DNA from: an uncultured Spirochaetota bacterium
GTDB taxonomy: Bacteria; Spirochaetota; Brevinematia; Brevinematales; JAOACQ01
Length of the DNA stretch: 64,000 nt
Assembly: GCA_963783575.1 (NCBI GenBank)
Contig: CAWAOD010000006.1
Span: forward strand, 64,001-128,000
Direction of reading: 5' to 3'
The translations under genes were made by a program, and so were the position numbers. Positions 1 to 64,000 of the stretch are shown here, one piece after another. The notes under the pieces were generated by a model that was not told where the DNA came from, did not search any database, and worked only from the letters and a program-made list of their open reading frames with translations. The stretch's first letter is position 1; each line of letters opens with the position of its first letter.

Positions 1-86
1 AAGTAATGTATGAGGGGATTCAGTTAAGCAAGACGGATATGAGCGGTTTTCAAATCAATGCGGGAATATTTTTAGGAATATTTTAA
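1..86 (+). CDS. 3' end of a gene truncated by the window edge, possibly an outer-membrane beta-barrel
   Basis: Frame 3 reads VMYEGIQLSKTDMSGFQINAGIFLGIF* (TAA 84-86), with alternating hydrophobic residues and a terminal Phe. Confidence 0.45.
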   Translation, partial: VMYEGIQLSKTDMSGFQINAGIFLGIF

Positions 87-97
87 AGGAGACGGTT

Positions 98-2203
98 ATG
101 AAGACGATTAAAGCATTATATATAGCAGGATTAATGATTGCGACAGCAATATATTTATTTACATCCTGCGAAACGACAAAAGATTATGAACCGTTTGATG
201 TTTTAAACGGAAACCAAACGCTTGAAGATTTAACAGGGCATTCCATTTCTAATTTAAAGGTAGTGCTTGTTTATCCGGTGAACATATCGATATATGACCG
301 TAAACCTAGTATTATATTTCTTGGGGATTCTATTTTTACCAATTATAATATCAGTATTTTTTCCGATTCTTCGTTCAGCAGCTTAATATTTGAAACAAAT
401 TCAGCAAATACAAGCAATAAAATTAATGTAATTTTACCATTTGGAACTATATATTATAAGATCATCCCATCAAAAAATCCGAAAAAAGACGGATCATATT
501 ATGAATCCGGTAATTTTTCAATACTACAGCTCCAGCCTGCGGCCATAGTTGAACCGCTTAATGGTGGTACAAATTATAATAAATTATATTTTTACTGGCC
601 TGCGGTTGTCGGTTCCGATGCTTATCAGATCTATCTGGATAACGGCCTTATTTATACTGGCACAAATACCAACTACACATTACCGACGAATATAGCTTAT
701 GGCCAGCATTCATGCTTTGTGATAGCCACAAATGCAACACAGGAGAGTGTAAGTATAACGAATAGCTTTATTATATCCAATATGGCTCCTTCAATATTAC
801 TGGCATACAGCATTACAAACCGTACAAATGCAACTATAACGATTGACGCCAGCGGAACATCCGATAATGAAGGTGACTCCTTTCAATTTAACTGGAATGG
901 ACAGGGTTTTGGAAGTGTTAATGTTTATTCAACTAATTTTTCTACTGCAGGAAGTTATAGTATAACCCTGAGTGTAAAAGACAGTTATGGAAATATAACA
1001 AATAGAAATATTCCTTTAGTTATTGTTGTTAATTTGCTTCCCCAGCCTTCATTTACAATAAATAAAACATCCGGAGATCGAAGCACGGTATTTAATGTCG
1101 ATGCCAGTGGTACTACCGATGCAGAAACTGCTCAAAATAATATTCTTGTTAAATGGAGTTGGGGCGACGGCTCCGTACTAGGATATAATACAACAAAAAC
1201 AGCGAATCATACATACTCGCAAGTCAGCAATTTTACTATAACATTAACGGCTCTTGATGGGGACGGGGGTGAAAACTCAATTACAAAGATCGTATCTGTT
1301 ACAAACCGATATCCACTTGCGATTTTTATTTCGCCATCAAGTATTACAACAAACACAACATTTACAGTTGACGCAAGCGGAAGTTCCGATCCTGACGGCG
1401 ATTCGTTACAGTATAACTGGGACTTCGGAAACGGCGCTACAAGCGGATGGATTAATAGCAATACTTACAGTTATTCTTATAATTCTGCCGGAACCAACAT
1501 CATAACTCTTCTTGTAAAAGATGCCATTGGAGACGTATCAAGCACTACAAATCAAATTGCAGTTAACAATTCCTCTATTCCCCGCAATGGATTGGTTGCT
1601 GAGTACCTTTTCAGCGGAAATGCTAATGATACAAGCGGAAACGGGAATAATGGCACCGTGAATGGGGCAACTTTAACTACTGACAGATTAGGTAATGCTA
1701 ATAAAGCATATGATTTTAATTCTGGGAATGAAGACTATATAGATTGCGGAAACGGTTCCTGTCTAAATTTTGATAATCAAATTACAGTTTCAATCTGGAT
1801 GTATCCAAATGCATATGGTGTTAGATTAATTGGAAAATCTGATAATGATCTTTCAGCAGGATGGCTTATAGATCTATTGAATGGAAATCAAAAGCTGAAA
1901 GTTACAATACAACCCAGTCAAAATTTATTTACCCCAACATCATTGGCTTTAAATACTTGGTATCATATCGCATATACATATAATAAAACTGATGGGTTGA
2001 CAAAGCTATATGTAAATGGTAATTTAGTAAATCAAACTAATTTTACATCCGGAAGCATTTATTATAATACTAAATTAACTATTGGAACATTTACCAGTTC
2101 CGGTATTTCATATTTTAACGGTTTTGAAGATGATGTAAGAATTTATAACCGGATTTTAAGCGATAATGAAATTCAAGCTTTATATCATGAGGGTGGATGG
2201 TAA
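98..2203 (+). CDS. Surface lipoprotein with three PKD/Ig-like domains and a C-terminal LamG-like jellyroll module
   Basis: SD AAGGAG; lipobox FTSC; repeated DASG(T/S)xD...W(D/S)xG PKD motifs; LVAEYLFSGNAND...DDVRIYNRILSDNEIQALYHEGGW. Confidence 0.8.
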   Translation: MKTIKALYIAGLMIATAIYLFTSCETTKDYEPFDVLNGNQTLEDLTGHSISNLKVVLVYPVNISIYDRKPSIIFLGDSIFTNYNISIFSDSSFSSLIFETNSANTSNKINVILPFGTIYYKIIPSKNPKKDGSYYESGNFSILQLQPAAIVEPLNGGTNYNKLYFYWPAVVGSDAYQIYLDNGLIYTGTNTNYTLPTNIAYGQHSCFVIATNATQESVSITNSFIISNMAPSILLAYSITNRTNATITIDASGTSDNEGDSFQFNWNGQGFGSVNVYSTNFSTAGSYSITLSVKDSYGNITNRNIPLVIVVNLLPQPSFTINKTSGDRSTVFNVDASGTTDAETAQNNILVKWSWGDGSVLGYNTTKTANHTYSQVSNFTITLTALDGDGGENSITKIVSVTNRYPLAIFISPSSITTNTTFTVDASGSSDPDGDSLQYNWDFGNGATSGWINSNTYSYSYNSAGTNIITLLVKDAIGDVSSTTNQIAVNNSSIPRNGLVAEYLFSGNANDTSGNGNNGTVNGATLTTDRLGNANKAYDFNSGNEDYIDCGNGSCLNFDNQITVSIWMYPNAYGVRLIGKSDNDLSAGWLIDLLNGNQKLKVTIQPSQNLFTPTSLALNTWYHIAYTYNKTDGLTKLYVNGNLVNQTNFTSGSIYYNTKLTIGTFTSSGISYFNGFEDDVRIYNRILSDNEIQALYHEGGW

Positions 2204-2258
2204 GTATTAAATCAACTATATTATGTCAACAAAATATCCAACTGTTAAGTAGGCCTTA

Positions 2259-3063
2259 TTATCTTTTTATAAAGTGGAAAAGACCGCATGAATAAAATGC
2301 ATTTTCATAATCTTTAGGATTAGCATTAATTATCAGTTTATTTTGATCATTGACTGAACTGAATTCCTTAAGTTCAAATCCTTCAAATAATTTTATGACA
2401 TAAAAAGGATCGAATACTCTATAACTGTTAAACTCCAATCTCTGTTTTCCTATCGGTACAGAAAATAAAATATTCCCGTTTTTTTTAATAACACGCTTTA
2501 TTTCATTAATTGCTTTAATATAACCCGCAGGATCGACAGGATCTCCATATCTGCCCAATCCGAAATGCTCAACCGCATGAAGTGATGAAAGGGATTCAAT
2601 AGAATCCGATTTTATAGATTTCATATCAGTACAATCACATTCTTGAAATTCCAGATTGGGGATTTGAACCTTAAGAGGCCGCACATCAAGCATTACAACT
2701 TTTGTAAAACAGAGGCAATGAGAAATAAACCCGTCAAGGCGTGATCCTACTATCATGATGTATTGCTTTTCCAAAATCATAAACCTTTTTTGCCGCCCAT
2801 AAATCCTGAAAAAAGTAATGCTTGGGCACATCTCCGGCGTCCTCATAACGGTCATATAAACATGGGTAGTTGTTGATGAGATGAAGAGGAAAAGGAATCC
2901 CGGAAATATCTTTTTGTTTAAACAATTTTTTATATTTAAAATAATCTATGCAATAATCAAAAATCCCTCTGAAAATATGGAACCCTTTGAAAATGTTCCG
3001 TAGAGGAAATAAAAAAGGAAAAAGCCCATTGATTTGAAGACCAATAAATCGTAGGAATTTCAT
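2259..3063 (-). pseudogene. DUF268-like SAM-dependent methyltransferase, split by a +1 frameshift near 2751
   Basis: ORF 2734..3063 (HYFFQDLWAAKKV...HHD) joins ORF 2259..2855 (VGSRLDGFISH...SLHAVEHFGLGRYGDPVDP) if one base near 2751 is removed. Could be an assembly error. Confidence 0.7.
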
Positions 3064-3168
3064 TGTGCGGCCTCCTAAAAGAATATAGTAATTAATTATA
3101 TGTTAGATCTTTTGATATTTCAATTTATCGAAATTTCTGAATTTGAGAAATTTGAATGACAAAAAATC

Positions 3169-3205
3169 GGGATTGTCCATAATTAATATGCTTATGAACA
3201 ATCCC
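3169..3205 (-). terminator. Probable intrinsic terminator of the large lipoprotein gene
   Basis: GGGATTGTCCATAA...TTATGAACAATCCC stem just past the stop at 3231; the A-run at 3161-3166 gives a U-tract on the minus strand. Confidence 0.5.
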
Positions 3206-3230
3206 AAAAATTAATAGTTTTTTATACTTA

Positions 3231-6062
3231 TTATTGGTTTATTACGGTATTATTACCTGCTGTAGCTGAACCTGTGAAGTTAGTTTCATTTATGTTTGTC
3301 CAGCTATCGTCATTAGTAATTATATTTACTCCATTATAATCATAATATAGATATCCAATTATGTTTGTAATAAAAGTATTATTCATTATAATCTGTCCAG
3401 TTGTGTCATTGTTCAATTCATTAATAGCAATACCTGTTGATCCTGGTATACTGCCAATTAAATTATTGGATATAATTAATCCTGTAAGTTGGTGTTCATA
3501 CCCCCTTAAATAAATTACAGAATTGGAAGGTGAAGACCAATTGCTTGTGATAGAACAGTTTAATATACTTACATTAATTGAGCTTTCAACGGCAATTGCA
3601 CCGCCACCAAAGCTTGTATTTAAAGAGCTGTTTCCAATAATAACAGAATCAATCAATAAGGCATTTTCAGTATCATCCAATTTTATTCCACCGCCTCCTT
3701 CATCGGAATCTATTCCCTGTCTAACATTATTTGCGATAAGTGTATTAGTAATAATTGTGTTACTACCTAATCTGATTTCTAAACCGCCGCTATGATGATT
3801 TGCAGAATTATTGACAACGCTTGCTCCTACAATATTATTAAAATACCCATTATAGATCGCAATACCGCCTCCGTACATTGTTGAGCTGTTATTTGAAATT
3901 GTTCCCAATATGGTATTATATGACCCATTATTGATATTTATACCACCGCCCCATTGACCTCCAGAATTTCCGTAAACAATACAATTTATATAATTGCTTT
4001 TTCCACTTATATAAATACCGCCACCGAAATCAACAGAACTAATATTATTGCAGACAATTGCTGAAATTTTATTATTATTCCCGCTAATACTTAAGCCTGC
4101 TCCGCCCATGGTTGAATTATATGACGCTGTATTATTTGTAATAATTGAATTTGTTATTAAACTGTTGTAAACATTATTAAAATATATACCGCCGCCATAA
4201 CCTGAAGACCCATTGCCGTTTTGGATGATAAACCCATTGATTAACAGATTGCTGACATTTTCGGCAAATATTACATGATTGATTGTTCCTCCCCCGTTAA
4301 GCTCACTGAAGCCAGTCTGGGAACTGAACCCGCTATCCCATCCTCCGGAAAGATTAATATTGTTTGAATCGATATACACTCCGCTATTGCTGTTGCTTGA
4401 TAGCCCGCTACCGAGAATATAAACCCCGGTTTGTACATAGACATTAGTTGCTGCACTACCTTTAATTGCATCAATGGCTAATTGTATTGTTTTAAACGGC
4501 TGTGCTATACTGCCGTCATTATCGTCACTGCCGCTTGTAGAAACATAAACGATATTGCCTGAAATAGACTGTTTTGTTACTGTTATGCTGTTTGTAATAC
4601 TGTTATTTGAAAACATATCCATAGCATAAACTTTTATAGTATGAGCGCCGCCCGATAGTAAAAGGTTTGTGATCCAATTAGTAGTCCCCTGAACCAAACC
4701 GAAAGCCCCGCCATCTACCCCCAGATAAATTCCGGACAAACCGGCATTATCGTTAGCTGTACCGTTAACAGTAATAATTCCATATGTTTTATAGTTATTC
4801 GTAGGGAATATTATATTTATGCTTGGCGGTGTTGTATCAATAAGTTTTGTAATTGAAATACTGTTAGTCACAGAACAATTACTGAACATATCCATAGCAT
4901 AAACAAATATTGTATGAATACCGGCTGTTAATAACAAATTGGAATTCCAGCTTGATGTGCCGTTTACCGATCCAAACATACCTCCATCTATGGATAAATA
5001 AACTCCGGTTATACCGGATATATCGGATGCAGTGCCTGTGGCCTTAAAATTAGTATATGTCTGATAATTATTCGTTGGGAATGAAACATTAAGATTTGGA
5101 GGTGTCGTATCGATGTAGTTGTTCACAACAACATAATCGATCCAGCCGCAGTCCGAACCGGAAGAACCCGATCCGTCTTTTGAATACATCCATTTAACGG
5201 TATGAGTACCTGGTAAAAATGCAAAATTTGTATAATTCCAATCCACTTCTCCGCTGATACTGGCTTTTAAATTTCCGTCCACATAACAACTTAAAAAGTC
5301 GCTACCGGATTGACTTGAGACCTTCCAATAAAATGAGATGAAATTATTGGTTATTACAGTTTGAATATATGTGCTTAATGAATTGCCGATTAAGCCGCTT
5401 TTAGCGGAATTTCCGCCGTAATGAAACACTGCACTGTCCAGAGTCCATAATTCAGTACCGCCGTATGTAAAATTTAATCCCGGATTATCAATAGCTTCAT
5501 CCATTAATTCACTGAAATTATAAGACATGTTTGTAACATTGAATATATTTGTTGAAACATTTGTTATATATATAGAGTTGGTCGCATTAATATAATTGGT
5601 GACCAGTGTATTGTTAGTCTGTAAAACATAGTTTGTCAGGGTGATTGAATTTGTTGTTGAAAAATATAAAGTAATTCCCGTATCCCTGGAATTGCCGGCG
5701 TTATCGAAAGCTTTAACATTGATGCTTATAACTTCACCGTCAATCACCTGTCCTCCGTAATAAATATAATTCCAATTTTCTTTCCCGGTTGCCGATAAAT
5801 AATTATTGGTACCGACTTTTACCCAAACTTGCTTTATACCCGATGCATCGGAGGCATTGCCGCTGATCAGAACCTGGCCGTTATAAATTGTACCGGCTGT
5901 CGGTGTTAAAATTGCTATATCAGGCGGTGTTGTATCGCCCGAATTATTAGCTGAAGAAGAGCTGGATTTTGAATTGTCCTGTAATATATTACAGCCTGAA
6001 ATAATTATACACAAAATAAAACAGCAAAAAACTAAAATGAATGCGATTTTTCTTTTTAACAT
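3231..6062 (-). CDS. Large lipoprotein: Ig-like repeats, DUF1565-like segment and right-handed beta-helix (pectin-lyase-like)
   Basis: GGAGG SD before ATG 6062; lipobox ISGC; three DTTPP...GxAxD Ig-like repeats; YVSTSGSDDNDGSIAQPFKTIQxAID; repeated GGGI/NN beta-helix motifs. Confidence 0.75.
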   Translation of the reverse strand: MLKRKIAFILVFCCFILCIIISGCNILQDNSKSSSSSANNSGDTTPPDIAILTPTAGTIYNGQVLISGNASDASGIKQVWVKVGTNNYLSATGKENWNYIYYGGQVIDGEVISINVKAFDNAGNSRDTGITLYFSTTNSITLTNYVLQTNNTLVTNYINATNSIYITNVSTNIFNVTNMSYNFSELMDEAIDNPGLNFTYGGTELWTLDSAVFHYGGNSAKSGLIGNSLSTYIQTVITNNFISFYWKVSSQSGSDFLSCYVDGNLKASISGEVDWNYTNFAFLPGTHTVKWMYSKDGSGSSGSDCGWIDYVVVNNYIDTTPPNLNVSFPTNNYQTYTNFKATGTASDISGITGVYLSIDGGMFGSVNGTSSWNSNLLLTAGIHTIFVYAMDMFSNCSVTNSISITKLIDTTPPSINIIFPTNNYKTYGIITVNGTANDNAGLSGIYLGVDGGAFGLVQGTTNWITNLLLSGGAHTIKVYAMDMFSNNSITNSITVTKQSISGNIVYVSTSGSDDNDGSIAQPFKTIQLAIDAIKGSAATNVYVQTGVYILGSGLSSNSNSGVYIDSNNINLSGGWDSGFSSQTGFSELNGGGTINHVIFAENVSNLLINGFIIQNGNGSSGYGGGIYFNNVYNSLITNSIITNNTASYNSTMGGAGLSISGNNNKISAIVCNNISSVDFGGGIYISGKSNYINCIVYGNSGGQWGGGININNGSYNTILGTISNNSSTMYGGGIAIYNGYFNNIVGASVVNNSANHHSGGLEIRLGSNTIITNTLIANNVRQGIDSDEGGGGIKLDDTENALLIDSVIIGNSSLNTSFGGGAIAVESSINVSILNCSITSNWSSPSNSVIYLRGYEHQLTGLIISNNLIGSIPGSTGIAINELNNDTTGQIIMNNTFITNIIGYLYYDYNGVNIITNDDSWTNINETNFTGSATAGNNTVINQ

Positions 6063-6161
6063 AGCATTCCTCCAAGTTATAAACATTCTTTATTATATAC
6101 CGGTTAAAATTTAAAATTTTGAAATAATTTTATTAATTAATAAAAATAAATATTTATACGG

Positions 6162-8390
6162 TTATTTTTTAATTTTTATTATAGAATCTTTGGAAAGTCC
6201 GAAAACATTATCCCTATCGCCTGCCACAAACAAAATTGGGCTATCGGAAGAGTATTGCCATACAAAATTATTTTTAATTAAATCATAATTATATATTTTT
6301 CCGGAAGAAGATCCTGTAATTAAATTTTCTTCAGCCAAATAGGGCTGTATAAGGAGGTCAGGAAAATTTTCCTTCCGGATCACATTTCCATTAGCTATAT
6401 CAAGAATAATAATTAATGAGTTTGTTTGAAAGCTGATTGATAAAATTACTTTACTGCCTGTGAATAAAGGCTGAAGCGCTGTCTTTTGAAGTTCCGGAAA
6501 GGTTTGTGACCATAAAATACTTCCGTCCGATGGATTTAATGCTGTAATTTTTCCCTCGACTCTCGATAGAACTATTGCAGTTTTTTCATTTCCGATAATC
6601 GGATGGATTATTCTGTCGGCAAAGACATTTTTAACCCAAAGCATTTTTTTGGATCTTAAATCATATGCGGCTGCATTTCCCGCTTCCGTACCGTAAACAA
6701 GCATATTGTTCACTTTAGTAAAGAGCGGGATCGAGTAAACAGCTTCTCCTTTAGATAAGGCAATGGCATCAACAATATTTCCCGAATTGTCAAAAATCTG
6801 AATACCTTTGTCAATTGTCGGCAGTGCAATTAAATTGGCGTAAGACGACGGCGCCGCATCGAATTTTTCCCGGCCGGCTTCATTGTTTTTCCATATCATA
6901 TCTCCTGAAGCCGAATATGCAAACAAACCGCCCGAATCGGAACCGAGTAATATTTTGTCATAACCGGAACCAGAGTGGCAAATTACCGGCCTGGTTAAAG
7001 AATATTTTTCATCAACAACAGGTATGGATTTAATAAGTTCCCCGTCATAAGAATATATTTTTAATCTATTACCGTCTGAAATATAAATTTTTCCATTAAT
7101 CAACAAAACCTCTTTATCTATAAAATCAAATAGGGCACTTTTTTTCCATAATAATTCTCCCGGCAGATTTTTCATCATATTTGTTTTTATGGAATTATTT
7201 GTGTCCAGCTCATTGGTAATAACTTTCTGCAATTGAGTCAGAACTGAATTTATTGATAATCCGCCGTTAACCCTGATATCATTTTGATTATATTCGGAAA
7301 AGCCTTCTCTTATGATTTTTACCGATATGTTCCTGTCCTTTTCACAAAAATATTGAAGCGGAGTGCGGCCCAGATATGACTGATTTACAAAAACATCCGC
7401 GCCCTGAGGGCTTGAATTAATATTCAGAATTGACATATTGCCGGTGTTTTTGATAATGCTTTCGCTGTTCAATCCGTCCAATTTTTCTTTAATATCAGGA
7501 TCAATAACTGAGATTTTTGTTATTGGGACTATTTGAATATTTTCAATTCCAGTCTTATTATCAATCGCTTTTTCTATTGTTTGATTTAAAACCCGGACAT
7601 CGGCAATTTTTATTTCCCCTTTTTCTCCCGGAACAACCATAACCGGTTTTAATTGTTCATTTGTTATAGGATATGCCGATTCTTTTAATTTTGATTTCAG
7701 ATTATTTTTTAAAACAGGCTCTAAACTTACTTCGCCTTCATTGACCGACACACTGGTGTTTCCTTCATCATCGGCCTGGACGCTGAATTTTGTCCCGGTA
7801 ACAGTGATATATGCGCTTGAAGTGACAACTGCAAATAATTCGCCTTTTTTTACAGGTTCCGGTTTTAAAAATATTCTGCCTTTTTTTAATCTTAAAATCA
7901 CATGAATATTATTCAGGTTGTCTATTGAGACTTCACTCAAGCTTTCTATCCTTATTAATGCTTTATTTATTAGCTGGATCTCGCCTGTTGATCCGTCGCT
8001 TGTTTTTATTGCATAACCTTCTTTAATACTTTGGTCAAGCTTGGCTTTTGACCATTCCTGTAAACCGTTTTTTCTGATTTCAACCGGCCCGGATAATCCG
8101 GTGATAAGGAATGCCCGTCCTGACCAGGGTAGAAATTTATTATATATGGTTATAGCGGATATTCCAGCACAGATGATTAAAATTGTGAATATAATTACCA
8201 GGGCTCTTTTCCAGCCGATTTTCCCGAAGTAAGACAAAAATAAACTGCCGGATTTTATATTTTTTTGGGATTGATATTTATTCCAGAAATTTTGAAAATC
8301 GGACAAATTTTCATCAAACCGGTTATTCCGTAGAAAATCTTTTATATCACCATTTATGATAAAATGCTTTTGTTTTATCCGGGGATTCAT
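6162..8390 (-). CDS. FecR-domain anti-sigma-like membrane protein with PEGA domain and PQQ-like beta-propeller
   Basis: Single TM helix; FecR motif VTSSAYITVTGTKFSV...VSVNEGEV; PEGA motif INSSPQGADVFVNQSYLGRTP; Trp-terminated propeller blades. Overlaps the sigma gene stop. Confidence 0.75.
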   Translation of the reverse strand: MNPRIKQKHFIINGDIKDFLRNNRFDENLSDFQNFWNKYQSQKNIKSGSLFLSYFGKIGWKRALVIIFTILIICAGISAITIYNKFLPWSGRAFLITGLSGPVEIRKNGLQEWSKAKLDQSIKEGYAIKTSDGSTGEIQLINKALIRIESLSEVSIDNLNNIHVILRLKKGRIFLKPEPVKKGELFAVVTSSAYITVTGTKFSVQADDEGNTSVSVNEGEVSLEPVLKNNLKSKLKESAYPITNEQLKPVMVVPGEKGEIKIADVRVLNQTIEKAIDNKTGIENIQIVPITKISVIDPDIKEKLDGLNSESIIKNTGNMSILNINSSPQGADVFVNQSYLGRTPLQYFCEKDRNISVKIIREGFSEYNQNDIRVNGGLSINSVLTQLQKVITNELDTNNSIKTNMMKNLPGELLWKKSALFDFIDKEVLLINGKIYISDGNRLKIYSYDGELIKSIPVVDEKYSLTRPVICHSGSGYDKILLGSDSGGLFAYSASGDMIWKNNEAGREKFDAAPSSYANLIALPTIDKGIQIFDNSGNIVDAIALSKGEAVYSIPLFTKVNNMLVYGTEAGNAAAYDLRSKKMLWVKNVFADRIIHPIIGNEKTAIVLSRVEGKITALNPSDGSILWSQTFPELQKTALQPLFTGSKVILSISFQTNSLIIILDIANGNVIRKENFPDLLIQPYLAEENLITGSSSGKIYNYDLIKNNFVWQYSSDSPILFVAGDRDNVFGLSKDSIIKIKK

Positions 8391-8962
8391 AATTCTCCCT
8401 CCGCTTGACTCTTTAACATCTTGAATGCCATATTCAGCCGGTTATAAACCTGCCTCTGGCTTATTCCGGCGATTTCTGCGATTTCTTCAATATCAAGGCC
8501 GCCGTAAACATGCAATAATAAAATTTTTTTGAATTTAACAGGTATCTTATTAATTATACCGTTCAAGCATTCCCGAATTTGAAATTTTTCAAAAATTATT
8601 TCCCCACCCTCATCGATTTTATCGCTAATAAAGTCAATTTCCTTATATTTTACCTTTTTTAGATAATTATATTTATCACGTACTTTATTCAATATTATTT
8701 TATAAAACCATGGCCCGAATTTAAAACCGCTCCGGAAGCCATTGACCGTCCTGAAAAGTTTTATAAACACATCCTGTACTGTATCCTCGGCGTCGCTATG
8801 TTTTAATCCGTAAAAACGGGAAAGGTTGTAAGCATTTGAATAATGCCTGTTATATAAGACTTCCATATACTGTTGTTCGGCAGTACTGCTGATGCCGTTA
8901 GAACTTTGAATTGTCTTCAGGCGTTCTATTATTTCTTCATCGCATAAATCATTAATAGGCAT
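8387..8962 (-). CDS. ECF-subfamily RNA polymerase sigma factor
   Basis: DAEDTVQDVFIKL (region 2), FGPWFYKIILN, EEIAEIAGISQRQVYNRL (region 4 HTH). Start reassigned to ATG 8962. Confidence 0.85.
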   Translation of the reverse strand: MPINDLCDEEIIERLKTIQSSNGISSTAEQQYMEVLYNRHYSNAYNLSRFYGLKHSDAEDTVQDVFIKLFRTVNGFRSGFKFGPWFYKIILNKVRDKYNYLKKVKYKEIDFISDKIDEGGEIIFEKFQIRECLNGIINKIPVKFKKILLLHVYGGLDIEEIAEIAGISQRQVYNRLNMAFKMLKSQAEGEL

Positions 8963-8964
8963 TC

Positions 8965-9177
8965 TTAATTTCCAAAATGATAATCTGAAAGTACTATAAA
9001 ACCATAAATACTTGAAGAGCTTGAGGATGAACTGCTGCTTTCGGAAGAAGTGGCAGAACTTCCGTTGTACAAAGGGTCTACCGGGTTCGAATGGCTTAAC
9101 TGAAAAATACTGCAACCGGATTGAATAAGTAAGAAAAAAATTAAAATACAATATATATAATAAATAAATCTGCTCAT
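8965..9177 (-). CDS. Small Ser-rich lipoprotein (70 aa)
   Basis: Signal peptide with QSGC, NPVDP motif and poly-Ser; abuts both neighbouring genes in the operon. Confidence 0.6.
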   Translation of the reverse strand: MSRFIYYIYCILIFFLLIQSGCSIFQLSHSNPVDPLYNGSSATSSESSSSSSSSSSIYGFIVLSDYHFGN

Positions 9178-10553
9178 TAAAACCTCCTGGATAGAGAAAA
9201 AGATATGTTCCCTTTTGAGGTATCAATGTTTAATGAAGGCTCAAAAGCATAAAAAGTGGGTTGAAGATAAGCATGGATTATGGATAAAATGATTGTTCCG
9301 CCCCAGACACTTAATCCCGTGATGCTGAAATCTCTCCATATTTCAGAAACCTGGTAAAATTTGGCCGCGTCCGATTCCGTAACTGATTTTTCATATTTTG
9401 AATAACTGATACTGAAAGCATATTCCGAAAACACAGAAAAACCAAAACCGCTCGTACCGATCACAAGAAAAATAAATCCCATCCCGTAATCCCGCGCCTG
9501 GATTTGCGCATAGCCCGGAATAACTATATTCATTAATGGCTGAGTTTTTGCATATGAAGATAATACAGGCATTTTGGGATTGAATACCAGAATTACCGTT
9601 TCTCCTTCCCGGACAATGAAATTTGTAGAATCGAGAATTTTATTGTCATTTTTCAATTCGATCAAATTTGATTGATCCGCCGGAATATAAGAAAGGTTAA
9701 TACTTCCTTCCGGGTTGATCTCACCCTTATTCCTGCCGTTAAAATATATATCTGATTTTTTTATAAAAGATTTGATAATAACATCAGCGCTTGGTTTATA
9801 AATCACCTCATTATTTTCATTATTGGTAAGAGTGATATTTGTTCTGAATACTTCTTTCCCGGAATCAAATGATTTTAAAGAAATTTCGATATCATCATCT
9901 GAAAGGAAACTTTCATTATAAATGTTTTCAGAAGAAATCTCCCCGGATAATTTCGCATTAATATAAATTTTATAGATATTCCGGGTGTCTTTGATCAGGA
10001 CAGATAATTTCCCTATTGAAACCTCTTTCCCATACAAGAGGCCGGCAATATTCTTTTTCATTAAATCTACAATATCAAAAAGCCCGGTATCGATTGTTCC
10101 TTTATAACTTCTTGTTAAATTCAATTCACCGGAAACAACATCATAGGAGTATAAATTGATCGATATTTTTTTAAGAACCCTGTCCGTCTTATAATCGCCG
10201 AGTATCATAACCTTTGAACCAAGGCTCTGTGCTAATTGAAAAGCAAGGTCCATATCCGGCTGTTTCAATTTCCAGAATCCGGTTTCCAACGCAGCTTTCT
10301 CGAGATCTTCATACATAACTATCTGAACATCCGGTAATTTTGATAAAAATGTAATCAATGATTTTGTAAGAACTGTATTGATGGAATCGTCGGAATCATC
10401 ACCGGTATTAATAAAACCGAGTACGGCGGTTTTTCTGGAGCTGAAAGGTTGCCCAAAGCATTGATTATAGTTAAATATAACAAGCTTGAAAATTATTATT
10501 AAAAATAAACTGCATTGTAAATAATTAAATAATTTTATTAAAATTAAATTCAT
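9177..10553 (-). CDS. Exported protein with TolB-N/FlgO/CsgG-like N-domain and C-terminal membrane segments
   Basis: Signal peptide; AVLGFIN...LAQSLGSKVMILGDY; NIVIPGYAQIQ followed by hydrophobic helices; terminal FSLSRRF. Confidence 0.5.
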   Translation of the reverse strand: MNLILIKLFNYLQCSLFLIIIFKLVIFNYNQCFGQPFSSRKTAVLGFINTGDDSDDSINTVLTKSLITFLSKLPDVQIVMYEDLEKAALETGFWKLKQPDMDLAFQLAQSLGSKVMILGDYKTDRVLKKISINLYSYDVVSGELNLTRSYKGTIDTGLFDIVDLMKKNIAGLLYGKEVSIGKLSVLIKDTRNIYKIYINAKLSGEISSENIYNESFLSDDDIEISLKSFDSGKEVFRTNITLTNNENNEVIYKPSADVIIKSFIKKSDIYFNGRNKGEINPEGSINLSYIPADQSNLIELKNDNKILDSTNFIVREGETVILVFNPKMPVLSSYAKTQPLMNIVIPGYAQIQARDYGMGFIFLVIGTSGFGFSVFSEYAFSISYSKYEKSVTESDAAKFYQVSEIWRDFSITGLSVWGGTIILSIIHAYLQPTFYAFEPSLNIDTSKGNISFSLSRRF

Positions 10554-10767
10554 TTATATATCCCTGTTCAATATGCATTATTATTTAAAGTATATCCATT
10601 AAGCTTGCGTTAAATTAATTAGTTGTATATCATAATTAAAATTTTGAATGATTTCAAGTAATTAAATAAAAAAATATTTTTAATAAATTTCAAAAATTTA
10701 ATATTTTAGCGGTATTAATATACATTGAATGAAAATTTTGTAATTGGAATTTTCAAAGGAGAAAAAT

Positions 10768-11670
10768 TTGAGAAAAAATCCAATTGGAATATTTTTTATA
10801 ATAATTATAATAGGAATTATTTTTTTATTTATATCAGGCTGTGATCTTATAAAGGAAACATTTGATTCGGAATTGGAAAAACTTTCATCACAATCATCAT
10901 CAATTTCTGAAACTTCTTCCTCAACCGGCAATATTAGCAGTTCTGCTTCAATTCCAGGCAGTTCCAGTCAAAGTTCATTACAATCATCATCAACTGTGAG
11001 CTTGAATAGTTCTGCTTCAATTCCGAACAGTTCCAGTCAAAGTTCAATATCTAATATCCTGGTTGCGGAATATCTATTCAGCGGCAATGCAAACGATACA
11101 AGCGGGAATGGAAATAATGGAACGGTTTATGGCGCGGTATTAACAAATGACAGGTTTGGTAATGCTAATAAGGCTTATTCATTCAATTCCGGAGATGGAG
11201 ATTATATTGATTGCGGAAACGCTCCTAGTCTTAATTTCGATAATCAAATTTCTGTTTCGATATGGATGTTTCCAAAATCATATGGTATAAGATTAATTGG
11301 CAAATCTGATAATGAACTTTCAGCAGGATGGCTTATTGATCTATTGAATGGGAATCAAATGCTGAAAGTTACAATACAACCAAGCCAACATTTATTTACA
11401 CCAACAGAAATAACTTTGAATACCTGGTATTATATTGCATTCACTTATAATAAAACTGATGGTCTGACAAAGTTATATGTAAATGGTAATTTAGTAAATC
11501 AAACTAATTTTACATCCGGAAGTATTTATTTCAATACTAAATTAACTATTGGCACTTTTACCAGTTCTGGTATTTCATATTTTAACGGTTTTGAAGATGA
11601 TATCAGAATTTATAATCGGGTTTTAAGCGATTCTGAAATCCAAGCTTTATATCATGAGGGTGGGTGGTAA
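10768..11670 (+). CDS. Lipoprotein with Ser-rich linker and LamG-like module
   Basis: GGAG SD then TTG at 10768 (aligns with the ATG of the paralog at 11778); lipobox ISGC; LamG module closely matches that of 98..2203; ends YHEGGW. Confidence 0.8.
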   Translation: MRKNPIGIFFIIIIIGIIFLFISGCDLIKETFDSELEKLSSQSSSISETSSSTGNISSSASIPGSSSQSSLQSSSTVSLNSSASIPNSSSQSSISNILVAEYLFSGNANDTSGNGNNGTVYGAVLTNDRFGNANKAYSFNSGDGDYIDCGNAPSLNFDNQISVSIWMFPKSYGIRLIGKSDNELSAGWLIDLLNGNQMLKVTIQPSQHLFTPTEITLNTWYYIAFTYNKTDGLTKLYVNGNLVNQTNFTSGSIYFNTKLTIGTFTSSGISYFNGFEDDIRIYNRVLSDSEIQALYHEGGW

Positions 11671-11990
11671 TATTTACAAAAGAACTACTGACAACTAACT
11701 CAGGAATTTTTTTATAATACTTATAAATTGTTAATTATTTTGAACATAGAAGCAAAATAAAGGTCATAGAGGAATAAATGAGAAAAAATTCAATTGGAAT
11801 ATTTTTTATAATAATTATAATAGGAATTATTTTTTTATTCATATCAGGCTGTGATCTTATAAAGGAAACATTTGATTCGGAATTGGAAAAACTTTCATCA
11901 CAATCATCATCAATTTCTGAACCTTCTTCCTCAACCGGAAATATTAGCAGTTCTGCTTCAATTCCGGGCAGTTCCAGTACAAGCTCATTT
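10768..11990 (+). repeat. Direct duplication of the signal-peptide/Ser-linker segment (10768-~10970 vs 11778-~11980)
   Basis: About 200 nt near-identical, with roughly six substitutions counted by eye. Confidence 0.9.
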
Positions 11991-13395
11991 TCGAGCTCCA
12001 GTCAAAGTTCAATATCTAACAGCCTGGTTGCAGAATATCTATTCAACGGCAATGCAAACGATTACAGTGGTTATGGAAACAATGGAGTTCTGAATAATAT
12101 TACATTTGTCTCTGACCGTTTCGGGAATCCAAATGGCACAGCACATTTTGCCGGAAATGTTAATAGTTATATCAATTGTTCAGCTAATATTTAGTAACTA
12201 TCTTACAAATCAAATAACAATTTCCTTCTGGTTCAGGACAGCCGCATATGCTAGTCAGGCAATTCTTGGTAAATACGGTAATGATCAATCCGGCGGATTT
12301 AGATTTGCCGAATTATCCGATGGGACGGTGTTCTTTGGAGTTGCAAATGGAGCGGATCATTTTTTAACTAATACCAATGGGCCTTTTTCGTTAAATAATT
12401 ACCATCATATAGTTGGGGTTTATAATAAGTCAACAGGGTATTTCGCGCTTTATATTGATGATGTAATAACGGTTGGAACAGCCTATACTACAGGCAATTT
12501 GAACTATACACCGCAACCGACAAACCCGGATTGTGCAAATTTTGAGCTTGGAAGAATATGGTCTTCTGGCGTGAATTTTGAGATAGTACCAGTTGATATT
12601 GATGATGTCCGGGTTTATAACAGGGCATTATCTGACAATGAAATTCAAGCTCTTTATCATGAGGGGGGCTGGGCTTCAGCCAGCAGCTCCAGCAGTTCTT
12701 CCAGTTCTATAAATTCATCATATAATTCTTCATCCGCTGCCTCAATATCAACCAATACACTTTTGGCTGAATATTTATTTAACGGGAACGTGAATGATAC
12801 AAGCGGGAATGGGAATAACGGGATAGTTCATGGCGCGGTATTAACAAATGACAGGTTTGGAAATGCTAATCAGGCTTATTATTTTAATGGAAATAACAAT
12901 ATTACCATCGCAGGCACTAACCTTGATTCACAGATAATTACATATTCAGCCTGGGTAAATCTCAGCCAGATTGAATCTCAGCAGGCTGTTTTGTGCCAGG
13001 CGTCAGCGACAAACGATATGGATGCCAGCAATGCGACACATTATATGTCAATTTATGATAATACCAGAATACATTTAGGTATAAGAAATACTGACGGAAG
13101 CTGGGGAAGATACAATTTGTGGAATGCCGGAATTACAATTTCAACAAACACCTGGTATCATATTGTGGCTATTCAGGATCCTATAAATGGTTTCCAGAAG
13201 GTTTACCTAAATGGTATAATATTGAGCAATATTACAATCTCAAACGGTAAATATCCCGGTGTAACCGCTTATACTTTTTTAGGTTCTTCATATAACGGAT
13301 ATTTTTTTAACGGAATTTTAGATGACATTCGAATTTATAATTACACATTGAGTGATTATGAAATCCAGGCTTTATATCATGAGGGAGGGTGGTAA
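11778..13395 (+). pseudogene. Lipoprotein with two tandem LamG-like modules, +1 frameshift at ~12190
   Basis: Reads AATATTTAGTAAC where the paralog at ~14231 reads AATATCAGTAAC; removing one T fuses ORFs 11778..12194 and 12106..13395. Could be an assembly error. Confidence 0.75.
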
Positions 13396-14717
13396 GTTTT
13401 AAACTGTTATTTAATTAAAAGATAATCTTACTGTAAATAATAATTTTAGTATAAGCATATACTTCGAATATTATATATATATATAATATTCGAAATTAAT
13501 AAAATTTATATAATTAGATTATATAAAATTATGAACAACATAAAATTCAGTATCTCTATAAAATAGTAGCGTTACTATACAATTTTATTAGGAGGAAATA
13601 TATGACAAAATCTTTTCGTAGTTGCTTATTTTGTAGTTTCATGGTTCTGCTTTTTGCGGGATGTTCATTAAATTTATCATCAACGGGTGCATCTAGTGGT
13701 TCTAAGCAACAAGTAAGTCCAACACAAGATGGAGCTTCCTTAACAATTAATTTATTAGGTTCTGATTCAGTTAAAAGTAAGAGCGTTATTAATGTTCAGT
13801 CCAATCAAATCATCGGTGCAACTCTGTCTCTGGTCGGCGGCTACAATAGTTATAATACAAATTGGGTACCAGGCCAAGCATATTCATATGTATTCCAAGC
13901 GCTTTCTACCGCCGCTTACACGCTAACAATTACCGATTGGGACAATGCCGGACATACAAACACAGCCAATGCTGTAATAAATATACAAAATGGGTATAAT
14001 TACAGTATAAATGTTCAGCTTGGAGGTCAGATTTACATAAATCCGGTAAGCAATGTTCCTATCTCTAATTTAATAGCCGAATATGTCTTAAGCGGCAATG
14101 CAAACGATTACAGTGGTTATGTAAACAATGGAGTTCTAAATAATATTACATTTGTCTCTGACCGTTTCGGGAATCCAAATAGCGCCGCACATTTTACTGG
14201 AAATGTTAATAGTTATATTAATTGTTCAGCTAATATCAGTAACTATCTTACAAATCAAATAACAGTTTCCTTCTGGTTCAGAACAGCCACATATACTAAT
14301 CAGGCTATTCTTGGTAAATATGGGAATGATCAAAGTGGAGGATTTAGATTTGCCGAAATTTCAAATGGGTATGTGTTCTTTGGTGTTGCAAATGGAGCGG
14401 ATCATTTTTTAACTAATACCAATGGGCCTTTTTCGTTAAATAATTATCATCATATAGTTGGGGTTTATAATAAGTCAATAGGGTATTTCGCGCTTTATAT
14501 TGATGATGTAATAACGGTTGGAGCAGCATATACTACAGGCAATTTGAACTATACACCGCAACCGACAAACCCGGATTGTGCGAATTTTGAGCTTGGAAGA
14601 ATATGGTCTTCTGGCGTGAATTTTGAGATAGTACCAGTTGATATTGATGATGTCCGGGTTTATAACAGGGCATTAACTGACAGCGAAATCCAAGCACTTT
14701 ATCACGAGGGCGGCTGG
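12048..14717 (+). repeat. Direct duplication of a LamG module (~12048-12672 vs ~14093-14717)
   Basis: About 620 nt with high identity; both encode GNANDYSG...QPTNPDCANFELGRIWSSG...YHEGGW. Confidence 0.9.
13463..13494. promoter_or_regulatory. Perfect 32-bp AT-rich palindrome
   Basis: TTCGAATATTATATATATATATAATATTCGAA equals its own reverse complement; intergenic, ~110 nt upstream of 13602. Confidence 0.6.
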
Positions 14718-14726
14718 GGTAATTGA
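13602..14726 (+). CDS. Lipoprotein with unrelated N-terminal beta domain and LamG-like module
   Basis: GGAGG SD; lipobox FAGC; C-terminal module duplicated from 12048-12672; ends YHEGGWGN. Confidence 0.8.
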   Translation: MTKSFRSCLFCSFMVLLFAGCSLNLSSTGASSGSKQQVSPTQDGASLTINLLGSDSVKSKSVINVQSNQIIGATLSLVGGYNSYNTNWVPGQAYSYVFQALSTAAYTLTITDWDNAGHTNTANAVINIQNGYNYSINVQLGGQIYINPVSNVPISNLIAEYVLSGNANDYSGYVNNGVLNNITFVSDRFGNPNSAAHFTGNVNSYINCSANISNYLTNQITVSFWFRTATYTNQAILGKYGNDQSGGFRFAEISNGYVFFGVANGADHFLTNTNGPFSLNNYHHIVGVYNKSIGYFALYIDDVITVGAAYTTGNLNYTPQPTNPDCANFELGRIWSSGVNFEIVPVDIDDVRVYNRALTDSEIQALYHEGGWGN

Positions 14727-14771
14727 TCATATTTATTGTTTATATAAAGAAAGTGACGTTACTTAAATTTC

Positions 14772-14798
14772 AAGGGGCCGTTTTATTCGGCCCCTTTT
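14772..14798 (+). terminator. Intrinsic terminator
   Basis: AAGGGGCCG-TTTTATT-CGGCCCCTTTT. Confidence 0.75.
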
Positions 14799-14868
14799 AT
14801 AGATCTATCTGGTGTAATATTTATAAAAACGATCTAGCAGCGGACGATGTAAAGAATATTCCAACTGA

Positions 14869-14985
14869 TGGGGCATAACAGGCAGTGATGGTTTTGGCGC
14901 TTGTACTATAGATAATATCCAAATTTACAATTATACATTAAGCGATAATGAAATTCAGGCACTTTATCAAGAGGGTGGGTGGTAA
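14869..14985 (+). pseudogene. Orphan 3' fragment of a LamG module
   Basis: Reads WGITGSDGFGACTIDNIQIYNYTLSDNEIQALYQEGGW*; preceded by an in-frame TGA (14866-68) and has no start codon. Confidence 0.75.
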
Positions 14986-14995
14986 GTTATACAAA

Positions 14996-15026
14996 GGGGC
15001 TTCTGATAAAAAAATCAGAAGCCCCT
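14996..15026. terminator. Terminator hairpin between convergent units
   Basis: AGGGGCTTCTGAT-AAAAAA-ATCAGAAGCCCCT. Confidence 0.7.
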
Positions 15027-15031
15027 AGTAT

Positions 15032-16183
15032 TTAAATTATTTTTATAAAAGCTTCCAAAAAAATCCTGTTCCAGTCAAATTGTTTTCCCATTTCAACCGC
15101 TTTTGTCCTGAAACTATTATAATCATTTATAATCAAACTTATTTTGCCTGCAAAATCTTTAGCGGAATATTCTGTTATTAAACCTGCTTTATTATTTATG
15201 ATTGCAGTTGCGATAGGCGGTACATTTGTAAGAACAATAGGTAACCCACAGCCCAGATAGGTTTTGATTTTCCCGGGATCGGAATAAAATGTAAAATTGT
15301 TCGGGTCATCAGGGTAGTAAGGCGCTATTCCAATACCGCATCGGTATAAAATTTTAATAATTTCTCTAAAGTCCCGGACATATCCATGAATTTCAAAACA
15401 ACTCTGTAAATTCTTTTCAAGGATTTCCGATTTAATTTCTTCAAGGTATTTTCCTCCTCCGATTATGATAAATTTAAAATCGGATTTATTTTTAATCAAC
15501 TCTTCAGCGATTGGTATAAATAACTCCGCTCCTTTACTTTTATTTATATCCCCCATATAAACAATCCGGTTTTTATTATATTCTAAAGTACCGGGCTGAA
15601 CGGAAGAGTGATTCCCGTATGGTACCACATACCACTTTACCCGGGCAGGATTAAGCCTGCCTGCATTAAATCTTGCTTTTATTATACTATCATTTAGAGG
15701 CCAGACATAATCACTATTATATGAAGCGGATTTGTCCAGAGAATAATAGAGCGAATTCAGTAATGGATTGGCATATCTCACCGGTGTGTAGTCAATCATA
15801 TAATATATGACTTTTTTTAAAAGCCTGAGTTTTTTCAATAATAAGCCTATTATAGAAAGAAGATTATCACCGCCGATAAAAACATCCGTTTTCCCGCCGT
15901 ACTTAATTCCATAAAATATCCCATAAATAAAGTCTTTAATATATGAAACCGGTTCGGGTTTACTGAATCTCAGCAATGATTTTTTTCTTCTAATCAATTT
16001 CCCTTTCTTAAATATTTCTGTACTGATAAATTTTTCCTTCGTATTCCCGAATGGAAACGCAATATATACTAATTCTCCGGCTTCATTTTTGTTAAGCCAA
16101 TCCCTTAATTCCTCGGTTGCCCCGGTTGTCGCGTAATGTGAATAAATAATGACCTTTGATTTTTGTATTTCTTTTAAATTCAT
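15032..16183 (-). CDS. Glycosyltransferase family 4 (GT-B)
   Basis: IVYMGDINKSKG, FIIIGGG, DPGKIKTYLGCGLPIVLT. Start MNLKE chosen; 16222 is an alternative. Confidence 0.8.
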   Translation of the reverse strand: MNLKEIQKSKVIIYSHYATTGATEELRDWLNKNEAGELVYIAFPFGNTKEKFISTEIFKKGKLIRRKKSLLRFSKPEPVSYIKDFIYGIFYGIKYGGKTDVFIGGDNLLSIIGLLLKKLRLLKKVIYYMIDYTPVRYANPLLNSLYYSLDKSASYNSDYVWPLNDSIIKARFNAGRLNPARVKWYVVPYGNHSSVQPGTLEYNKNRIVYMGDINKSKGAELFIPIAEELIKNKSDFKFIIIGGGKYLEEIKSEILEKNLQSCFEIHGYVRDFREIIKILYRCGIGIAPYYPDDPNNFTFYSDPGKIKTYLGCGLPIVLTNVPPIATAIINNKAGLITEYSAKDFAGKISLIINDYNSFRTKAVEMGKQFDWNRIFLEAFIKII

Positions 16184-16359
16184 TTGTTCATACCGCCGTA
16201 TTTTCCTGAGTTTCACTGACACATAGTTGTCTTTTATTTTATCAATTCAATAGCGATATGTAAAGTATTTATAAAATGACTATAATTATTTTTCCTTGAC
16301 AAAGAAAAATAACTGTTATACGATTATCATTATAAGCCAAAATATCAAGGAGTTTTACA

Positions 16360-17247
16360 GTGATGTCGACAATTGATTCATTCCCAAGGGTAATTAGAAG
16401 TCCGGAAGATATGCCTGAATTTTTTAAAAGCCTGATTGTTTCATTGGATATTGATACAGACAATTTTCCATATATGATCTTTATTCCTCAAAACCGCTGG
16501 GGGTTTAGATTAGCTACCGCAAAAATATTGATTGTTCTGGAAGACAGAATTGCTGTTGCAGAAAAATCAAAGAAGGAAAGAGCGTTATTTAATTTTTATT
16601 ATAAAGATATTAATTATATTCAGAAAGGAATGCTTTTATTGCATTCCTGGATAAAGCTTAACGGGCTGGCCGAGGGAAAGTCATTGACTTCATATATTGA
16701 ATATAATACCGTAGGCGATAGGTTTTTGCAGCCTGTTATCGAAAAGGCCAGGGCTAAAATGAACGGTATAAGCCCTGTTGAAGGCCAGTATGAGAAACTT
16801 AAAATTGAAAAAGATAAATTTCTGGCTCTTATTAAAACTAATTATAAATACATGAATTTCGGGCGGGACAGCATCATCGCGGGAGAAAATGTTAATGGGA
16901 TGCTGCTGCAGCCTGAAATCAGGATAAAATATCTGCGTTTTCTTAATAAAAGGCTTACAACCCAGCATTTCAGTATATTAACCGATAAGGAACTGATTAT
17001 TATAGAGGAAAACAGTTCAATGTATTATTCGGGTTATAAAGAATACGGCGGTATATGGAATTATATTCCACTGCATAAATTGGAGAATCTTGATCTAAAT
17101 AATGTTGCTGGTAAAATTGACCTGTTAAACCTGATTTTTTCAATTACCGGCGGCAATAAAATCAATTTAATAAATTCCCCGGATAATAAAAATTGTATCG
17201 AGGACTTTATCAAGAAAATCGAATGCAGCAAAAATTCATTATGCTGA
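16360..17247 (+). CDS. Hypothetical protein (two similar halves, possibly PH-like)
   Basis: 295-aa ORF with AAGGAG SD; ILIVLEDRI and SILTDKELIII patterns. Confidence 0.55.
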   Translation: MMSTIDSFPRVIRSPEDMPEFFKSLIVSLDIDTDNFPYMIFIPQNRWGFRLATAKILIVLEDRIAVAEKSKKERALFNFYYKDINYIQKGMLLLHSWIKLNGLAEGKSLTSYIEYNTVGDRFLQPVIEKARAKMNGISPVEGQYEKLKIEKDKFLALIKTNYKYMNFGRDSIIAGENVNGMLLQPEIRIKYLRFLNKRLTTQHFSILTDKELIIIEENSSMYYSGYKEYGGIWNYIPLHKLENLDLNNVAGKIDLLNLIFSITGGNKINLINSPDNKNCIEDFIKKIECSKNSLC

Positions 17248-17262
17248 TCAATAAAAAAACAG

Positions 17263-17988
17263 CTATTCACCAACGCTGATTTTTTTTATGTAAATTGTAT
17301 TTACAATATTGCCGACTTCATCGCTGTATTGATCGCGGTTATTCGGATCGGTTTTCCATTCCCCGTCCACAACAAAACAATAAGTGTGCAATCCCGGTTT
17401 GAGGCTTATTTTTATATAGAATTCCCCGGCGCCTTTATTTGTCATTGAAAGGTTGAAGGGATTCCAGTTATTGAAATCACCGACCAGAAAAACATCCCTG
17501 GCTGTTGTACTGTCATATTTGAAAAGGTAGGTGCCGTTTTCCAGCCATAATGGATACTTCGCATACGGAATAAAATCATCTTTCAATTCAAAATAAGAAA
17601 CCTCCTGTCCGCTGTCATCAATTGTAAAATTCGTGTTGTTAGGGTCATTTATCCAGATTTCGTCTACAATAAGCTTATACTGATATACTCCCTTTGAAAG
17701 TCTTTTATCCCAGGCGAATATCCAGAAATTGGTTTCTTTTTCCTCCATCGGAAGATAATGCTTCCAGGAATTGAAATTCCCTGACACATAGACCTTTGAG
17801 GCTTTTTCCTTGAAGAAAAAAACTATTGAATCTTCCATAACAATAGGAGAATTGATCCAGTAATCCATATTTTTAGTCAGCTTTTGCAGCTCAGCTTCCT
17901 TACTAAGGTAATCCTTGTTTATCTTAACCGTTTCGGCGTTGATAATCCCGCTCATTATGAACACAAATATTAAAATAATCTTAATCAT
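17263..17988 (-). CDS. Exported protein with tandem CBM48/AMPK-beta-like glycogen-binding domains
   Basis: Two V.GxFNxW...GxYxY..IVDxxWxxDPxN repeats; signal peptide. Confidence 0.8.
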   Translation of the reverse strand: MIKIILIFVFIMSGIINAETVKINKDYLSKEAELQKLTKNMDYWINSPIVMEDSIVFFFKEKASKVYVSGNFNSWKHYLPMEEKETNFWIFAWDKRLSKGVYQYKLIVDEIWINDPNNTNFTIDDSGQEVSYFELKDDFIPYAKYPLWLENGTYLFKYDSTTARDVFLVGDFNNWNPFNLSMTNKGAGEFYIKISLKPGLHTYCFVVDGEWKTDPNNRDQYSDEVGNIVNTIYIKKISVGE

Positions 17989-18040
17989 TTTATAATCCTG
18001 ATCTTTTTATTGTAATTCCAGCCGAACTAAATGCGATACA

Positions 18041-18820
18041 TTATAATTTATCGGGATAAATTTCACCTACATTATTAAAAACAAAATCCGGCCTATAAGG
18101 AAATTGCCCGATTGTCTCCAGTGACGTAACACCCGATAGAACAAGGCAGGTTGTCATCCCTGCCTCGAGGCCCGCCACGATATCGGTATCCATGCGGTCT
18201 CCTATCATTACCGTTTCCGATGAGTGGGCCCAGCTTTTCCTCGCGAACATCATCATAAGCGCGTTCGGCTTTCCGATCACATAGGGTTTTCTGCCCGACG
18301 CTGTTTCAACAGCCGCCAGAATGCTTCCACAGGCAGGTTCGAGACCGTCTTCCGAAGGATCTACCGTATCCGGATTTGTCGCCAGGAACCTTGCCCCTTT
18401 CCTGATCAGATTGGCTGACTTTTTCAGCATATCAAAATTAAAGCCTGTCGTTCTGCCCACAACCACATAATCCGGGTTGCTTTCGGTGATTTTGTATCCT
18501 ATCCTTTCAATTTCGGATTTAAGCCCTTCCTCGCCGATCACATAGGCGCTGCCGTCAGGCTTCTGAGCATGCAGGAATGATGCCGTAGATTGAGCCGATG
18601 TCATAAAATTCTCTTCCGATAATCCGTCCACGCCCATTGATTCCAGCCTTTTTTTTAATTCCAGCGGCGTCAATTCCGAATTATTGGTTAAAAAAAGGAA
18701 TTTTGTCTCAGTTTCTTTTAGCCGCTTCACGAATATCCTTGCACCTTCAATTAATTCCCTGCCCCTGTATAAAACCCCATCCATATCGGAGAGGACGCAT
18801 TTTTTAATATTTGAACTCAT
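18041..18820 (-). CDS. nagD: HAD-IIA hydrolase, NagD family
   Basis: DMDGVLY, LTNNS, ATNPD, IGKPN, MIGDRMDTDI motifs. Confidence 0.8.
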   Translation of the reverse strand: MSSNIKKCVLSDMDGVLYRGRELIEGARIFVKRLKETETKFLFLTNNSELTPLELKKRLESMGVDGLSEENFMTSAQSTASFLHAQKPDGSAYVIGEEGLKSEIERIGYKITESNPDYVVVGRTTGFNFDMLKKSANLIRKGARFLATNPDTVDPSEDGLEPACGSILAAVETASGRKPYVIGKPNALMMMFARKSWAHSSETVMIGDRMDTDIVAGLEAGMTTCLVLSGVTSLETIGQFPYRPDFVFNNVGEIYPDKL

Positions 18821-19315
18821 TTACTTTTCCTTTTCAATATCCCCTTTGCCGGATATTTCTGAGATATTTAATTTAAGTATCATTGTGCTTTTAAATATTT
18901 TTGAGTCATAAACAAAACTTTCTCTCCTGGAATAATGCTTCATTATGCTATTCATGCCCAGTAGTTTTTCATTTTCATCCGTTATAATCTCAATTGCACC
19001 CATTCCGGTAACACTGCGGTAGTTCATTCCACAATTGCATCCAATTCCTTCGATCATCAGCTCATGATCTATATCCATCTGGAAGCAGACAAAATTATTT
19101 TTCCTGATAAGATCAATTTTCCTGCCTGCATTCGCGCAATGGAAATAAAGGACTGCCAGACCATTCTGCTGATTTTCATTCCTGGTATATCCGAAGTTCA
19201 AAGCAACGATATACGGTGTATTGTTATCCGCGAAAGCAAGGCGGCATGTATCCGCTTTTTCAATGATCGCTAAAATTTCTTCAGGGTTCTTGATTTCCCT
19301 GTCGATTCTCCGCAT
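18821..19315 (-). CDS. Pyridoxamine 5'-phosphate oxidase-like flavin-binding protein (NimA-like)
   Basis: MRRxDREI, PYIVALNFGY, YFHCANAGRK, YRSVTGMG, ISGK. Confidence 0.8.
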   Translation of the reverse strand: MRRIDREIKNPEEILAIIEKADTCRLAFADNNTPYIVALNFGYTRNENQQNGLAVLYFHCANAGRKIDLIRKNNFVCFQMDIDHELMIEGIGCNCGMNYRSVTGMGAIEIITDENEKLLGMNSIMKHYSRRESFVYDSKIFKSTMILKLNISEISGKGDIEKEK

Positions 19316-19337
19316 TTTATTATCCTCAAATATTTAT

Positions 19338-19781
19338 TTATGGTTCAAGAAGATCAAAACCCGTGATTTTATCTTTAAGCCTTACAGCCCTGGTGTCCGT
19401 CAGCTCAAAAACAATTACTTCAAGAATGTGCCAGACCCGAACTCCTTTTCTTACACAGCCGGTTAAGGCCGATTTTTCCCTGCCGAAGGCGGCATGCATA
19501 TGCAAAACCGGTTTTCCTGTTTTATCCGGGAAAATTGTCCCCGTTCCCGTCATTTCGTGAACATTATCCAATATTATCTCCATCGGGTTAATAACTTTTG
19601 CCCGGCCGTCCTCCGGCCCGACAACAAGCCTGCTGACTTTATCGGCTCCGCCCAGGGCGATAACCGCCGCCGCAGTGATGGACTTTTCAACCGCGAATTT
19701 TTCGATTTCCTCATGGATAATGTCCCCGTCTTCCAGACGTATTATAAAAATCCTTCCCTGTTTTGCTTCCGAATATTTCAT
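19338..19781 (-). CDS. PPC-domain (DUF296) protein
   Basis: IIRLEDGDIIHEEI, EMTGTGTI, LHMHAAFG. Confidence 0.8.
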   Translation of the reverse strand: MKYSEAKQGRIFIIRLEDGDIIHEEIEKFAVEKSITAAAVIALGGADKVSRLVVGPEDGRAKVINPMEIILDNVHEMTGTGTIFPDKTGKPVLHMHAAFGREKSALTGCVRKGVRVWHILEVIVFELTDTRAVRLKDKITGFDLLEP

Positions 19782-20563
19782 TCAAAATTCCCCGCTAAAA
19801 GTATCTGATATTTCTGTAGGATTTCCTGTTCGACTACTTTATTCCCGCTGATATAATATGTTATTGTACCCGGTAAAACCGTATTATTGATTAATCCCCG
19901 GGTTTCCAGAATATTTTTCAGATTCCTCACCGTTCCGAAGCTCCCATCGATAATGTCCATATCCGGCGGTAGAAATTTTTTCAAAATGCTTTTGTAAAAA
20001 TTATAATGCGTGCATCCCAATACAACGGTACCATAAAGTTCAAGATTAAAATCCGAAAATTTATCTCTGAAATACGGTAATATAATTTCCCCGTCAAATA
20101 TGAATTTTTCGGCATATTCCACGAGCTCGGGAAGCGCCAGCGAGTCTACAAGATGCCTGTTATCGACCCTTGCAACAAGATCCTGGAATTTTTCCTCCTT
20201 TAAGGTTAATGGAGTAGCAAGTACAAGCACTCTTTTATTGCTTCCGTTTTTCTCAACGGCAGGCTTTACGGCAGGTTCCATCCCAATGACCGGAAAGCTG
20301 TATGTTTCCCTTAATTCCTTTATCGCGGCGCTTGCCGCGGTATTACAGGCCACAACCAGAGCTTTTATGCCCGATTGAACCATAAATTTTACCGCATTGA
20401 GTATATACCCTTTAACTTCATCCCTGTTTTTTGTTCCATAAGGAGCATGAAGACTATCGCCGTAATATATATAATTTTCGAAAGGTAATATTTTGAGCGA
20501 TTCCCTTAGAACATTGATCCCGCCGATTCCTGAATCAAAAAAACCTATACTTATAGATTCCAT
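19778..20563 (-). CDS. murI: Glutamate racemase
   Basis: FFDSGIGG, PYGTK, VVACNTA, VLGCTHY. Start reassigned to ATG 20563. Confidence 0.95.
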   Translation of the reverse strand: MESISIGFFDSGIGGINVLRESLKILPFENYIYYGDSLHAPYGTKNRDEVKGYILNAVKFMVQSGIKALVVACNTAASAAIKELRETYSFPVIGMEPAVKPAVEKNGSNKRVLVLATPLTLKEEKFQDLVARVDNRHLVDSLALPELVEYAEKFIFDGEIILPYFRDKFSDFNLELYGTVVLGCTHYNFYKSILKKFLPPDMDIIDGSFGTVRNLKNILETRGLINNTVLPGTITYYISGNKVVEQEILQKYQILLAGNFE

Positions 20564-20807
20564 CAGAATTAAAATCCTTTTTCCGAAATTGAAAGCCCGG
20601 CTTACCGGATTTCCTATAAGACATACCCGGAACTGAGCCATGAAAAATTATGTCCATGACAAGGGAAAACTTGTTATTGCAGACAATAATATTGTAAATG
20701 CCTGTTTTTGTCAAAAAACAGAGAAATCCAAACTGACTGTCAAATAAAGAATTGACAATACGGTTTTGCCCGTTATCATGTATCAAGAATTGAAAAGGAG
20801 AAGATAG

Positions 20808-21551
20808 ATGTCTTCAACCCTCATCATGCCTGATTTTACCGAAATCAGGGCAATTAAAGAAAAAATTGAAATGCTCAAGGAATTAAGTATAATCCCAGCT
20901 GGCGAAAAAATCCAAAAAATCACAAAAAGAATTTACCTCGATATGACATTCGACCTTTTTAATAAGAATATAACGCCCTCTTTTCTCTATCAGTTTTTTT
21001 CGGATATGGAACCCGTGGTCAATTTACTGAATATGGAAAGCACGGCTTTAATATGCATGAAAAACTATCCGTTCCGAACAAACCTGAAGCATCTCCTTCA
21101 AAAACAAAAAATACTGGATTTTTATATAAATATCCTGACTGAATTTTTTAGTGCCAATATTTTGTATATTCCAACAATTATTTCAAGGAATTCTTTTCAA
21201 ATTACAAATAACCCTCCGATAAGGATAATTAATGCTCTACGCCTGGATAATACGGAATATATTCATATAAGAAAGAATTCCAGATTTGTAATTATTTATG
21301 ACAGGGATTTGATCGATATTTTTATGCGCCCGGCGGAAGAAATGAAGAAAAACCTCATCCTGGAAGGTATAGAAATTAGCCTTGAGGACATTTGCAATCA
21401 AACACGTGATTTTACAGGAGATTCTCCCGTTTCATTCGATCAAACCAATTTCATCAACTATGAATACCCGGAAACTACTACAGATTCAATTAATATGATA
21501 AATTATGATTTTAAAAATATGATTATGGATATTACAAGTTTTCTGTTTTAA
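20808..21551 (+). CDS. Hypothetical protein
   Basis: 247-aa ORF with AAGGAG SD and a TTGACA...TATCAT promoter-like pair upstream. Confidence 0.6.
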   Translation: MSSTLIMPDFTEIRAIKEKIEMLKELSIIPAGEKIQKITKRIYLDMTFDLFNKNITPSFLYQFFSDMEPVVNLLNMESTALICMKNYPFRTNLKHLLQKQKILDFYINILTEFFSANILYIPTIISRNSFQITNNPPIRIINALRLDNTEYIHIRKNSRFVIIYDRDLIDIFMRPAEEMKKNLILEGIEISLEDICNQTRDFTGDSPVSFDQTNFINYEYPETTTDSINMINYDFKNMIMDITSFLF

Positions 21552-21721
21552 TGGGTTCACCTCGTCAATAAAGACGGATTATTGACGGAAAGTAACATTC
21601 TTCAAAATCGTTGCTTTACGGAAAAGGCTTGGTTGTTGGCTATTAGGCGGATGTAATGGGAATCCTTGTCCTCAACTTATTGCAATATAGTACAAATTTT
21701 TAGTTATTAAGGAGAATTGCC

Positions 21722-22255
21722 ATGAAATATACAGCTATTGTTATATTATTTTTTATTTTATCTTTAACTTTATATTCTTCAACCAATTATTCACCATTAT
21801 GCAAGGATAATGAAAAATTATGCATGGATAATGGTGAATTATGCATGGATAATGAAAATGTTATTTTTAGTTTTATTACAAAAAACAATAAAATTATGTC
21901 AATTTGTATTTCTAAAGATGAGTCATATATTGTTTATAGATATGGGACTAAAGCCAAAATCGAATTAGAATATCCCGAAGATAAAAATAATAGTTGGGCA
22001 AAGTTTAAATATTCATTTTATTTTCGAGGCGGTGGAGCTGCAAATGAAGGAATAGATCTTAATTATTTAAAATTTAATAATAATGGTTATACTTATACAG
22101 TATTTCAAGAATACTCTGCCGTTGATGAAAATACAATATACGGCATACGAATCGAAAATTCAAAAAATAAAATTGAAATAAAGGGTGTTCCTAAAAGTGT
22201 CATTGGAACTCTTATTAATCTTCGTGATAATAAAAAAATAAAAATTGAAGATTAA
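21722..22255 (+). CDS. Secreted hypothetical protein
   Basis: Signal peptide; YRYGTKAKIELEYP and FRGGGAANEG motifs. Confidence 0.6.
   Translation: MKYTAIVILFFILSLTLYSSTNYSPLCKDNEKLCMDNGELCMDNENVIFSFITKNNKIMSICISKDESYIVYRYGTKAKIELEYPEDKNNSWAKFKYSFYFRGGGAANEGIDLNYLKFNNNGYTYTVFQEYSAVDENTIYGIRIENSKNKIEIKGVPKSVIGTLINLRDNKKIKIED
21797..21859 (+). repeat. In-frame 21-bp tandem repeat x3
   Basis: TTATGCA(A/T)GGATAATG... encoding LCKDNEK LCMDNGE LCMDNEN. Confidence 0.85.
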
Positions 22256-22507
22256 TTTTAATTTTACGAATAAAGTCATTGTACAATATTATAAAAAGTA
22301 AATAATTAAAATCACCCCCTTGGCTTATCCAACAGCAAAATTATTCTACATGATATTTATGTCAAATCAAAATCTATAACGTTTGTTAACTTATCTAGGT
22401 ATATTTAGGGTTGTTCTAAAAACTTTTTATCGGGAACTTAACGTATTTAGTAAATTGTTATCTAGCTGAAACGAAATAATATTTTTAGAACTGCTGAAAG
22501 ATTTGAT

Positions 22508-22527
22508 TATAATGTAATTACATTATA
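22508..22527. promoter_or_regulatory. 20-bp palindrome, probable autoregulatory operator of the AbrB-like gene
   Basis: TATAATGTAATTACATTATA, 33 nt upstream of ATG 22561. Confidence 0.6.
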
Positions 22528-22560
22528 TACTTAATATAATTACAATATTGGAGGAAATTT

Positions 22561-22974
22561 ATGCGTATACCTATTATTGATATAGGAAATTCAAAAGGGA
22601 TCAGAATACCACAGGCAATATTGAAGCAAACTCTTTTTGGTGAAGAAGTTGAATTGGAGGTTACGGAAGGGAAAATTACTTTGCGGCGTTCCGTTGATAC
22701 TACATTAGTTCCTGATTTTGAAGCTATAGCAGCTATGGATGATATTACAATACAAAGAATTCTAAGAAAGATTAATGGCACTGATTTGATAACATCTTTG
22801 GTTGGAGCAGATAAAAAAATAAAAGAAACAATTTACAGGAATTTGTCAGAACGGGTTCGTAACTATGTTATTCCTAAAGTAGCCAGGCTGGAGAAAGGAG
22901 ACGCAAGGGAATTGATTATTGAGAGAAGCCGTAACATGATTAGTGAAGCCTTTATGGAAGTTATAAAGGAATAA
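22561..22974 (+). CDS. AbrB/MazE-type DNA-binding domain fused to a FliG C-terminal-like domain
   Basis: IGNSKGIRIPQAIL...EVELEVTEGKITLR followed by FEAIAAMDDITIQRILRKI...IKETIYRNLSER. Confidence 0.7.
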   Translation: MRIPIIDIGNSKGIRIPQAILKQTLFGEEVELEVTEGKITLRRSVDTTLVPDFEAIAAMDDITIQRILRKINGTDLITSLVGADKKIKETIYRNLSERVRNYVIPKVARLEKGDARELIIERSRNMISEAFMEVIKE

Positions 22975-23091
22975 TGGAAACTGGCTTAGAAAAGCTGTTA
23001 AAGAAAATGTTGGTTAAGGAGCGATATATTGCTAATCGGATCAAACTCTTAAAAATATTGTTCTAAATCAAATATTTGTAAAAGAGGTATT

Positions 23092-23910
23092 ATGAAAACA
23101 AAGATAAAAATTGATCTGGGTCCAGTCCAAAAAACATTGTTTCTACCTGTATGGGCAAGGGCTATGGAAAGCCAAAAGAGTAAACCGCTCTTAATTGATA
23201 ACACAGCTGTGAAAATTATGGAAATTATTGATTATGATTTCACAAAAATAATGGAAACAATTTCTGAAATTGTCCAAATTTCCTGGATCGCCCGATGCAA
23301 GAGATTTGATGATATTATTAATAATTTTATCAAAAGGCATCCTTATGGAACAATAGTAAATATAGGCTGTGGTATGGATACCACATATGAGCGGTTAAAC
23401 AATGGCTCAATTAGATGGTATGATTTAGACTTACCGGATGTAATTAATTTGCGTCAAATATTCATTGAAGAAAACAGCAAAAGAGAATTTATTTCTTCAT
23501 CGTTTCTTGACCCTTCCTGGTTTGAAAAGATCAAGATAAATGATTCTGCATTATTCATTTCCGCCAATGTTTTCTGGTATATTAAAGAAAACCTGATGGA
23601 AGAGTTTTTCAAAAATATAGCAAATACATTTAATAATCTTGAAATGTTATTTGATGTTGCATCACCTATTGGTGTAAAATTTGGAAATGAATTACTCGAA
23701 AAAACCGGCATGAATTCAAGCCCGCATTGGCAATGGGGGTTAAAAGATAAATCAGTATTAGAGTCCTGGGACAATAAAATAAAAATACTGAATACTTATC
23801 AAACATTCAATATAAAAGGTTTGAATTTAAGTTTTAAAAACAGGATAATAGGATTTTTATCGAATTTATCAAAAAATAATTACATGATACATTTACAGAT
23901 ATCTTCATAA
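23092..23910 (+). CDS. SAM-dependent O-methyltransferase, LCM/TcmP-like
   Basis: VQKTLFLPVWARA, IVNIGCGMDT, WYDLDLPDVI. Confidence 0.85.
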   Translation: MKTKIKIDLGPVQKTLFLPVWARAMESQKSKPLLIDNTAVKIMEIIDYDFTKIMETISEIVQISWIARCKRFDDIINNFIKRHPYGTIVNIGCGMDTTYERLNNGSIRWYDLDLPDVINLRQIFIEENSKREFISSSFLDPSWFEKIKINDSALFISANVFWYIKENLMEEFFKNIANTFNNLEMLFDVASPIGVKFGNELLEKTGMNSSPHWQWGLKDKSVLESWDNKIKILNTYQTFNIKGLNLSFKNRIIGFLSNLSKNNYMIHLQISS

Positions 23911-23938
23911 TTTTTATAAATAAAAAAGGAGTTTTGAA

Positions 23939-24337
23939 ATGGATATTTTTAAAGCAGTAAAAGCTGGTGACATAGCTTCAGTAACAGCATATATAAAAAG
24001 CGGCGGAAATCTTAATGCTAGAGATTTTTACAATATGACACCGATTATCGTAGCGGCAGATGAAGGTAAAGCAGATATTATTAAACTTCTTATTAAAGCA
24101 AAGGCTGATATTAATGCAAAGGATAAAATGGGGCAGACTGCTCTCCATCTGGCGGCCGGGAGGAATTATGCGGATTGCGCCAAATACCTGATTGAAGCTA
24201 AAGCTGATCTCACAATAAAAGCAATAAGCGGTTTGACAGCATATCAATTTGCTGCTGAAAATGGAAAGGATGTAGTCGCAAATATGCTGAAAAAGGCTGG
24301 GGCAGGTGTAAATCTTTCCAGTTTATCAAGGAGATAA
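23939..24337 (+). CDS. Ankyrin-repeat protein
   Basis: TPIIVAA, GQTALHLAA, GLTAYQFAA repeats. Confidence 0.9.
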   Translation: MDIFKAVKAGDIASVTAYIKSGGNLNARDFYNMTPIIVAADEGKADIIKLLIKAKADINAKDKMGQTALHLAAGRNYADCAKYLIEAKADLTIKAISGLTAYQFAAENGKDVVANMLKKAGAGVNLSSLSRR

Positions 24338-24518
24338 TATTTCCATAAACAGATTTTAATTTCTGATATCCCTTCCGCTATAAGACCAAAACGGAATTTT
24401 TTATTCGAAATTAGCTATTTTTACAAAGTTTGAAAATATTTAAAATATTGACAACAATTTTCGGGTTAGATACACTAATAGTATACTATATTATAATAAT
24501 AGTATAAAGGAATATAAC

Positions 24519-25202
24519 ATGGGTTCAATTGAAAGAAAAGAACAGGAAAAAGTAATTCGCCGGAATGATATACTTAAGGCTGCAGAAAAAATTTTCATTA
24601 AAAAGGGGTATGAAGGTTCTACCATAGATGAGATCGCTGCATCTTCGGAATATACCAAGCGGACAATATACCAGTATTTCCAGTCTAAAGAGGAAATTTT
24701 ATCGGCTCTAGCCTTATGTATTTATGAGCATCTTATTTCAGATTTCGAAAGAATATTTCAGGAAAATATAAAAGGGTTTTATAAAATAAAAAGGTATGGA
24801 GACACATATCTCAAAATATTTCTCGAATATCCGGACCAATTCCTCATTTCAAGCATGTCCAAGAAGATCCATACCAGTAAGGTGATCAAAGCCCCTAAGA
24901 AGTTAAGTGTTTATTACCGGAGGACTGCTGAACTAAATATTAGAATGCTTGAGTTGTACGGCAATACTATTGCTCAGGGAAAGGCCGACAATTCTATCAG
25001 TAATAAAATTGACAAATTAATGGGCTCAATCTACCTGGTTTCTTCTTTATTTAACCTTTTTTCTGAGATGGCTGAAAACAGGGATGTTTTTGCACAAGGC
25101 TTCAAATTTGATATGAATGAATACTTAAGGTTTGCTCTTGATTCTATTTATGCCAATTTTTTATCAAAAACAATAGAAAATGAAGAGAATTCTAAACAAT
25201 AA
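24519..25202 (+). CDS. TetR/AcrR-family regulator
   Basis: ILKAAEKIFIKKGYEGSTIDEIA...TIYQYFQSKEEI HTH. Confidence 0.9.
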   Translation: MGSIERKEQEKVIRRNDILKAAEKIFIKKGYEGSTIDEIAASSEYTKRTIYQYFQSKEEILSALALCIYEHLISDFERIFQENIKGFYKIKRYGDTYLKIFLEYPDQFLISSMSKKIHTSKVIKAPKKLSVYYRRTAELNIRMLELYGNTIAQGKADNSISNKIDKLMGSIYLVSSLFNLFSEMAENRDVFAQGFKFDMNEYLRFALDSIYANFLSKTIENEENSKQ

Positions 25203-25334
25203 TTTTAGACTGGAAACTTCGTGAGGGTACTTTGGCAGAAAAGTCGATGCCTCTATTTATTTAATTCATGTATCAGTATTGTGATATTAAACTTAGCCGT
25301 CAATATAAAATCTATATATTAATTGAGGTAATTA

Positions 25335-25922
25335 ATGAGTGAAATCAATTGGGAGCATTGGAAAAACTATCTTTTCCAAGAATATAACCAGCGTATGAAT
25401 ATGATTGAAAATGCTTCAATGGGATTTATAAAAAGTCAAAAAGGTTTTTCCGTCATATTCTTATTGACTAAAAAATTAGATATGTCTTTAGATGGTGTTT
25501 TTTCTGAGATAATTAAAAGCGTTAGTAGTGTTTCAATTGCTAAAAATGATGATATATTACTATTTGACAAAAATCAAAACGGCGATATATCAATGATGGG
25601 ACACAAATTTGGCATGTTTGGTATGATTGAAAGTATTGATAATCTCTACAAATATTTTATAGAAGTTTATCAATTGTTAAAGCCGGAAGGACAAATATTA
25701 TTAACTTCTATTAATACTAAGAATATTAGTTCATCACCTAATAATTATTCGGAAAATAACAAAATGAAATTCCAGTCAAATAATTTGTTCGGCCCTTATT
25801 TTGGAATATTTCTTATTGATTTTGTTTTTCTTCAAAATCAGGCTGAAAAAACAGACTGGTATGTTAAATTAATTAATAAACAAGAAGAAGGTTATTCAGT
25901 ATTATTTTCTTACAAATTTTAA
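25335..25922 (+). CDS. Hypothetical protein, possibly a degenerate SAM-methyltransferase fold
   Basis: YQLLKPEGQILLT resembles a methyltransferase post-II motif; no motif I seen. Confidence 0.4.
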   Translation: MSEINWEHWKNYLFQEYNQRMNMIENASMGFIKSQKGFSVIFLLTKKLDMSLDGVFSEIIKSVSSVSIAKNDDILLFDKNQNGDISMMGHKFGMFGMIESIDNLYKYFIEVYQLLKPEGQILLTSINTKNISSSPNNYSENNKMKFQSNNLFGPYFGIFLIDFVFLQNQAEKTDWYVKLINKQEEGYSVLFSYKF

Positions 25923-26112
25923 TGTTTAATGAAAAAGTATAAAATGAATTACTTTTATATAAAAAGACTGATTCTGATATCAAATCTCACCAATTGCTGA
26001 TATAATTGATAATATTAAGTTATACCTGCCATTGTATGCTGGCCTGGATAATATTACTATTGTTTTTCATTATTTATAATGATATATTAAATCTAAATAT
26101 AAATGGGCTTAT

Positions 26113-27960
26113 TATGTTAATTGAAGAATTTGGATTTTCAGGATCATTTATTGCTTTGTTTTTTGCATTATTCATTTCAGGCTGTTCTCAGATAGAAGCT
26201 TCAAAACCGACCGCATCCGATATTAAAGGTAACCCCGATAAGTTTTGTAATTATATCAGCAATGTCATTACTTTTGAAATGGCGAAAGAAGGTATTACAG
26301 GCCTTGCCATCGCGGTTTTAGATGACCACAGAACATTATATCAGGCTGGATTCGGATATGCCGACTCCTCTTTAAAAACGCCTGTTACTCACAAATGCAT
26401 TTTTGAACAGTGTTCTATATCAAAGCTTTTTACTGCTATAGCCATAATGCAGCTTTATGAAAAAGGGCTCATTGATCTCGATAAACCTATTACCGCATAT
26501 CTTCCTGAATTTTCCATACGCATGCGTGGAACAAATGAATCTGTCCCCACAGTTAGAACGCTTCTTTTCCATCATTCCGGTTTACCTTCGGATTGGTTTG
26601 AGGGGGTTTATATCGGAACCGGAACAAATTATAATATTGACTATACTGACAAATTCACAAAACTCCCGGGTATGTTTAGTAATGAAACTATGGCTTTTCC
26701 GCCAAATAAAGTTTTTTCATACAGCAATCTGGGCTACAGTTTTTTAGGTGATATCGTGATAAGGGTGAGCGGGATGGGTTTTGAACAGTATATGCAGAAA
26801 AACATTCTGGCTCCGCTTGAAATGAAGGATTCATCATTTATCTTCAGGGACGAATTCAAAACCCGTTATGTAAAAGGATACCTGGAAGGAAAAGAGACTA
26901 TCATTCCAGTAATTCGGGACATCCCTGCGGGGGGATTGAAAGCTTCCGTCGCCGATATGGCGAGGTTTCTGCAAATGGTTATTACAGGGGGAAGTCTGAA
27001 TGGAAAAATGCTTTTAAAAACCGAAACTATGTATGAAATGCTGAAGATCCAAAATCAAAACGTTCCTTTAGACAGGGACTTTAAAATAGGACTGGGGTAC
27101 TGGAATTACAGCTTCCCACAGATGCATAACGAAATTATTTTCGGGCATGACGGCGACTTGCCACCTTTCCATTCATTGCTCCTTTTCATGCCGGAAAGAA
27201 AGATAGGTCTGGTCATAATGGTCAACTCAATTCACGGTTTAACAGATTCTTCTTTAGATCTCTATCAGATAGCGATCAAAACCCTCTCTGCACTGATAGA
27301 GATGAAAACTGGAATACCTTATGAAACGCTTCCTGCTGAATCTCCGAAGCGGGATTTTACAGCAGGCGAAATCTCAAACTTGCCTGGATATTACGCGGGC
27401 TGGTTAGGATTTTCCAGAATTAAAATAAAAGGTTCCAGGCTTCTGGCTGAAATCTTTTATCCAGCATTCTGGAACCGGTACAGGTTTAATTTTATTGTAA
27501 GTTGCCATGGGAATTCCGAATAATTTTACGGTAAAACATGGATTTCCTTCGAATTCAAAAGGCTCAATACTTATTTGATCAAGTTTTTCAACTTTTAAAG
27601 GAATCAGCCCGAATAATTTATACTGTTCACTGAATGTTCCATCCTGGAGGGCCAATAAATCAAGGTCGGTTCCGGACATCAGCCGGAACATACATCCCCT
27701 CTTTTCCGATCCCGTTATCGAAAAACATAGCATATCTTATTTATGATAAAAAAACAGGCTTTTACTTTTTTAGAGTAAGAATGTTTGATGCTGGGATTAG
27801 CACAATTGATTATCCGCTTGAAATATTAAATGACCATGAAGCTGTCTTAATGGGTTACGGGCGACATCTGGGTGAAACCATCCGGCTTGAAAATAGCGTT
27901 TCAAATGATATTCTGTACTACAGCGGGATTATTATGAAAAAGCTGAATAATAGTCACTGA
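26113..27960 (+). pseudogene. Serine hydrolase (class C beta-lactamase-like lipoprotein) disrupted by an internal inversion
   Basis: SISK (SxxK), YSN and HDG motifs; lipobox ISGC. The C-terminal domain is spread over a + ORF, a - segment (~27452-27679) and a second + ORF ending at 27960. Start uncertain. Confidence 0.75.
27441..27688. other. Inverted intragenic segment flanked by imperfect 10-bp inverted repeats
   Basis: TTCTGGCTGA (27441-50) and TCAGCCGGAA (27679-88) match 9/10; the enclosed minus strand encodes the protein-like continuation. Confidence 0.75.
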
Positions 27961-28079
27961 GTCTGATAGTCCGAATAAAGTGGCGTAAAAAATAACATAG
28001 CACACAAATGTATGAATATATAAACCGTTATTCGCAATACTTTAAAAAATATGAAAAATAATTTTGTAAATATATAAAC

Positions 28080-28114
28080 CTGACATAATGCTGTCAGAAT
28101 TAAAATGATATAAT
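28080..28114 (+). promoter_or_regulatory. CTGACA-N6-TGTCAG palindrome plus extended -10 promoter
   Basis: CTGACAtaatgcTGTCAG, then 11 nt to TATAAT preceded by TGn; same geometry as 42063-42098. Confidence 0.65.
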
Positions 28115-28141
28115 AAATTGTTGAAATTCGGAGGATTATTT

Positions 28142-28213
28142 TTTGAAGTTTACAATACATCATCGATGATAACGGATAATCCGGATATAAATATCTATAT
28201 TGGAATAAAATAA
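28142..28213 (+). pseudogene. C-terminal remnant of a GyrI/Cass2-like effector-binding protein
   Basis: FEVYNTSSMITDNPDINIYIGIK* directly after a GGAGG, with no start codon at the SD. Confidence 0.5.
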
Positions 28214-28225
28214 ATGAGGTAAAAA

Positions 28226-29212
28226 ATGGCAAAGATAATCAAGGATTTCAAATCATTTATCGGTCAGCATTGTGAAACTACCTCAACCGGTTCGCTTCTT
28301 AGTCAAATCGGAATCGAACTTTCCGAACCTATGCTTTTTGGTTTAGGAGAGGGATTAGGATTTATATTCTGGAATATGAAAATAATGGATTTCCCTTTTA
28401 TCGGCGGGAGAGTTAAACCGGATGTTTTAACTCAGAACATTACCAAAAATTTGAATTTAAAACTGGAAGTTGAGGAAACTTCATCATCAAAAAAAGCCTG
28501 GGAAAATATCAAAAATAATATTGATGGAAATATTGCAGTCGGTCTTAAACTTGATTGTTATCACCTGGATTATTTCACAAATAAAATACACTTTGCGGGG
28601 CACTATGTTGCGATGTACGGATATGATGAGAACTTCGCTTATCTTGTAGATACCAAGCAACAAGGCGGTAAAGTAAAAACATTATTAAATAACCTTGAAA
28701 TGTCGAGAAAAGAAAAAGGGCCGATGTCTTCAAGGAATTTAAGTTACACGATTCATAACTTAAAAAAAGGTTATAACCTTAAGGAAGCCGTTAAAATGGC
28801 AATAACAAATAATGCGGCTGATTATTTGAATCCTCCGATAAATAATATCGGATATAAAGGAGTATTAAAAGCAGCAGAAGAAATCAAAAAATGGTTCAAA
28901 ATCAGCAAAAATATTGAAAGAGATTTTAAAACAACCGCAATGCTCATGGAAAAAGGAGGAACGGGCGGAGCTTTGTTTAGAAATTTATACAGAGACTTTT
29001 TAAAGGAAAGCTATGAATTGTTAAATATAAAGAAAATAGATGAGGCACATAAAATATTCTCTGAAACGGCGGATTTGTGGACAAAAGTTTCAAATTTGTT
29101 TAGCAAAACAAGTGAAACACAAAATGTTGAATATATAAACCAGGCATCCGGAATTTTTGTTGAGTTATCAAAAAAAGAAAAAGAGGCAATGGAATTACTA
29201 TCGGAAATATAA
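28226..29212 (+). CDS. BtrH N-terminal / DUF4872 protein (papain-like fold)
   Basis: GQHCET, LSEPMLFGLGEGLGF, HFAGHYVAMYGYD, GTGGALFRNLYRDFL. Confidence 0.85.
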   Translation: MAKIIKDFKSFIGQHCETTSTGSLLSQIGIELSEPMLFGLGEGLGFIFWNMKIMDFPFIGGRVKPDVLTQNITKNLNLKLEVEETSSSKKAWENIKNNIDGNIAVGLKLDCYHLDYFTNKIHFAGHYVAMYGYDENFAYLVDTKQQGGKVKTLLNNLEMSRKEKGPMSSRNLSYTIHNLKKGYNLKEAVKMAITNNAADYLNPPINNIGYKGVLKAAEEIKKWFKISKNIERDFKTTAMLMEKGGTGGALFRNLYRDFLKESYELLNIKKIDEAHKIFSETADLWTKVSNLFSKTSETQNVEYINQASGIFVELSKKEKEAMELLSEI

Positions 29213-29268
29213 GTAATTTTATTATGGGTGTTCTAAAATAACATACACATTTTAATAGGAGAATAATT

Positions 29269-29658
29269 ATGAAGAAAATGAAAAGGTATCTCAAAAATAT
29301 CCTGTTCGGTTTTATATCCTGGCTTATCCCTTTTGTTGCTTCAATCTTTTTTTACACAAAAGAAGGAAAATTGACTATCGATGTATTTTTATTCAAATCC
29401 ATAATGATTGTTGTCGGCTCAATTTCAGCCTCGTTTCTTCTGATTTTTTATTTCAAAAAAATCAATGAAAATTACTTTAAAGAAGGTATCATTGTCGGAT
29501 TAACATGGTTTGGAATAAATATTTTGTTAGATTTGCTGGTTTTGATTCCGATGTCGAAAATGCAGATACCCGACTATTTTGCACAAATAGGATTAAGGTA
29601 TCTAGTAATCCCGGCGATGAGTATTACAGTCGGGACCGCTCTGGCAAATAAAAAATAG
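29269..29658 (+). CDS. Small four-TM membrane protein
   Basis: Four hydrophobic segments; AGGAG SD. Confidence 0.7.
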   Translation: MKKMKRYLKNILFGFISWLIPFVASIFFYTKEGKLTIDVFLFKSIMIVVGSISASFLLIFYFKKINENYFKEGIIVGLTWFGINILLDLLVLIPMSKMQIPDYFAQIGLRYLVIPAMSITVGTALANKK

Positions 29659-29666
29659 GATAGATT

Positions 29667-30068
29667 ATGTCGTCAATAAATAAAACTTCACTTATAGCGC
29701 CCTGCGGAATAAATTGCGGAATTTGCATGGCTTATTTGAGATCAAAAAATAAATGTCCTGGCTGTAGAGTTGATGATATTAATAAACCTGTTACCCGAAG
29801 GAGATGCAAAATTAAAAACTGTGAAATTTTTAAAAACGTAAAAGTAAAATATTGTTTTGAATGTAAAGAATTCCCTTGCAACAATCTTGAACATTTGGAT
29901 AAAAGATACAGAACCAAGTATAATATGAGTATGATTGATAATCTTGAAAATATTAGGAATTCCGGTATCAGAAAATTTTTAATAAACGAAAAGGATAAAT
30001 GGACATGTTCCCGATGCGGCGGTACAATTTGTGTTCATAAGGGATATTGTTCAAGTTGTGGAATGTAG
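29667..30068 (+). CDS. DUF3795 Cys-rich protein
   Basis: APCGINCGIC, CPGC, CKIKNC, YCFECKEFPC, WTCSRCGGTICVH. Confidence 0.85.
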   Translation: MSSINKTSLIAPCGINCGICMAYLRSKNKCPGCRVDDINKPVTRRRCKIKNCEIFKNVKVKYCFECKEFPCNNLEHLDKRYRTKYNMSMIDNLENIRNSGIRKFLINEKDKWTCSRCGGTICVHKGYCSSCGM

Positions 30069-30252
30069 AAATAATAATGTGTTTTTAGTAAAATAAATAT
30101 TTTCTCAATTGTGAGCGATGTCCTGTATGTAGCCAAAAAACTCCAGCAATGCAGAGGCTAAACCGATTACAAAAGCCGATGCCACAAGGCTCTGCTTCGT
30201 GGATCTTTATAAAAAAAACTGTAATGAATCAAAAAAGCCATATTTTAGTTTT

Positions 30253-31170
30253 TTAAGGCGGGCATAGAGCACAGACCGACCGGAAAACCTCTGTTGAAAG
30301 GTAGCGGTCGCCCCTGTCCGGCAGAATGACTACAACTGTAGAGCCTCTCTGCAAATCTTTAGCCGCTTCCATTGCTCCCCAGAGCGCTGCGCCGCTGCTG
30401 ATTCCACAGAACAATCCTTCCATAAGAGCAAGGTTCCTTACTGTATCAAAAGCGTTTTCATCAGAGCAGACTAATTTCAAATCGAGAAGCTTCGGTTCAA
30501 AAATCTCCGGTACAATCGATTCCGACATATTCTTTAGGCCCTGTATCCTGTGGTTTAAATCGGGTTCAATACCAAGCACTTTTGTACTGCGGTTCTTCTC
30601 CCTGAAATACCTTGAACAGCCCATCAGGGTCCCTGTTGTTCCCATACCAGCGGCGATAAGGCTGACTTCGCCTTTAGTATCCCTGTCGATTTCGGGAGCT
30701 GTAGTTTCATAATGTGCTTTCCAGTTTGCGGGATTTGCGAACTGGTTGGGCATATAGTATCGATCGCTGAATTTTTCCATAATATGATGTGCGCGCCTGA
30801 TTGCCCCATCTGTTTTTTCCAGGCCGGGTGTAAGCTCCAGCTCCGCTCCGAGAGCGATAAGAATTGCTTTCCGTTCTTCGCTGACGCATGCCGGCATTGT
30901 CAGTTTGATTTTGTAGCCAAGAGCCGACGCAATCATGGCAAGGCCTATCCCGGTATTGCCGGATGTTGGCTCGAGGATGGTTTTGTTATGCGTCAATCCT
31001 CCTGTTTCTATTGCAGACTTTATCATATAATAAGCCGGGCGGTCTTTTATTGAACCTCCGGGGTTGGCGCCTTCAAGTTTTGCAAGGATCCTTACTCCGG
31101 TTTTATCGGCATCCCACATTCTTCGGATTTCGGCCAAAGGCGTATTACCGATTGTTTCAAGCAGGGTCAT
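30253..31170 (-). CDS. cysM: PLP-dependent cysteine synthase (CysM-like)
   Basis: IGNTP, KLEGANPGGSIKDR, TSGNTG, GMGTTGT, GISSGA, PDRGDRYLS. Confidence 0.85.
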   Translation of the reverse strand: MTLLETIGNTPLAEIRRMWDADKTGVRILAKLEGANPGGSIKDRPAYYMIKSAIETGGLTHNKTILEPTSGNTGIGLAMIASALGYKIKLTMPACVSEERKAILIALGAELELTPGLEKTDGAIRRAHHIMEKFSDRYYMPNQFANPANWKAHYETTAPEIDRDTKGEVSLIAAGMGTTGTLMGCSRYFREKNRSTKVLGIEPDLNHRIQGLKNMSESIVPEIFEPKLLDLKLVCSDENAFDTVRNLALMEGLFCGISSGAALWGAMEAAKDLQRGSTVVVILPDRGDRYLSTEVFRSVCALCPP

Positions 31171-31181
31171 AAATGCTCCTT

Positions 31182-31889
31182 TTATTTAAATGTGGCAATT
31201 CCCATTTCTTTAAGCTTTTTTATGTTAAAATTAACCCTGAACAATTCATCCGGAAGCCCTGAGTTCAGAAAATATTCAGACCAGACCGAATGCTGAACGA
31301 GTTTATCATTTTCATAACCGTCAGCCTGGATGGGCAGGAAAGTGCCGGGATCAAGTATAATTTCTTCGGAAGACAGGCTGCCGTTTTTTACCGGATCGCC
31401 GGTTTTTCCCGTAAGCTTATAAGTGCCGTTTTCAAGGATTTTAACCGAATTATCCCCGTTCTTTAAATAAAAATGAAGCTTTTTTATTATCGACTCCAGA
31501 TCGGCGTCATCGATAGTCAGCCCCCTAACGGTAGTGACCATAGGATTATTTTTATCCATATCAAGAGCTATGCCTGACAGAATGCCGCCCTTCCGGCCGG
31601 TTATTTTATTTCCGCCTGTATAGACAGCAACACTGCCTTTGTCCATAGCTTTGTTTCCTTCCAGTATATCCGTACGGATCATTAGCGGTTTTTTGAAAAA
31701 ATAGTACATCAACCTTTTTTCATACTTTTGCCCGTTTGAACACCATTCGTCAACCTTGCACTGGTAGTCATTTATCGATGAATAAACCGTGTCAAGCTTT
31801 GCGAGAATACTCTCGGGAGTTATTTCCTGCGCGATAAGTCCATTAATTGTCATAAATAAAATGATAAAAACGAAAAATGATCTGATCAT
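31182..31889 (-). CDS. Exported LolA-like / DUF1571-like protein
   Basis: Signal peptide after GGAGG; YFFKKPLMIR; terminal LNSGLPDELF. Confidence 0.6.
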   Translation of the reverse strand: MIRSFFVFIILFMTINGLIAQEITPESILAKLDTVYSSINDYQCKVDEWCSNGQKYEKRLMYYFFKKPLMIRTDILEGNKAMDKGSVAVYTGGNKITGRKGGILSGIALDMDKNNPMVTTVRGLTIDDADLESIIKKLHFYLKNGDNSVKILENGTYKLTGKTGDPVKNGSLSSEEIILDPGTFLPIQADGYENDKLVQHSVWSEYFLNSGLPDELFRVNFNIKKLKEMGIATFK

Positions 31890-32075
31890 ATGCCGCCTCC
31901 GCCAAAATCTTATTTTATCCGGTATTCTGATTTTACCCCAACACCGGAATAAAAGCAAGATTTGTCTTCGACAGAGGTCTTTAAGACTGCAGTCTTTTCA
32001 AATTTGTTGACTAAAATATTTTTAAAAATTATATTATATGATTCTAAATATAGTTGATGGAAGAGGAACTTTTGT

Positions 32076-33770
32076 ATGAATTACAGAAACTTTAACGCGG
32101 CGATCTTTTTCACGGAAATGGATGTCTCTTCGTTTAAGGACAGGCAACAACTGGAAACTGAATTTGCTGGGGTTGAAAAGAATATCAGGGTGGGGAAGGT
32201 CTATCTTGAGACATTCCGATCCGATCAGACTGTTGATAAAAAGCAGATATTTATGCTCAATGACTTTTTTAAAAGTAAAGGTATAAAAACCTCCGGCGCA
32301 ATAACCACAACGCGCGCTTCAAAAGGGATATGGAAGACTTTCTGCTATTCCGGCAGCGAGGACAGGGAAAAATTGAAAGAAGTGGTAAAACTGACCGCTT
32401 CGATTTTCGATGAAATTATACTTGACGATTTTTTCTTTACAAATTGCAAATGCGAATCCTGCATTGCCGGCAAGGGCGAAAAAACCTGGGCCGAATACCG
32501 GGTGAAACTCCTTAACGATGCGGCCGTAGAATGCGTGATAAAGCCCGCAAAGGAAATCAACCCGGGAATTAACCTGATTATCAAATTCCCGAACTGGTAT
32601 GAGCATTACCAGAATGACGGCTATAACCTGAAGGACGAACCGGCAGTATTCGATATGATCTATACCGGGACGGAAACAAGAGACCCTGAGTATACCCAGC
32701 AGCATCTCCAGAGCTACCTGAGCTATTTTTTAATGCGGTATATGGAGAATGTCAAGCCCGGAAAAAACGGCGGCGGCTGGTTTGACACTTTCGATTGCTA
32801 TAATCCCGTTAATTATATCGAGCAGTTAAACCTGACGCTTTTTTCAAAGGCGAAAGAAGCGACGCTTTTCTGCTATCATCTGATTAAGGATTCTTTATAT
32901 CTCTCTCTCGCGGGTTTCGCGTTCGGAAAAACCGATAATTTTCTCGGTAAGCTTGGAAAACCTGCCGGGGTTTCCTGCTATAAGCCGTATCATTCTTCCG
33001 GCGAAGACCACCTTTACGACTCTATCGGGATGCTTGGAATTCCGCTGGAACCGTATCCCGAATTTCCGGCTGATAAAGATATTGTCTTTCTCACCGCCAG
33101 CGCTGCCCAAGATGATAAAATAATGGACAAAATGAAAACTTTTCTAAAAAAGGGCGGTAAGATTGTGATTACTTCCGGACTTGTTGAGAAACTTATTGGA
33201 AAAGGCATCGAAGATCTTGCTGTTTTGAAAAGAACGAATAGAAAAGTTTCAGCCCGGCAATTCGGTGTTAATCGCCAGATTTGCGCTTACCAGGATTATC
33301 ATTATTCCGACATGGATATTTCACTGCCGGTACTTGAGTATTCCACAAATGAATCCTGGCCTTTTATCGATGCGATTGACGGCCATTATTCCGCTCCGCT
33401 TCTGCTTTATAACACATACGCGGCCGGTAAGATATATATTCTGGTCATACCGGACAACTACGAAGGACTTTATCACCTTCCCCCGGAGATATTAAACGTT
33501 TTAAGAGATATTATAACGCCGGATTTTCCCGTTCAAATTGAAGGAAGGGCGAGGATCGGCCTTTTTGTTTATGATAATGATACCTTTATCGTGGAATCTT
33601 TTCTGCCATATAATGCGGTTGTTAACCTGAAAGTCCGGGTTAATGACGCAAGGCTTAGGTCTTTGACTGATGAAAAAGAACTAATACCCGCGTTATTCAA
33701 TGATAAAAATTCTATTTTCAGCGTCATGCTTGAGCCAGGAAGCTACCAGGCGTTTAAGATAGTAAGATAA
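32076..33770 (+). CDS. Conserved protein resembling GH42-like glycoside hydrolases
   Basis: DEIILDDFFFTNCKCESC; middle domain FLKKGGKIVITSG. Confidence 0.5.
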   Translation: MNYRNFNAAIFFTEMDVSSFKDRQQLETEFAGVEKNIRVGKVYLETFRSDQTVDKKQIFMLNDFFKSKGIKTSGAITTTRASKGIWKTFCYSGSEDREKLKEVVKLTASIFDEIILDDFFFTNCKCESCIAGKGEKTWAEYRVKLLNDAAVECVIKPAKEINPGINLIIKFPNWYEHYQNDGYNLKDEPAVFDMIYTGTETRDPEYTQQHLQSYLSYFLMRYMENVKPGKNGGGWFDTFDCYNPVNYIEQLNLTLFSKAKEATLFCYHLIKDSLYLSLAGFAFGKTDNFLGKLGKPAGVSCYKPYHSSGEDHLYDSIGMLGIPLEPYPEFPADKDIVFLTASAAQDDKIMDKMKTFLKKGGKIVITSGLVEKLIGKGIEDLAVLKRTNRKVSARQFGVNRQICAYQDYHYSDMDISLPVLEYSTNESWPFIDAIDGHYSAPLLLYNTYAAGKIYILVIPDNYEGLYHLPPEILNVLRDIITPDFPVQIEGRARIGLFVYDNDTFIVESFLPYNAVVNLKVRVNDARLRSLTDEKELIPALFNDKNSIFSVMLEPGSYQAFKIVR

Positions 33771-33823
33771 TTGTTTTGCCGTAAAGCCACGGCATATGGC
33801 TTTATTCCTTTCTTTCTGTGGCG

Positions 33824-35549
33824 TTGTCTGTCGAAAAATCCGAAAATATGATATAATAGTTAGTTGCAAAATTAAAGAGGGGAAAGACAATGGCGAGATA
33901 TAAGAGAGGAAATCTAGACCAGGGAGAATTGTTAGCCATCAATTTGCAGGAACAATTCGATGAATACAGCCGTGAAGTCCTTCTAAAAAAGTTTGTGGCG
34001 AAATACATTGATATACAAAGGTTTGATAAATATTATTCCAATGATGAAACAGGGCGGAAAGGGAAACATCCTCAAGATGTTATATCTGCGATTCTCTATG
34101 GTTATTTGCAAGGAATCCATTCCAGCCGCAAGGTAGAAAATCTTCTCAGAACCCACATAGGATTTATGTATGTATCAAACCGTCTTAGCATAGATCATTC
34201 AAAGCTTTGCGATTTTAAAATCCAGTTTGATGACGAAATTACAAATCTGTTTGCGACAATTCTTTTTTTATTAAATAACATAGGAGAGATTGATTGGGAT
34301 GTAGTTGTGGGGGACGGAACGAAAATCAAAGCCAATGCATCAAAGTCAAAGACGATGACCAGGGAAAGAGCCGACAAAGTGATGAGAACTTACCGCAAAA
34401 TGGCAACCAAAGTAGTTAAAAGGAGTTTGGAGACAGATGAGAAACTAAATCGTGGTGAATTGGAAGAAGAAAAGTATATGGCTGAAAAAAAGCGTATAGA
34501 ACGTCAGGAAAAGCTTTACAACAGAGTGATGGAACAGGTGGAAGTTTATCAAAAGATGCTTGAAGAAGAAAGATTAAAAGAAGGAGACAAAACCATTACA
34601 GGCAAAGATCATTATAATTTAACCGATCCCGACAGCTCTCTTACATTGGGGCCTGACAAGAGCGGATATATTCAGGGATATAATATAAGAATGATGATCA
34701 GTAACAATGACATAATACTAAGCTGTGAAAACGATAAATTGAATGAGAAATACAGTGCGAAACCCATGATCGAGGAAGTGGAAAAGCTTAAAGAGGAATT
34801 GGGGGTAAAGCAGGAAAGTAAGTACCTGCTGGATTCGGGATTTCAAAATATGACAGACATTCTGGAAATGGAAGAAAAAGGATTGGATTGCTATATTGAT
34901 ATAAAAGAGAGAGATTTTGGGAAAGAGGTACAAAAGAGAAAGAATTTTGAAATCATAAAAGGTGATAACAGAGAGTATCGGTTAAAGTGCTGTGGTGGAT
35001 TAAATACCAAAGGATACATTGATGATAAAAGAGGCAAAATCCACTTTTTCTATAATCGATCACAATGTAAGGAATGTGAAAATAATAAGGAATGTTATAC
35101 GAACATAAATCCCAGCAAAAACCAAAAGACTGTAAATTTCAATCTGTTTGAGTTAGAGAACAGAAAGGAAATCGACAGTTATCTTAATAAATTGAGAAGT
35201 GATGAAGGGCAAAAGATATACAGCAAGAGAATTGGAAAGGAACACAATTTTGCCAACCTTAAAACGCAGAAAGATTTTTCTCAAACCTATTATCGTGGAA
35301 AAGAAAAAGTAGAAATGGATTGGCTCTGGAATTCCACTTCACATAATTTGGGAAAATATTTTCAGGCTGTAATATGCAAAGGATTGAGTATATGAGAATG
35401 ATATAAAATGGTATAGGAGTGTAATTATGTAATTTAAGCTATAATAAATTGTATATGAGATTAATTTTCGGATATCTTAGAAATCAAATGTGATATCCGA
35501 ATGTTATAGAAAATCGCTTTTTCTCTTTTTATAGTTTTTCGACAGACAA
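33824..35549 (+). mobile_element. IS1182-like insertion sequence
   Basis: Perfect 15-bp TIRs TTGTCTGTCGAAAAA (33824-38) and TTTTTCGACAGACAA (35535-49); 4-bp target duplication GGCG (33820-23, 35550-53). Confidence 0.9.
33890..35395 (+). CDS. DDE transposase, IS1182-like
   Basis: YGYLQGIHSSRKVE, DGTKIKANAS, TDPDS, QGYN, LDSGF, KRIGKEHNFANLK. Confidence 0.9.
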   Translation: MARYKRGNLDQGELLAINLQEQFDEYSREVLLKKFVAKYIDIQRFDKYYSNDETGRKGKHPQDVISAILYGYLQGIHSSRKVENLLRTHIGFMYVSNRLSIDHSKLCDFKIQFDDEITNLFATILFLLNNIGEIDWDVVVGDGTKIKANASKSKTMTRERADKVMRTYRKMATKVVKRSLETDEKLNRGELEEEKYMAEKKRIERQEKLYNRVMEQVEVYQKMLEEERLKEGDKTITGKDHYNLTDPDSSLTLGPDKSGYIQGYNIRMMISNNDIILSCENDKLNEKYSAKPMIEEVEKLKEELGVKQESKYLLDSGFQNMTDILEMEEKGLDCYIDIKERDFGKEVQKRKNFEIIKGDNREYRLKCCGGLNTKGYIDDKRGKIHFFYNRSQCKECENNKECYTNINPSKNQKTVNFNLFELENRKEIDSYLNKLRSDEGQKIYSKRIGKEHNFANLKTQKDFSQTYYRGKEKVEMDWLWNSTSHNLGKYFQAVICKGLSI

Positions 35550-35852
35550 GGCGAACAGAAAGAAAGGAATCGAAAGAAAGATTCGCCCCTTCGCATTAAC
35601 ACCATTTCATGTCAAGCTATCTGTTTATTCCGAAGTGTTGTTATTCCGATCTGATTTAACATTCTTTTTTATTAAAGAGCCTCACTTTGCAGTCCTGCTA
35701 CGTTCGGGTCGCAGCCGTCCTGGCTGCGAAATACGAACGTATCGATTTATTATTAAAGGGGAATAACAACAATTTTAGTACTGAGCATTTTCAATGTAAT
35801 AACTAAGGCTCAATCAGAAATGGCGTTAATGCTGCGGGGGCAATTAAGCAAT

Positions 35853-36113
35853 CTTCGGTCACTGAGTAGCGTCTTGTTTATGGTCACTTCGATACGGGCT
35901 GAAGCCCTACTCAGTGACCGAAGTATTTCTTAAAAGATGGAGCTAAACGCGTATCGAAGTGACTGTCATGACAGCTTTTATAGTACATTTTAGAAATATA
36001 AACAAAGCCCTCTTCGCTCCCCGAGTGATCGCGATAGCGATCGTATCGAGGGGGTGTCATGACGATCGCCTCGATACAATTTTTGCTTCGCAAAAATCAC
36101 TCGGCGACCGAAG
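35853..36113. repeat. Cluster of REP-like palindromic repeats
   Basis: CTTCGGTCACTGAGTAG / CTACTCAGTGACCGAAG; GTCACTTCGATACG / CGTATCGAAGTGAC; second pair CCGAGTGAT..GTATCGAGG / CCTCGATAC..ATCACTCGG. Confidence 0.75.
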
Positions 36114-36405
36114 CCAGTTCTATACAAATCAATACTGATAACTTGACTTGTTTTATCATAAGCATTATGATTTCCCGGCATATGACATGTATTTGTGGAC
36201 AACTTTTTGTGGTAATGCGTTTACTTGGGCGATGGTGGGCTGGAGGTTTTTTTGGGGGGGTGTAACTTCGCCTCCGCCCAGTGGCTGGTAAAAAGGTTGA
36301 AAATATTGGATAATATTTATTAATTGAACATAAAAAATCATCAATTTTAAAGCAAAAAAATATTACCTATTAGTTAATGTTTTTTTAAATAGGTGGATAT
36401 GAAAT

Positions 36406-37410
36406 ATGGATTCCAGTTTACATGAAAGATTATACAATAATGAAATTAACAAAGAAAATTTAACATCGCTATTAAAAGAATACAACCCAGATCAACACAT
36501 TGCATTTATCGGATCAGGAATTAACACAACAATAAACGATATCCCTAACTATAGTCTACTTTTTAATAAATTATGTAATGGAATATATAATGAAAAAGAT
36601 AATAATAAAATTAATCCAGATTCTTTTTCTAGATTATATGAAAACTATAATGATATAGAAAATTTTGATAGGAAGGTTTTTGATATAATAACTCCTAAAA
36701 ATACAAGTGGTTCTATGACAAGTATTGATATTACCCGAGCTTTTAATTGTTTTGTAACAACAAATTATCATGAACCAATAGAAGAAGCTTTTAAAAAGAA
36801 GCAGATTATAGCACAAGAATCACCCGCAGAGTTGAAATTATTTTATTTTTCTTTTCCAACAACATTAGGGCAGCCTTCAAAACACACATTAACATATTTA
36901 CATGGTAATTCGGCTATTGGGTTCTGTATTTTAAGACAAAAAGATTATGAATACTTTTATCCTTCTTTATATCAAAAACATCTTGGAGTATATGTACTTG
37001 AAAATAGTTTATTTGATATTTTCACAAAAAAAAGTGTAGTTTTTTTAGGTTGTTCATTAGAAAAACATATAAAAGAGTATTTGAATTATCTTATTAATAA
37101 AAAGATAAATCAAATGAATCAAAAAATAAACAGGGAGAAAAAATTAATTTGTAATACCCATTATTGGATTAATAATGACATCGATATCAATCAATATTTA
37201 AGAGGAATTCCTAAACAAGAAAAAGAAAATAAATATAAAGAATATGAAAATAAATATTTTGAAAATTTTGCAAGAATAAAAATTAAACCAATAATTTATA
37301 CAGGATATCATATTTTCATAGAAGATATATGTAAATTGTTAATTCATAAGGGTGAAGATAAAAAGACACTCAAATTTGAGCAAAGCTTTGATCCAACAAA
37401 AGGAGTTTGA
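36406..37410 (+). CDS. SIR2-like (SIR2_2) domain protein, putative NADase effector
   Basis: AFIGSGIN, IPNY, FVTTNYH, YLHGN, VVFLGCSL motifs; very AT-rich. Confidence 0.75.
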   Translation: MDSSLHERLYNNEINKENLTSLLKEYNPDQHIAFIGSGINTTINDIPNYSLLFNKLCNGIYNEKDNNKINPDSFSRLYENYNDIENFDRKVFDIITPKNTSGSMTSIDITRAFNCFVTTNYHEPIEEAFKKKQIIAQESPAELKLFYFSFPTTLGQPSKHTLTYLHGNSAIGFCILRQKDYEYFYPSLYQKHLGVYVLENSLFDIFTKKSVVFLGCSLEKHIKEYLNYLINKKINQMNQKINREKKLICNTHYWINNDIDINQYLRGIPKQEKENKYKEYENKYFENFARIKIKPIIYTGYHIFIEDICKLLIHKGEDKKTLKFEQSFDPTKGV

Positions 37411-37416
37411 TAATAT

Positions 37417-40400
37417 ATGAGTTATTATGAATTATTAAATGATCTAGAGAAACTTATTATAGAATTTAGTAATGATAATGCTGCTAAAATTTTAATGCTT
37501 ATTCAACAAGATAATGCACTAGAAACTGAATTATTTAGAAGACTAAAATCTTGTTTGTGGTTTATGTGGTTAAGAGATTCTGGATTCTTTAAACCTGAAA
37601 ACATTAAATATAATTCCAAAGGTTATGCTATTTATTGGGATATTGTCGATTATCTTGAAAAAGTCTCGGAGCAGGTTTCCCAAAATCCCGAATACGGAAA
37701 AGAACTAATCGACATTATTAAAAATACGGTTGAATTTTCCATTGATAAAAAAAAGATAATAAACAATTTTTATATCTGGCAGTATTTTGTAAAGATCATT
37801 AAAAATATCCCAAACCCTATTATTGTGGAAAATTTCCCAATGGAAAACCGTGAAAAGGATGGAAATATTTCATACGGTTTCCGGACATGGTTATTTACTT
37901 TAACTGAAGCAACAAGAGATAGTGATTTTATTATTAATGATATAGCGGATTTGCTTCTGGGCAAATTCCTTGAGGATGACAACACCATAAAATATGCGGA
38001 AGCTATTATGGAATTGATGACATGGATTCAGCCGAAAAATTATAGGAGTTCAATAACCGGAAGGGATGATGCTGTGATGAAGTGGAATTCATACTGGATA
38101 TTGGAAGCCTTTAAAAAGAACCGCATCAACATCGGAAAGAAATGTTCCAAAGACTCAATTGTGGATATTGCCGGGAAACTTGAAAAAGCACTGGAGTATG
38201 AACAGAGTTTTTACGATAGAATTATTGAAACAGAGCAGGGAATATACCGGTTAAAAGTTAGCAGGGTTAAAGATGAAAAAATCGGGGAAAATGAGATCGG
38301 ATTTATTGAAAATACTTTTGAAAGTGATCTTAGCCGATATGCGTCTAAACAAATTGAAGGAATTAATTTAAAGGAAGACCCCTGGCCGCTTTACCATATC
38401 GAGCCTGAAACAGGGCTGCAAAATTTCCGTATGATCGCAAAGGATAAAGAAACATTTATTCTAAAATTGAAGGATAATTTATCCTCTTTCATTAAAAACC
38501 TGGAAACGGGAGAATTTGAAAAGGAAACCGGCCAAATGTTCGATGGATTATTTGAAGATTATTCAAATCTCTGGGCAAAATCCCTATCCGGAATAGATGA
38601 ATTAAACACAAATAATGCCAAAAATGTCATATCAATTATTTTACGAGATATTCTTATCGCAAAGTGTGAAGTTGACATTGAGATAGTAAGAGAAATTTTG
38701 AACATATTTTTAACTGATAAATACCGTTTCCCGATATTCCGAAAGTTTGTACTATTTTTCGTCCATAAGCAATGGGCTTATCAGGAATTATTATATAAAT
38801 TCTTTGATATTACATCAAATCCCCTGGAAAAAGCGAATTATAATGTTGAACTATATGATATCCTGCATAACAACTATGATAATTTTACATTTGAATTTAA
38901 AGAGCATATTAAAAAACAGATTTTCAAAATCCCTGATTATTTTAATAAAAAGGAAGCTTCATATATAGCTTATTGGCAATACCGATGGCTTTCGCCTCTT
39001 TCCGGTCATCCCGAATTTTCAGAAGCATATTCAAAAGCCAGAAAGGAAGCGGAAGTTGAAGAAGACAGGCCATACGAGCCGGAAAGGTCTATGAAAATCA
39101 GCGCAGGTTTTGTAGGTCATGTATCGTCTTTGTCAAAAGAACAGATACTTCAAATGCCTATTTCTGAATTAATAAAATACATAAATGAATTTAAAGAAGT
39201 AGATTCAAACAAAAATCCTTTTGATAATAAACCGGACAGAGAAGGTTTGGCCAGAGTGCTGCAGTCCGCTGTTGCGGAAAATCCCTCAAAGTTCTGTAAT
39301 GAAATTTCAGTTTTTTTACAAGTTGATTATTACTATCTTTATCATATCTTCAGGGGCTTTATTGATGCATGGAGATCGAAAAAAGAACTGGTTTGGGGTA
39401 ATTTATTTGATTTTATCATTAAATACATGGAAAAAGGTGGGGATGAAATTCTTAAAGAGGCTTTGAAGGCCCAGGGTGATGATTTCGGGAATGGAAGATA
39501 TATTTGGATGGTTGAAGTTATTGTTGATTTAATAGAGGAAGGTTCCAGGGATGATCATAGGGCTTTTGATCATGCTCTATTTTAATCAGGTTGATCAAAT
39601 ATATGAATTAATCCACACACTCCTGAAAGGCGAAAAACAGCCCAACACTCAAAGGGATGCCATCACTTACGCGTTAAATACAACATTGGGGAAAACAATT
39701 GAGTCTTTTATTATATATTCTTTGAGACGTGCAAGAGTAACAGGGGTAAGAATTGAAAATTGGGGCAAAACAAAGTATGATAGGTATTTTGATATCGGCG
39801 TCGAAGCCTATATCTGGTTCGGCCGCTTTTTGGCGAATATAAACTATCTGGATGAAGATTTTACCCGTGAAAAGATCAAAACTTTAGCTGAAAACCGGAT
39901 AGACGAATATAGCTGGCGGAATTTCATGGGCGGATATTTATCCGGGTCGCAGGTTTATAAAGATATATATTCCTATATGAGGCCGAATTATTATAAAGCC
40001 GTGGAGTATGGCAAGTTTGATGAAAATGTTGATTCAAGGCTTGTCAATCATATCGCCATTGGTTATCTATACGGTTACGATCAATTGGATACTAACAATC
40101 TGGATGGAAATCCCAGCCTCTTTTACAAGATGCTCAATGAAGCTGTGAGAGTGGAGAAAAAGAAAAGATGGGAAGAAACGGTCAATTTTTTCTGGTCTTT
40201 GTCGGGAAGGACTATCCATAAAAAAGATATTGAAAATAATGATGAAATAGAAGAAGAAACAAAAAGTAAAATAATAGATTTCTGGAGATGGACTTATGAA
40301 AATCGAGAATATATCAAAGAAATGCTGGATAATGAAGATTATCATTTATTTCTGGGCAGCATTTCTCAATTAGTAATTGTACTGAATAAAATTGATGATA

Positions 40401-40711
40401 ACTCATCAGATTGGATTGAGTTATGCGCCCCTTATATAAATATTCACCAAAATTCCTCATTTTTTATTGAATATTTAACAAAGTTTGAAGACGATGAAAG
40501 CATCAAACATATTGGAAATATATATCTGAAAATTCTTGAATATTTTATACCTACTTTCGGGGAAGAAGATATAAAGCAGACTATTGAAAAATTATATAAG
40601 CTTGGCGTAAAAGATGCCGAAGTAAAAAATGTCGCTGATAATATTTGTGAAATTTATGGCCGCCGTGGGATTCATATTTTGAAAGATTTGTGGGATAAGT
40701 ATAATACTTAA
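37417..40711 (+). pseudogene. ~1097-aa predicted helical protein, partner of the SIR2 gene, +1 frameshift at ~39580
   Basis: CTATTTTAAT: removing one T joins ORF 37417..39585 to 39551..40711. AAGGAG SD lies inside the SIR2 3' end. May be intact in vivo. Confidence 0.65.
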
Positions 40712-40760
40712 TAATTATGAATTGAATCACTTTATTTTTGAATAGATTTATTATTACCTG

Positions 40761-40976
40761 TCAGTTGACAAATAAGCTATATTTGAAAAAACTAAGGTTC
40801 CTTTGCTCCCAGATAACAACCGGAACGTTTTTATCCATCAGTTTTTCCATTAGTCCGGGACTGATTGAACCTGTCTCAATGGCGGTGGATGAAGCTACAT
40901 TTGTGATTATCATTTTTTCCAGATTTTCAGGGTCTTTCAGGTTGGGATTGGATAGGATTAAAGGTATATTTTTCAT
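40761..40976 (-). CDS. Small hypothetical protein, possibly VbhA/Fic-antitoxin-like
   Basis: NPNLKDP...NVASSTAIET resembles the (S/T)xxxE(G/N) inhibitory motif. Confidence 0.35.
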   Translation of the reverse strand: MKNIPLILSNPNLKDPENLEKMIITNVASSTAIETGSISPGLMEKLMDKNVPVVIWEQRNLSFFKYSLFVN

Positions 40977-41062
40977 ACATTAATTATAAACAGCTATTGT
41001 AATAAAGTCAATCGACATAGAGAAACAAATTTAGGGGGAAGCTCATCCAATGCCCGATAATT

Positions 41063-41406
41063 TTGCTCCCCGCAGCAGGAGCGCCATTTCTGATTGAGCC
41101 TTCATTTGACTAAAAGAAATCTCAGTATAACAATCGTTGTTATTCAAAATTAACATGAACTGAACAAGTTTAAGGGTTTCAGACAGGAGGTCTGAAACCG
41201 AGGAATCAGTCTAGGACGGACTGATGACGAGGCGATTACTAAAAGACATGTTTAAGAAAACCCGAATAACAACACCTCAGTACTTAAAGACAGCTTAACA
41301 TGAAATGGTGTTCATGCGTAGGGGTGGCTTTTTTCTTTTGCTCCTTTTCTTTTTTGGCCAGTTCAAAAAAGAAAAGGAGAGAGCCCCATTGCCGCTTCCG
41401 GCAATC
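41063..41406 (+). ncRNA. Structured non-coding element, copy 2 (intact)
   Basis: Stems GAGCGCCATTTC/GAAATGGTGTTC, TTGAGC/GCTTAA, GTTGTTATTC/GAATAACAAC; hairpins with CAGGAGG and TAGGACG centres; 3' TTTTTTCTTTT-CTCCTTTTCTTTTTTG...CAAAAAAGAAAAGGAG. Confidence 0.7.
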
Positions 41407-42028
41407 AATAAATTTTATATTTTTTAAGAAACTGATCGGCAGTTTTACGTGTTTTAGGGCTTCCGCTTTCAAGACCTTTTTTCACGAAACGTGCGATTTC
41501 TTCCTTATTTAGAGCCTTAGGATATAATTTTTCAAAAGCCTCAATAACATAAGCCTTGATAAGGTTCTTACGGCTTTGAGTTTGATTTGTTTTTTCAATT
41601 TCCAGCAGTGCCCCGATTATATCCGGTATAAGCCCGGGCTTAAATTCTGCGATAACTGCGGCGTTTATTGCTATATGTGACGCCACCATAACCGAACCGC
41701 AGTCAAGCTGCGCGAAGTAATCCTGGAAATCCCTTTCGAATTTATTTTCCCGGTCAATTTTTGTAAGATTTGCTATGACATAAAGCGCCGCGTATTGCGA
41801 AAAACCATTATCGCTTTTAAGATAATCCATAAAAATTTCCCATTTGCCGTATAAAAGTTCCGGGTTCTTAATACTTAATTCAATTAAAAGCGGGATGAAC
41901 AGTTCCCTCTCTTCCATTTTCTTCTTTTCCGGGGATATCCCGTCAATTGCTTCCATTAAATAGCTTCCATCGGAAATAGCCTTTTTATAAATAACAGGAT
42001 CTATTTTAACCTCTCTGCTTCCGCTCAT
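41405..42028 (-). CDS. Hypothetical HEAT/armadillo-like helical protein
   Basis: 207-aa ORF with GGAGG SD; helical pattern. Confidence 0.6.
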   Translation of the reverse strand: MSGSREVKIDPVIYKKAISDGSYLMEAIDGISPEKKKMEERELFIPLLIELSIKNPELLYGKWEIFMDYLKSDNGFSQYAALYVIANLTKIDRENKFERDFQDYFAQLDCGSVMVASHIAINAAVIAEFKPGLIPDIIGALLEIEKTNQTQSRKNLIKAYVIEAFEKLYPKALNKEEIARFVKKGLESGSPKTRKTADQFLKKYKIY

Positions 42029-42062
42029 TATCCCTCCTTTTATTTTTATTAAGAACTGGATA

Positions 42063-42098
42063 ATTATAACATGATATTCCTGACAACGATGTGTCAGG
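42063..42098 (-). promoter_or_regulatory. CTGACA-N6-TGTCAG palindrome plus extended -10 promoter
   Basis: CCTGACAacgatgTGTCAGG (42079-98); minus-strand TGtTATAAT, with TATAAT 11 nt from the core palindrome. Confidence 0.65.
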
Positions 42099-42169
42099 GA
42101 ATAAATTTTTATTGAATAATTTTATAATAATAATTATAATTATTCTTCAATTCAAAATGGAGGCCTGTT

Positions 42170-42217
42170 ATGGCGAAGATAGCATTAAATTCCGGAAAGG
42201 GATTTTATCTGTCCTGA
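42170..42217 (+). CDS. Putative leader peptide MAKIALNSGKGFYLS
   Basis: GGAGG 6 nt before the ATG; its 3' half pairs with 42302-42343. Confidence 0.5.
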   Translation: MAKIALNSGKGFYLS

Positions 42218-42460
42218 CCGTTTGACAGTCTTTTTGAATCTGGATAATTTGACTATAGTAAATTTTTTGATTGATTTATCAAGGTTTTTAACCTTTTCCA
42301 AACTGTCATTTAATTTCATTTCAGGAAAACATCCCTTACCGGAGATAATCTAATTTATATATTCAGGTTACATCGGCATTTCATTTCAATCTGCCGTTGT
42401 ATTATTTGTTTGTCTTTCAGCTTTTTCAGGCTGAAATCTAATATTTAAGGAGCAAAAATA

Positions 42461-43537
42461 ATGGAAATAAAAAAACTTGGCTGGGATGATTATTTTGAAA
42501 AAGCTTTTCAAAACTTAAAAACTTAAGATTGTATACCCGGGAGAATTATCTGCTGTAATCGCGGGTTATATCGTATTTCGGCCGAAGACGGGGAATTCCT
42601 TGGAGCCGTTTCCGGAAAATTCAGGAATGATGTAAACACAGGCCTTGATCTTCCTGTGACCGGGGATTGGGCCGCTGTTCGGAAAATACCGGATATGGAT
42701 AGGGCTGTCATTAAAGCAATTTTACCGAGAAAAACCTGTTTTTACAGGGAAAACGCGGGCCTAAAACCCGGCGAACAGGCTGTTTCCGCAAATATCGATT
42801 ATTTATTTATTGTAATGTCTCTTGACCTTGATTTCAATTTAAACAGGCTGGAGAGATATCTTGTGCTGGGATGGAACAGCGGCGCAAATCCGGTAATTGT
42901 TCTGTCAAAATCCGATCAATGCGGTGATATTGAAATTAAAAAAGTGACGGTGGAATCCGCTGCGCCTGGCATACCTGTTGTAACTGTGAGCGCTTTTACC
43001 GGTGGAGGGCTGGAAGAACTTTTTCCTTATTTAAAGCCCGGTAAGACAATCGCTCTGGCAGGCTCCTCAGGTGTTGGTAAATCAACAATTATTAACAGTT
43101 TGATAGGCGCTGAGGTCCAAACCACGCTGCCCGTCCGCGGGAATGACTGCCGCGGCAGGCATGCGACAACCGGTAGGGAATTGTTCATACTGCCCAATGG
43201 AGCTATTATTATAGATAATCCTGGTATGCGGGAAATTGGGTTAACGGGAAACGATTCCATTCTTACGAGAACATTTAAAGATATATACATTATAGCAGGT
43301 TCATGCCGTTTCCGCGACTGTTCGCATCGGGAAGAACCCGGCTGTGCAGTCCGGGAAGCATTGAAAAACGAGGAGCTAAGTTCAACCCATTATAACAATT
43401 TTCTGAAATTATTAAAAGAGGTCCGATACCAGGAATCCAGGACTGACGCTGAACTACGCCGGGAGATAAAGGAAAAATGGAAAAATATATCAAAATATGC
43501 CAAAAGCATAAAAAAAAATTACTTACAGGAGAAATAA
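42461..43537 (+). pseudogene. rsgA: Ribosome small-subunit-dependent GTPase RsgA paralog with an in-frame TAA at codon 22
   Basis: AAGGAG plus ATG 42461 (MEIKKLGW), TAA at 42524-26, then the frame continues: LPVTGDW, SKSD, GSSGVGKST, GRHATT, DNPGMRE, CRFRDCSHREEPGC. Confidence 0.8.
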
Positions 43538-43538
43538 T

Positions 43539-44810
43539 ATGAGTAACAAAATTTTGAAATACAAAATTAGTGGAAATCTGAAATTAAACTATCCCCATAA
43601 TAAAAATGATGTTGCCAGGCTTGCCGAATTTAACGGCAGTATTCATGGGGAGGGAATATCTGACTTGACGCATCGTTTAATGGAAAAGCATCCGTCGTGC
43701 AGGAGGGAATATTTTATTTATCTTGAAGATACCCTGGAAAACAGGATTGTTTCATCATTATGTCTGATCCCTTGGGAATTGAACTACTGCGGTATTAAAT
43801 TAAAAACGGCTGAAATGGGAATTGTCGGGACAAGCCCCGATTACCGCGGCCTTGGTTTGTGCGGTTTATTGACAGAGAAATTTGATGAACTGGTTGTGGA
43901 AAACGGATTTGATCTTTCGCTTATAAAAGGCATTCCCAATTTTTACAGGCGTTTCGGGTATGAATATGCTATTCCGCTTGATAATGATAACCGGCTTGAA
44001 CCGGATGCGGTTCCAATTCCAGGCGATTATTCCGAATACAGGTTTGTCCCGGCGAATATGAGTGATATTCCTTATATAATTGAAGCAGAATCGCAGGAAT
44101 TGAAATCCTATGGAATTTCTGCGATCAGGGATGAATCCGTATGGAATTATTTATTCGATCAATCTGTGCAGAGTGAAACGGCGATTGACAGATGGATAGT
44201 TTACAAAAAAAATGAAAGAAAGGGTTATTTTGGAATTGCCAGGCAAGGTCTTTTCGATGGGTTAATCCTGTCAGAAGGAGCAATTTCCGGTTTACAGGAC
44301 ATAACGGCAGCTCTTGCTAAAATTAAAGAGATCTGTATTGAACGGAAGAAACCTTATATCCGTCTTGATCTGCCAGTTAATAATCCAATAGTGATTACCG
44401 CGATTCGGTACAATTGCAAAATAAAAATCCGGTATGCCTGCCAGATAAAAATTTATGGATTTTACCGCTTTCTTCAAAAAATAAAACCGGTTCTTGAAGA
44501 TCGTGTTTCGAAAGGGATTTTTGCAGGATTGACCGGTTCCAAAATTATCAACCTGTATGGGGAAACTATCGGGATTGAGTTTTCAAACGGTAGAATCGCT
44601 GAAATTTCAGAGGAGAAGGGGATTCCATATAATCCGGGCATTACTGGCGTTTACATTCCGCCGGGACAGTTCATGCAGATGATTATGGGCTACAAATCAC
44701 CGGAGGAGGTAAGCTCCTTTTATCCCGATTTTCAAGCCGGTGATGAGGAAAAGGCTTTGCTTGCGGTTTTGTTCCCGAAGATGGACGGATATATATATTC
44801 AATATATTAA
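43539..44810 (+). CDS. Eis-like multi-domain GNAT acetyltransferase
   Basis: VGTSPDYRGLGL, GIPNFYRRFGYE; SCP-like C-terminus ending LAVLFP. Confidence 0.75.
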   Translation: MSNKILKYKISGNLKLNYPHNKNDVARLAEFNGSIHGEGISDLTHRLMEKHPSCRREYFIYLEDTLENRIVSSLCLIPWELNYCGIKLKTAEMGIVGTSPDYRGLGLCGLLTEKFDELVVENGFDLSLIKGIPNFYRRFGYEYAIPLDNDNRLEPDAVPIPGDYSEYRFVPANMSDIPYIIEAESQELKSYGISAIRDESVWNYLFDQSVQSETAIDRWIVYKKNERKGYFGIARQGLFDGLILSEGAISGLQDITAALAKIKEICIERKKPYIRLDLPVNNPIVITAIRYNCKIKIRYACQIKIYGFYRFLQKIKPVLEDRVSKGIFAGLTGSKIINLYGETIGIEFSNGRIAEISEEKGIPYNPGITGVYIPPGQFMQMIMGYKSPEEVSSFYPDFQAGDEEKALLAVLFPKMDGYIYSIY

Positions 44811-44943
44811 AGACTAAAAAATTTATTTAACAAGCGTGTTCCTCTGGTTGGCAGCGTGCTTTTAAAACTCAGGAAACCTGCTGCCAATTTTATTATAGTC
44901 AGCCAAAATTAAGTTTTTTAATTTATTCTTTATTCTTCCATAA

Positions 44944-46321
44944 TTATCTCAAGAAAAGTTTTAAAATCCATAGCTTCCTTTTTGCCGGAGGGTAACGGAA
45001 AGGGAAATCAATAATAAAGGAATTCCTGTAGATGGCTTTTAAATGGCTTAAGCTGTTGAATCCGGCCAAGCCATGACATGATCCCATACCGCTATTGCCA
45101 ATGCCTCCGAAAGGAAGGTAGGGATTTCCGAAGTGCGCCTGTGTATCGTTTATAGAACAGCCGCCGGAAGATGTACCGTTTATAATTTGTTTTTGTTTTT
45201 GCCGGTTGTTCGAGAAAAAATAAAGCGCCAGCGGATTAGGACGGCTGTTAATAAAAAGGATGGCCTCGTCCAGGGCATTGTAATCAATTACCGGCAGGAT
45301 CGGTCCGAAAATCTCCTCCTGCATAACCGGATCATCCACTGAAATTTCATCTAAAATCGTAGGAGCTATATACCGGCTTTCACTATCGAACTTACCTCCT
45401 GTAACTGTTCTGCCTTTCTTTAATAATCCGGCAAGTCTTTCCATATGCTTATCATTTATTATCCTAGAATAATCAGGACTTTTCTCCGGATCATCCCCGT
45501 AAAAATGCTTTAAGTATTCTTTCATTTTTATAACAAGATCCTGTTTTATGCTTTTATCGACCAGCAGATAATCCGGAGCGACACAGGTCTTGGCCGGCAT
45601 TAAGAAATTTTCCCCAGACAATCCTTTTTGCCGTAAGATCAATATTCGCTTCACTGTCAACAATAGCCGGGCTTTTTCCGCCAAGCTCAAGAAGAACCGG
45701 TGTAAGGTTTCTTGAGGCGGCTTCCATAACTTCCTTTCCGACATCCGGGCTGCCTGTAAAAACTATAAAATCGAATTTTTCCCGGAGCAGTTGTTGATTT
45801 ACATCGGAGCCGCCCTGGAAAACAGAGATATATTCCTGGCTGAAATATTCACCTATCATATCATTAATTACCTTCGAAACCGCCGGTGAATATCTGGAAA
45901 GCTTTAATGCGGCGCAGTTTCCGGCTGAAAGGACGCTAACAAGCGGTGATAATGCCAGCATGAAAGGATAATTCCATGGCGATATAACAAGTACGATTCC
46001 ATGGGGTTCGGGATAAACCAGGCTTTTACCCGGGAATAAAAAAATCGGTGTATAAGCTTTTCTGGGTTTTGACCATGAACTTAAATGCCGGATGTGAACA
46101 CTGATTTCATTTAATACAAGCCCTATCTCGGTAGCGTATGACTCGAAATGCGACTTGCCGAGATCATCGAACAACGCTTTCGCAATTCTGTCTTCATACC
46201 TTTGAACTGCTTCCTTAAGCCGTTTAAGCATTATCAACCTGTATGAAATTTCTTTTGTCCGGCCGCTTTTAAAAAACTCCCTTTGTTTATTAATAATCTC
46301 TTTGATATTTGCATCATTCAT
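44944..46321 (-). pseudogene. Aldehyde dehydrogenase (class 3-like), +1 frameshift at ~45590
   Basis: PWNYP, FTGS, LELGGK, GKFLNAGQ/TCVAPDY (extra A in GGCCAAGACC), EEIFGP, PFGGIGNSG. Confidence 0.85.
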
Positions 46322-46451
46322 AAAAGAGCCTCCGGTAATTCTTTAAAAATAATTCAAAAATTTAAAAAAAGGTTATATTATTATATAATTAATTATAATA
46401 AAGATAAATTTGTTTATCCATAAAATAAATATAAATTTAAAAGGATATGAT

Positions 46452-47336
46452 ATGAAATTTGATGATAAGATTGAAAAGGTGACCCGATATCTGAATAATA
46501 TTTTAAAAAAGGAAAGCTCATATTCTGGATACCTTCTTGATGCGATGAAATATAGCCTGAATATAGGCGGGAAAAGGATTCGTCCGTTATTAACTATTTT
46601 ATCATATGAAATATTCAGAAGCGATATTGAACGGATCATACCTGTTGCGGCGGCTATCGAAATGATCCATACATATTCCCTCATTCATGACGACCTCCCG
46701 GCGATGGATAACGATGATCTCAGGAGAGGCAAACCCTCAAACCATAAAGTTTTTGGAGAAGGTATGGCGATCCTGGCCGGAGACGGCCTATTAACCCTTG
46801 CTTTTGAAGTGATGGGAAACGCCGTAAAGGATTACGGCCTACCTATGGGAATTCTGACTCTTATTGCCAGGAAAAGCGGCCCTTTTGGAATGGTCGGCGG
46901 GCAGGCATGCGACTTAACATCGGATGTTAAATCAATAAATAGCGCTGATAAAAGTAGTTTTGAGCTTCTGGAATTTATCCATCTTCATAAAACCGCGGAT
47001 TTAATTTGCGCCAGTGTGGTTTCGGGCGCTTTGGGGGGCGGAGCCGAGAGTGAAGATATAAAAAGTCTGGGAAATTTTGCCGAAAAAATCGGTCTCTCCT
47101 TCCAAATAACCGATGATATTCTTGATGAAACCGGAAGTTCTGAAAAACTGGGGAAATCTGCGGGAAAGGATAAAAAACAGAACAAACTTACTTATTCATC
47201 CTTATACGGAATTGAAAAATCAAGAGAGAAAGCTGAGATCCTTTTAAATGAAGCCCTGCGGGAAATTGAAAGCTTCTCTGAAAAAGCTGCAAACCTTTCC
47301 GAGGTTGCAAAAATTATCATTCAACGTGATTTTTAA
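46452..47336 (+). CDS. ispA: Farnesyl/geranylgeranyl diphosphate synthase
   Basis: GGKRIRP, SLIHDDLPAMDNDDLRRG, GQACD, KTA, FQITDDILD, GKD. Confidence 0.9.
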   Translation: MKFDDKIEKVTRYLNNILKKESSYSGYLLDAMKYSLNIGGKRIRPLLTILSYEIFRSDIERIIPVAAAIEMIHTYSLIHDDLPAMDNDDLRRGKPSNHKVFGEGMAILAGDGLLTLAFEVMGNAVKDYGLPMGILTLIARKSGPFGMVGGQACDLTSDVKSINSADKSSFELLEFIHLHKTADLICASVVSGALGGGAESEDIKSLGNFAEKIGLSFQITDDILDETGSSEKLGKSAGKDKKQNKLTYSSLYGIEKSREKAEILLNEALREIESFSEKAANLSEVAKIIIQRDF

Positions 47337-47414
47337 CTGGATTTGCAATATTTTTGCAAATGTAGGATAATAAACCGGCGGGTGTTGGCTGCTAACTTAA
47401 GCAGGCAGGTAATT

Positions 47415-47820
47415 ATGAAAGGAAATATGATTCTGGATGCGCTTGTTTTATATGTTGAAGATGGACGATATGACCAGGGATGAAACTGTAAAATTCCTGA
47501 AATACTGGATTAAGAAAATTGACTGTGCAAAAAATGGAAAAGAAGGACTGAATCTTTACTTAGAAAAAAAACATGATATAATAATTACGGATATCAAAAT
47601 GCCGGTTATGAACGGTATAGAAATGTCATATGAAATAAAGCAAAATAACAGTAATACACCCATAATCATTACTTCCGCTTATAACGACTCGGATTTTATT
47701 GATAAATGTACAAAAATAGGCATTGATCAATTTATTTTAAAGCCCGTCAATTTCTTAATCTTAATTGAATCTATCCGGAAATGTATGGATAATATAGTTA
47801 AGGAAAAATATAATTCATGA
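47415..47820 (+). pseudogene. Single-domain response regulator, +1 frameshift at ~47463
   Basis: LVLYVED from ATG 47415 joins DDMTRD...DIIITDIKMPVMNG...TSA...KP if one G is removed. Confidence 0.75.
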
Positions 47821-47844
47821 AATTAAAAGTCATGGGGTGTTGGC

Positions 47845-48936
47845 ATGGATAACTTGATATATTATACCGGATTGAGCTGGAATAAATTTATAGGACCGAA
47901 AAGATACTCAAAAATCAGAAACGCATTTGACTCATTAAGTGAGTTTTTTATTTTATCTCCTGAAGAACAATTAGGCTTTCTTGGCATAAAACAGGAAGAC
48001 GCATTAAATATTTTTAAAAATATGATGGCAAACGGCGAAAGAATATTAAGTTTCTGCAGGAAGAATTCGATTATGCTTCTTACGATGGAAGACCCGGCAT
48101 ATCCCCCAAGGCTAAAAGAAATACCCGATCCTCCGTTTCTGCTTTATAAGCTTGGCGATCTTAATTATTCAATGCATATGGTCGCTGTAGTCGGAACAAG
48201 GGACCCAACGCCTGAAGCCAAAACGGTCAATGAGTTTTTCGTTAAAGAAATGGTAAGCTATAATATCGGCATCGTCAGCGGTCTAGCTATGGGTCATGAC
48301 GCGATTGCCCAAAAAACCGTCATAGATTTCGGCGGTTACACAATAGCTGTTCTCGGCTGCGGAGTTGACCGTGCATACCCTGCGCAAATGAAAGATCTTT
48401 ATAATTCAATAAAGATTAATGGTGCAATCATATCCGAATACCCTCCCGGTTCAATACCACTAAAAGGGAATTTTCCTTTAAGGAACCGCATCATCAGTGG
48501 TTTATCCGATGCGGTGCTTGTCATTCAGGCGCCGGAAAGATCCGGGGCATTGATTACCGCAAAGTATGCGGAAGTCCAGGGCAGGGAACTATATTCAATA
48601 CCGGGCAATCCATCCGATCTTCATAATACTGGCTCGAACCACCTCATAAGGAATGGAGCAAAAATAGCCTGCCACCCGGAAGATATAATATTTGATGTTT
48701 TAGGCGGAAAAGCCAGGAAAATTTCTGCAACGAGCATAGATAGCAGCCCTTCATACAGCCAGGATGAAAAAAAAGTTCTTGAGTCTATTGAGGTGGAAAC
48801 CTGCATTGACGAGATTGCCGGGTTAACTGGTATTTCCGTACAGAATCTCTATCATATTTTGACAACGCTTGAAATCAGGGGTATTGTGACCCAATACCCC
48901 GGCAATTTTTATGTTAAAAACAAGACTATTTGTTAG
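47845..48936 (+). CDS. dprA: DNA-processing protein DprA
   Basis: YPPRLKEIPDPP, AVVGTR, VSGLAMG, FPLRNRIISGLS, SGALITA; C-terminal winged helix. Confidence 0.95.
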   Translation: MDNLIYYTGLSWNKFIGPKRYSKIRNAFDSLSEFFILSPEEQLGFLGIKQEDALNIFKNMMANGERILSFCRKNSIMLLTMEDPAYPPRLKEIPDPPFLLYKLGDLNYSMHMVAVVGTRDPTPEAKTVNEFFVKEMVSYNIGIVSGLAMGHDAIAQKTVIDFGGYTIAVLGCGVDRAYPAQMKDLYNSIKINGAIISEYPPGSIPLKGNFPLRNRIISGLSDAVLVIQAPERSGALITAKYAEVQGRELYSIPGNPSDLHNTGSNHLIRNGAKIACHPEDIIFDVLGGKARKISATSIDSSPSYSQDEKKVLESIEVETCIDEIAGLTGISVQNLYHILTTLEIRGIVTQYPGNFYVKNKTIC

Positions 48937-50716
48937 CCATAGATTCGGCGAGCTTAATACCCAATTCTTCAAGCTGTTTTTGAACTACTTCGGAAGGTGT
49001 GTCGCACATCATATCGGTACCTTTTTGAGTCTTCGGGAAGGCAATAACGTCGCGTATATTTGACAGTCCCTGGAATTCCATTACCATCCTGTCAAGGCCG
49101 AAAGCCAGCCCGCCATGGGGCGGAGCGCCGAATGTCAAAGCGTCCAGAAGGAATCCGAATTTTATTTTTGCGTCCTCATCCGTCATTTTTATAAGACTGA
49201 ATATTTTTTTCTGAACTTCCTGGCTGTGTATTCTGATACTGCCCCCTCCAAGCTCGATCCCGTTCAATACAAGATCATAGGCATCCGAACGGACTTCCCC
49301 GGGATTTTTATCCAGAAGTTCCATGTCCTCGGTTTTTGGAGATGTAAACGGGTGATGTACAGCGTCATAACGGTTCTCTTCTTCATTCCATTCGAAAAGT
49401 GGAAAATCAACAACCCAGACGAACCTGAAGTTCGATTTGTCCCTGAGCCCGAAACGCTCACCTAAATTCAGCCTTAAATTTGAAATCGAATCATAGACGA
49501 TCTTTTTATTAACATCGCCGATGAATAACAGTGTGTAATCTTCTTTAGCCTGTGTTGATGCGATTAATTTATTCTGAATTTCCTCAGAAAAATACTTAAC
49601 AATATTTGATTCGAGTTTTCCTGCTTTAACCCGCATCCATGCCATTCCTTTGGAGCCGTATTTTCCGACAAAAGCTATCAGATCGTCTAGGTCTTTCCTT
49701 GAAAGGCGGCTTCCTTCCGGTACAGGCAGGCATTTTATCATACCGCCGCTTTTAGCCACATTTTTAAAGACCGAGAAATCGCTGTTTTTTACAATATCTG
49801 TTACGTCGGTAATTTCCATGGCGAAACGGAGATCGGGCCGGTCCGTTGCGTATTTGTCAATAGCTTCTTTATAAGTCATGCGGTTAATGGGAAGATTTAC
49901 TTTAATACCATAGTTTTCATCAAGAACTTTCGCAATCATTTTTTCCATTATGCCTATTATATCGTCCATTGTTATAAATGACATTTCAACATCGATTTGG
50001 GTGAATTCAGGCTGCCTGTCCGCGCGCAGGTCTTCGTCACGGAAACATTTGGCTATCTGGTAATACCTGTCGACCCCTCCAACCATTAAAAGCTGTTTGA
50101 ACAGCTGCGGCGATTGCGGAAGCGCGTAGAACTTTCCATGTGAAAGCCGCGACGGTACAAGAAAGTCCCTTGCCCCCTCCGGTGTTGATTTATTAAGGAT
50201 AGGGGTTTCTATTTCCAGGAATCCGTTTGAGTCAAGAAAGTTCCTTACGGTATTTGTAATTTTATGCCTCATATAGAGGTTATTATACATTTCAGGCCGT
50301 CTGAAATCCAGGTAGCGGAATTTAAGCCTGACTTCCTCATTAATATCTTCCTGATCGATCTGAAAAGGCGGGGTTTTTGATTTGTTTAAAATTTCAATAG
50401 TATCGATCTTTACTTCAAATCTGCCTGTTGGAATTTTTGGATTTATATTTTCCTGTGTTCTTAAAAGAACGGTTCCCGATGCTGAAATAACATCTTCGCT
50501 TCTTGCCTTTTTAGCCGTTTCATGAGCCTTCGGGTTGGCCTGGGGATCAAATACGAGCTGAATTATACCTGTTTTATCCCTGACATCAAGAAAAGTTAAG
50601 TCTCCATGATCCCTGTAATTATGTACCCATCCGTTGACGGTTAATCTCTTCCCAACCAGTTCATCCCTGCTGACCTCACCGCAATAAAGCGACCTCTGCA
50701 AAGCTTTGGTAAACAT
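48926..50716 (-). CDS. aspS: Aspartate-tRNA ligase (RDHG motif suggests non-discriminating type)
   Basis: RLKFRYLDFRR, TPEGARDF, LPQSPQLFKQ, FRDEDLRADRQPEF, GAPPHGGLAFGLDR. Start at ATG 50716 after GGAGG. Confidence 0.97.
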   Translation of the reverse strand: MFTKALQRSLYCGEVSRDELVGKRLTVNGWVHNYRDHGDLTFLDVRDKTGIIQLVFDPQANPKAHETAKKARSEDVISASGTVLLRTQENINPKIPTGRFEVKIDTIEILNKSKTPPFQIDQEDINEEVRLKFRYLDFRRPEMYNNLYMRHKITNTVRNFLDSNGFLEIETPILNKSTPEGARDFLVPSRLSHGKFYALPQSPQLFKQLLMVGGVDRYYQIAKCFRDEDLRADRQPEFTQIDVEMSFITMDDIIGIMEKMIAKVLDENYGIKVNLPINRMTYKEAIDKYATDRPDLRFAMEITDVTDIVKNSDFSVFKNVAKSGGMIKCLPVPEGSRLSRKDLDDLIAFVGKYGSKGMAWMRVKAGKLESNIVKYFSEEIQNKLIASTQAKEDYTLLFIGDVNKKIVYDSISNLRLNLGERFGLRDKSNFRFVWVVDFPLFEWNEEENRYDAVHHPFTSPKTEDMELLDKNPGEVRSDAYDLVLNGIELGGGSIRIHSQEVQKKIFSLIKMTDEDAKIKFGFLLDALTFGAPPHGGLAFGLDRMVMEFQGLSNIRDVIAFPKTQKGTDMMCDTPSEVVQKQLEELGIKLAESMANK

Positions 50717-50795
50717 AATTCCTCCGGGCAATACAATATTAGTCATATATTTTAAAGAATTAATGAAAATATCTCAAGGAATGCCTCCCGATCGA

Positions 50796-50858
50796 TTTAA
50801 AAATTGAAAATTTAAAAAATTGAAAATTTAAAAAATTGAAAATTTAAAAAATTGAAAA
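50796..50858. repeat. 16-bp tandem repeat x4
   Basis: TTTAAAAAATTGAAAA units (first copy 15 bp) in the divergent aspS/SPOR intergenic region. Confidence 0.85.
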
Positions 50859-50984
50859 TTTTATAGATTGGTAATTTTAACTTAACATTTTTTTTAATCT
50901 TCCGAAAATCTAATAACTTTCTTTTTATGATCTTGAAATTTGAAAGTAATAATTAATTGGAATAGTCTGAAAATGGAGGAAATT

Positions 50985-51899
50985 ATGAGCGAAACGGAAT
51001 TTATTGATTTATTTCCGAATTCAAATGCAACTTCTAAAGAAGCGGCTTCTGATACCCCGGAATACAATCTGGATGAAGAAGTATTTAATCCGGGCAGAAG
51101 TAAGATAAACGATTATAAACATTCAAGTAAAACAATACAGCATGGAGCAGGTTCCGGTGGAAATAATTTTTACGGCTCACAGCCTCCATCTTCAGAAAAT
51201 AAGAAGTACCTGAATGTAAGCGATGAAAGAATCGTATGGGCCGGAGCTATTTTTGTGTTTTTCGGGGTCTTTGTTTTTCTTGTGGGATATTGGCTTGGTA
51301 AAACTTCGATTAAAGATATAAGTTTAATAAATAAGCAATACCAGCAAAAGGTTGAAGAAAAACTGGATCAGAAGAAACTTGAGAATAATATGATTCTGAG
51401 CGCTCCCGTTACCGGAGAGTCGCCAAAAATAGAAAATGTGCCTGCTCCTTCGGAAAACGACAATAAACTTAACGAAAGCAAACAGCTTGTTTCTTCTCCG
51501 GCAGTCAGCCCTTTAAATACGGCAAACCTTCCAAAAGAAAATGTTCTTACGGCCCCTCAGATTCAGGGTGCAAAATCAGTGGAGAAGAATATCAAGCTTC
51601 ATACCGCTTCTGCTAAAAAGGGCGAAGTCAAATTAAAAACTGAAAAGCCGGGAATAAATGGAGCTGATTATGCGATACAGGTTTCGGCATATACGGCTAT
51701 GGATAAAGCGCGCTCACTTGAAGATATTTTGAGGAAAAAGGGTTTTCAATCCTATCTTGTTGAAGCCGATGTAAACGGTGTAACATATTACAGAGTCCGC
51801 GTCGGGAAATTTTCAGGGAAGGAAGATGCGCTGGCCGCTTTGACTAAAATAAAGGCTTCCGAAATGGGGAAAAACAGCTTTTTAATGAATTTAAAATAA
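50985..51899 (+). CDS. SPOR-domain membrane protein (FtsN/DedD-like)
   Basis: Single TM helix, Pro-rich linker, YAIQVSAY...YYRVRVGKF. Confidence 0.85.
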   Translation: MSETEFIDLFPNSNATSKEAASDTPEYNLDEEVFNPGRSKINDYKHSSKTIQHGAGSGGNNFYGSQPPSSENKKYLNVSDERIVWAGAIFVFFGVFVFLVGYWLGKTSIKDISLINKQYQQKVEEKLDQKKLENNMILSAPVTGESPKIENVPAPSENDNKLNESKQLVSSPAVSPLNTANLPKENVLTAPQIQGAKSVEKNIKLHTASAKKGEVKLKTEKPGINGADYAIQVSAYTAMDKARSLEDILRKKGFQSYLVEADVNGVTYYRVRVGKFSGKEDALAALTKIKASEMGKNSFLMNLK

Positions 51900-51911
51900 G
51901 CGACATAATTT

Positions 51912-53537
51912 TCACAATTTTTTTGGGTTCAGTATATAAACATCATCATCCAGCAAAATCCAATCTTCTTTTCCGTCTTGATTTACATCCTGTATTATAA
52001 AAGTTGCATCCCCGGTTTTTAGAAAAAAATTAACCTTTTCTGCATACATTTTATCGGGATAAAAAACAGTAATGCATATTTCATTTGTGCTGTTAAACCC
52101 GTAAAAAACATATCCCCAGGAACCTGAGATTTCATTGAATTTATTAATATTAATCAAATACGTAAAATCCGAATTCAGAGAATAGATCAAATTTGACTGG
52201 TTTGTAATAATATCGTTTGAAAGAATATTATCATTTGAATTGGATGTAATAATATATCTGTTTGTCGGCGATAAAATCAAAGATATAGTATTACTGCAGT
52301 ATAATTTCGGCATCGGAAAAGACATTTCAGGGAAACGGTTCACAACATTACTTACGCCAAGGATACATTCCGTTAAAAGAATAAAAGAATTTGAATTATA
52401 ATCCATATAATCTTCAAATACCGGTGAATATGCGTTCTCGTTCTTATCACTCCTGCTCTGTCTTTTTTCGAATAATGGAATCTGTAGTGATACGCTCTTT
52501 TTTCTATCTATTGATTGAATATTCTTTGAAAAGTATAATATATTCGGATATATATCAAAACCGTAAGTTAATTTCAAATCCATTGAGAAAGTGGGTTTTT
52601 TCAACATCCGGTTCAAATAAATCATCTGATTGCAAGCTTTGATATGATACTTCTTTTGTTTTAACATCATTAAAATGCTTGACGATTTTTTCAAATATTG
52701 TTCGGCTTCCTGAAATTCTCCGTCATGCACATAAACCGGAAGGAGATCATAATTCTTATAAAACCTAGCCGGATCTATATCTATAGCAATCTGGCAGGTT
52801 GTGTATGCGATATCTTTATTGCCCAGTTCCCATTCAAGAATTGCTTTGAATACTAAAAAATCCTGCCTGCCGATGTATAAATCTTCCGGGTTTATTTTAT
52901 CGATATAATATTCGGAGCCGTTTAAATCTTTTTTATAATAATATTTAATCATTGCTAAATAATAAAACAGTTCTGAATTTTCAACATTTTCCAGAATTGC
53001 CAGATTTAAATATTCATCGGATTGCTGATAATTTTTCATTTTGAAATAACATTCACCTATTCTTTGATGCAGAAAGCCTGCCTCTTCTTCAAATTGATTT
53101 GTCATCTGCTCATATAATGAAATAGCTTTTTTTAAACTTTTTTCCCTGGAAAGCTGAAAACCATCGAATTCATTCGTTAATGCGTTTAAAAAATCATCAT
53201 TGGATATTGTATATTCTTCATTTGTTAATTTACATTGATTATTCCTGAAAATATGATAATTATACTCGAGTGAAGTGCAGTCGATATTAATTTCAGAAGA
53301 AATTTCTTTGCTTATATCGGTAATCGCCGTTCTCAGTTCAATGTGATTGGCTGCGGTTTCATTATAATTTGAGATATTTGTAAACTGGCTGGTTATTCCA
53401 GATGATTTATTTGTATTCTGATCCGGTTCCTCTGCTTTAACATTAACAGGCGGTTGCAGCGGTTTTTCTTTTTTTATGGGCGTGCTGTTACATGAAGCAA
53501 TTAAAAATAGTAATATTAATATTATAAATATTTTCAT
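51912..53537 (-). CDS. TPR-containing lipoprotein
   Basis: Lipobox IASC; IGECYFKMKNYQQS and FYYLAMI TPR patterns; C-terminal DVNQDGKED. Confidence 0.65.
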   Translation of the reverse strand: MKIFIILILLFLIASCNSTPIKKEKPLQPPVNVKAEEPDQNTNKSSGITSQFTNISNYNETAANHIELRTAITDISKEISSEINIDCTSLEYNYHIFRNNQCKLTNEEYTISNDDFLNALTNEFDGFQLSREKSLKKAISLYEQMTNQFEEEAGFLHQRIGECYFKMKNYQQSDEYLNLAILENVENSELFYYLAMIKYYYKKDLNGSEYYIDKINPEDLYIGRQDFLVFKAILEWELGNKDIAYTTCQIAIDIDPARFYKNYDLLPVYVHDGEFQEAEQYLKKSSSILMMLKQKKYHIKACNQMIYLNRMLKKPTFSMDLKLTYGFDIYPNILYFSKNIQSIDRKKSVSLQIPLFEKRQSRSDKNENAYSPVFEDYMDYNSNSFILLTECILGVSNVVNRFPEMSFPMPKLYCSNTISLILSPTNRYIITSNSNDNILSNDIITNQSNLIYSLNSDFTYLININKFNEISGSWGYVFYGFNSTNEICITVFYPDKMYAEKVNFFLKTGDATFIIQDVNQDGKEDWILLDDDVYILNPKKL

Positions 53538-53727
53538 GCAATGTCCTGAAAAATTTTCAAGATATGTTTTTAAATTATGATTAATTAGAATTATAATTTG
53601 TGTATAATAAAAACACAAAAAAGTCAGTTCATTCCGGGGAGTTTTCAACAAGATCGAAATGCCATAATAAACAAACAATTTCCAAAGTTTTCGTGTTATG
53701 GTATTTTATACTTTGACCAATATTCAT

Positions 53728-54513
53728 TCAATTACTCAAGGCTTTGCAGGGACAGAAATGAAATTCAAATTCTTCAGATAGTTTAGTAAATTTAATTCGG
53801 TACGCTTCTTCAAATTCAATGCTTTCTTTTTTCCAATTGCTCTTTGAAAAAAATACCGGGCTGTCAATAACTATTTTTATTGTACCGGATTTCAGGCTTA
53901 ATAATGAATTTTTCTTCGATAAAATATTTTCACTCCCCAATATATATAAAGGAAGAACAGGAGAACCGGTTCGAGCTGCAGTGATAAAGGTTCCCGGAGC
54001 AAAAGGAAGTAAATTTTTCCCGCTTCCCCTTGTTCCTTCAGCATAAATTAATACACAATCTTTTCTTTTTAGAAAAGAAGAGATTTTATAAAAGTTTTCA
54101 CTTGAAATTGATTTATCGATAACTGGAATATATTCATAAAGTTTCATACCATAACCAAAAAATAATATTTTAAAATATCCTTCTTTCGCAAGAAAATGAA
54201 TTTGTAGTAGAGGGAAATTAGCTATTATTGAAAGCTGATCAAACCATGAACGATGATTTGCTACAATTATATAACTTTTATCTAAAGGGATATTATATGG
54301 ATTCTCTAATATAACATTAACATTAAACAATTTCAATGCCTTACTGTTATATCGTATTAAATCTTCGTAATATTGAGACCACTTTTTTTTAAGAATTTTA
54401 CTTTTTATAATCGGTTTAGAAAACATATAATAAAATGTATAAATATAATAGATTAACCATAAACTCATTATATGTATTTTCTTAAATAAACTGTTTTGTG
54501 AAGTTTTATTCAT
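53728..54513 (-). CDS. plsC: Lysophospholipid acyltransferase (PlsC family)
   Basis: NHRSWFD (HX4D), FLAK, AEGTRG, PVLP. Confidence 0.8.
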   Translation of the reverse strand: MNKTSQNSLFKKIHIMSLWLIYYIYTFYYMFSKPIIKSKILKKKWSQYYEDLIRYNSKALKLFNVNVILENPYNIPLDKSYIIVANHRSWFDQLSIIANFPLLQIHFLAKEGYFKILFFGYGMKLYEYIPVIDKSISSENFYKISSFLKRKDCVLIYAEGTRGSGKNLLPFAPGTFITAARTGSPVLPLYILGSENILSKKNSLLSLKSGTIKIVIDSPVFFSKSNWKKESIEFEEAYRIKFTKLSEEFEFHFCPCKALSN

Positions 54514-55717
54514 CTATGTACCTCTCAACTTTCTCTAAATCAATTGAAAATTCTTCTTTTGCAATCTGTAGCAGTATTTTAAGATCATATTTCCGGGGAT
54601 TATTGAAAGTTCGTTGGGAATATACAGTTACATTCCGAATTATTTTCTTATAATCATTATATTTTATATAATGACTCAGATATGGCGGAATATTCAACCT
54701 TTGGAGAATATTCTGGAATCGATCCGGCATTGATTCTTTATCCAATACTTCAAAGATTGAACAAATATATTTAATAGCTGAGTTTAAAGGTTCTATACCC
54801 CTGGAATCCAGGCATTCATCCTTATGACATTGCTGATTAAATTTCCAAACTATAGGTAAATTTAAAAATACGGCTAAACCATGGGGGATAGAATGATTTG
54901 CGGTTAGTTGATATGAAAGAGCATGGGCTAAAGTAGTTTTAGAAATATTAATAGCTTTGCCTGCTAAATAGGCGGCATTTTGCATTTTTTCAATTAATAT
55001 TATTGAATTCATTGATCGATTTTCAAAAAAAGGTAATAAATAATAAATTTCTTGAATTGCCTTCTGGGCATTACTAATTGATTCTTTTGAAGAATGTATT
55101 GCCCATAAGGATTCAATTGCCTGAGATAAAGCATCCAACATTGTCATTACTTGAATATCAAATTTGATGTCAAATAGCCAGTTTGCAATAAAAAAAACCA
55201 CCTCTGGAAGTAAGAAATCAGATTCAATATTATACTTTTTTTTATTTTGATATATAACACTAAAATTAGTAGCTTCCGAACCAGTTCCTGCGGTAGTAGG
55301 TATTGCAAAAAGAACCGGGTTATTATTATAAAGATAGTCTTTTTCTTGAGAACTATGAATAATTTCAGAAACCTTGGTATGTGTTGCATAAATATATCTT
55401 AAACATTTACTTAAATCTAAAACACTGCCGCCACCAATTGCAATAATTAAATCTGGAATAAAATTTTTCCCGATCTCTTTATATTTAAATTCTAAATCTG
55501 TGACACTAAACAACTGAGTTGAAAATAATATATGTTTTATTTGATACTGAAATGATAAATGTTTAATCAACTTAAAAATATCTTGATTATTCACTGCACT
55601 TTTAAAAGTTATAATTAATATTTTATTTATTTTTGATTCGGCCAGTTTAATCTGGTCAAGAATAGGCTTGATATTTTGACCTTTAATAACAACTTGTTCC
55701 ACTGCCGTCACTCCCAT
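54506..55717 (-). CDS. Iron-containing alcohol dehydrogenase, phosphonoacetaldehyde-reductase-like
   Basis: AIGGGSVLD, IPTTAGTGSEAT, DALSQAIES.W, AGKAINISKTT.AHALSY, PHGLAV. Confidence 0.75.
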   Translation of the reverse strand: MGVTAVEQVVIKGQNIKPILDQIKLAESKINKILIITFKSAVNNQDIFKLIKHLSFQYQIKHILFSTQLFSVTDLEFKYKEIGKNFIPDLIIAIGGGSVLDLSKCLRYIYATHTKVSEIIHSSQEKDYLYNNNPVLFAIPTTAGTGSEATNFSVIYQNKKKYNIESDFLLPEVVFFIANWLFDIKFDIQVMTMLDALSQAIESLWAIHSSKESISNAQKAIQEIYYLLPFFENRSMNSIILIEKMQNAAYLAGKAINISKTTLAHALSYQLTANHSIPHGLAVFLNLPIVWKFNQQCHKDECLDSRGIEPLNSAIKYICSIFEVLDKESMPDRFQNILQRLNIPPYLSHYIKYNDYKKIIRNVTVYSQRTFNNPRKYDLKILLQIAKEEFSIDLEKVERYIDE

Positions 55718-55767
55718 ACATATAGCATTTGATTTCCAGCTTTGAATCCAAAATATAATAATTTAAA

Positions 55768-56889
55768 TTAGTGATTATTAATATCTTTATAATACAAACA
55801 ATATTCATGAAGATTTTTCTTAGCGTATTTTAAATAGCCGAATGACAAAGCATCTTCAGCAATGAGCGCAATAATTAGTGGGATGTTTAGTTTACTCACC
55901 TTTAACAGGCCTGAATATGCCATAGCTGTGCCAAGTCCATTATTCTTTTTTATTTCATCATGGGTAATACCAACATATATATTGACTATTGATAACAATT
56001 TTTGGTTTATCTTTAAATACCTTAAGATACTGGTATTACTATCAGGCATATTAACCATCCAATGATAATTTGGTATTGAAATATTAAAACCAACCGTTCT
56101 TCCTGCAGGATTTATGGCTAAATATGCGAAGTCGGGTATTAAAACCTGTTTTAAGTTTTTAAATAATTCGATAAATATTCTAGAATCCAATTTATGATAA
56201 CCAATAAAATCAGAATATGAATCATTTATCAACTCATTTAACAATAAAAGTTCATTATCATAATTATTTATGTCCAATTTGCGAAATTGATATCCTTTTT
56301 TTAAAAGACGATGGTTTATTTTTCCTATCCTGTTAATCAATTCGTTAATTGAATCCTCACTAAAAGTACCTGAATACCATTTTTTTAAAGGTTTAAATCC
56401 GATTTGCTCGAAGAGTAACGGATAATAAGATTTATTATATGGTTCTTTAAAAAATGGGACATCTTCAAAACCCTGTGTCATAAAACGATATGAATACCAC
56501 AATGTACCATTCATTGGAGCCCACACGGTGGATATATTTTGCATTTTAAGCCAATTACAAGCTTTATCAATCAACATTGAGGCTGCCTTGATGTCATTTT
56601 CACACTCAAAAAAGCCTATACTGCCTAAAGGTTTATCATTAATTATCAATAATTTGTTAATAAAAGCCGTAGCTCGCCCGATAATTCGACCAGAACATTC
56701 TATTAAAAAGTTTTTATGATCTAAAAATGTATTAAAAGGATGGCTTCGATTAAGAAATTTCTCAAGATCGCTTTTAGATGGTGTTATCCATTTTTCCGAT
56801 TGTTTATACAATCGCTTGGGTAATGAAATAAAATTATTAATATTTCCCTTTTGTTCATCAAATTCAAAAATCTGGTATACTTTTCCCAC
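55768..56889 (-). CDS. YghO-like double-GNAT acyltransferase
   Basis: FISLPKRLY, HPF, IIGRATA, GSIGFFEC, PYNKSYYPLLFE. Confidence 0.7.
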   Translation of the reverse strand: MGKVYQIFEFDEQKGNINNFISLPKRLYKQSEKWITPSKSDLEKFLNRSHPFNTFLDHKNFLIECSGRIIGRATAFINKLLIINDKPLGSIGFFECENDIKAASMLIDKACNWLKMQNISTVWAPMNGTLWYSYRFMTQGFEDVPFFKEPYNKSYYPLLFEQIGFKPLKKWYSGTFSEDSINELINRIGKINHRLLKKGYQFRKLDINNYDNELLLLNELINDSYSDFIGYHKLDSRIFIELFKNLKQVLIPDFAYLAINPAGRTVGFNISIPNYHWMVNMPDSNTSILRYLKINQKLLSIVNIYVGITHDEIKKNNGLGTAMAYSGLLKVSKLNIPLIIALIAEDALSFGYLKYAKKNLHEYCLYYKDINNH

Positions 56890-57005
56890 TAAAAAGCTAC
56901 CCCATTAATTATTTTTGCGTTTCCACTAGAAGATGTTTCCAGTAGTTCTGACTTTAATACCTCAAGTTTCTGCCTTCAGGATTTTTTATTTTAATACAAT
57001 CCACA

Positions 57006-57596
57006 TTAAACGATCTTTTTTCTTACTCCAATAATAAATAGTAAAATGTTCATCAAAAAGTGCACTATAATTCCAATAATAATAAATAATAAAAAAATGG
57101 TCATACCTGGAATATAGAATATAAGCATTGCTAAAGAACAACCGATCACTGAATCAGCTTGATCAATAAAAATAAACAATAATCCTAATGCCCCTTTTCC
57201 GTGTTCGCCGGGTGCGATCCGTAATCTTCTTTTAAAAAAACTATTGGGAAGTTCAAATAAAACATAGGAAAAACCCCATACCGCCCCGAAAATAAATATG
57301 GAGAAAATAGAATGAAATTTATAAAAGGGAATTAATGATAGTCTGGCAGCCCAGGGAAAAGTAATTGCAAGAATATAAAATAAAAAAAACCAAAATGATG
57401 TAAATACAATCATTCCAATGAAGAATTTCCATGATTTATTATTACCAAATAACCTTTGTCCATCTGATAGAATAATATTTAAATCTATAGGTCTTTTCAA
57501 AAAATTAAAATACGGTGTTTTAATAAAAATCATATTCGTTGTACCTGCAAGTATCAAAGGTAACATTAAATATATAACTTCTAAAATCCGACTCAT
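57006..57596 (-). CDS. CDP-archaeol synthase (CarS/DUF46)-like cytidylyltransferase
   Basis: PIDL...DGQRLFGNNKSW, ELPNSFFKRRL.I.PG, DQADS. Confidence 0.75.
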   Translation of the reverse strand: MSRILEVIYLMLPLILAGTTNMIFIKTPYFNFLKRPIDLNIILSDGQRLFGNNKSWKFFIGMIVFTSFWFFLFYILAITFPWAARLSLIPFYKFHSIFSIFIFGAVWGFSYVLFELPNSFFKRRLRIAPGEHGKGALGLLFIFIDQADSVIGCSLAMLIFYIPGMTIFLLFIIIGIIVHFLMNILLFIIGVRKKIV

Positions 57597-57705
57597 TTAT
57601 TCTCCCTATTTTATATAATAATTATTGAAAAATTCTTATAGTAAAATTTCTGATGGTTATATTTACATCCATCAAAACATGAACTTTATTTGTGTCATTG
57701 ATAAA

Positions 57706-58326
57706 TTATTCAAATTTCAAGTGTAAATAAAAAAACGCTAATATAATAACTACAAGGATAATAGTAATTAAAATGTATTTCTGTGGTTTAAAAAATGGTT
57801 TATTCAATATCATAAAGAAACTAAAAGTAATTAACAATAGATTACTTATAGTAATGAACACCAAATGTTTTGTTATGAAAGAAAGACCAAATAAAAATAA
57901 AAGAAGAAAAAGACTCCAAAAAACTGGAAGACCGGTATAATATAATTTGCTTCCTTCTTTTAAATTACCAATAATATTAAATTTAGAGAGCCTTAATATT
58001 CCAGAAGTAATAAATATGAAGAAAATTATTAGAGATAATGGATCTTTATTACCAAGAACATATAAAAAAAGAACTGGAGCGATCAAATACCCGATTAAAT
58101 CGATGAACCCATCTAAATATCTCCCGAATTCTGATTCAATATTTAATTTTCTGGCTATCATACCATCAAAATTATCAGCAAACATACCTATAAACAATAA
58201 TGAAATAGCAAAATAAAAATTTTTGGCAAATATTTGAACCAGAGCAAAACTGGAAAAAAACAATGCTGACAACGATATTAAATCAGCTAAATTAAGACGG
58301 ATAATAAAAACTTCCTTTTTTTCCAT
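57706..58326 (-). CDS. pssA: CDP-alcohol phosphatidyltransferase (PssA-like), copy 1
   Basis: DNFDGMIAR...FGRYLDGFID, LRLSKFN, YTGLPV. Confidence 0.7.
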   Translation of the reverse strand: MEKKEVFIIRLNLADLISLSALFFSSFALVQIFAKNFYFAISLLFIGMFADNFDGMIARKLNIESEFGRYLDGFIDLIGYLIAPVLFLYVLGNKDPLSLIIFFIFITSGILRLSKFNIIGNLKEGSKLYYTGLPVFWSLFLLLFLFGLSFITKHLVFITISNLLLITFSFFMILNKPFFKPQKYILITIILVVIILAFFYLHLKFE

Positions 58327-58336
58327 AGTATTACCT

Positions 58337-59254
58337 CTAATATTTATTAAATGATTTCCCAATGTGAGAACCAACTTTTACTAACGTTTCAATCCCTTTT
58401 TGAGAATAAAACTGTATATCTTCATCAATGATAATAGTGTTGGGTTTAAAAAGCAAAATAATAGTGGACCCTCCATACTCAAAATAACCTTTTTCTTCTC
58501 CTTTTTGAAAATAACCCCCATATCGTTTATTTTGAATTATTTTCCCAACCGTCATCGCACCAACTTCAATTTGTATTACTTCTCCAAATTGTTCAGTATA
58601 TAATATGCAATATTCCCGATAATTAAGGTGATAAAGAGGAAAGTATTTATTTATTAATGGTTGAGGCGCTGAAGCATGATAATCACCTTTAATGGTTATT
58701 ATAGGCCCTTGATTTCCATTATCAATATAACAAAATCTATGATAGTCAGAAGGAACGAGTCGAAAAATAAGACATAATCCATTGTAATAATTTCTTATTA
58801 GCTCTTTATTATTTATTAGCTCAAAATAATAATAATTCTTACCTTTCACCATAAGTTGTATTTCATTTTCTATACATCCAACTAGTAGACGACTATCAGC
58901 TGTTGAGATCAATGACTTAGCATCCTTATTAATCGGTCTTGCCGTTGGTTTTAATTTTCTAATAAAAAAATCGTTTAATGTAAGATAAGAAGAAATTGGC
59001 TGCTCAATTTCTTCAATATTAATTTGATATTTTTTAATAAGGTTGTTAATCCTATGCCTACTTTTTTGCCCCCTTTGAAACATTCCATATAGTTTATTAA
59101 ATAACTTTCGTTTAAAAATTAAGTTGATTGCTATTCTACCCAAGAAAGTTCCATATAACTTCTCTTTTAACTCTTTACTATATATTAATTCTTCTTCTAT
59201 TATAGATCTTTCACGATTATATATTTTAATTTTTGAATTTGCTAGTTTTGACAT
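58337..59254 (-). CDS. psd: Phosphatidylserine decarboxylase (GGST type), copy 1
   Basis: FFIRKLKP.ARPI, ADSRL, DYHRF, EVGA..VG, KGYFEYGGST. Confidence 0.85.
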   Translation of the reverse strand: MSKLANSKIKIYNRERSIIEEELIYSKELKEKLYGTFLGRIAINLIFKRKLFNKLYGMFQRGQKSRHRINNLIKKYQINIEEIEQPISSYLTLNDFFIRKLKPTARPINKDAKSLISTADSRLLVGCIENEIQLMVKGKNYYYFELINNKELIRNYYNGLCLIFRLVPSDYHRFCYIDNGNQGPIITIKGDYHASAPQPLINKYFPLYHLNYREYCILYTEQFGEVIQIEVGAMTVGKIIQNKRYGGYFQKGEEKGYFEYGGSTIILLFKPNTIIIDEDIQFYSQKGIETLVKVGSHIGKSFNKY

Positions 59255-59304
59255 ATTAACATTCTCCTTAATTACCTTATTCCACAAAGTTTCAATAAGC
59301 GTGC

Positions 59305-59478
59305 CCCTTCGATTCCTCAGGGCGGGCTAACTTGACCCGGGTATGATTCCCCGCAGTTTACGGAATTTATCCCGAGCAGAACCTGCCCTGAGTTTATCGA
59401 AGGGTCAAGGGGCTATCTATCAAGTTGGCTTCCTGCTATTCTGCATTTATAATACCTCGCAGCTTGCTGTGGGGGTAG
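59305..59478. repeat. REP-like palindrome cluster
   Basis: CCCTTCGATTCCTCAGGGC / GCCCTGAGTTTATCGAAGGG inverted pair; hairpin ACCTCGCAGC-TT-GCTGTGGGGGT. Confidence 0.6.
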
Positions 59479-60053
59479 TTTATTGAATTCCGTTGCTATA
59501 CCCCGCTATAATCCGAATTGTAGTCAATCGCCATCATACCGATTTTAATCAAGCTATGTTGTCTTCTTTACTATTTAGGTTATGAAACACCATAGAAATC
59601 GTCGCCGATAATTTATCCACAAGTTTGTAAAATCGCTGTCTCTAGCACTATAATGATGTAACATACTAGGCGGTTCCCATAAATTGATGTTCCAGACTTT
59701 GAACATTAAATTGAACTCCAATTAATTGGATTTATTCTAATAAGCAGTCAGAAAAAAAGCAAGATGAAAAAATGAAAAATGATTCCAATCAAAAATCAAA
59801 TTTTATCTGAGACATTATCAGGCAATGTTTTTTGTTATAATTAATAATTATATAAATCATATATAAATCGGTAATCGGTTATTCAATAGTTATTCTTTCA
59901 TTATAAATTTATTGGCTAGATTTGATAATTAGTAGTTGAATCTTTATAATATAAAAAGTTTGTTATTGTTTACATTTAATCTAAACGAGTGCAAGAAGCA
60001 ATCTATTTTCGGTTTAAATTTAATAAGTGAATAAAGAATAAGGAGGCAAAAGT

Positions 60054-60677
60054 ATGTTTATAGGTTATATTAATCTACCTAATATTGTAACTCTTGCCGG
60101 GCTTGTATTATCAATAACCGCATGTTTTCTCTCCTATAACCAGAACTTGGAATTCGCGATTGTTTTTTTTATTTTTGCCGGTTTAAGTGATTTATTTGAC
60201 GGCTTATTAGCGCGAAAGGTAAATATAAATCCTGAACAGAAAGCTTTTGGTGAGCAAATCGATTCTGTAATCGATATTGTCAGTTTCGGAGTTACTCCGG
60301 TAATAATACTCCTTAATTCGGGATTCAACGATTTCATTTCTTTGGTTATTTTTTCAATCTATTGCATCTGCGCAGCTATGAGACTTGCCTATTTCAATGT
60401 TAAAAAAAATTATTTGATAAAAGAAGAAGCAATGAATGGTTATGTGGGTCTTCCGGTAACTTATACTGCCCTTATTTTTCCTATTGTTATGACCACTAAA
60501 TATTTTATTGATATAACTATATATCATATCATTATTTACATGGTTATAATCATTATATCTTTCTTTTTTATATTTAAAATCCATTTCCCGAAAGTCAAAG
60601 GAATATTCTATATAATTTTTCCCATAATAGCATTAGCCTTAATTATTACTTGGGTCCTATTGTATCTGAAAAGGTAA
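60054..60677 (+). CDS. pssA: CDP-alcohol phosphatidyltransferase (PssA-like), copy 2
   Basis: NLPNIVT, DLFDGLLAR...FGEQIDSVID.VSFGV.P, RLAYFN, GLPV. Confidence 0.8.
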   Translation: MFIGYINLPNIVTLAGLVLSITACFLSYNQNLEFAIVFFIFAGLSDLFDGLLARKVNINPEQKAFGEQIDSVIDIVSFGVTPVIILLNSGFNDFISLVIFSIYCICAAMRLAYFNVKKNYLIKEEAMNGYVGLPVTYTALIFPIVMTTKYFIDITIYHIIIYMVIIIISFFFIFKIHFPKVKGIFYIIFPIIALALIITWVLLYLKR

Positions 60678-60683
60678 TAACCT

Positions 60684-61598
60684 ATGAGACTTCTAAAATC
60701 GGATCTGACAGATATTACATTGTATAATCTTCAAACCGGGAAACTGGAGAAAGAAAAGATTTTTGGGCAAAAAAAAATGGATCTCCTATATGGATCATGG
60801 TTCGGACATCAACTAACTAATATTTTTATATCTCAGCCCTTATTCTCAAAATTCTATGGCTACCTTCAGAAAAGGAAAAAATCCTCCGGGGATATAGACA
60901 GTTTCATAAAAAAATATAACATTGATACTTCCGAACTAGAGAAACCAGTTAAAATGTATAGGAATTTCAACGAATTCTTCATTAGAAAACTAAAACCGGA
61001 AGCTCGGCCCATCAATCAAGATCACAATATACTGATTTCACCGGCGGACAGCCGGTTACTAGCTTATCAATTAAAATCCGGTGTCGTTTTACCAGTTAAG
61101 GGCAGGTATTTTTCCGTAATCGAAGTAATATCGGAAAAAAAGCTGGCTAAAGAATTTGATAATGGTATATGTCTTGTATTCAGACTCGCACCTTCGGATT
61201 ATCACAGGTTCTGCTATATAGATGATGGACAACAAGATCCAGTGACTTTTGTTCGGGGCAGACTTCACTCCGTTAGCCCTCTATCACTCAATCGTGGTAT
61301 CAGGGTTTTTCCTACAAATTTCCGTAATTATTGTGTAATGCATACTAATAATTTTATGGATATTATCCAAATTGAAGTTGGAGCTCTAACTGTGGGAAAG
61401 ATTGTCCAGAATAATCCGCTGGGTCATAATTTTAAGAGGGGTGAGGAAAAGGGTTATTTTGAGTTTGGCGGTTCGACAATCATCCTTTTTATAAAATCGG
61501 ATATTGTTATAATTAATGATGATATTATGGAATATTCATCAAGGGGAATAGAAACGATCGTTAAGTATGGTTCTCCTATAGGGTCAAAGAAAAAATAA
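60684..61598 (+). CDS. psd: Phosphatidylserine decarboxylase (GGST type), copy 2
   Basis: FNEFFIRKLKPEARPI, SPADSRL, RLAPSDYHRF, HSV, KGYFEFGGST. Confidence 0.9.
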   Translation: MRLLKSDLTDITLYNLQTGKLEKEKIFGQKKMDLLYGSWFGHQLTNIFISQPLFSKFYGYLQKRKKSSGDIDSFIKKYNIDTSELEKPVKMYRNFNEFFIRKLKPEARPINQDHNILISPADSRLLAYQLKSGVVLPVKGRYFSVIEVISEKKLAKEFDNGICLVFRLAPSDYHRFCYIDDGQQDPVTFVRGRLHSVSPLSLNRGIRVFPTNFRNYCVMHTNNFMDIIQIEVGALTVGKIVQNNPLGHNFKRGEEKGYFEFGGSTIILFIKSDIVIINDDIMEYSSRGIETIVKYGSPIGSKKK

Positions 61599-61762
61599 TA
61601 GTGATTCATGCTGTTACATAACCTGAATTATCCTCTCACAGCATTCAAAAAAGTTTTGATTTTAAACAATATTCTTTAATTTTGCATTTCTTTATTAATT
61701 GTTCTAGAATATTTTGACAAGCGCCGTCTGTGCTCTTATTCAAAAATAGCAGGAGGATTATC

Positions 61763-64000
61763 GTGAAGTTCGCAGAATATCTATCACGTGGCGACATCTC
61801 TTTGGCAATGGCTTCACGCATTGGTGTGGACATAGGTTCTCTCTTCTTGAAAGTAGCTTACCTCGATGCTAATAGTGCTTTGATCGGCGCGCAATACAAG
61901 CCCCACGGCGGTGAGCCTGAAGCGTACTTACAGCGAATCATTGCGCATTATCCGACCCGGTCTATCTCAATCACTGGATCAAGCCTTGATTTTAACATTG
62001 CCCGGGTTTTCCCACAACATGATCTCGTTAATGCAACCATTCAAGGGGTATTGCATTTGCGTCCAGATGTTCGTAATATCATCGACCTTGGGGCAAGCTC
62101 AGCGACCTTAATCGAGCTCGATAGCCGTGGTCGTTTCCGCTCGCTCAGCCAGAATACTTTGTGTGCCGCCGGTACCGGTTCCTTCATCGACGAGGAGTTG
62201 GCACGGTTAGGAATATCGTACGCCGATCTTGCAGCGTTGCCCGTTGTAAACAAACCACCAGTTATAGCTAGCCGTTGTGCTGTGTTTGCTAAGACGGATA
62301 TGATACACCGTCAGCAGGAAGGGCACAGTAAGAACGAGGTTCTAGAAGGCCTATGCCGAAGCATGCTGCGAACTTGTCTCGACGTCCTGCTCAAGAGCAA
62401 AACACTATATGGTCCGACAGCCTTGGTTGGTGGCATTGTGGAGAATCCGAAGATTGTCCGCTGGCTAAACCATGACTATCCAGTTGGAATAGTAGCCATA
62501 GCGCTCGGTCCTATTGTGAGTGCCCTGGGTGCCGGACTGATAATGGGAGAGTCGGCAAAAGCCACTGTATTTTCGGTAAATACAAAGAGCGTACTACCAC
62601 AAAGGCCATTGCTCAAAATGACTCGCACTCACTATCCCTCTTGGGAGACATATGCCAGTCATCTTGAAGAAGGCACCGAGGTACGTGAACTTGTGAAACT
62701 TGTACCGGGCCGGCTTCAAGCCTATGTCGGACTTGATATAGGCTCAACGAGTACCAAAGCTGTGGTTATGGACTGTGAAGGTCGGTTGCTACTCGATCTC
62801 TATCGTAAGACTCAGGGCGATCCGGTGAGCGCCACAAGGAAACTATTTGAGATTCTTGAACGAATAATTCTTGCCCACGGGCTTATGTTTGAAGTTCTTG
62901 GTATTGGTACAACTGGATCGGGACGCAAGCTAATTGGGGAGCTAATTGGCGCCGATCTCGTGGTCAATGAAGTGTCGGCACATGCCTTGGGTGCAGCGTG
63001 GCACTCTCCGGACATCACCACTGTCTTTGAGATTGGTGGTCAAGACGCTAAGTACCTACGGTTATGGAATGGGCATGTCATCGATTCGAATATGAATTAC
63101 GTTTGTGCTGCTGGCACAGGTTCATTTGTTGAGGAGCAGGCACGTAAACTTAGCTATAAAATTGAAGACATTGGTGATGCCGTGCTCGGTATTTCACCAC
63201 CTATCACTTCTGATCGATGTACCATCTTCATGGAGCAGGATATCCGCAAACTCTTGCGGCAAGGAGCAACTCGTGCGGAGGTACTAGCCGCAACGATCTA
63301 CTCAGTAATCCAGAACTATCTCGCCAAGGTTGTCGGCAATCGGCCGGTTGACGGTGAACGCGTAATGTTCGTCGGCGCGACTGCACGTAACAAAGGATTA
63401 GTGGCAGCAATAGAGCAATTGCTTGGCGTCGAGGTAGTGGTCCCTTCATACTGTCATGTTATGGGTGCGGTTGGTGTGTGCCTCGAACTTGCTGAAGTGA
63501 GCCTCAAAACACGTGAACCATCAAAGTTTCGCGGCTTTGCTGCAATGCAAGAAGAAGTTAACCTTTACGACCAAGACTGCAATTTATGTACAAACTTCTG
63601 CCGTATTACCGAGTTGCAGACGCCCAGCCTGCATGAAAAGGTGTCATGGGGTTACATGTGCGGGCGTGAGCCATCGGCAGTTCGGCAACGTGAGATTCCA
63701 GGACTCGCTCTTATGCGGCAGCGTGATCGACTTTTACAAAGCTACAAACGCCCTATTAAATCAGGGCGTCCGACCATTGGAATTCCGATGTCGCTCGCCA
63801 CATACCAGTTCTTACCGTTATGGTCGGCATTCTTTGATCAACTTGGTTACAATCTAGTGGTCTCTCGCCCCTCCAGTAGCATGACGCGGTTGCGAGGTGA
63901 CAATCTTGCAGCTCCGGACTTTTGCTTTCCTGCGAAGGTAAGCTTAGGTCATGTGGCTGACTTACTTGATAACGCACAGGTAGACCACATCTTTTTACCA
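61763..64000 (+). CDS. 2-hydroxyacyl-CoA dehydratase activase: tandem BadF/BadG/BcrA/BcrD ATPase domains plus DUF2229-like region; truncated by the window edge
   Basis: Hand translation from GTG 61763 after AGGAGG: GVDIGS, CAAGTGSF, RCAVFAK, GLDIGSTSTK, EIGGQDAK, CAAGTGSF, CNLCTNFC, CFPAKVSLGHV. No stop seen, which probably explains its absence from the ORF track. Confidence 0.9.
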   Translation, partial: MKFAEYLSRGDISLAMASRIGVDIGSLFLKVAYLDANSALIGAQYKPHGGEPEAYLQRIIAHYPTRSISITGSSLDFNIARVFPQHDLVNATIQGVLHLRPDVRNIIDLGASSATLIELDSRGRFRSLSQNTLCAAGTGSFIDEELARLGISYADLAALPVVNKPPVIASRCAVFAKTDMIHRQQEGHSKNEVLEGLCRSMLRTCLDVLLKSKTLYGPTALVGGIVENPKIVRWLNHDYPVGIVAIALGPIVSALGAGLIMGESAKATVFSVNTKSVLPQRPLLKMTRTHYPSWETYASHLEEGTEVRELVKLVPGRLQAYVGLDIGSTSTKAVVMDCEGRLLLDLYRKTQGDPVSATRKLFEILERIILAHGLMFEVLGIGTTGSGRKLIGELIGADLVVNEVSAHALGAAWHSPDITTVFEIGGQDAKYLRLWNGHVIDSNMNYVCAAGTGSFVEEQARKLSYKIEDIGDAVLGISPPITSDRCTIFMEQDIRKLLRQGATRAEVLAATIYSVIQNYLAKVVGNRPVDGERVMFVGATARNKGLVAAIEQLLGVEVVVPSYCHVMGAVGVCLELAEVSLKTREPSKFRGFAAMQEEVNLYDQDCNLCTNFCRITELQTPSLHEKVSWGYMCGREPSAVRQREIPGLALMRQRDRLLQSYKRPIKSGRPTIGIPMSLATYQFLPLWSAFFDQLGYNLVVSRPSSSMTRLRGDNLAAPDFCFPAKVSLGHVADLLDNAQVDHIFLP

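Follow-up and report, generated by a model that had tools for sequence, protein, structure and literature searches.

What are the two long non-coding elements that face outward around a block of accessory genes in this spirochaete DNA, and how did that DNA come to lie between them? The window, that is, the whole stretch of DNA analysed, comprises 64,000 nucleotides of a contig from an uncultured Spirochaetota bacterium. The features of the locus are collected in Table 1.

Table 1. Features of the locus, in window positions.
Feature	Position	Strand	Details
Host gene, 564 aa, no Pfam family	32076..33770	+	about 6 nt separate its stop codon from the terminal hairpin of the left element
Left element, 3′ end	33777..33823	-	pseudoknot loop remnant; purine arm of triplex hairpin 33804-33819; terminal hairpin 33777-33794; from sequence, fold of the IS-free copy, and triplex and pseudoknot test
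Insertion sequence (IS), presumably IS1182-type	33824..35549	+	transposase 33890-35395; in the left element's pseudoknot loop; 4-bp duplication GGCG at 33820-23 and 35550-53
Left element, 5′ part	35554..35848	-	closing-stem arms 35817-32 and 35593-608; inner stem; two GGA-loop hairpins about 35689-35729; pseudoknot strand; third strand
REP-like palindrome cluster	35853..36113		abuts the left element's 5′ end
Cargo: SIR2-like gene, 334 aa	36406..37410	+	24% GC; Pfam SIR2_2, E 7e-11
Cargo: Dsr1-like large gene	37417..40711	+	two overlapping frames (722 aa and 386 aa), break near 39551-39585; PADLOC Dsr1, 187 and 135 bits on consecutive profile parts
Right element	41063..41405	+	closing stem 41075-90 with 41302-17; inner stem; GGA hairpins 41175-99 and 41205-25
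Right element, 3′ cap		+	pseudoknot strand 41325-28 with loop 41357-63; third strand 41329-39; triplex hairpin 41340-80; terminal hairpin 41388-405
Convergent gene, 207 aa, no Pfam family	41405..42028	-	stop codon touches the right element's terminal hairpin

An earlier note on this DNA had proposed that the elements are a homologous structured pair once the IS is taken out, and this was confirmed. With the IS removed by script, the left element measures 344 nt and folds at -124 kcal/mol; the right element folds at -117 kcal/mol (z -7.5, with 0 of 100 shuffles equally good). The two are 62% identical over the aligned part. They share the words CGCCATTTCTGATTGAGCCTT (35805 on the minus strand and 41082) and ACATGAAATGGTGTT (35598 on the minus strand and 41298). 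Both have the inner GTTGTTATTC/GAATAACAAC stem as well. The IS encodes a transposase of 501 aa with the Pfam domains DUF772 and DDE_Tnp_1_6, by which we take it to be IS1182-type. Five of its seven copies in the source genome lie within the pseudoknot loop of an element, and a sixth is flanked on one side by a 3′ module. Two words of the REP-like cluster have 8 of 9 and 7 of 9 of their genome matches at most 500 nt 5′ of an element. The SIR2-like gene had no PADLOC match at 1e-8. For the Dsr1-like gene, 98 longer homologues were found, mostly single proteins of 1065-1244 aa.

Both flanking genes had been taken for host genes. This holds for the 564-aa gene, which has orthologues in 3 of 5 relatives; in the congener G001 another gene follows the orthologue, and no element is listed at that place. 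The 207-aa gene is not shown to be core; the query used found it in none of the five relatives. The abutment of 3′ ends on convergent stop codons is frequent in the family and no rule: of 29 intact 3′ ends, 12 have a convergent gene opposite, and in 8 of these the stop lies within 14 nt.

As predicted, the pair belongs to a multi-copy structured family, with about 42 loci in the source genome and copy-to-copy identities of 50-90% (median 64%). Among the 1011 cells of 19 copies, 90.2% are paired. The claimed covariation is borne out as well, since 26 of 66 pairs in these copies changed on both sides, compared with 1-10 when the partners were slid. In each arm a long closing stem surrounds a body that can be exchanged and that consists here of two GGA-loop hairpins. 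A 3′ cap comes next, made up of pseudoknot, triple helix and terminal hairpin, and this cap is constant. In 35 sequences the cap is 97% paired, and 13 of its 15 pairs show changes on both sides. When copies were permuted, neither the third strand nor the pseudoknot matched as well as in its own copy (0 of 20000 permutations each, n=23). The identical cap type was also found on unrelated bodies, some of them lacking the two-hairpin core. Both loops contain GGA in 18 of 19 copies and mostly read CAGGAC or AAGGAY; exact ATGGAT or ACGGAT loops occur in some copies of G001 and of the relative G011. The conserved 3′ cap is sharp and the 5′ side ragged, and 12 of the 42 loci have a 5′ arm with no cap. 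Element copies are mosaics: Mantel r between segments was 0.00-0.07 against 0.83 for the control (n=16), although the short, saturated segments may partly lower r. By eye, the alignment showed no conserved small ORF of the type I toxin kind. Promoter scans returned roughly what chance predicts, and no candidate clearly pointed into either window copy.

The orientation of the elements had been deduced from mismatches that read as G-U on one strand only. This argument fails family-wide, with 30 G-U against 24 A-C cells and 18 against 18 distinct events. The closing stem alone leans to G-U (22:7). The evidence for orientation comes instead from the GGA loops, the pyrimidine-motif triplex and the strand of the Rfam alignment.

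The elements had further been described as belonging to no named class, which no longer stands. The TwoAYGGAY motif (Rfam RF01731, clan CL00106) was described by Weinberg et al. 2010 (PMC2864571). The core of our elements aligns to this model end to end, over positions 1-168 of 168 and on the same strand. The best score was 37.2 bits against a gathering threshold of 43, and 4 of 20 copies matched at E<1. The end-to-end alignment and the covarying stems show two hairpins in sequence on one shared basal stem. All three RF01731 matches in the genome fall inside elements. None of the 31 genomes gave RF01731 over cut-off. Rfam at gathering threshold returned 0 matches on the window, whose two copies had no RF01731 match, and at E<=10 the element region gave miRNA and snoRNA noise only. 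A preprint (bioRxiv 10.64898/2026.09.22.753630) describes extended TwoAYGGAY elements, chiefly from Pseudomonadota, that have a 3′ pseudoknot and form divergent doublets, so the element class is already on record. Its authors propose a Csr sponge role and mobile-like spread, and report REP arrays beside the Pseudomonas copies. The main text of the preprint does not contain a covarying triple helix in the 3′ pseudoknot, a constant cap over differing bodies, outward-facing pairs with no convergent ones, or foreign defence DNA 5′ and host genes 3′; the words "triplex" and "cargo" are absent from it. The open-access literature yielded nothing relevant on a triplex-capped repeat bounding defence cargo.

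We tabulated the orientation of pairs within 10 kb among the 42 loci of the source genome. Eight were divergent, none convergent and three tandem, whereas 0.85 divergent pairs are expected and 0 of 5000 null draws reached the observed number. G001 showed 12 divergent, 0 convergent and 7 tandem pairs (40 merged hits in 20 fetched loci). The earlier note had left open whether the elements delimit a module or insert independently. Both occur, because most copies sit outside pairs: 16 of the 42 loci form the eight divergent pairs and 26 lie elsewhere.

As claimed, variable accessory and defence DNA often lies between the arms of outward-facing pairs, both in the source genome and in relatives. The kinds of cargo include Dsr1-like, restriction and DRT genes, and in another genus a complete type I-E CRISPR-Cas locus sits between the arms of a homologous pair. 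Another family has doublets of about 490 nt with no cargo (seven are shown). The first gene on the 5′ side has a GC content of 0.335 (n=41), that on the 3′ side 0.392 (n=29; p 0.003, loci within one genome not being independent samples). PADLOC hits of at least 100 bits were obtained for 18 of 78 proteins on the 5′ side (14 of 78 once three ankyrin and one IS-ATPase cross-hits are removed) and for 2 of 81 on the 3′ side. Homologues in the source genome at 50-90% identity exist for 5 of the 37 neighbours that lie 5′ of G001 elements and for 24 of the 35 that lie 3′. Foreign, often anti-phage DNA thus gathers in the doublet spacer, and the cap faces host genes.

The arms occupy lineage-specific sites. 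A source-genome element lies within 800 nt of 2 of the 24 homologues of 3′-side genes of G001, one of the two being an IS gene. A restriction cargo of 2,364 bp is 91% identical between the source genome and G001; the host loci differ, and in both it lies directly 5′ of element-like sequence. No target-site duplication above chance was found, the longest shared flank words being no longer than in non-cognate pairings. Nor was there a clean empty site: in the source genome, the sequences that flank one G001 pair are separated by 7.3 kb with other genes, and five genomes yielded no match to the left flank of the CRISPR pair.

Searches for Y1/RAYT in 31 genomes, and for integron integrase in the source genome and G001, revealed no mobilising enzyme. 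Y1/RAYT is present in 4 of the 31 genomes and in one of the seven relatives with at least 14 cap matches (two of the other six are 57% and 73% complete). The integrase model TIGR02249 gave nothing over cut-off in either genome, and one broken partial hit at C5:457467. A full-length sequence model matched one of 101 Spirochaetota genomes, with 15 candidates scored per genome; it was too narrow, because the cap model and local HMMs found relatives, and the cap is present in 15 of 31 genomes. Exact patterns matched two loci in genome contigs and none in viral contigs or metagenomes, and blastn against plasmids and phages gave nothing meaningful.

The reading we prefer, plausible if still short of probable, is that the two elements form the two arms of a back-to-back doublet, the repeat being a mobile but non-autonomous extended TwoAYGGAY, and that recombination between arms builds a defence island in the spacer. 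Pair orientation, the polarity of the neighbouring genes, the lineage-specific sites, the restriction cargo at differing host loci, the CRISPR-Cas pair, the cargo-free doublets, the cap and the mosaic copies all speak for it. A host or trans-acting recombination enzyme would recognise the folded single strand and place cap ends at gene boundaries. Arm-to-arm recombination would let cargo enter, leave or swap, and a doublet of about 0.5 kb would therefore grow into an island of 1-11 kb. The GGA hairpins, if transcribed, probably bind CsrA, giving a second, RNA-level function. Against this reading were counted the searches for an enzyme, a target-site duplication and a clean empty site, which found none, the loci outside divergent pairs, several 5′ neighbours that are ordinary genes, and the identity of 50-90% between copies, which makes them poor RecA substrates.

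More tentatively, the pseudoknot-triplex cap could be the recognised end of an undescribed non-coding mobile class. TwoAYGGAY would then be one of several passenger bodies, and the pairs would be self-propagating slots that swap whole defence systems (restriction, Dsr1-like, DRT, CRISPR-Cas) with no encoded recombinase.

The strongest rival, which we consider doubtful, holds that the elements are mainly RNA genes, namely CsrA sponges with a triplex-protected 3′ end, spread by ordinary duplication and conversion. The doublet promoter spacer would be a tolerant landing ground for foreign DNA and IS. Of 127 genome matches to ACA(R)GGAYGT, 13 lie in elements, all on the element strand, and elements make up 0.3% of the genome. 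This word is the core of the E. coli CsrA consensus (PMC8668096). Both csrA and fliW are present in the source genome, IS1182, IS110 and REP-like DNA target the elements, and the sponge idea is already published (PMC4333381; bioRxiv 10.64898/2026.09.22.753630). However, several bodies beneath the same cap lack the two-hairpin core, CsrA occurs in 30 of 31 genomes against 15 of 31 for the cap, and no clear promoter leads into either window copy. The lineage-specific sites, and one cargo beside an element in different host loci, are also left unexplained.

An RNA copied in trans by reverse transcriptase, SINE-like, with its 3′ end inserting first and the upstream transcript as cargo, appears improbable. 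The sharp cap, the ragged 5′ side and the nearness of the convergent stops would suit it, but cargo genes lie on both strands (22 on the same strand as the element, 19 on the opposite one). Neither duplication nor tail was found, divergent pairs round 10-kb loci are unexpected, and 12 loci have the 5′ arm and no cap. We give equally little credence to a REPIN-like passenger moved, together with adjoining REP palindromes, by a RAYT (Y1 HUH) transposase. Both Y1_Tnp genes of the source genome do lie within divergent pairs, REP words cluster at element 5′ ends, and the preprint's Pseudomonas copies have neighbouring REP arrays (bioRxiv 10.64898/2026.09.22.753630). Y1_Tnp was nevertheless not found in the six relatives mentioned above, and the two main REP words adjoin no more than 5 and 4 of the 42 loci. 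The idea that an ordinary DDE transposon or MITE left these arms as decayed terminal inverted repeats, which the inverted arrangement round cargo might suggest, is very improbable and largely refuted. The earlier note had cited the divergence against it. The identity is 62%, with structure-preserving changes, where near-identical ends are expected; the pseudoknot and triplex are direction-specific; no duplication was found; and single and tandem copies are numerous.

It is an open question how defence islands arise at fixed sites with no integrase of their own, and folded repeat pairs that enclose anti-phage genes may hint at a route of assembly. A non-coding landmark predicts the side of foreign defence genes in at least three genomes of two genera; therefore the mechanism is testable. 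The 5′ neighbours of the cap, many of them with no family, are a source for mining new defence genes. The orphan TwoAYGGAY motif is recast as a body inside a triplex-capped frame, and structural work gains a bacterial triple helix that is natural and covaries heavily.

Integron attC arrays, pdif modules and composite transposons are repeats that bound exchangeable accessory genes, as the present elements do. Unlike them, our elements have no integrase over cut-off, no duplication and no coding capacity, and they have an outward polarity. REP/REPIN-RAYT and BIME/ERIC-type intergenic repeats are dispersed palindromes that form inverted doublets and are IS targets. Inverted doublets and IS targeting are found here too, but the elements are 340 nt long, have tertiary structure and lack a consistent RAYT. 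Like the CsrB/RsmZ-type sRNA sponges (PMC4333381, PMC8668096), they carry GGA in hairpin loops, some of which fit the consensus core. In contrast to the sponges as described there, a copy usually has two putative sites, some 40 copies are dispersed, a long closing rod and a triplex cap are present, and the host also has FliW. With TwoAYGGAY they share two GGA-loop hairpins on a common basal stem, the same-strand 1-168 alignment, and a multi-copy, intergenic distribution. They differ in scores all below 43 bits, in loops that are mostly not AYGGAY, in being twice as long and in a core replaceable by other bodies. Another close counterpart is the preprint's extended TwoAYGGAY (bioRxiv 10.64898/2026.09.22.753630). 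We find its elongated basal stem, 3′ pseudoknot (equivalence judged by the preprint's text), extra hairpins, tens of copies in variable number, divergent doublets and REP association; an upstream array of 5-6-nt GMTBT(T) repeats, as in the preprint, is not obvious by eye. According to its main text, that element is largely confined to Pseudomonadota, its spacers have a median of 249 bp and its REPs lie 3′. The present elements are from Spirochaetota, their spacers span 1-11 kb with defence cargo, and their REPs lie 5′.

The words and stems that the earlier note ascribed to both copies in the window were present at the coordinates it gave. These copies are 62% identical, and the left one is interrupted by an IS that encodes a DUF772/DDE transposase. 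For the right copy, the folding energy is -117 kcal/mol (z -7.5), compared with -104 (z -3.7) for its opposite strand. Iterated nhmmer gave 55 matches in the 4.9-Mb source genome (G000). These were merged by hand to 40 loci; three more were added and one fragment was removed, and the resulting 42 loci bear out an element family that is multi-copy and extends beyond one pair. In the congener G001 (57% complete), the sequence model gave 38 matches. The closing-stem pattern is present in two public contigs, both from uncultured Spirochaetota; together with fliW adjoining csrA in G000, this suggests a spirochaete host. A 65-position model of the 3' cap matched 15 of 31 relatives, seven of them with 14-70 matches each, and 10 of 141 phylum genomes; these match numbers are not copy numbers.

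An alignment of 19 copies has 90.2% of its cells paired. Both sides changed at 26 of 66 pairs versus 1-10 in slid controls, and kinship among the copies inflates the shuffle control of this test. In the cap, bases 3' of GGGG form a pseudoknot by pairing with the next hairpin's loop. The pyrimidine run between the GGGG-flanking bases and this hairpin matches the hairpin purine strand in parallel (T:A, C:G), as expected of a Hoogsteen third strand. Own-copy fit exceeded permuted fit for the third strand (8.87 versus 6.99 nt) and the pseudoknot (3.43 versus 2.54 pairs), each at 0/20000 (n=23, one mis-parsed row retained). A nearly sequence-free scan for cap geometry found 14 sites in G000, every one inside an element; two shuffled genomes gave none. 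Covariation points to a pseudoknot and a triple helix at the 3' end, beyond a plain hairpin. The single-stranded form and orientation had been argued from mismatches reading as G-U on one strand. That argument failed: we counted 30 G-U versus 24 A-C cells overall, with a 22:7 lean in the closing stem only, so this asymmetry does not tell RNA from single-stranded DNA. The element also folds significantly as DNA (z -5.4).

The cap is constant while the body varies. A second subfamily has other closing-stem arms with pairing retained. When nine cap-only matches in G001 were inspected, seven had an unrelated body below the same cap and two were disrupted. Both sides changed at 13 of the 15 cap-model pairs. 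Segment histories among G000 copies are unlinked (Mantel r 0.01, 0.00 and 0.07 versus 0.83 for the control; n=16). In one other family, the cap marks back-to-back doublets without cargo, ~490 nt long (7 shown). Several spacers of compact doublets (L157, L158, L160) are AT-rich and closed by short AACAGCC/GGCTGTT inverted repeats. Some full elements are preceded, 124-190 nt upstream, by a solitary 5' arm of the closing stem, which is followed by reversed copies of hairpins from long variants, and one G000 copy has an interior apparently inverted relative to its cap. Such rearrangements suggest recombination at the arms.

Neighbouring G000 loci within 10 kb were 8 divergent, 0 convergent and 3 tandem; the orientation null gives 0.85 divergent, and 0/5000 reach the observed value. 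Among 20 fetched G001 loci, the numbers were 12, 0 and 7. The first gene has a GC of 0.335 on the 5' side versus 0.392 on the 3' side. PADLOC matches of at least 100 bits were found for 18/78 proteins on the 5' side (14/78 after dropping three ankyrin and one IS-ATPase cross-hits) versus 2/81 on the 3' side. The matches include two Dsr1-like loci, type I, II and IIG restriction genes, an RT-nitrilase DRT and PDC candidates; among the 3' neighbours are upp, asd, ychF, pyrB-like and tsaB-like genes. G001 neighbours had a G000 homologue at 50-90% identity in 5/37 cases on the 5' side and 24/35 on the 3' side. G001 spacers also carry defence-like genes. In G011, from another genus, a complete type I-E CRISPR-Cas locus is enclosed by two homologous elements (E 1e-15 to 1e-19). 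In four congeners of G011, the 10-13 kb retrieved upstream of mreB contained neither elements nor cas genes. The cargo in the window consists of one SIR2 gene plus a Dsr1-like gene that spans two frames; longer homologues of the latter are mostly single proteins (1065-1244 aa). The GC step within the Dsr1-like gene, from 25% at its start, as in the SIR2 gene, to 34% in the remainder, hints at a swapped effector and N-terminus.

We tentatively favour, at slightly under an even chance, a cargo slot bounded by the doublet. Recombination at the folded arms would drive it, through an enzyme step that we infer. Insertion sites are not common to G000 and G001: among the 24 homologues that G001 3' neighbours have in G000, two have an element nearby, one of them being an IS gene, and in G001 the gene orthologous to the window's left host gene is not followed by an element. 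A 2,364-bp restriction cargo, 91% identical between the two genomes, occupies a different host locus in each, on the 5' side of an element or of a fragment of one. Against an active mechanism count the 26 of 42 G000 loci outside divergent pairs and the sparse Y1/RAYT genes (4/31 genomes). So does the failure to find a target duplication, an integron integrase over the cut-off in G000 or G001, or a clean empty site at the loci compared between relatives. As a rival reading, passive landing of cargo next to CsrA-sponge genes is rather unlikely. Elements hold 13 of the 127 CsrA-consensus cores in G000, all on the element strand. CsrA occurs in 30/31 relatives, so its co-occurrence with elements is uninformative.

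The elements themselves are IS targets. An IS110-family element lies directly after CCCC of the 5' arm in two of three copies, and the motif at the third site resembles it. A 1.85-kb element has four copies in G000 and, at 89% identity, one in G001; two of these adjoin folded elements. In another genome, G008, near-identical capped elements mark junctions of repeated cassettes with LysM fragments (confirmed by Pfam) or fragments we take to be Rhs-core-like; the cassettes resemble orphan polymorphic-toxin arrays.

Coordinates of features in the window and in other sequences (C, contig; L, fetched locus)
Feature	Sequence	Position (strand)	Remark
Right element	window	41063-41405 (+)	
IS in left element	window	33824-35549	GGCG duplication
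First 240 nt of Dsr1-like gene	window	37417-37656	
71-aa frame between cargo and right element	window	40761-40976 (-)	resembles gene remnant; presumably Fic-like
11/12 sigma-70 match	window	41011-40983	upstream of 71-aa frame
Gene apparently split into two overlapping frames	window	44944-46321 (-)	presumably aldehyde-dehydrogenase-like
Rearranged arms	G000	C11:628940 (-), C11:91139 (+), C16:120371 (+), C11:78560 (-)	
IS110-family sites	G000	C5:70651, C13:279736, C16:220245	
Y1/RAYT-like genes	G000	C3:121030, C4:184483	both inside divergent pairs
1.85-kb element	G000	C13:248240, C9:332046, C9:535796, C16:108401	
1.85-kb element	G001	L065:11530-13393	
Broken integron-integrase-like gene	G000	C5:457129-458178	then several short same-strand genes
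Motif similar to AACAGCC/GGCTGTT	G001	L052 near 14100	
Repeated cassettes L173, L174	G008	C3:583000-602571, C3:524000-540000	

The earlier note could assign the elements to no named class; they fall near the described TwoAYGGAY class. An Rfam scan of the window returned no family at its threshold. The Rfam TwoAYGGAY model aligns end to end with the two-hairpin core, on the strand proposed earlier, and scores 37.2, 35.3, 27.5 and 26.8 bits in 4 of 20 copies, all below the cut-off of 43 and outside formal membership. Its three genome-wide matches in G000 are all within elements. In the literature searched, including the main text of a preprint on extended TwoAYGGAY (bioRxiv 10.64898/2026.09.22.753630), we found no triple helix, exchangeable bodies or one-sided defence cargo. 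That main text describes a long basal stem and 3' pseudoknot, 68% divergent doublets (median 249 bp), REP association and widely varying copy number, mostly within Pseudomonadota; it proposes Csr sponging and mobile-like spread. We regard our elements as working like this extended class and as probably related to it. They are a real finding, close to a class already described.
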